The position numbers and the translations under genes are program-made. From the NCBI GenBank assembly GCA_035643335.1, contig DASQQR010000033.1, forward strand, positions 1-28,237: a stretch of DNA of 28,237 bases, given 5' to 3'. Below, in pieces: positions 1 through 28,237 of this stretch. The notes beneath the pieces are model-generated. The model was not told the DNA's origin, searched no databases, and was given only the letters and a program-made list of their open reading frames with translations. Numbering within the stretch: position 1 is the first letter of the stretch; each line of letters opens with the position of its first letter. Origin of the DNA: Anaerolineales bacterium (GTDB taxonomy: Bacteria; Chloroflexota; Anaerolineae; Anaerolineales; UBA4823).

Positions 1-2
1 TA

Positions 3-227
3 CATGCCTTCGCGCGAGTTATGTTCAGTTTGGGGAGTATCTTCCGAAATGGGATCGACAAACCCATTGTGAACGGATTCGGCGACCTGGTCGGCGAAAC
101 CGTCAAACGGCTTGGCAGATCCTTCCGCTTTGTACAGACCGGGCGCGTCCAGCAGTACATGGTCATGGCTTTGGTGATCGCCTTTGGCACCCTGTTCTAT
201 TATCTATTCTTCCTGCTGCAGCCGTAA
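3..227 (+). CDS. nuoL: NADH-quinone oxidoreductase subunit L, C-terminal fragment (5' end outside window)
   Basis: Frame is open from the window edge (HAFARVMFSLG...). It ends in the NuoL-type tail D..IVNG.G...R..QTG.VQQY plus a final TM helix, directly upstream of nuoM. Confidence 0.9.
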   Translation, partial: HAFARVMFSLGSIFRNGIDKPIVNGFGDLVGETVKRLGRSFRFVQTGRVQQYMVMALVIAFGTLFYYLFFLLQP

Positions 228-260
228 GATCCTTGCGAAAAACGAAATTAATTGGAGCGA

Positions 261-1811
261 ATGATGGATCCCATCGCAAACAGATTGCTCACACTCATCC
301 TGTTCTCCCCTACGATCATTGCTGGAGTCCTGCTGTTCTTGCCCTCTGGAGAGAAAAAGCTCCTCCGCTGGGTGGCTTTTATCGGTAGCCTCTTTCCCCT
401 GGCATTCTCGATCACCTTGTGGTTGAGATTTAACTCAGCGCTTCCCGGTTTCCAATTTGAGGAGCAATACATTTGGTACCAGGCAATCAACTCAACCTAT
501 CACCTGGGAGTGGATGGGCTTTCCTTAACGATGGTCCTGCTGACCACATTGCTTACGCCTGTGTCCATCCTGGCCTCTTACAGCATTGAAGATCGAGTGA
601 AATCCTACATGATCTTGTTCCTTCTGCTGGAAACGGGCATGCTGGGCGTGTTCTTGAGTTTGGATCTTTTGTTGTTCTTTGTCTTTTGGGAAGTGGGTTT
701 AGTACCGATGTACTTCCTGATCAACCAGTGGGGCAGCGAAAAAGGAGAACGAGAAATCTGGGGCGGGCGCAAGGTGCAGGCGCGCACTTATGCCTCTTTC
801 AAATTCATGATTTATACCATGGCAGGCTCCTTGGGTTTGTTGCTGGCGATCCAGATGATAGGGGTGGTCTCGGGCACCTTTGATATGCCAGCCCTGTTCA
901 GTAGCTGGACCTCGTTGGACGGAACTTTATTTGGCCTTCCAATCACAACCGTAAAGGCCATTGCATTCTGGGCTTTTACCATCGCCTTTGCGATCAAGGT
1001 CCCTGTGTGGCCGTTCCATACCTGGCTGCCCGACGCGCACACGGAAGCACCCACTGCTGGCTCGATGATCCTGGCAGGAGTCTTGCTCAAACTGGGGGCG
1101 TATGGCTTCTTGCGCCTGGTCATCCCGCTCTATCCACAAGAAGCGAAGTTCTATGCTGGTGCGCTGGCTTTCCTGGCGACCATGGCAATTATCTTCGGCG
1201 CCTTCGCCTCCTACGGACAGGATGACTTCAAACGCCTGGTAGCCTACTCCTCGGTCAACCACATGGGTTTTGTTGTATTGGGGATAGCAGCAGCTGCCTT
1301 TGCTGCAGGTACGGATAACGCCGTGATTGCATTGAATGGCGCCGTGCTGCAGATGTTCAACCATGGCTTGTCGGCGGCCGGGATGTTCTTTCTGGTGGGC
1401 GTGATTTACGAACGGACGCATACTCGCGATTTGAACGAGTTCGGTGGGCTGTTCCCTTTGATCCCAGTCTATGGTGGCATCTTGATTTTTACGTCCATGG
1501 CTTCTTTGGGATTGCCCGGATTGAACGGTTTCATTTCTGAGTTTCTCGTGGTGAGAGGTGCCTGGCCAGTATTTACCGTTTATACCGCTGTGAGCATGAT
1601 CGGTTTGCTCTTCACGGGTGCGTACATCCTTAAGGGTATAAAAAAGACCCTTCATGGACCACTGAACGAGCACTGGATAGGGCATATCGCCGAGATAAAA
1701 ACGCGCGAGGTCATGGTTATTGCTCCTTTGATGGTCCTGATGCTTTGGATTGGGGTATGGCCGGCGTGGATATTGGACGTGATCAATCGAGCTATGTCGG
1801 TGCTGTTCTGA
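261..1811 (+). CDS. nuoM: NADH-quinone oxidoreductase subunit M (copy 1)
   Basis: Highly hydrophobic, with motifs GVDGLS, FWEVGLVPMY, FAIKVPVWPFHTWLPDAHTEAPT, LLKLGAYG, AYSSVNHMG and GLPGLNGFISEF. ATG 261 is preferred over TTG 252 because GGAG lies at 254-257. Confidence 0.95.
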   Translation: MMDPIANRLLTLILFSPTIIAGVLLFLPSGEKKLLRWVAFIGSLFPLAFSITLWLRFNSALPGFQFEEQYIWYQAINSTYHLGVDGLSLTMVLLTTLLTPVSILASYSIEDRVKSYMILFLLLETGMLGVFLSLDLLLFFVFWEVGLVPMYFLINQWGSEKGEREIWGGRKVQARTYASFKFMIYTMAGSLGLLLAIQMIGVVSGTFDMPALFSSWTSLDGTLFGLPITTVKAIAFWAFTIAFAIKVPVWPFHTWLPDAHTEAPTAGSMILAGVLLKLGAYGFLRLVIPLYPQEAKFYAGALAFLATMAIIFGAFASYGQDDFKRLVAYSSVNHMGFVVLGIAAAAFAAGTDNAVIALNGAVLQMFNHGLSAAGMFFLVGVIYERTHTRDLNEFGGLFPLIPVYGGILIFTSMASLGLPGLNGFISEFLVVRGAWPVFTVYTAVSMIGLLFTGAYILKGIKKTLHGPLNEHWIGHIAEIKTREVMVIAPLMVLMLWIGVWPAWILDVINRAMSVLF

Positions 1812-1890
1812 ACTGATTTTGAAAGCATTGCTCGTGAACTCGCTCTTCATAGATGCGCATCGCACTTCTCATTAGATTCCGAGGTGATTA

Positions 1891-3363
1891 ATGCAATTTC
1901 CGATTTTGAGTGTTATCGTCTTCACGCCCATAGTCACGGCTCTGCTGCTCTTGTTGATACCAGGCGAGCGGAAAACTGAAATTCGGGTCACCGCCCTGGC
2001 AGCAGCTTTCTTCGCCGTGTTCCTATCGGCATGGGTATATTTCTCCTATGATGCAGCTGCTGGAGGTTATCAATTTGTGGAGAAATACAACTGGCTGCCG
2101 GTCCTGGGCATTTCTTACCACGTGGGGGTTGACGGCATCAGTGCCCCCCTGGTTCTGCTGACAGGCGTGGTGATGTTCACTGGTGTTTTGATTTCTTGGG
2201 GGCTCGATGACCGCCCGCGGGAGTTCTTCGCATTTCTTTTCATTCTGGCAACCGGTGTGTTTGGGGTATTCGTAGCACTAGACTTGTTCGGTTTGTTCTT
2301 TTTCTACGAAATCGCTGTGTTTCCGATGTTTTTGCTGATCTCTATCTGGGGTTGGAAAGTGACCCGCGAATACGCGGCGATGAAATTGACCTTATATCTT
2401 TTTATCGGATCAGTGGTCGCACTAATTGGCGCCCTGGCGATGTATTTTAGTTCTGGGCTCAATACCTTCGACATGCTGGCCCTGGAACAGGCCAATTTCT
2501 CACCCGCTTTTCAAAGGTTTTGGTTCCCCTTTGTTTTTTTCGGTTTTGCGGTCCTCGGCGGTATCTTTCCGTTCCACAACTGGAGCCCGGATGGTCACGT
2601 GGCTGCGCCGACGGCCGTATCGATGTTCCATGCGGGTGTACTGATGAAGTTGGGGGCTTTCGCTGCCCTGAGAGTGGGCATCATGCTGATGCCGGAAGGG
2701 GCGAGATTCCACCTACCCTGGATCATCTTTCTCACCCTGGTTAACGTGGTTTATGGCGCATATATTGCCATGGTGCAGACCGATTTCAAGTACGTGATCG
2801 GCTTCTCATCCGTGTCCCATATGGGGCTGGTGCTCATGGGCTTCGCCACGCTGACGCGGGACGGATTGATCGGAGCTGGTGTGCAGATGTTCTCTCATGG
2901 AATCATGACGGCGCTCTTTTTTGCTGTTGTAGGGATGGTCTATGATCGAGCGCATACGCGCGAAATCCCCCAGCTGGGAGGCTTTGTCAGGGTGATGCCC
3001 TGGGTTGCGGTAGCTTTTATCATCGGCGGTTTGGTGTCCATGGGCATGCCAGGCTTCTCAGGTTTCATCGCCGAGTTCCCGATTTTTATGGGCTTGTGGA
3101 ACTACAGGCCGTGGATCGCCATCGTGGCAGCAATTTCAATTGTCATCACAGCGTCTTATATCATCCGGGTTATTGGCAGAGTGTTCTTTGGCGATATGCC
3201 CGAAGAGTTTGTTGGCCACATAACCGATGTAACCGTCCTGGACAAGGTTGCTCTGGGAGTGCTGTGCGTGATTTTGGTCGGTGTGGGAGTCTATCCCTCG
3301 GTGATGGTTCCTATTGTTGAGTCAGGCGTCAAGAGCGTGTTGAGCCTGTTCGGAGGTGCCTAG
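1891..3363 (+). CDS. nuoM: NADH-quinone oxidoreductase subunit M (copy 2, divergent)
   Basis: Motifs GVDGIS, FYEIAVFPMF, PFHNWSPDGHVAAPT, LMKLGAF, FSSVSHMG and GMPGFSGFIAEF. RBS GAGGTG at 1881-1886. Confidence 0.93.
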   Translation: MQFPILSVIVFTPIVTALLLLLIPGERKTEIRVTALAAAFFAVFLSAWVYFSYDAAAGGYQFVEKYNWLPVLGISYHVGVDGISAPLVLLTGVVMFTGVLISWGLDDRPREFFAFLFILATGVFGVFVALDLFGLFFFYEIAVFPMFLLISIWGWKVTREYAAMKLTLYLFIGSVVALIGALAMYFSSGLNTFDMLALEQANFSPAFQRFWFPFVFFGFAVLGGIFPFHNWSPDGHVAAPTAVSMFHAGVLMKLGAFAALRVGIMLMPEGARFHLPWIIFLTLVNVVYGAYIAMVQTDFKYVIGFSSVSHMGLVLMGFATLTRDGLIGAGVQMFSHGIMTALFFAVVGMVYDRAHTREIPQLGGFVRVMPWVAVAFIIGGLVSMGMPGFSGFIAEFPIFMGLWNYRPWIAIVAAISIVITASYIIRVIGRVFFGDMPEEFVGHITDVTVLDKVALGVLCVILVGVGVYPSVMVPIVESGVKSVLSLFGGA

Positions 3364-4824
3364 GTGTTTGGCAACATTGATACAACAATGATCCTGGCGA
3401 TTTTGCCGGAAATATTGCTGCTGGTCCTGGCGGCACTTCTGATGGTGCTTGATCTGCTGTGGGATGAAGAAGGTCGCAGGTTCCTGGGTTGGGTCTCGGC
3501 AGGCGGATTGGTCGTCATCCTGGTCGTAAGCCTGGCGGTTGCTCGGCCGGGAGAAGAATCCAGCGGGGTCTGGGGCGGAATGCTCCGGGATGACTGGCTG
3601 GGCTTCGTCTTCAAGATGTTGTTCATCTTCGGGGCAGCGATAACCTCTCTGTTTGCCATGGAAGTTAAGGCTCTGGGGCGGCGAGGGGAGTTTTACTTGC
3701 TCTTGTTGGTTTCCACGATCGGAATGAATTTGATGGCCTCCGCGGGCGACTTAATCATGCTTTATCTGGCCATTGAAACCACTTCCATCCCTCTCTATAT
3801 TTTGGCAGGTTTCTTCAAAACAGATAGTAAATCCACCGAGGCAGGATTCAAGTATCTGCTTTTCGGAGCACTGACTTCAACGGTGATGCTTTACGGCTTC
3901 AGCCTGTTTTACGGCTTTACCGGGACGACAGATATTACCGCTTTGACTCAGACAGTGCTGTCGGGAGAGTTGCCTTTTGGGCTGGTCTTGGGTACGTTAA
4001 TGTTGGTTTTGGTGGGCTTTGGGTTTAAGATATCCGTGGTCCCATTCCATTTTTGGGCTCCGGATGTTTATGAAGGTGCGCCGACGCCCGTAGCCGGCTT
4101 CCTTTCCACCGCTTCCAAAGCGGCGGGTTTTGCGGTCTTGATGCGAGTGCTGTTGGTAGCGTTCCCGGTGGCGGTACCTTATTGGGCGGCAATCCTGGCC
4201 GCACTTTCGACGGCCTCGATGACTCTGGGAAACGCTCTGGCGCTTGCGCAGAGGAACATCAAACGTTTGTTAGCGTATTCCTCGATCGCCCACGCTGGTT
4301 ACGCATTGATTGGTGTAGCAGCTGTCTCCTCTCTCGGTATAGCCGCGGCAGTGTTCTATTTATTGGCCTATGTGATCACGAATTTAGCAGCCTTCGGTGC
4401 AGTAGCTGCCTTTTCGCGAGTTTCGGGTTCGGATGAAATCGCTGATTACGCTGCGCTAAGCCGGCGAGCTCCCGGTCTATCGCTGGTCATGCTGGTTGCT
4501 TTCCTCTCGCTTGCCGGTATGCCGCCGTTGGGAGGCTTCGTGGCCAAGGTTTTTGTCTTCGCGGCGGCGGTTAGATCCAACCTGGTCTGGTTGGCAATGG
4601 TCGGTGTGCTTAATTCGATCGTTGGTCTATACTACTATCTCATCGTGCTAAAGGTAGTTTATCTGTATCGCTCTGAAGATGAAGACAAGCCTGTCCCACT
4701 CACCCGTTCCTATTCGATTGCGCTAGTAGTCCTGGTTGCGGGCATCATCCTGGTAGGAACCGTCTTTGCCCCCTGGTTTGGCTGGTCCAACATTGCGGCG
4801 GCAGCGCTTTTCCCACCCGGATGA
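3364..4824 (+). CDS. nuoN: NADH-quinone oxidoreductase subunit N
   Basis: Motifs LPEILL, STEAGFKYLLFG, GFKISVVPFHFWAPDVYEGAPT, KRLLAYSSIAHAGY and GMPPLGGFVAK. The GTG start abuts the nuoM stop, with GGAGGT upstream. Confidence 0.95.
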   Translation: MFGNIDTTMILAILPEILLLVLAALLMVLDLLWDEEGRRFLGWVSAGGLVVILVVSLAVARPGEESSGVWGGMLRDDWLGFVFKMLFIFGAAITSLFAMEVKALGRRGEFYLLLLVSTIGMNLMASAGDLIMLYLAIETTSIPLYILAGFFKTDSKSTEAGFKYLLFGALTSTVMLYGFSLFYGFTGTTDITALTQTVLSGELPFGLVLGTLMLVLVGFGFKISVVPFHFWAPDVYEGAPTPVAGFLSTASKAAGFAVLMRVLLVAFPVAVPYWAAILAALSTASMTLGNALALAQRNIKRLLAYSSIAHAGYALIGVAAVSSLGIAAAVFYLLAYVITNLAAFGAVAAFSRVSGSDEIADYAALSRRAPGLSLVMLVAFLSLAGMPPLGGFVAKVFVFAAAVRSNLVWLAMVGVLNSIVGLYYYLIVLKVVYLYRSEDEDKPVPLTRSYSIALVVLVAGIILVGTVFAPWFGWSNIAAAALFPPG

Positions 4825-4833
4825 GCGGTCACA

Positions 4834-4863
4834 TTGACGAGTATTAGTGACCTGTGTTACAAT
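4834..4863 (+). promoter_or_regulatory. Sigma70-type promoter for the atp genes (TTGACG-N18-TACAAT with extended -10 TGn)
   Basis: TTGACG at 4834-4839, TG at 4855-4856 and TACAAT at 4858-4863. It lies just after the nuoN stop and 9 nt before ATG 4873. Motif match only. Confidence 0.65.
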
Positions 4864-4872
4864 CTGCCCGCC

Positions 4873-5166
4873 ATGGGCCAGATCGGGGATAAATCTGATC
4901 GAAATCGGGCGCAACGCGCCTTCAACCTGACTCTGGCAGCGGTTGCTGGTCAAGTCGGCTGCTTAACGCTGATCATCTTGTTAGTCGCCCTCTTCGTGGG
5001 CTTGTGGCTCGATAACCGCTTCGATACCCGGCCACTTTTTACAATTATATTGATGATCGGCAGTGTACCCGTGACGTTGTTTATGATGTTCTGGGTAGTG
5101 AGAACCGCGACCTCTAAAATTAAGTCCGGAGCGAATCATGAAACTGACATCCAACAGGAGGATTGA
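4873..5166 (+). CDS. atpI: AtpZ/AtpI-family (ATPase gene 1) small membrane protein
   Basis: Two TM segments with the G.WLD..F.T.P.FT motif, immediately upstream of atpB. ATG 4873 was chosen because the ORF-track TTG start at 4834 coincides with the -35 box. Confidence 0.8.
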   Translation: MGQIGDKSDRNRAQRAFNLTLAAVAGQVGCLTLIILLVALFVGLWLDNRFDTRPLFTIILMIGSVPVTLFMMFWVVRTATSKIKSGANHETDIQQED

Positions 5167-5170
5167 GATC

Positions 5171-6127
5171 GTGGCAGAAAGATTTAAATGGCGTTGGGGC
5201 GTCCATCGTTGGTTCGTCCTTCTATTTATCGTTTTGGGAGTATTTGCCGCCAGAGCGTATCCGCCTGTATTGCCCCATGTAGCACTGCCGGCAGAAAGGC
5301 TGTCCGGCCAGCCATTATTCACTGCACCCGTAATCGGGCCTTTCTACTGGACAAATACTCTGACCGCCATGGTAATCGCTGATATCATCATTATTATTAT
5401 TGCCTTGGTGGTCCGAAGAGCTGCCTTGAGTGGCCAAATGGTGCCCACAGGCTTCTTTGGAGCAATGGAAGCATTTTTCGAGGCGATCTTCAACTTGACC
5501 GAATCCACAGCTGGCAAATGGGCGAAGACGATTTTCCCATATTTTGCTACCATCACCTTGTATGTCTTGTTGGTCAATTGGATGGAATTATTGCCCGGTG
5601 TGGATAGCATCGGTATCATAGAGCACGCCGACGAGGGTGGCCACGCGGTCAGCCAACTTACACCTGGGATAGCAACCATTGTCAAGCAAGACGGAGAATT
5701 TTCTCTGGTCGCCTACGTCCGGGTGCTTTCCACAGATTTGAACTTCACAGTTGGCTTGGCGCTGTTCTCAGTATTTATGACCCAAATTGTTGGATTGCGT
5801 GCTCAGGGCCTCAATTACTTCACAAAATTCGTCAACGTCAAACATGTATTCTCCAGACCAGTTTTTGGGGTCATTGATTTTGGTGTTGGGCTGCTGGAGT
5901 TGGTTTCTGAGTTCTCGAAGATCCTTTCTTTTGGATTTCGTTTATTTGGAAACATCTTTGCTGGATCAGTGCTTCTCTTCGTGATCGGTAGCCTGATACC
6001 AGTGTTCGCCCAGTCGGGCGTGCTCATGCTGGAATTCTTTGTTGGGCTGATTCAAGCGCTGATATTCGGCATGCTCACGATGGTCTTTATGTATCAGGCA
6101 ACTCAGGGGCATGAAGAAGCCCATTAG
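5171..6127 (+). CDS. atpB: F0F1 ATP synthase subunit a
   Basis: Motifs NWMELLPG, STDLNFT, SFGFRLFGNIFAG (essential Arg) and EFFVGLIQALIF. GTG 5171 has AGGAGG at 5156-5161; the alternative in-frame ATG 5138 overlaps atpI. Confidence 0.95.
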   Translation: MAERFKWRWGVHRWFVLLFIVLGVFAARAYPPVLPHVALPAERLSGQPLFTAPVIGPFYWTNTLTAMVIADIIIIIIALVVRRAALSGQMVPTGFFGAMEAFFEAIFNLTESTAGKWAKTIFPYFATITLYVLLVNWMELLPGVDSIGIIEHADEGGHAVSQLTPGIATIVKQDGEFSLVAYVRVLSTDLNFTVGLALFSVFMTQIVGLRAQGLNYFTKFVNVKHVFSRPVFGVIDFGVGLLELVSEFSKILSFGFRLFGNIFAGSVLLFVIGSLIPVFAQSGVLMLEFFVGLIQALIFGMLTMVFMYQATQGHEEAH

Positions 6128-6160
6128 CAAAAATATATTCAAGGAGGCAGAGTCAGTAAC

Positions 6161-6388
6161 ATGGATCCCGAAGCAGCAAAACTTATTGGAGCAGGACTAG
6201 CAATGATCGGAACAATTGGGGCGGGGGCCGGGATTGGCATCGTGGTTAATGGCGCCGTGCAGGGGATGGCGCGCAACCCTGATTCCAGCGGTGTTGTGCA
6301 GACAAATATGATTCTTGGGATTGCATTTGCCGAGGCTGTAGCAATCTACTGTCTGGTGGTTGCACTCTTGATCTTATTCGTTTTCTAA
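6161..6388 (+). CDS. atpE: F0F1 ATP synthase subunit c, probably H+-coupled
   Basis: GxGxGxG motif, ARNP loop and ion-binding Glu58 in AFAEAV. It lacks the Gln and ES/ET residues of the Na+-binding signature. RBS AAGGAGG. Confidence 0.97.
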   Translation: MDPEAAKLIGAGLAMIGTIGAGAGIGIVVNGAVQGMARNPDSSGVVQTNMILGIAFAEAVAIYCLVVALLILFVF

Positions 6389-6428
6389 ACCGGGCTGCGT
6401 TGCCATAACTTAACTAAGGAGAGATCCC

Positions 6429-7166
6429 ATGGAAGCATTAGGCCTGAACCTGGGTTATTTAATTGTTCAGATCTTGAATTTTGGAATATTGGTTGTGGTT
6501 TTGAAGGCCTGGGTATACGATCCTATTTTTAACTTGTTGGAAAGACGTCGAGAAGCGATCGCTCAAGGCCTTGAAGATGCGCGGGTGGCTGCGGAAGCGC
6601 GGGAAAACGCTGAGAAGGAAGCGGAAGACGTCCTGAATGAAGCCCAAGTAAAGGCCAGCCACACAGTACGGGAGGCCACTGAAAGGGCGGAGCAGCAGCG
6701 GCGTGAGATCTTGACGCAGGCTGAGGCGGAAGCTTCCGGGAGGCGGGAGGAGGCGCTTCAAGAGGTGGAACGCGAAAGGGAACGCATTCTAAGCGAAGTG
6801 CGCGGTCAAGTGGCCGCTCTGGCAATGGCCGCGGCTCAGAAGCTGATCGGTGAATCTCTTGACCAGCAGCGTCAACGCGCCCTTATCGACGAATTCTTCT
6901 CTGGCGTTAAATCCGGCAAAGTAGTGGTGTTAGAAGGTGAAAAAATGGCTGGTGCTTCCGCGGTGGTTACAAGTGCCTTGCCGCTCACTGAGGAGGAGAA
7001 AGCATCTGTGAAGGAAGATATCCTTTCTAAGATTGGTGATCAGGCTACGGTTACTTTTCGAGTGGATCCAGCTATCCTCGGTGGTTTGGTCGTGCGCGTT
7101 GGGGATAAAGTCTTAGACGGCTCTGTTGCCGGCAGACTGGAAGAGATGAGCCAGAGGCTTTCTTAG
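6429..7166 (+). CDS. atpF: F0F1 ATP synthase subunit b fused to the C-terminal domain of subunit delta
   Basis: Residues 1-160 are an N-terminal TM plus a charged coiled coil (b). Residues ~177-245 (VTSALPL...VDPAILGGLVVRVGDKVLDGSVAGRL) match the delta/OSCP C-terminal domain. RBS AAGGAG. Confidence 0.9.
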   Translation: MEALGLNLGYLIVQILNFGILVVVLKAWVYDPIFNLLERRREAIAQGLEDARVAAEARENAEKEAEDVLNEAQVKASHTVREATERAEQQRREILTQAEAEASGRREEALQEVERERERILSEVRGQVAALAMAAAQKLIGESLDQQRQRALIDEFFSGVKSGKVVVLEGEKMAGASAVVTSALPLTEEEKASVKEDILSKIGDQATVTFRVDPAILGGLVVRVGDKVLDGSVAGRLEEMSQRLS

Positions 7167-7200
7167 GCCAACGCCGCGTTACTCCATAGGAATTCATAGG

Positions 7201-7233
7201 GACGCCCAGGGTGCTCGCCTCCAGGGCGTCTTT
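7201..7233 (+). terminator. Possible intrinsic terminator after the Fo genes
   Basis: GACGCCC (7201-7207) and GGGCGTC (7224-7230) form a stem, followed by TTTAATATCTTT. The U-tract is weak. Confidence 0.45.
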
Positions 7234-7254
7234 AATATCTTTAGGATCGCGAAT

Positions 7255-8823
7255 TTGATTAAGGCTGCTCAGCAAATCGCCCTTTCCAACCTTCTTCGCA
7301 AGAGCGGGTTTGCAGTCCCGGCTTTTGAAGGCAATATCACGATCAGCGGAATCGCCCTCGACTCGCGCCAGACCCGGCCAGGGGATCTGTTTGTGGCGCT
7401 CGAAGGTGAGCATGTGGATGGACATCGTTTTATTCCGGATGCTATCCAACGCGGTGCGGTCGCTATTGTCGGGACTCAGTCGCTGGCTGGGTTGCCGGTG
7501 CCCTATTGCCAGGTTAACGAAGGCCGTTCGGCGCTTGCTAGTCTATCGGCTGCCTTCTTCGAGTACCCTGCTCGCCACCTCACGGTTATTGGCGTTACGG
7601 GAACCGATGGCAAAACGACCACCTGCAATTTGATCTACAATATCCTGCGTGCTGCAGGTTTGCAGGCTGGAATGATTTCAACTGTCAACGCGGTCATTGG
7701 AGATGAGGTTATTGATACTGGATTCCACGTCACCACACCTGAGGCGCCCGATGTGCAAAGTTACCTGGCCCAGATGGTCTCTGCAGGGTTAACCCATGTG
7801 ATTCTAGAGGTGACTTCCCATGGTCTCAAACAAAAGCGGGTGGGGGCTTGTGAATTTGATATTGGGGTGGTTACCAACATTACCCACGAGCACCTGGACT
7901 ATCACGGGACGTATGAAGAGTACCGCGCCAGCAAGGCGCGGCTGTTTACTGAGCTGGCTTCCTCAGCAACCAAGGAGCATGATCCTCCCCGGGCAGCGGT
8001 GTTAAACCGAGACGATTCCTCTTATGGATATCTGGCTGGCATCACGCCGGTCCACCAGATCACCTATGGTTTGGGAGAGGGAGCGGAGATCAGGGCGAGC
8101 CAAATCCTGCATCGTTCCAGCGGGTTACGTTTCTGGATCTCTGGCAAAAATTATAATGTTCCCATGCAGAGCGCTCTGCTGGGGGAACATAACGTCTATA
8201 ACTGCTTGGCTGCATTTGCGGCCGCAGTGGAGGGCCTGCGCTTGCCACCTGCTGCCGCTCAAAAGGGGGTTGCAGACCTGAGGAGTATCCCAGGCCGCAT
8301 GGAGATAGTCGACATGGGCCAGGAGTTCCTTACCATCGTGGACTTTGCCCACACTCCAAACGCCCTCCGCCGAGCCCTGGAAACTGCCCGGCGGCTCGTT
8401 GACGGCAGAGTTATTGCAGTCTTTGGCTCAGCAGGCCTGCGCGACCGGGCTAAGCGCCGCATGATGGCCGAGGCTTCGACCGAGCTGGCTGACTTGACGG
8501 TTCTCACCGCCGAGGATCCGCGCAGCGAACCCCTCGAGGAGATCCTGGAAGAGATGGCAGAAGGCGCCAAGGGACGCGGTGGCGTTGAGGGAAAGACCTT
8601 CTGGCGTATCCCGGACCGGGGAGAGGCGCTTCGTTTCGCCCTCTCCCGGGCACGACAAGAGGATGTGGTCATCGCCTGCGGCAAAGGTCACGAACAGTCG
8701 ATGTGTTTCGGGGATGTTGAGTACGCCTGGGACGACCGCGTGGCCGTGCGGGCAGCTCTAGCGGAACTTCTGAGGATCCCCGGACCGATAATGCCGTACT
8801 TGCCAACTCAGGATCGCAGATAG
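7255..8823 (+). CDS. murE: UDP-N-acetylmuramoyl-L-alanyl-D-glutamate--diamino acid ligase (MurE); start codon uncertain
   Basis: Motifs DSRQ..PGDLFVA, GVTGTDGKTTT (P-loop), HVTTPEA, LEVTSHGL, TNITHEHLDYH, PGRME, VDFAHTP, EDPR and GKGHE. Confidence 0.93.
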   Translation: MIKAAQQIALSNLLRKSGFAVPAFEGNITISGIALDSRQTRPGDLFVALEGEHVDGHRFIPDAIQRGAVAIVGTQSLAGLPVPYCQVNEGRSALASLSAAFFEYPARHLTVIGVTGTDGKTTTCNLIYNILRAAGLQAGMISTVNAVIGDEVIDTGFHVTTPEAPDVQSYLAQMVSAGLTHVILEVTSHGLKQKRVGACEFDIGVVTNITHEHLDYHGTYEEYRASKARLFTELASSATKEHDPPRAAVLNRDDSSYGYLAGITPVHQITYGLGEGAEIRASQILHRSSGLRFWISGKNYNVPMQSALLGEHNVYNCLAAFAAAVEGLRLPPAAAQKGVADLRSIPGRMEIVDMGQEFLTIVDFAHTPNALRRALETARRLVDGRVIAVFGSAGLRDRAKRRMMAEASTELADLTVLTAEDPRSEPLEEILEEMAEGAKGRGGVEGKTFWRIPDRGEALRFALSRARQEDVVIACGKGHEQSMCFGDVEYAWDDRVAVRAALAELLRIPGPIMPYLPTQDRR

Positions 8824-8860
8824 CAAGAGGACTGCAATCTCGTAGGCTTACAGGCTGAGA

Positions 8861-8910
8861 ACTCCTTATTGCCAATTGGTCATCCGTTGGCAATAAGGGG
8901 TCTATTTTCT
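8861..8910 (+). terminator. Intrinsic terminator downstream of murE
   Basis: Perfect 12-bp stem CCTTATTGCCAA (8864-8875) / TTGGCAATAAGG (8887-8898), followed by TCTATTTTCT. Confidence 0.7.
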
Positions 8911-8927
8911 CAATAACCTCAAGAGCA

Positions 8928-9040
8928 TTAGACTTACAAGTTACGTAGTTGGGGAGGTTGTGGGGGGATTGGGCGGGCGTCGCTATGCTTATGGCCCGCC
9001 CAATCCCCCCACACTTTCCCTTTAACTGCGTAAGTCTTAA
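8928..9040. repeat. Long palindromic REP/MITE-like element (family 2, copy 1)
   Basis: Perfect 20-bp inverted repeat TGTGGGGGGATTGGGCGGGC (8959-8978) / 8994-9013 around a 15-nt loop. Degenerate outer arms: AGACTTAC..GTAGTT and AACTGCGTAAGTCT. Confidence 0.75.
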
Positions 9041-9046
9041 GACTAT

Positions 9047-9793
9047 CTAGGGATTGTTGGCAGTATTGTTATAGAACCAATTGTAAGCGAAGTAACCTGA
9101 GGTTGGGCTTTGGAGGCGGATGGCGATCTGGCGAGAGCCCTTGAGCGAGGTGGGGATATCGTAAGTGAGGGTCTTGGTGCCACCCTTGCCAGAATCGGTG
9201 GTGGCTACCTTGATGCCGTTGATGCCGCGGGTGCCCATGGCTCCCATGGTGACCGTAAAGGAATCGTTGGGCGGAAGATTACTGGTCCTGATGGTGACGG
9301 TTTGATCCCGCTCGACGCTGACGATCGAGAAGGTGGGGAAGCCAGTGTAACCCGGCCTGGGTGTAGGCGATGGTCCCGGGGTCGGGGTGGGGCCGGGAGT
9401 GGCGGTTGCCGCGCCAGTGGTATTGTTATAGAACCAGTTATAGGCAAAGTATCCCGAACCCGTTGTGCTTTGGAGGCGGATGGCGATTTGGAAGGAACCC
9501 TGCAAAGTGGCTGGAATCGTGTAAGTCTTCTGGAAGGTTCCGCCGTCTCCCGAATCGGTGGTGGCTACCTTGATTCCGTTAACGCCGCGCGTTCCCATAG
9601 CTCCCATCAACACCTTAAATGTGTCGTCGGCTGGAAAGTTAAAGGTTTTGATCGTAACCGTCTTGTCACTCACCACGCTGACGATTGAAAATGTGGGGAT
9701 GGTCCCGGAAGCAGAGGCCGGCGTGATGGAGGGCCAGACTGCCAGGGGTACCAACAGAATCAATAGCATGAGTGCAGCAGTAAGGTATTTCAT
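9047..9793 (-). CDS. Secreted protein with two tandem ~93-aa unnamed domains joined by a Pro/Thr linker
   Basis: Signal peptide (MKYL-hydrophobic-ASA) and RBS AGGAGA. Residues 33-125 and 153-244 are clearly homologous (PTFSIVSV...MGAMGTRG.NGIKVATTDSG.GG...IAIRLQS..GYFAYNWFYNNT). Confidence 0.9.
   Translation of the reverse strand: MKYLTAALMLLILLVPLAVWPSITPASASGTIPTFSIVSVVSDKTVTIKTFNFPADDTFKVLMGAMGTRGVNGIKVATTDSGDGGTFQKTYTIPATLQGSFQIAIRLQSTTGSGYFAYNWFYNNTTGAATATPGPTPTPGPSPTPRPGYTGFPTFSIVSVERDQTVTIRTSNLPPNDSFTVTMGAMGTRGINGIKVATTDSGKGGTKTLTYDIPTSLKGSRQIAIRLQSPTSGYFAYNWFYNNTANNP
9062..9697 (-). repeat. Intragenic direct duplication (approx. 9419-9697 and 9062-9337)
   Basis: DNA-level repeats are visible, e.g. 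TATTGTTATAGAACCA at 9063 and 9421, and GCTTTGGAGGCGGATGGCGAT in both copies. Confidence 0.85.
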
Positions 9794-9971
9794 AGCATTC
9801 TCCTGGAAAATATATAAGTCGATGAAGCAAATTGTGGTTTAACCCGCCGTTTACTTCGCCGGTTGGTTTGAGGTACCACTTGAAATGATAAAAAATTTGA
9901 GCGATCAAGTGCTACCTGCATATAAATATACATTAAAATTCCAGGAAATGCAACAGGTTAAGCGCGCTGGG

Positions 9972-10048
9972 AGGGTTGAAGGCCGGGCCGTTGAAAGTTC
10001 GAACCCTTCGACACACTCAGAGCAAGGGTTGAAGGTTGAAATTGAAAG
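9972..10048. repeat. Cluster of (G/A)TTGAA short repeats around a small hairpin
   Basis: GTTGAA at 9975, 9990, 10028 and 10035, and ATTGAA at 10041. AGGGTTGAAGG occurs twice. An AACCCTT/AAGGGTT stem spans 10002-10030. Confidence 0.5.
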
Positions 10049-10322
10049 AGGTCAAAAAGGGGTTTCCGCTAGAAAAACGAATGGAAACGAATGGGCGAAA
10101 TTTCGAAGATTAAGGGCTGGTTAAGCACATCGAAAATGAACAGATGTCTGAAAATGGGGGAGACGAGGGCGAGATTGGGCCATAAAAGGGTGAGAAAGGG
10201 GGAATAGAGGGGGATACCAGACTATTTTCGTGCCAACTTGTAGGTAGGGGCGAATCGCTGAAAACAGGCATTTTAAGCGTTACTTAATATTCCGGCAAAA
10301 AAACGAATGCCAATTTTGGGCC

Positions 10323-10580
10323 TTAGTGGACATTTCCGGACGCTTTTGAGAGTTCCTCTCCCGCTACGAACTCTGGACAACCCAGCCTTTGTATCCCATG
10401 TTCCCTCATAGCATGATTGCGGCAGTCGATGCGATGATTAAATATATGCCCACACACTTTGCAGCGATACCGGACAAGCACAAAATCGTCTTGACTGGTG
10501 TCCGGGTGATTCGCTTCGATGTGATTGGCAGCGTCGACTGTGCTGTAGAAGTATGATCCACACTGACTGCATCTATACAT
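10323..10580 (-). CDS. Small protein with two classical C2H2 zinc fingers
   Basis: Y-x-C-x2-C-x3-F-x8-H-x4-H occurs twice (C4/C7/F11/H20/H25 and C40/C43/F47/H56/H61). Strong RBS AGAGGAGG, 10 nt upstream of the ATG. Confidence 0.85.
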   Translation of the reverse strand: MYRCSQCGSYFYSTVDAANHIEANHPDTSQDDFVLVRYRCKVCGHIFNHRIDCRNHAMREHGIQRLGCPEFVAGEELSKASGNVH

Positions 10581-10623
10581 GGCAGAACAACCTCCTCTAA
10601 TGCTAAATTCTCAAAAATAAGGG

Positions 10624-10669
10624 GGTTGTGTGTTCGAAATGCACCTAGGTGCATTTCGAACACACAACC
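10624..10669. repeat. Perfect 46-bp loopless palindrome (family 1, copy A)
   Basis: GGTTGTGTGTTCGAAATGCACCT|AGGTGCATTTCGAACACACAACC is self-complementary at every position. GTAG lies at its foot on the minus strand (CTAC 10669-10672). Confidence 0.9.
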
Positions 10670-10674
10670 TACAT

Positions 10675-11004
10675 TCAGTATTTTAGATCTTCTCTGACCG
10701 GCGTAAAAATATCCAGGACCCGGGCAGGGTTTTCTCCAGATTTTGCGCTGTGCTCGACCTGGGCTGGGATGAGATAAACATCACCGGCGCGCAGGCGCTG
10801 CCTCTCTCCGGCAATGACGAACTCAATTTCCCCAGAGAGCACCGTGCCAGCTTGTTCGTGAGGGTGTTGGTGTGAGGGGACTGTGGAGTTGGGATCGAAG
10901 GTCACGACGGCCAACATCAGAGACTCTCCCCAAAAGGTGCGTGCCTGCACTCCAGGCGCCAATTCTTTGGTTTGCCTTTGATCAGGATCGTGGTAGTAGT
11001 CCAT
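10675..11004 (-). CDS. Cupin domain protein
   Basis: Cupin motifs PSHQHPHEQAGTVLSG and GDVYLIPAQVEH. RBS AAGGAGG. Confidence 0.92.
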   Translation of the reverse strand: MDYYHDPDQRQTKELAPGVQARTFWGESLMLAVVTFDPNSTVPSHQHPHEQAGTVLSGEIEFVIAGERQRLRAGDVYLIPAQVEHSAKSGENPARVLDIFTPVREDLKY

Positions 11005-11045
11005 CAGTTCCTCCTTGATTGGTTTCGTATCATTTCGATAATTGA

Positions 11046-11087
11046 GGTTTTAGGTTCAAATGCACCGGTGCATTTGAACCTAAAACC
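11046..11087. repeat. Perfect 42-bp loopless palindrome (family 1, copy B)
   Basis: GGTTTTAGGTTCAAATGCACC|GGTGCATTTGAACCTAAAACC is fully self-complementary and homologous to 10624-10669. Confidence 0.9.
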
Positions 11088-11096
11088 CTGGACTTT

Positions 11097-12836
11097 TTAT
11101 TGATGAAAGGTGATCCATAACAAAGTAAGGAAAGCGAGGATGAAGATTGGGACTGCAAATCCGATCTGTCTGGCGAGGTAAAGTTGGATGCCGCCCAGTA
11201 AAAGTGCGCCAAAGACCAGGCCCGCCGCCAGCCGGTTTACGGCGTGTTCCAAATGCTTTACCTGCGTGGTCAGCTGGGGAACGCGAACCTCAAGCTCCCC
11301 GTTCTCCAATTTTCCTAAAACGTTGATCGCTCGTCTGGGGTAGCTCAGCGTTACACGCACCAGATTGCCTAACTGGTTGAGCCAGGATATGCGCTCGCCT
11401 CCGGACTCTTCAAAGATTAATTGTTGGGCGAATGGGGCGATCCCTTCCCAGACGTTAAACTGAGGGTTGAGGCCTGTACACATTCCTGAGAGGATGCCGA
11501 CCGTTCTCCCAAGAAGGATCATATCTTGAGGCACCTGGAAGGGCATGTCGAAGATCAGTTCTCGGAACTCGCGAGCAAACTCGCGCATTTCCAACGGATT
11601 AACGGCTTGCAATTCGCTCATGTTCTTTCCCCAAAACTGATCAAACAACCTGGTCGACGCTTTTTTGAGCAGTTCGACGTCCGCACCGGGGAGAAGAACG
11701 CCTAACTTCTGGTATGAGTCGATCAACTGGGCAGCGTCGCGGGTGCCAACTGCGATAACCATTTCACGCAATCCAGACAGCATTTCTGGAGACATACGGC
11801 CGACCATACCAAAATCCACAAAAGTCAGCTGCCATCCAGTGTCTTCGTCTGCTTCATCTTCTGTGAGTCGTTCGTCATCCAGAAACTGTGATCCTGTTGG
11901 CGTTGGAGTCACGAACAGGTTGCCGGGGTGAGGGTCAGCATGAAAAAAGCCATCTTCGAATATTTGTTGGAGATAAGTTTGAAATAGGCGGTCGGCCACC
12001 GCAGCGCGTTCGACCCCAGCTGCAGTAATGGATGCATAGTCGGTGATCTTGATCGCACCAACATCCTGTAGGGTAAGCACTCGCTTGGTGGTGTGGGACC
12101 AGATCACGGCCGGTACATGCACGCCGGGACGATGGTGAAAGTTTTCCGCAAATGTTTCGGCGTTATGCCCCTCGGCAATATAGTCGATCTCTTCGTATAG
12201 GATGCGGGTAAATTCGTCCAGTAAAGCCGGCACATCAGCGCGCCGCCGGATCGGTGGATAGCGACGGAGCCAGTTACCTACCGTGCGGAGGGCCGCGAGA
12301 TCGATAGCAATTACGGTTTCGATATCTGGTCGTTGGACTTTTACGACCACATCGAGGAGATCGCCAGATTCATTCTCCCGATCTGCGTTCTGGTTTTTTA
12401 GGTTGTTTTCTGTGATCCCGATTCTGGCCCGGTGAACCTGACCCAGAGAGGCAGCTGCTTCGGTTTCCTCATGGAATTCGACGAATTTTTCGTCTAAAGG
12501 GCGACCGAGCTCATCTTCAACCAGGCGCCGTATCTGTGCGTAATTCTCCTCAGGTACTTCATCTTGCAAACCGACCAGTTCGCTGGTGATTTCATCAGGT
12601 AATACATCTACGCGGGCTGACATGAATTGCCCGACTTTTATGAGCACGCCGCCCATTTCGATCGCCAGAGCCCGAAATTGCGCCGCGCTGCGTCTCAAGC
12701 GGTTGGGGCGGGTGCGTCGAGACCAACCGCGCAGACCCAATCGCGGGAGGATTAAATCCCAAAGTACCAGGCTAAGAATGATGCGAGCGAAAAAAAAGAC
12801 AATCCGGCGATATCGGGCGCGGTGCATCTTGGGCAA
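11097..12836 (-). CDS. AarF/UbiB/ABC1-family atypical kinase; start may be ATG 12827
   Basis: Motifs GGVLIKVGQFMSARVD, AAASLGQVHRA, VVVKVQRP, EEIDY..E, FFHADPHPGN and DFGM, with two C-terminal TM helices. Confidence 0.92.
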   Translation of the reverse strand: MPKMHRARYRRIVFFFARIILSLVLWDLILPRLGLRGWSRRTRPNRLRRSAAQFRALAIEMGGVLIKVGQFMSARVDVLPDEITSELVGLQDEVPEENYAQIRRLVEDELGRPLDEKFVEFHEETEAAASLGQVHRARIGITENNLKNQNADRENESGDLLDVVVKVQRPDIETVIAIDLAALRTVGNWLRRYPPIRRRADVPALLDEFTRILYEEIDYIAEGHNAETFAENFHHRPGVHVPAVIWSHTTKRVLTLQDVGAIKITDYASITAAGVERAAVADRLFQTYLQQIFEDGFFHADPHPGNLFVTPTPTGSQFLDDERLTEDEADEDTGWQLTFVDFGMVGRMSPEMLSGLREMVIAVGTRDAAQLIDSYQKLGVLLPGADVELLKKASTRLFDQFWGKNMSELQAVNPLEMREFAREFRELIFDMPFQVPQDMILLGRTVGILSGMCTGLNPQFNVWEGIAPFAQQLIFEESGGERISWLNQLGNLVRVTLSYPRRAINVLGKLENGELEVRVPQLTTQVKHLEHAVNRLAAGLVFGALLLGGIQLYLARQIGFAVPIFILAFLTLLWITFHQ

Positions 12837-12858
12837 TCTGCTCAGGAACAGGCAAAAT

Positions 12859-13698
12859 CTATTTGGAGTCCCCTGTGCTTTCCAGGGATTGCCTAACTAT
12901 CAAGACCGGACATTGAGCACGCTCGATCACCGCATTGCTGACGTCGCCCAGCAGCCATCGTTTGAGCCTCTTGGTGCGCTCAGGAGCGCCGGTAACGATC
13001 AAATCGTAATCGCCTATGTTCGCTTCTCTGAGTATTTCGTTGGCAACAATCCCATGACGTAGTTCTAATTGAGCCGGAACCTGGTATTTCTCCAGGATTT
13101 CGGCGCCATGGCGGAGATTCTGTGCCACGGGTGTGTCTGTTTTGAGTAGCTCGGCCAAGGTTTCTTCAATGCCGCCAAGGCCAGTATACATTGTGGGGAT
13201 TGTTCCCACCACGTGAAGCAGCGTGGCTCTGGCACCTGCTGCGCTGGCCAGGAGCGCGCCACCACGGATAACCGGCTCGGCGATACTCGTCCCACCTGTG
13301 CAAATCAAAACCCGTTTTAGCCCGGACTTGGACTTGCGCGCAAATAGCAGGGAGGCCGAAGACCGTTGAATGATCGCCCGAATCAAAGGCCGGCTTGTGC
13401 TTTGGGCGAGGGCATACCTTTGGCCCTCACCGATGACTACAAGATCATGATCTTTCTCGCGCAGTTCTGCAAGGGATCGGGTGACCAGTCTACCATCGCA
13501 AAGCTTTGTTTCGATGGGTAAAACAGGAAGCAATTTTTTGGCCTGCTCTAAAATTGATTCTCCCGCGGCCATACTCTTGCCAGGTAGGACCACGTGGAGC
13601 AATTTAACTTTGGCGTTTGTGAGACGCGCAACGAGCCCTCCAAATGTAATCGCGGCCCGGTCAAAATCGATACTGGTTATGATAATCAAGATCTTCAT
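12859..13698 (-). CDS. Universal stress protein (tandem USP domains)
   Basis: Motifs DHDLVVIG, GDYDLIVTGA and LLGDVSNAVIERAQCPVLIVR. The ATG overlaps the TSUP stop (ATGA). Confidence 0.9.
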   Translation of the reverse strand: MKILIIITSIDFDRAAITFGGLVARLTNAKVKLLHVVLPGKSMAAGESILEQAKKLLPVLPIETKLCDGRLVTRSLAELREKDHDLVVIGEGQRYALAQSTSRPLIRAIIQRSSASLLFARKSKSGLKRVLICTGGTSIAEPVIRGGALLASAAGARATLLHVVGTIPTMYTGLGGIEETLAELLKTDTPVAQNLRHGAEILEKYQVPAQLELRHGIVANEILREANIGDYDLIVTGAPERTKRLKRWLLGDVSNAVIERAQCPVLIVRQSLESTGDSK

Positions 13699-14603
13699 AA
13701 GTGTACTATCCCTCCACTCACCAGCCGCATCAATACCAGGAGCGCTCCAATCAAAGGCAAAACCGAAAAGAATAAACGAATTCGGGGGCCAATGAAAAAA
13801 CGCGTGGAGACTGCTCCGATCTGCGCTCCGAGAGCTGCCCCGGTGTGCATCACTAAAGCCATAAGTACATCTACGTTTCCTTTGAGTGCGTGGGTCAACA
13901 TGCCGTAAGCTGACGAAAACATGATTTCAAACAAGTCCGTACCAACGGCCACGTGGGTGGGAACTCCAACCAAATATACCAGCATAGGCATACGGATGAA
14001 ACCGCCTCCCACACCCAGGGACCCAGCCAGGATACCGGTTATAAAACCAACCCCCAGTACTGTCCACAGGGATATAGACGCGATTCCGGACATTGGAAAT
14101 GAGATCATTGGTGGTATTTCGATGCTATGTATGCGCCGGGAAATGCCTTGGAAGCCGACGGCATCCTTGACGTCTAAGCGGTCGGTGCGGATCATTCGCA
14201 GCGCTCGCAGGCTTTCCCAGGCAGTAAAGGCGCTGATAATAACCAGGATGGTGACGTAGACCAGGCCGATAACAAGATCCACGATGCCAGCAGCGACCAG
14301 GGCCTCAATGATCCTGGCGCCAATTTCAACGCCGATGACCGTACCCGTGACCATAAGGGCCCCCAGTTTTATGTCCACATGTCCCAGGGCGCGATGGCGT
14401 TTAGCGGCGACGATGGATTTACCCGTCATGTGGGCCAGATCCGTGCCCACCACAAAATTCATTGGCACACCAGCCCAGAACATCATTGGACCAGCGATAA
14501 AACCGCCCCCAACGCCGAAAAATCCGCCCAGAATCCCCACAATAAATCCAATCCCGGCCAGCAAGAGGGGATTGATTGTTACCCCTGCGATGGGGAAATT
14601 CAT
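13695..14603 (-). CDS. TSUP (TauE/SafE, sulfite exporter) family membrane transporter
   Basis: Duplicated G.FGVGGGF..P / G.LGVGGGF..P motifs and a repeated (A)VGTDL motif. ATG 14603 has AGGAGA upstream; the longer ORF-track start overlaps the upstream gene. Confidence 0.9.
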   Translation of the reverse strand: MNFPIAGVTINPLLLAGIGFIVGILGGFFGVGGGFIAGPMMFWAGVPMNFVVGTDLAHMTGKSIVAAKRHRALGHVDIKLGALMVTGTVIGVEIGARIIEALVAAGIVDLVIGLVYVTILVIISAFTAWESLRALRMIRTDRLDVKDAVGFQGISRRIHSIEIPPMISFPMSGIASISLWTVLGVGFITGILAGSLGVGGGFIRMPMLVYLVGVPTHVAVGTDLFEIMFSSAYGMLTHALKGNVDVLMALVMHTGAALGAQIGAVSTRFFIGPRIRLFFSVLPLIGALLVLMRLVSGGIVHL

Positions 14604-14614
14604 TGAGTGATCTC

Positions 14615-14875
14615 CTATTCCAGCCGATTTAAATTCAGCCAGTTGAGGATAAAAGAAGTGACTTGCTCTAAAACGATCCCTTGAGCCACTACCAGACTTA
14701 AGCCGATCGCAGCATAGGTAATCAAGTCGTTTTGGAAAAGGTGAGTGAGCCATGGGCCCAACAAGCGTAGCACAAGATAGAAATATCCGACGACCAGAAC
14801 CCCATAGATGAGCAGTTCAATGGCGAAATTTATGACAAGTTCACGGATTGTGATGTTTTCGGATTTGCTCGTCAT
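14615..14875 (-). CDS. Small hypothetical membrane protein (2 TM)
   Basis: 86 aa with two hydrophobic segments, and 11-bp gaps to the co-oriented genes on both sides. Confidence 0.75.
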   Translation of the reverse strand: MTSKSENITIRELVINFAIELLIYGVLVVGYFYLVLRLLGPWLTHLFQNDLITYAAIGLSLVVAQGIVLEQVTSFILNWLNLNRLE

Positions 14876-14886
14876 CGCACCTGTCT

Positions 14887-16047
14887 TTATCGGTTATCGG
14901 TATCTTGTTCGACACCAATTTTCTTGTAGATTTTGCTCTTTATCTGTTTATCGTAGACGCGCCATTTCAGTTCAAGGAAATCTTCACTGCTGTCCCCGCT
15001 CAGGAATTCAATTGGGATTTCAAATCCCCCTGCCATCATCTTTCCACCACCGAAATATCGTCCAGTGGAATCTTTCCCAAAAACCTCTTTGATAAAGTCA
15101 TCTGGGTCTAGAGTCAGCTTGGAGGTGCGCATTGAACCAATCAATGTCTCTTGATTATCTTCTAATACGATTCCATATACAATGGCGGTATGAATATATT
15201 CCTCTGTCAAGAGGAAATCTGCAACCTGGGGAATGGTATCTCGATCTTCAGCACGAAGATATCCTACTCCTACAATGGAATAATTCTCGACGATACTCCG
15301 TTCCTCCAACGCCCGGCGAATGATATCCATGGTTTGTTTAGAGCGTTGCTGGCTCATGATTTGTTCTAGCATTTCCGGGTCATGAAAAGTGCTTAGGAAA
15401 CCAGCCGCGTGAAAGTCGACCTCGCCAGCTCGAATAAAACCGCCAGTATCGGTTAGCAACCCATGGAACAGCGCCGTAGCTACAAGAGCATGATCCTTCT
15501 TTTCCTTGTCCAGATGGACAAGGTCCCCTTTTTCAAGATACTCTGAATAAATGGTGGCGGTAGCACCGGCGTGGCGACGGATATCGCTAAATTCGGCCTG
15601 CGGCATTTCTTGAAGCTCATGATGGTCGACGATGATCAGTGCCGGGATTCCGGTTTCGTCCATCGCCTCCACGATTTCTGGGGCGGTTGTGCCTTGATTG
15701 TCGATGTAGACTGCGCCATCATACTTTTCAAGATCAAGGGACTCCTCAAAGGGCTGGAGTTGGACGCCGATTAGCTTCACCAGGGCAAGGTTCTGCTGGT
15801 GGCTGATCTCGCCGCTGTGCAAGATATCCACTTCAATATCGAATTGGTGGCTGATCAGCTGGTGGGCGAAGGCGCAAGCAATCGCATCGGGATCCGGATA
15901 ATCCTGGATGACGACCGCGTGATACTCACCTCTGTGCGCTTCGAGGACATCCCTTATGCTGGAAGAGGCTGCGGGTTTTGCCGAGGGTTGTCCATTCTCG
16001 TTCGCTTCGTGAGTATCCTTTATATTTTGCTCCTCTTTTTTTGTCAT
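14887..16047 (-). CDS. DHH-family phosphoesterase (NrnA/PAP phosphatase-like)
   Basis: Motifs DYPDPDA, IDNQG, IVDHHE, LLTDTGGF and GGGK..AGG. RBS GGAGGAGG. Confidence 0.88.
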   Translation of the reverse strand: MTKKEEQNIKDTHEANENGQPSAKPAASSSIRDVLEAHRGEYHAVVIQDYPDPDAIACAFAHQLISHQFDIEVDILHSGEISHQQNLALVKLIGVQLQPFEESLDLEKYDGAVYIDNQGTTAPEIVEAMDETGIPALIIVDHHELQEMPQAEFSDIRRHAGATATIYSEYLEKGDLVHLDKEKKDHALVATALFHGLLTDTGGFIRAGEVDFHAAGFLSTFHDPEMLEQIMSQQRSKQTMDIIRRALEERSIVENYSIVGVGYLRAEDRDTIPQVADFLLTEEYIHTAIVYGIVLEDNQETLIGSMRTSKLTLDPDDFIKEVFGKDSTGRYFGGGKMMAGGFEIPIEFLSGDSSEDFLELKWRVYDKQIKSKIYKKIGVEQDTDNR

Positions 16048-16143
16048 TTAGCCCTCCTCCCAAATTATTGCTATTTTACCTTAACAGCCCAAATCCCAAA
16101 GACTTGACTTTTGCGGATCATTGGGAATTGCCGTGAACGAGGC

Positions 16144-16194
16144 AGATGTGGGGGGTTGGTGGCGGGCTGCGCCCGCCACCAACCCCCCACATCT
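16144..16194. repeat. Perfect 24-bp-arm hairpin, REP-like (family 2, copy 2)
   Basis: AGATGTGGGGGGTTGGTGGCGGGC-TGC-GCCCGCCACCAACCCCCCACATCT. The minus strand reads GTAGGGGC immediately 5' of the arm. Confidence 0.85.
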
Positions 16195-16256
16195 AGCCCC
16201 TACCACGCCAGATCCCAAAGAGACACTTTTGTGGTATGCTAACGATTGTGCCTGGA

Positions 16257-16639
16257 ATGAGCCATGGAGATTTCGCGGCGCTTTATGCCCGTTTTAAATC
16301 ACCAATCGCCGCGCTGAATTGCGGTCACAAATGCGCCCCGTATAATGATCGCGGGGTGCCTTTTTGCTGTGATACGCATCATGCCGTGCCAGCCGCCTAC
16401 AAGGCCGAATGCGTGTATTTGGAGGCGCATAAAGATCTGTGGCATCAGTGGGCGGGTAAGGATTCTGCCGAAACCGAGGATCTGCGCGAGCAATTCCCCT
16501 TTTGCACTGCAATAGCTATTTATACAAAGTCACCCCTGCGAATGAACGTATACGCCAAGTGCTGCCAGAGAGGCTGCGCAGCTTCGGGCCTGATAAAATC
16601 GCGAAAAGATTGCCGTTTCCGGATGAGCTGGGTGGCTAA
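16257..16639 (+). pseudogene. Probable pseudogene of a Cys-rich conserved hypothetical protein (internal deletion plus frameshift)
   Basis: The 5' frame has C-x3-C-x10-CC (NCGHKCAPYNDRGVPFCCD). At ~16490 a plausible protein tail (IPLLHCNSYLYKVTPANERIRQVLPERLRSFGP) continues in another frame to TAA 16637-16639. The family assignment is from recollection, not a search. Confidence 0.55.
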
Positions 16640-16669
16640 TTTGGGGCGATAAACATCTACTAAGATTTC

Positions 16670-18433
16670 ATGACCTCAACAGCTGTTCCTGCGGAATTCA
16701 CCCTGCCGGAGCATGGACTGACCGACAGACGCGGACCAGTGCGCTGGATCACCTCCCATGCGATCCATCACTGGTATTTTGGCCTGATGATGTTTATCGG
16801 CGCAGTTGGAAACGCAGCGCTGGCCGCGGTAGTACCGGTATTAATCGGAAATGCATTTAATCTTATCCTCAATACCCCAAGGGATATTCCAGGTTTATTG
16901 CGGATCGCGTTGATCATTGCTGGATCTCAAGTTCTGAGAGGCATCCTACAGCTGGGCCGTAACTTTGGTGCGGAATTAATCGGACAACGCATGGAACGGG
17001 ACATCCGCGATGAGATGTACGTCAGCCTGCTGGGCAAGAGCATGACCTTTCACAGCCTGCAGCCAGTTGGGGATACTATGGCGCGAGCTACCAACGATGT
17101 GCGAGAAATAAACTTGATGTTCAGCCCGGGGCTTAACCTGGTGGTAGGTTCAGGTAATTTCCTGTTGATGCCGATTATCTTGTCGCCGAGTTACAACCCT
17201 GCCCTCATCATCACCCCGATGTTGTTCTTTCTGAGCTATATCTTGGCCCTGTGGCAATATCTCCGCGAGTTGCGGCCGCTCACCACGGAAGTTCGACAAG
17301 CTTTTGGACAATTGAACACACGCCTGGCCGAAGCCATTGACGGCATTGAGACCGTAAAAGGTATGGCACAGGAAGCGAATGAGGTGAATCGATTTGCCAG
17401 GAATGCTTTTCGATTCCGGGATGCATTTGTCAAGCAGGGGGATGTGGAAGCCCGCTTCTTGCCCTTGTTGCTGTTGGGATTGGCACAGGCTGGAGGTTTC
17501 ATTCATTCCTTAATCCTCTTCCGTCAAGGTCTATTGAACATCGGTGGTGTTGTCGCCTATTTTGGACTGTTACAGTTATTTAGTTTCCCGACTTTCACCT
17601 CATTATTCGCTTACTCGCAGGTTTCGCTCGGATTGGCCAGTGCGCGCAGGATCCTGGAACTACTTAACCGGGAGGAGAATCTCGATCAGAACATCGCTGG
17701 TTTCAATGGGCGGGTTCAAGGCGAGGTGGAGTTCAAGGATGTGTCTTTCTCTTATAACGGTGAAAATGCCCTGGAAGGGATATCCTTTCAATCCAAGCCG
17801 GGCCAAACGGTAGCAATTGTGGGCCAAACGGGTTCAGGGAAGACTTCGCTGGTGAAGCTGATCAATCGTACCTATGATGTTACCCAAGGGCAAGTGTTGG
17901 TAGATGGTGTGGATGTACGCGATTGGAATCTGGAAGCGCTGAGGAAGAAAATCTCTATTATTGAGCAGGATGTCTTTCTCTTTTCGCGTACGATTGCCGA
18001 GAACATCGCTTTCGGCGCGCCGGGTGCTGCGCCGGAGGAAATCAAGTCTGCGGCCCAGTCTGCCCAGGCCCATGAATTCATTTTAAGTTTCCGGGATGGT
18101 TACCAGACCGAGATTGGTGAACGAGGGGTCACTCTCTCCGGCGGCCAGCGGCAGCGCCTAGCCTTGGGACGGGCATTTTTGACGGACCCGCGCATATTAA
18201 TTCTCGACGACTCCACCAGTGCAATCGATAGCGCCACTGAGGATCAGATTCAACGAGCGATATATACGGCTGCCCGAGGGCGAACCACTTTTATCATCAC
18301 CCACCGGCTGTCGCAGATTCGTTGGGCAGACTTGATCCTCGTCCTCCGGAAGGGCCGCTTGGTTGCCAGCGGAACCCATGAAGATCTGATGCGCACCTCC
18401 CAGGCCTACCGGCGAATATTTAGTGAAAAGTAG
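16670..18433 (+). CDS. ABC exporter, fused TMD-NBD (heterodimer subunit 1)
   Basis: Six-TM N-terminal domain, Walker [10 protein letters not shown], signature LSGGQRQR, Walker B ILILDD (non-canonical) and switch THR. Confidence 0.95.
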
Positions 18434-18451
18434 GAAACTCGAGACCCCTCT

Positions 18452-20266
18452 ATGGGATTTTTTACTGGATTGGATACCGAAGGCTACGATCGCCAATATA
18501 CTGACCAGCAGCTCTTGGAGCGGATGGCGGAATATTTCCGTCCGCATGCCAGGCGGATTATCTGGGTCGGTATTCTGTTGGTACTGATCGCATTAGCAGG
18601 CGCGAGTCTACCGATCATCGTTTCGCGCGCTTTGAATGTGCTACAAGGTAGCTTTACACCGCTCACCATTGGTGTTCTGGGCGCGCTAGTGTTTGCAATT
18701 GGTGTGATCGTATGGGGAGCGAATTGGGCTCGCCGCCGGCTGACCGTGAGAGCGGTGGGTGATGTGGTCTTGACCTTGCGATCGGATGCTTTTCGAGCCG
18801 CCACCGAGCACGACTTATCATTCTACGATGAATTCTCCTCAGGACGGATCGTATCACGCATCACTTCGGACACCAAGGACTTTGGGGAAGTAGTAGTATT
18901 GGTTACAGATTTGTTGTCTCAGGTGATCCAGGCGCTGATTCTGGGGGTGGTGTTGCTGACCGTTCAGTGGCGGCTTACTCTGTATGTGTTTGGAACACTG
19001 CCGGTTATCTTCTTGGTGGCGGTGGCTTACCGTAGGTTAGCGCGCACGGTTACCCGCCGCGGGATGAGGGCGATGGCCAATGTTAACGCGGCGATCAAGG
19101 AGACGGTGAGCGGGATCGCAGTGGCTAAGAATTTCCGCCAGGAAAGGACCGTATTTACGGAATTCGACCAGGCCAACCAGCAATCTTATCGCGTCAACGT
19201 ACAACGCGGTTTTGTGCTTTCCATCGTGTTCCCTACGCTGAACGCTCTGGGCGGGCTGGCCACAGCTCTCTTGGTGTATGTTGGTGGCCTCGACGTCGCT
19301 GCAGGGGCAGTAACTGCAGGGGCATGGTTCCTGTTCCTGCAAAGTTTGGACAGTTTCTTCTTCCCTGTACTCAACCTCTCGGCTTTCTGGGCACAGGTCC
19401 AGTCCGGTTTGTCCTCTGCCGAACGCGTCTTCGCTCTCATCGACGCCGAGTCCAAAGTGGTTCAGATCGGCGCGCAGCCCCTATCTCAATTACGTGGGGA
19501 GATATGTTTTGAGAATGTGTGGTTTCGCTACACTGAGAAGGAACAGATACTGGAAGATTTCAGTCTGCAAATTCCAGCCGGTCAAAATATCGCCCTGGTG
19601 GGACACACCGGGGCGGGAAAGACTTCAATTGCCAAGCTGATCGCGCGTTTTTACGAATTCCAGAAAGGGCGCGTTCTGATCGACGGGCAAGATATTCGCG
19701 CCTTCGATTTGAACGCCTATCGCCGCCAACTGGGGATCGTCTCCCAGATGCCATTCTTGTTCTCGGGGACAGTAGCTGAAAACATCTGTTACGCCTGTCC
19801 GGATGTCAATCTGGAGCTGATCAAAGAGATTTCTTATCAGATTGGTGACGGCGAATGGCTGGAGACCTTACCCCACGGTTTACAAACTGAGGTAGGGGAA
19901 CGGGGAGGCCGGCTCTCCATGGGGCAAAGACAGCTAGTCTCCTTGATGCGAGTTTTGGTTCAGCGACCGGCCATCTTTATCCTCGACGAGGCCACCGCCA
20001 GCATTGATCCCTTCACCGAATGGCAGATCCAGCAGGCCTTGGACCTCATTCTTGCAAATACGACCAGCATCTTGATCGCCCACCGGCTCTCTACGGTTAA
20101 GGCAGCGGATCGGATTATTGTCTTAGAGAAGGGCAAGATCATCGAGGAAGGGAATCATGAAAGCCTGTTGGCTCAGGGTGGTCACTACGCTCATCTGTAT
20201 AACACCTACTTCCGGCACCAGAGCCTGGAATATGTGGAGCAGGCTCGTTCGATGGCAGAGGGTTAG
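18452..20266 (+). CDS. ABC exporter, fused TMD-NBD (heterodimer subunit 2)
   Basis: Walker A GHTGAGKTS, signature LSMGQRQ (non-canonical), Walker B FILDEAT and switch AHR. Confidence 0.95.
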   Translation: MGFFTGLDTEGYDRQYTDQQLLERMAEYFRPHARRIIWVGILLVLIALAGASLPIIVSRALNVLQGSFTPLTIGVLGALVFAIGVIVWGANWARRRLTVRAVGDVVLTLRSDAFRAATEHDLSFYDEFSSGRIVSRITSDTKDFGEVVVLVTDLLSQVIQALILGVVLLTVQWRLTLYVFGTLPVIFLVAVAYRRLARTVTRRGMRAMANVNAAIKETVSGIAVAKNFRQERTVFTEFDQANQQSYRVNVQRGFVLSIVFPTLNALGGLATALLVYVGGLDVAAGAVTAGAWFLFLQSLDSFFFPVLNLSAFWAQVQSGLSSAERVFALIDAESKVVQIGAQPLSQLRGEICFENVWFRYTEKEQILEDFSLQIPAGQNIALVGHTGAGKTSIAKLIARFYEFQKGRVLIDGQDIRAFDLNAYRRQLGIVSQMPFLFSGTVAENICYACPDVNLELIKEISYQIGDGEWLETLPHGLQTEVGERGGRLSMGQRQLVSLMRVLVQRPAIFILDEATASIDPFTEWQIQQALDLILANTTSILIAHRLSTVKAADRIIVLEKGKIIEEGNHESLLAQGGHYAHLYNTYFRHQSLEYVEQARSMAEG

Positions 20267-20272
20267 GGTGTT

Positions 20273-21487
20273 ATGGCTCTGGCGCCCATAAGCATCTCGG
20301 TACGGCCAGGATATCCGGATTTCCTCGACTTGCCCTGGGATCGTCCGTTGGGCCAGTGGGAGGGATACTGTGGGCGTTTGGAGGAGGTTCCACGTGGTCT
20401 CTCGCGCCATCCGATTGTCTTCGTCAACTATGACGGAAGTCTATTCGCGCTCAAGGAAATGCCGCCAGACGTGGCAGAAAAAGAATATGATGTCTTAACG
20501 CAGATTGAGGATACGCATCTTCCCGCCGTCACCCCAGTTGGGCATGTCTTAACCCAGGTTCGGGAGTCCAACGCCAGCATTCTAATCACTCGCTTCTTGG
20601 ACCGTTCCCTACCCTATCGGTCGCTGTTTATGCGCAGTACCCTGGAGAATTACCGCGGGCATCTTCTGGACGCAATGGCAGGTTTGCTGGTACAGCTGCA
20701 CCTAACTGGCATCTATTGGGGCGATTGTTCCCTTTCAAACGTGCTTTTCAGACGGGATGCGGGTGCCTTGCAGGCATATCTGGTCGACGCCGAAACCGCG
20801 GAGGTTCATACGGCACGCTTATCGCCTACTTTGCGTCACCATGACCTGGAGATTATGGAGGAAAATATACGCGGTGATCTGAGCGATTTGGCTGCCTCCG
20901 GGTTTCTGTCTATGGATTTCCCGGTCCTGGATACCGGGGCTTATATCCGCCAGCGTTATCGAGGCCTATGGGAAGAGATCACCCGCGAGGTGATTATTAA
21001 TCCGGAAGAACACTACCGCATCCAGGAACGGATCAGCGCACTGAACGCCCTGGGTTTCTCAGTCGGTGAAGTGAAGCTGCAGACCACGGAGAGCGGGGAT
21101 CGCATCCGGCTGCGGGCGATGGTTACCGATCGCAACTTTCACCGGGAGCAGTTCTACGGTTTAACCGGGTTGGAGGCTGAGGATTTGCAGGCCCAGAAAA
21201 TGATGAACGAGATCCAGGAGATCAAGGCGACTTTGGAATACCAGAACAACCGTAGTACGCCGCTAAGCGTGGCGGCCTATCATTGGATGGAACATGTATA
21301 CCAACCTGCCATGGAAATCCTGAGTCCCCTGGTAGACCGCTACAATGCTCCGGCCGAGTTGTACTGCCAGGTTCTTGAGCACAAGTGGTTTCTATCTGAA
21401 CGAGCACAGCATGACGTGGGTCACCAGATCGCGGCGAAAGATTATCTGGAGCACTACAGCAACCCCGATTCCTATCAGTCCAGTTAG
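20273..21487 (+). CDS. DUF4032-type protein with N-terminal kinase-like (Kdo/APH-like) domain
   Basis: Motifs FLDLPW, RGLSRH, ALKE, LHLTGIYWGDCSLSNVLFRRDAG, YLVDAET and LEHKWFLSE. Confidence 0.8.
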   Translation: MALAPISISVRPGYPDFLDLPWDRPLGQWEGYCGRLEEVPRGLSRHPIVFVNYDGSLFALKEMPPDVAEKEYDVLTQIEDTHLPAVTPVGHVLTQVRESNASILITRFLDRSLPYRSLFMRSTLENYRGHLLDAMAGLLVQLHLTGIYWGDCSLSNVLFRRDAGALQAYLVDAETAEVHTARLSPTLRHHDLEIMEENIRGDLSDLAASGFLSMDFPVLDTGAYIRQRYRGLWEEITREVIINPEEHYRIQERISALNALGFSVGEVKLQTTESGDRIRLRAMVTDRNFHREQFYGLTGLEAEDLQAQKMMNEIQEIKATLEYQNNRSTPLSVAAYHWMEHVYQPAMEILSPLVDRYNAPAELYCQVLEHKWFLSERAQHDVGHQIAAKDYLEHYSNPDSYQSS

Positions 21488-21503
21488 TATTCTCTCTCTT
21501 TCC

Positions 21504-21532
21504 TTGCACTTCCCCTCCGCCTAACATACAAT
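21504..21532 (+). promoter_or_regulatory. Sigma70-type promoter of the histidine kinase gene (TTGCAC-N17-TACAAT)
   Basis: TTGCAC at 21504-21509, a 17-bp spacer and TACAAT at 21527-21532. ATG 21539 follows 6 nt later, with no Shine-Dalgarno. Confidence 0.65.
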
Positions 21533-21538
21533 TGGCGC

Positions 21539-24500
21539 ATGCCCGATATCAAGCATGCACCGCTCTTTTCCAGTGGAGCGTCAACAGCAGGGTGGTCGCC
21601 GTCTTTCCGGTGGGTAAAATCCGCCGCACTGGCATATCTGCAGAAACAACTCGTCGCTGCCCTAATATTTTTGTACCAGGGCCTGGCTGCGTTGATGTTT
21701 GTGGCGGTGCCGCTCTCGGCATTCCATTGGCTGCGCACGCCTTTCTTGGGAGTGTTCACGCAAGCGGCTCTGATCATTCCCTATGTCACCGGTTTGATTT
21801 ACTTGGCCAGCAGTCTATGGGTGCTTGGTTTTCGCCGTACGGATGCCAGCAGGCGAGCCTTCGCGGTTTTTGCAACCTCAATGGCTATAGCAATCGTCGG
21901 TCTGTTCGACAGCGATACAAGCGATCGCCTGGCATATATCTGGCCTTTGGCGATCGCGCTTGCTGGAGGAGCTTTGTTCAACCTCGGATTGCTCTTTCCT
22001 CAGGAAGTCCGCCTGGTGCGGCGTTACCCCGCCTTGCGCTGGGCAGGGTACGCGCCCGCTATAGGATTGGCCCTGTTTGCCTTTTCCGGGCGAAATGACG
22101 TATCGAACTCAGCAGCGTACCTGCTTATCCAGCGTCTGGATTTCATCTTCCTCAGCCTGGTGGTGGTTTTCTTCTTGAGCTGGACGCTCTCACGCCGTTT
22201 GAGCTCCCCCTCTCCAATTGTTCGGGAGCAAAGTTTTCTGGTTTTGTGGGCTTCAGTAATCTCTTTCGGCCCAATGCTCGGCTTTTTCATCACGCACACG
22301 ATCGATGCAACGGTCCAATTCACACCGCTACTGTTGCTTCCGCTGCCGGCATTCCCCTTGGTCACAGGTTACTCCATTCTGCGCTCTCGCCGCCTTGACA
22401 CGGACTACCTGCTCAGCCGGGGTGTCTTATTTGCTATCATGTCGATGCTGGTTGCCTCAGGTTATGCGCTGCTGGTAAGTGGAGCGAGTCTCGTTCTTGG
22501 CCAACTGCTCCCAGCCGGTACCCCATTCTTGATTGGCATAGTGGTTTTTGTCCTGGCTTTGTGCCTTAATCCACTGCGTCTGTACTTACAAAGGGCAGTT
22601 GATAAAGTGTTCTTTAAAGGGCAAGCCGGATATCGGGCGCAGCTGCAGGAATTTGGGCACGAGTTAACTCAGATGATGGGGCTGGACGGAATCACTGATG
22701 TACTGCGCCGGTATGTGACCAGCGCCCTTTTCCCGGCCCAGCTCCATGTTTTCATCCACGACGCGCTGGGTGATTGCTACAGAGCCAAGCCTGACCAGCG
22801 GGGCCGCCGTACCAGCGACCTGCGTTTTGCCGCGGATAGTTCTCTCGCGCAAATTTTGGCCCATCGGAAGGCGTCTCTTTTCTTGAGCGAAGGCCAATCG
22901 CTACCAGTGGCGCTATTAGCCGAGCGAGCTCGCTTGGCTATGTTGGGGGCCAATCTTTTCATACCTCTTCCGGGCCAGCAACGCTTGGTTGGCTGGATGG
23001 CTCTTGGCCCAAGGCGTTCCGGCGACCCGTATACTAGCAACGACGTCGCATTTCTGGAATCATTGGCGGACCAGTCTGCTTTGGCGATGGAGAGGGCCCA
23101 GGTAGTCGCGGATTTGGAGCGCCAGGTTCATCAGATGGATGTAGTGACCCGCTTAGCGCAAGGCGTCAACATAACCTTGGCCTTCGATGACCTGCTTGAG
23201 CTGTTTTACGCCCAGACGAGCCATCTCCTGCCAATGCGCGATTTTCGCATCACGCTGCTGGATGATAGTGGTGAGACCCTTTACCACGCGTTTTACCTGG
23301 ATAAAGATGAGAGAATAAGCGAGCGCGAGAATCAGCCATTACCAGGGGGACAAGGTTTGGAAGCAGAGGTTGTCAGTGGTCAGCGCGCCATCATCGCTGT
23401 GGAATACGAGCAAGAGTGTCGCAGCCGGGGTTTACTGCCTGAAACGAAGGGTATCAAAGCCTGGGTAGGTGTTCCACTGCATGCAGGGGCAGATACGATT
23501 GGAGCAATGAGCCTGGGCAGCCGGGATCCAACCCTTGCCTATACCCAAGAACAGGTCAATTTGCTGCAAACCATTGCCGATCTGGCAGCTGGCGCGATCC
23601 TTAAGGCGCGCCTGTTGGAAGAGACTGAAGCGAGCGTACGGCAAATGAGGACCCTCAATGAGATTGCTCGGAGTATTACCTCGACGCTCGATCTTGACCC
23701 GTTGCTCCAAGAAATTATGCAAAGTGCGGTGGACATCTTAGAGTGCGAGGCCGGAAGTTTGTTGATGGTTGATGAAAATACCGGCGAGTCGGTTTTTGAA
23801 GTCGCTATAGGTCCAGTCGGGGCCGAGCTGGTTGGGCAGCGAGTGCCACCGGGAGCAGGTTTGGTCGGAAAAGCCGTGGCCAACGGAGAAGCGGTCATCC
23901 AAAATGACGTGCGCCGGAGCAGGGAATGGTTCGATACAGATAAGGACACCGGGTATTCCACGCAGGATCTACTGGTTGTGCCCATGAGAGTGAAAGATCG
24001 CGTGCTTGGAGTGCTCGAAGTGCTGAACAAACGGGATCGATCGCCATTTACTCACAAAGATCAGGAATTGCTCAGTGCCTTCGCGGCCCAAGCCGTGGTA
24101 GCAATCGAAAACGCGCGCTCGTATACGCTGACCGATCAGGCCCTGGCAGCACGCGTCGAAGAACTCTCGGTGATGCAGCGGATCGATCGAGAATTGAATG
24201 CAAGCCTGGACGTGCAACGGGCGATGCGCATTACTTTGGAGTGGGCGCTGCGCCAGTCGAAAGCGGAGGCAGGGTTGGTCGGGGTAATTACCCAAGAAGG
24301 CGTGCGGGTGATGGTCACCCAGGGTTACGCGGACGAATTGGACGCCTACAATGACTCTCTTCTGCCGCTGGATCTGCCCGTTCTAGAGGAGGCGGTTGCC
24401 GGTGGGCAACCATACTGCAGGCCCGTGGGTACGAAAGCCCAGGTAACCCAGGATCAATCAGATGGCGAAATTGAGCGTGGCGGGAATGATTTCCGGCTCC

Positions 24501-25411
24501 TGGATCGGGCTCAATTACAGGTAGTGGTCCCGATCCGGCGCGAGTCGGCGACGATTGGACTGCTTTTGCTGGAGAGCGTTGCGGGCGGAGTTTGTCCAGA
24601 TGAGGTGATGGCGTTCCTCTCACGTTTGAGCGATCACGCATCCATCGCCATCTCAAACGCGCAGCTATATGGCGCGGTGCAAACGGCCAGCCTGGCAAAA
24701 AGCCAATTCGTTTCAGCCGCGGCCCATGAGCTTAAGAACCCGTTGACATCCATCAAGGGCTATACGGACCTGCTGGTCGCCGGCGCGGTTGGGCAGGTTA
24801 ACGATGGGCAGGCGAACTTTCTGTCTACAATTCGTTCTAATGCGGAGCGGATGAGCACACTGGTCTCGGATCTGCAGGATCTCTCCCGGATCGAGGCTGG
24901 CCAGCTAAGGCTGCAGTTTGGAAAAGTGGAGTTGTCCGAGATCATCGACGAAGTAATCCGCTCTCTGCACAGGCAAATAGAGGAAAGGGACCAGGTGCTG
25001 GTATTGGAAGTGCCGCCGGATCTGCCATTCATATGGGGTGACCGGGTACGCCTGGTTCAGATCTTGACGAACCTGGTAAGCAATGCGCACAAGTACACCC
25101 CGCAGGCTGGGAAGATCACGGTTCATGCCAAACAGATTGCAGGTCAGGGTGATCCGGCTGGCGGCTCCCGATTCGTTCACGTTACCGTGCAAGATGCTGG
25201 GATCGGGATCAGCCCATCGGATCAGCGCAAAATCTTCCAACAGTTTTTCCGTTCGGAGGACCCCAAGGTGCGCGAGGTCAGCGGCACCGGGCTGGGATTA
25301 AGCATCACCAAGAACCTAGTCGAAATGCAGGGCGGCACTATCTGGTTTGAAAGCCAGGTGGGAAAAGGAACCTCGTTCCATTTTACCGTCCCCATCGCGG
25401 AAAGCGGTTAA
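21539..25411 (+). CDS. Membrane-bound sensor histidine kinase (multi-TM, ~4 GAF domains, HisKA, HATPase_c)
   Basis: Hydrophobic N-terminal ~350 aa, then four GAF-like repeats ending A.A.E(N)A-type. H-box AAHELKNPLTSIKG, N-box QILTNLVSNAHKY, DAGIGI, and GTGLGLSI. Confidence 0.93.
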   Translation: MPDIKHAPLFSSGASTAGWSPSFRWVKSAALAYLQKQLVAALIFLYQGLAALMFVAVPLSAFHWLRTPFLGVFTQAALIIPYVTGLIYLASSLWVLGFRRTDASRRAFAVFATSMAIAIVGLFDSDTSDRLAYIWPLAIALAGGALFNLGLLFPQEVRLVRRYPALRWAGYAPAIGLALFAFSGRNDVSNSAAYLLIQRLDFIFLSLVVVFFLSWTLSRRLSSPSPIVREQSFLVLWASVISFGPMLGFFITHTIDATVQFTPLLLLPLPAFPLVTGYSILRSRRLDTDYLLSRGVLFAIMSMLVASGYALLVSGASLVLGQLLPAGTPFLIGIVVFVLALCLNPLRLYLQRAVDKVFFKGQAGYRAQLQEFGHELTQMMGLDGITDVLRRYVTSALFPAQLHVFIHDALGDCYRAKPDQRGRRTSDLRFAADSSLAQILAHRKASLFLSEGQSLPVALLAERARLAMLGANLFIPLPGQQRLVGWMALGPRRSGDPYTSNDVAFLESLADQSALAMERAQVVADLERQVHQMDVVTRLAQGVNITLAFDDLLELFYAQTSHLLPMRDFRITLLDDSGETLYHAFYLDKDERISERENQPLPGGQGLEAEVVSGQRAIIAVEYEQECRSRGLLPETKGIKAWVGVPLHAGADTIGAMSLGSRDPTLAYTQEQVNLLQTIADLAAGAILKARLLEETEASVRQMRTLNEIARSITSTLDLDPLLQEIMQSAVDILECEAGSLLMVDENTGESVFEVAIGPVGAELVGQRVPPGAGLVGKAVANGEAVIQNDVRRSREWFDTDKDTGYSTQDLLVVPMRVKDRVLGVLEVLNKRDRSPFTHKDQELLSAFAAQAVVAIENARSYTLTDQALAARVEELSVMQRIDRELNASLDVQRAMRITLEWALRQSKAEAGLVGVITQEGVRVMVTQGYADELDAYNDSLLPLDLPVLEEAVAGGQPYCRPVGTKAQVTQDQSDGEIERGGNDFRLLDRAQLQVVVPIRRESATIGLLLLESVAGGVCPDEVMAFLSRLSDHASIAISNAQLYGAVQTASLAKSQFVSAAAHELKNPLTSIKGYTDLLVAGAVGQVNDGQANFLSTIRSNAERMSTLVSDLQDLSRIEAGQLRLQFGKVELSEIIDEVIRSLHRQIEERDQVLVLEVPPDLPFIWGDRVRLVQILTNLVSNAHKYTPQAGKITVHAKQIAGQGDPAGGSRFVHVTVQDAGIGISPSDQRKIFQQFFRSEDPKVREVSGTGLGLSITKNLVEMQGGTIWFESQVGKGTSFHFTVPIAESG

Positions 25412-26295
25412 TCTTCAGCTCTGTACGACCAATCCCAGAACCAGTAGGCGAGACCCTTCCACTCGCCCCAATTTTCGAAGGCGGTTTCGACCTCGGCCGG
25501 CCCGACTGGCTCCCCACCATACCACTCATGGGAGACCATCTTGAGAGCCCAGGAATCTACCGGGATAAAGTCGTAGCGACCCAAGATCATCAGCAGGTTG
25601 GCGGCGGCATAGGCACCCACTCCTTTAATCGCCAGGATTTGCTTGCGAAGCTCGGCTGTAGGCAAATCGCTGGTTTTGAGGGCTTCGAGGTCGAGGTTGC
25701 CTGAGGCGATGGATTGGGCCAGTTCCAGGACATATGGAGCACGATAGCCCAACCTGGTTTCTTTGCGCAACTTTTCAACGTTCGCGATTGCCAGCTGATC
25801 GGGATTCGGAAAGGCGTGCCGACCGAAGTCGTTGGGCACTGCCCACCCAAATTGAGTCACCAAATTCTCTACCATCCGGATCGTCCCTGCCCATGCGGTA
25901 TTCGTCGTTAGAATTGTCTTGACAGTGTCCTCGAACAAGGTGGGAGAACGCAACACCCGCCCGCGGGCCCGGGATTCAACGTAGAAGAGCTTGGGCTCAT
26001 GCTGGGTAAGGGCATAAAAGGAGGAGAAATCTTGATCCAGCCCCAACATCCAACCTACCTTACGCTCAATCTCGGTGCGTTCCCTCTCAGTCAACTCGTC
26101 TTTGACCTCTACGTTAACGCCTACCGGCGCCTCGGACACACATAATTTCGTGACACGCCCTGAAGCCAGCCGGTCCGCGTAGGTGAAGCCACCGGTGGTT
26201 TCATCTTCAAGAAAAGGGGCCAGCCTGATCCAACCATGGGACCCCAGAACCGTGGAAAGGGAAAAGGGAGGACGCGCCGCTAACGTAATCTTCAT
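25408..26295 (-). CDS. HhH-GPD superfamily DNA glycosylase (AlkA/Ogg-like)
   Basis: Motifs FEDTVKTILTTN, FPNPDQLA, LGYRAPY, HhH ILAIKGVGAYAA, PVD and WGEWKG. Confidence 0.88.
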   Translation of the reverse strand: MKITLAARPPFSLSTVLGSHGWIRLAPFLEDETTGGFTYADRLASGRVTKLCVSEAPVGVNVEVKDELTERERTEIERKVGWMLGLDQDFSSFYALTQHEPKLFYVESRARGRVLRSPTLFEDTVKTILTTNTAWAGTIRMVENLVTQFGWAVPNDFGRHAFPNPDQLAIANVEKLRKETRLGYRAPYVLELAQSIASGNLDLEALKTSDLPTAELRKQILAIKGVGAYAAANLLMILGRYDFIPVDSWALKMVSHEWYGGEPVGPAEVETAFENWGEWKGLAYWFWDWSYRAED

Positions 26296-26304
26296 ATCTG
26301 CTCT

Positions 26305-27006
26305 CTAGCGATGGTTCAAACGCCTTAGCACAACCGGTAACTGGCTCAAATCACCGATCTCATGGTAGTTGTGATTATCTAATGCATCGCCGACAATATT
26401 CTCATGGGACCAGGTATGTGGGTAGGGTACATATACGGCCTGAGCGCCAATCTCGAGCACGGGCAAGATATCGGAGCGAAGAGAGTTGCCTACCATGAGG
26501 AACTTTGGAGCCGCGATATTGTGCTTGTCCAGTAAAGTCTGGTAAGCCAGCCTGGTTTTCTCTCCCACAATCTCAATATAGCGAAAGTACTTCACCAACC
26601 CCGAACGCCTGACCTTTCTCTCTTGCTCGAAGGTGTCGCCTTTAGTGATCAGCATCAATTGGTAGTCGGGCGCCAGCTGCCCCAGGGTTTCTTCGGCGTG
26701 ATCGATCAAGCGTACTTCCTCTGCCAACATGCCTTTTCCCAACGCAAGAATCTCCTGGATTTCACTTCCGGCTACCTGACCGCTAGAGAGTTCGACCGCG
26801 GATTCAAGCATGGACAGAACAAAACTCTTAATTCCGTAGCCATAGGCCTGGACATTGTGGATCTCAATTTCGTCCAGTCTTTGCTCAACCCACTCCGGAT
26901 TGTGATATCTGGAAAGGATCTGTATGAAGACCGCCTTGGCTTGCGTATAATACTCTTCGTTGTGCCAAAGGGTGTCATCGGCATCAAAAGCAATTACCTC
27001 GAGCAT
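26305..27006 (-). CDS. HAD-superfamily hydrolase
   Basis: Motif I FDADDTLW, LITKGD, EK, and motif IV MVGNSLRSDI. Confidence 0.92.
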   Translation of the reverse strand: MLEVIAFDADDTLWHNEEYYTQAKAVFIQILSRYHNPEWVEQRLDEIEIHNVQAYGYGIKSFVLSMLESAVELSSGQVAGSEIQEILALGKGMLAEEVRLIDHAEETLGQLAPDYQLMLITKGDTFEQERKVRRSGLVKYFRYIEIVGEKTRLAYQTLLDKHNIAAPKFLMVGNSLRSDILPVLEIGAQAVYVPYPHTWSHENIVGDALDNHNYHEIGDLSQLPVVLRRLNHR

Positions 27007-27023
27007 GGTCCTGACCTAAAGAA

Positions 27024-27383
27024 TCATTTCTTACGCATCCACCACTCGGTGAACTCGGTGCATTCACCGGCGGGGTTGAGTTTGATCAGCCAAATATTAC
27101 TGTACGTTCGATCGTGGTCTTTGTAATGCGTCAGGCCGCGGACAACGCCTACCTCGTCCTGGGCAGCCAGGATCTCGTATTCGAATGTGTAGCTTCCCGG
27201 TTCATCTTTGCGTTCCAACCACCCAGCTACGATGTCCTGCCGGCCCTCCCAAGGCGTATCGAACGGACCGGTGTAATATTTTGCATCGGTAGCAAAGAGC
27301 TTTCCGATGTCATCGGGATCGTTGCTATTCCAGGCCTGGATATATCCTTCAACCCAGTGTGCAAACCGGTCTTTGCTTGGCAT
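27024..27383 (-). CDS. SnoaL/NTF2-like protein
   Basis: W...Y..AW.SND..DI..LF..DA.Y...P pattern and C-terminal YSNIWLIKL...C.EFTEWW. Confidence 0.85.
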   Translation of the reverse strand: MPSKDRFAHWVEGYIQAWNSNDPDDIGKLFATDAKYYTGPFDTPWEGRQDIVAGWLERKDEPGSYTFEYEILAAQDEVGVVRGLTHYKDHDRTYSNIWLIKLNPAGECTEFTEWWMRKK

Positions 27384-27416
27384 TGCATGCTCTCCTTTGG
27401 TTCACTGTTTTTGCTT

Positions 27417-27956
27417 TCAATTTGCCTTTTCGACCAGAGCCTGGATGATCTCACGGCAAAACTCAGGCAGATCGTTGGGCATCCGGCTCGTAATTATGTT
27501 CCCATCCCGGACCACGGGTGCATCAAGATACTCAGCGCCGGCATTGACCATGTCGTCTCTAACCGCGCTGAGACCGGTGGCGCGCCTGCCAGAAATAATT
27601 CCCGCTGAGATCAATACCCAGGGCCCATGACAAATGGCAGCGATAATCTTGCCGTGATGGTGGCAGTCCGCTACAAGTTTGATGGTTCCCGTGTGGCGGC
27701 GCAAGTAGTCGGGCGAAAAGCCGCCAGGGATGAGGATGCAATCGATCTCTTCGGCGTTCAAATCCTCAACCCGCTCCAGGTGGTAACGCTGCCCTTCCGG
27801 CATGACGGGGATGGGAACCGGGTGTCCGAAGCGACCGGTTACTGGCTTGCTTTCCAGGTACGGGCGCGGATGCAAACCCATTGGGACTGGAGCGACCACA
27901 ATTTCGGCTCCTTCCTCGCTGAGACGCAAAATGGGATAGAGCAGATGGTATGTCAT
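27417..27956 (-). CDS. PfpI/DJ-1 family protein (N-terminus apparently truncated)
   Basis: Motifs YP..RL.EEG, IPGGFSPDYLR, AAICHGPW (nucleophilic Cys), VVRDGNIITSR and PNDLPEF. Confidence 0.82.
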   Translation of the reverse strand: MTYHLLYPILRLSEEGAEIVVAPVPMGLHPRPYLESKPVTGRFGHPVPIPVMPEGQRYHLERVEDLNAEEIDCILIPGGFSPDYLRRHTGTIKLVADCHHHGKIIAAICHGPWVLISAGIISGRRATGLSAVRDDMVNAGAEYLDAPVVRDGNIITSRMPNDLPEFCREIIQALVEKAN

Positions 27957-27974
27957 GGTGCCAGATTGGCTATC

Positions 27975-28235
27975 TCAGGCTGGCAGGCGTCCTTTCAAAT
28001 CCTTTGCCGAGAAGGGACCCGGCTCAGCGATCAGCTGGCGAGCCGGCTCGACCTGACTCCACACGTTCCAGGCCACCACGCCCCGGACACGTCCCTCCTG
28101 CAGGTAGTAGATTATGCCTTTCCTAAACGGATCCTGCCAGTCAGAGAAGGTTTCCAATTTGGAGTTGGTGTCACCGACCGCCTCGTAACCCAAATCGAAC
28201 AGGTCGGAGTAGAAATATGGCAGGTGATGGTACGC
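27975..28235 (-). CDS. FAD-dependent ferredoxin/rubredoxin reductase-like oxidoreductase, C-terminal fragment (5' end outside window)
   Basis: Frame is open to the window edge: AYHHLPYFYSDLFDLGYEAVG...GIIYYLQEGRVRGVVAWNVW, which is a reductase C-terminal domain pattern. Confidence 0.85.
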   Translation of the reverse strand, partial: AYHHLPYFYSDLFDLGYEAVGDTNSKLETFSDWQDPFRKGIIYYLQEGRVRGVVAWNVWSQVEPARQLIAEPGPFSAKDLKGRLPA

Positions 28236-28237
28236 AT

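Follow-up and report, generated by a model that had tools for sequence, protein, structure and literature searches.

The zinc finger gene and its neighbours

The window analysed here is a stretch of 28,237 nucleotides from an Anaerolineales bacterium that is known as a MAG (78% complete), and the single sequencing run holding this stretch is of soil metagenome DNA. On the minus strand, at 10323..10580, the open reading frame translation gives a gene for a protein of 85 amino acids with two C2H2 zinc fingers (stop codon at 10323–10325), and a Shine-Dalgarno sequence, GAGGAGG, can be read off the same strand at 10591..10597, 10 nt before the ATG. The motif Y-x-C-x2-C-x3-F-x5-(A/C)-x2-H-x4-H occurs at residues 2–25 and 38–61, as Y2-x-C4-x2-C7-x3-F11-x5-A17-x2-H20-x4-H25 in finger 1 and as Y38-x-C40-x2-C43-x3-F47-x5-C53-x2-H56-x4-H61 in finger 2. 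The helix positions -1/2/3/6 are S/V/D/N in the first and H/I/D/N in the second finger, and the linker that joins them, PDTSQDDFVLVR, has 12 amino acids and is partly β-strand in the predicted model. The initial annotation of this DNA had given the exact spacing with its structural aromatic residues, the helix residues and a 12-residue linker different from TGEKP, and the translated reading frame bears it out in every listed detail. The protein can be divided into unit 1 (residues 1–36; 10473..10580, minus strand), an acidic finger of pI 4.3 with the predicted ligands C4, C7, H20 and H25 and a third strand at residues 33–36, and unit 2 (residues 37–73; 10362..10472, minus strand), a basic finger of pI 9.3 with the predicted ligands C40, C43, H56 and H61, a Cys53/Cys68 pair and a third strand at residues 70–73. 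A C-terminal tail (residues 74–85; 10326..10361, minus strand) is variable, has low model confidence and is missing from most homologues.

Several lines of evidence show that the gene is genuine and, judged from sequence comparison, under purifying selection, as the initial annotation had supposed from the strong ribosome binding site. A strict C2H2 regular expression applied to the 4.9 million six-frame open residues of the whole 3.8-Mb genome gave just two matches, and since both lie within this reading frame the finger pattern is not due to chance. A word-indexed search found five close relatives, and a phmmer search of 1.84 billion representatives returned 163 matches, of which about 25 are full-length small proteins of 73–95 amino acids. 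In an alignment of 25 homologue clusters (32–69% identity) the eight zinc ligands are the sole invariant columns. Among the orthologues from three genera, which all begin with MY[KR]C, synonymous sites are saturated (pS 0.80–0.90) while pN amounts to 0.26–0.40.

Directly upstream of the zinc finger gene lies a candidate partner, a gene for a 109-amino-acid protein of the Cupin_2/AraC_binding type (10675..11004, minus strand). Downstream, a gap of 530 nt separates the zinc finger gene from a gene for a secreted protein with two repeats of about 95 amino acids (REP2; 9047–9793, minus strand), which has no Pfam or NCBIfam match. Of 61 Anaerolineales relatives 45 have this protein, where it often carries additional repeats. 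Between the cupin and zinc finger genes a perfect palindrome of 46 bp (10624..10669) is found, which is followed by a T-run and thus is terminator-like on the minus strand. A related perfect palindrome of 42 bp lies on the other side of the cupin gene (11046–11087). A dispersed repeat of about 265 bp (10052–10316) occupies part of the 530-nt gap, between the stop codon of the zinc finger gene and the promoter of the next gene, and a GTTGAA-rich stretch abuts and partly overlaps it.

DNA elements around the gene

The initial annotation had connected the zinc finger protein with unusual DNA structures nearby, and this connection is not supported, because the palindromes and the GTTGAA-rich stretch are insertions specific to the source genome and missing from every orthologous locus. 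The two palindromes are loopless and bracket the cupin gene. They were considered as a dispersed family or as the target of the zinc finger and were rejected in both roles, since their core has only two copies in the genome and the orthologous loci do without them. Comparison of these loci shows that the 46-bp palindrome is not a conserved part of a cupin/zinc finger module. The GTTGAA region was likewise dismissed as an element linked to the zinc finger, as the adjoining 265-bp repeat has 15 copies in the source genome (68–85% identity) and none in 40 relatives, including members of the same genus. This repeat has conserved ends, CTAGAAAAACGAATGGAAACGAAT and AAAAAAACGAATA, and a purine-rich plus strand, and it gave neither an Rfam match nor a convincing consensus RNA fold. 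Upstream of the two-repeat gene, at 9794–9935 and thus beyond the 265-bp repeat, a promoter-like TTGCAw-N17-TGTATATT is conserved in the genomes G000, G001, G021, G029 and G005. A tie between the zinc finger and the secreted repeat protein was rejected too, given the occurrence of the latter in so many relatives and the same, unchanged promoter in a syntenic genome that lacks the zinc finger gene. From these sequence comparisons none of the palindromes, the repeat and the REP2 promoter is tied to the zinc finger.

Classical C2H2 fingers in a bacterial protein

Concerning its structural identity, the protein consists almost certainly of two tandem classical C2H2 fingers with a ββα fold, as judged from sequence profiles and the predicted model. 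Both fingers have the ligand spacing C-x2-C-x12-H-x4-H and thus fall within C-x2-4-C-x12-H-x3-5-H, and the family profile matches solved zinc finger arrays at E-values of 4.7e-23 (Aart), 5.3e-20 (ZFP568) and 2.4e-14 (CTCF), with two-finger alignments that are significant by themselves. The long matches of the phmmer search include a fly protein, and the search therefore reaches eukaryotic multi-finger ZNF proteins. The assignment of the initial annotation to the TFIIIA type rather than to Ros/MucR is supported by the x12 spacing of both fingers and by the fit of the family profile to eukaryotic arrays. A check against Pfam, which it had proposed, gave a divided answer: the single sequence stays below threshold for PF00096 (18.8 bits, cut-off 25.2) and PF13894 (14.6 bits, gathering score 27), whereas the family profile fits classical fingers at the E-value given for Aart. 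Several relatives carry precomputed PF00096/PF13894 matches. Within the hydrophobic triad Y2/Y38 and F11/F47 are present, and helix position 4 is Ala17/Cys53 rather than Leu, with Cys at this position in 15 of 25 relatives.

The protein shares with eukaryotic tandem C2H2 arrays, such as CTCF, ZFP568 and the designed Aart, the ligand spacing, the aromatic positions and the ββα fold. It differs from them in having two fingers only, an added third strand, Cys or Ala instead of Leu at the helix core position and, in place of a TGEKP-like linker of 5–7 residues, the 12-residue strand linker described above. Ros and MucR also place a Cys2His2 zinc site in a small bacterial protein. Ros has C-x2-C-x9-H spacing, with x3-4 before the last His, and a larger globular βββαα domain, in contrast to the x12 spacing and classical fold found here, and ROS_MUCR is absent among the Pfam matches listed for the protein. 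A further candidate is DUF7128 (PF23447), an archaeal family of small zinc finger proteins whose model is positive in Haloferax and Methanocaldococcus. The protein scores 27.8 bits against its cut-off of 25.7, but the match covers residues 38–56 only, that is profile positions 13–31 (19 of 44). Some relatives carry the same match, a genome-wide search with the DUF7128 model does not recover the gene, and on this sequence evidence the protein appears only marginally to belong to DUF7128. The description of the protein as undescribed stands insofar as no characterised family contains it, and it has to be qualified insofar as IMG already names relatives automatically as 'uncharacterized C2H2 Zn-finger protein'.

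Predicted structure and internal duplication

Structure prediction, proposed in the initial annotation, returned two ββα fingers: the AlphaFold2 model on the 25-sequence alignment has a pLDDT of 89.1 and a pTM of 0.71. It comprises a strand at residues 2–4, a helix at 14–24, a strand at 33–39, a helix at 50–61, a strand at 70–73 and a weak tail, so that a hairpin plus helix, each with a predicted zinc site, occurs twice. Strand 33–39 closes unit 1 as its third strand and opens finger 2 as its first, and since the one continues into the other, the two units are predicted to pack as a single compact body and not as separate beads on a string. Foldseek retrieved zinc finger arrays exclusively. 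Single fingers superpose at 1.3–2.0 Å on fingers of ZFY, ADR1 and Miz-1, while the whole model fits arrays at about 9 Å and DNA-bound tandem fingers at 7–9 Å.

An aligner independent of Foldseek ranked AFV1p06 (2LVH) first, matching residues 34–73 with Z 4.8 and an rmsd of 1.2 Å over 40 residues, and the low-rmsd matches in BFVD are the AFV1 and AFV2 zinc finger ORFs. According to the published study of AFV1p06, it is a classical finger to which a loop and a third strand are added as a novel extension; sub-micromolar concentrations suffice for it to bind dsDNA, and the authors identified no homologue in bacteria (PMC3541406). In the model a third strand of this type follows a long loop in both units (strands 33–39 and 70–73), and together with the best match this suggests that each unit is an AFV1p06-like extended finger. 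AFV1p06 (ORF59a of Acidianus filamentous virus 1, PDB 2LVH) is likewise a small stand-alone protein with the classical fold, a long loop and a third strand. It comes from a crenarchaeal virus and has a single finger, in which Glu stands at the position of ligand four. In contrast, the protein studied here is encoded on a bacterial chromosome, carries co-varying Cys pairs and consists of two full C2H2 units that are fused by having one strand in common. The likeness is structural, and 2LVH is not among the 60 matches listed in the sequence search with the family profile. On the predicted model, the protein is structurally closest to AFV1p06, as a bacterial, tandem and rigidly coupled variant with no characterised member.

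Comparison of unit 1 with unit 2 by hhalign gave a probability of 98.8% and an E-value of 1.1e-16 over 35 columns, from which the two units are concluded to have arisen by internal duplication. In each of the two units a Cys at helix position 4 and a Cys 7–8 residues after the last His are both present in 15 sequences of the alignment, both absent in 10 and mixed in none, although the related sequences inflate these counts. The protein itself has the Cys pair in unit 2 alone (Cys53/Cys68), with A17/F33 at the corresponding positions of unit 1, while Cys17/Cys33 is present in most relatives. This pattern points to a direct contact of the two residues, which may be either a disulfide or core packing.

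Distribution and descent

Homologues within an already described, widespread bacterial family would, by the initial annotation, have spoken against its reading, and the homologues found do not fall into such a family. The gene is found in 4 of 137 species genomes of the GTDB family (3 of 55 genera). In a sample of 400 genomes of the class no full-length homologue was found, and a sample of 400 genomes of the phylum gave one distant relative of 61 amino acids and otherwise no full-length homologue. About 20 metagenomic clusters belong to the family, with members on contigs of, for example, 205 kb and 4.96 Mb. PF00096 is positive in 12 of 401 Chloroflexota genomes and above the cut-off in six of them (a weak match in genome G589 was left out of the analysis), and classical fingers are therefore sporadic in Chloroflexota and not unique to the source genome. 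Two further candidates were discarded as relatives, L006 as a spurious weak match antisense to a kinase gene and L002 as a protein with CxxC pairs that lacks the C2H2 pattern.

Other proteins with C2H2 fingers were also found. In Anaerolineae a second family of classical C2H2 proteins (L011 1294–1602 in G408 and L012 1207–1626 in G347) combines a single basic finger at the N terminus (PF00096, 29.8 bits) with an acidic linker and a C-terminal segment that is conserved. The L011 gene sits between two large genes, and the upstream one encodes a 456-amino-acid protein that by eye is portal-like, so that the region may be a prophage. Genome G465 encodes three paralogous proteins of 233–300 amino acids (L078, L089 and L092) in which a Tat-like signal and a single finger of the C2H2 pattern occur together with several Cys clusters like those of ferredoxins. 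The three proteins resemble exported electron-transfer subunits carrying a zinc finger motif.

At all genomic and metagenomic loci that were read, the gene order is Usp, UbiB-like ABC1 kinase, the cupin where present, zinc finger and secreted two-repeat protein, followed by MurE on the other strand, and the zinc finger gene occupies the same chromosomal slot in three genera and five metagenome contigs. The related genome G005 has this order without the cupin and without the zinc finger gene. The MurE tree places G029 together with G000 and G001 (support 92/85), and it pairs G021 with G005 (95/87). This fits a single origin followed by loss in G005, with vertical inheritance in a small group of Anaerolineales genera rather than recent transfer, and vertical descent with loss is favoured because the slot between the kinase and the repeat-protein genes is constant. 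The initial annotation had considered the gene as possibly horizontally acquired, and eukaryotes, giant viruses or archaeal viruses could be imagined as donors in a recent transfer, given the very patchy distribution, the slightly lower GC content of the gene (0.49 compared with 0.53–0.58 in its neighbours) and look-alikes in feature space that include clusters from Nucleocytoviricota and Nitrososphaerota. However, such a transfer is very improbable in view of the conserved syntenic position and of the MurE tree and common gene order just described. Moreover, the orthologues have diverged to 45–64% identity across loci with saturated synonymous sites, no mobile-element genes adjoin the locus, and IMG/VR viral contigs contained no relative of the protein. 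In PHROGs weak matches at most were obtained.

The cupin neighbour

The 109-amino-acid cupin scores 66.9 bits with Cupin_2 and 32.7 bits with AraC_binding and has weak similarity to the cupin domain of PuuR. It lies immediately upstream of the zinc finger gene in G000, G029 and metagenome loci (with a gap of 23 nt in L025), and in the five related genomes checked it was found nowhere but beside the zinc finger gene. In G001 a remnant of 26 codons just upstream of the zinc finger orthologue (L007 3900–3977) has 81% identity to residues 83–108 of the cupin, and L025, a close metagenomic relative of this locus, keeps the whole cupin. In G021 it is missing. In G725, which belongs to another Chloroflexota family, the gene for a 119-amino-acid cupin (L073 1124–1483; AraC_binding 28.6 bits, 23% identity to the 109-residue cupin) is separated by 2 nt from the gene downstream, which encodes a two-finger classical C2H2 protein of 61 amino acids (L073 1486–1671; PF00096 43 bits). 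Both cupins exceed the AraC_binding cut-off. A congener of G725 (L075) has the same pair, and genus g490 (L076) has a zinc finger gene of the 61-residue type without a recognisable cupin. Cupin matches number about 13 in G000 and about 6 in G725, and the chance of a cupin as immediate upstream neighbour, by rough estimate, is a few per thousand per lineage. This low expectation in two lineages suggests that the adjacency points to a functional link. In a cursory look no cupin was seen beside other Chloroflexota C2H2 genes.

Possible functions of the two-finger protein

Considering sequence and model together, we tentatively prefer the reading of the protein as a small regulator in which finger 2 would contact DNA and the acidic finger 1 would contact a protein, plausibly the cupin sensor, while giving this reading less than an even chance. 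According to this proposal, the small cytoplasmic two-finger protein would act as a regulator together with the adjacent cupin; the basic finger 2 would bind nucleic acid, most likely double-stranded DNA, finger 1 would offer a protein-contact surface, e.g., for a ligand-sensing cupin, and both proteins would form a split analogue of AraC or PuuR, the regulators that join a cupin to a DNA-binding domain. The resemblance to AraC/PuuR-type regulators lies in the possible mode of working alone, an AraC_binding-type cupin adjoining a putative DNA-binding module; in contrast to these regulators the parts are two separate genes, and the candidate DNA-binding part is a zinc finger instead of a helix-turn-helix. 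In finger 2 the usual phosphate-contact positions are occupied by basic residues: Arg precedes the first Cys, helix position 5 is Arg or Lys, and a further Arg stands between the two histidines. The residues of this finger are well conserved (H49 22/25, D52 22/25, R/K54 21/25, N55 23/25 and R59 20/25), and among them His, Asp and Asn at helix positions -1, 3 and 6 form what is the DNA-reading face in classical fingers. The pI values of the two units together with this conserved face favour a regulator with a DNA-contacting finger 2. On the other hand, the whole protein is near neutral (pI 6.6) with finger 1 acidic throughout the family, its rigid strand linker differs from DNA-wrapping TGEKP arrays and the superposition on DNA-bound tandem fingers is poor as given above, a protein with two fingers reads few bases, the region upstream of the gene gave no conserved operator-like motif, and the gene survives without the cupin in G021, G001 and G935. 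In addition, the 'recognition' helices are acidic and a neighbouring cupin is missing in other small Chloroflexota proteins with two C2H2 fingers. That the classical zinc finger is a DNA-reading head and the cupin its ligand sensor, in a two-gene regulator kept in at least two distant Chloroflexota lineages, is distinctly doubtful.

A pure protein–protein adaptor or modulator, i.e., a zinc finger micro-protein that binds the cupin or another protein and never nucleic acid, is rather unlikely in itself and nearly as likely as the regulator, because the charge is neutral, the tandem is rigid and non-wrapping, a conserved operator is missing and the helices of other bacterial two-finger proteins are acidic. 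The net charge, neutral to acidic with a strongly acidic finger 1, and the compact body of the model agree with such a role, the authors of AFV1p06 proposed the face of its three-stranded sheet as a protein-interaction surface (PMC3541406), and the one-domain zinc finger micro-proteins of Haloferax have pleiotropic roles that are reportedly not clearly linked to DNA (PMC6562870). What speaks for DNA instead is the basic finger 2, with its canonical phosphate contacts and conserved polar residues on the reading face of the helix, and the DNA binding of AFV1p06 as the closest solved analogue. Two further possibilities carry less weight, namely RNA binding and a role connected with redox state or zinc. 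RNA binding in the manner of the zf-met/JAZ-type fingers for double-stranded RNA would agree with the wide spacing of the fingers and their long linker, which is also how dsRNA-binding fingers are arranged, and with the precomputed zf-met (PF12874) or zf-C2H2_jaz (PF12171) matches of several family members. It is nevertheless improbable, as the protein has no zf-met/jaz match among its best 25 Pfam rows, the His spacing is x4 where x5 is typical of the zf-met/JAZ class, and no structured RNA was found nearby. The perfect co-occurrence of the Cys pairs and the content of 13 Cys and His among 85 residues (7 His, 6 Cys) would also suit a redox or zinc sensor or buffer, in which Cys17/Cys33 of most relatives and Cys53/Cys68 of this protein would form disulfides reversibly and thereby switch the fold or set zinc free. 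This role is quite improbable, since hydrophobic residues (A/F, V/V, V/I) can take the place of either pair while the remainder of the protein stays conserved, as would be expected of core packing rather than of an essential switch, and the relatedness of the sequences makes the counts overstate independent events.

Significance and perspective

The current literature still describes classical C2H2 fingers as almost lacking in bacteria and as little characterised in archaea. The value of the present case is moderate, as automated pipelines already label relatives as C2H2 proteins and the function is proposed by inference only. It nevertheless provides a clean and conserved bacterial example of classical C2H2 fingers, and it adds a predicted tandem, rigidly coupled form of the three-stranded AFV1p06-type finger, of which a single structure, from an archaeal virus, was known before. 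The co-varying cysteine pairs are open to test as disulfides or packing, and the recurrent cupin neighbour supplies a concrete functional hypothesis. If this hypothesis is true, the two-gene module would be the first described class of bacterial transcription factors built on the classical C2H2 fold, and the AFV1p06-type extended finger would be common to bacteria and archaeal viruses.
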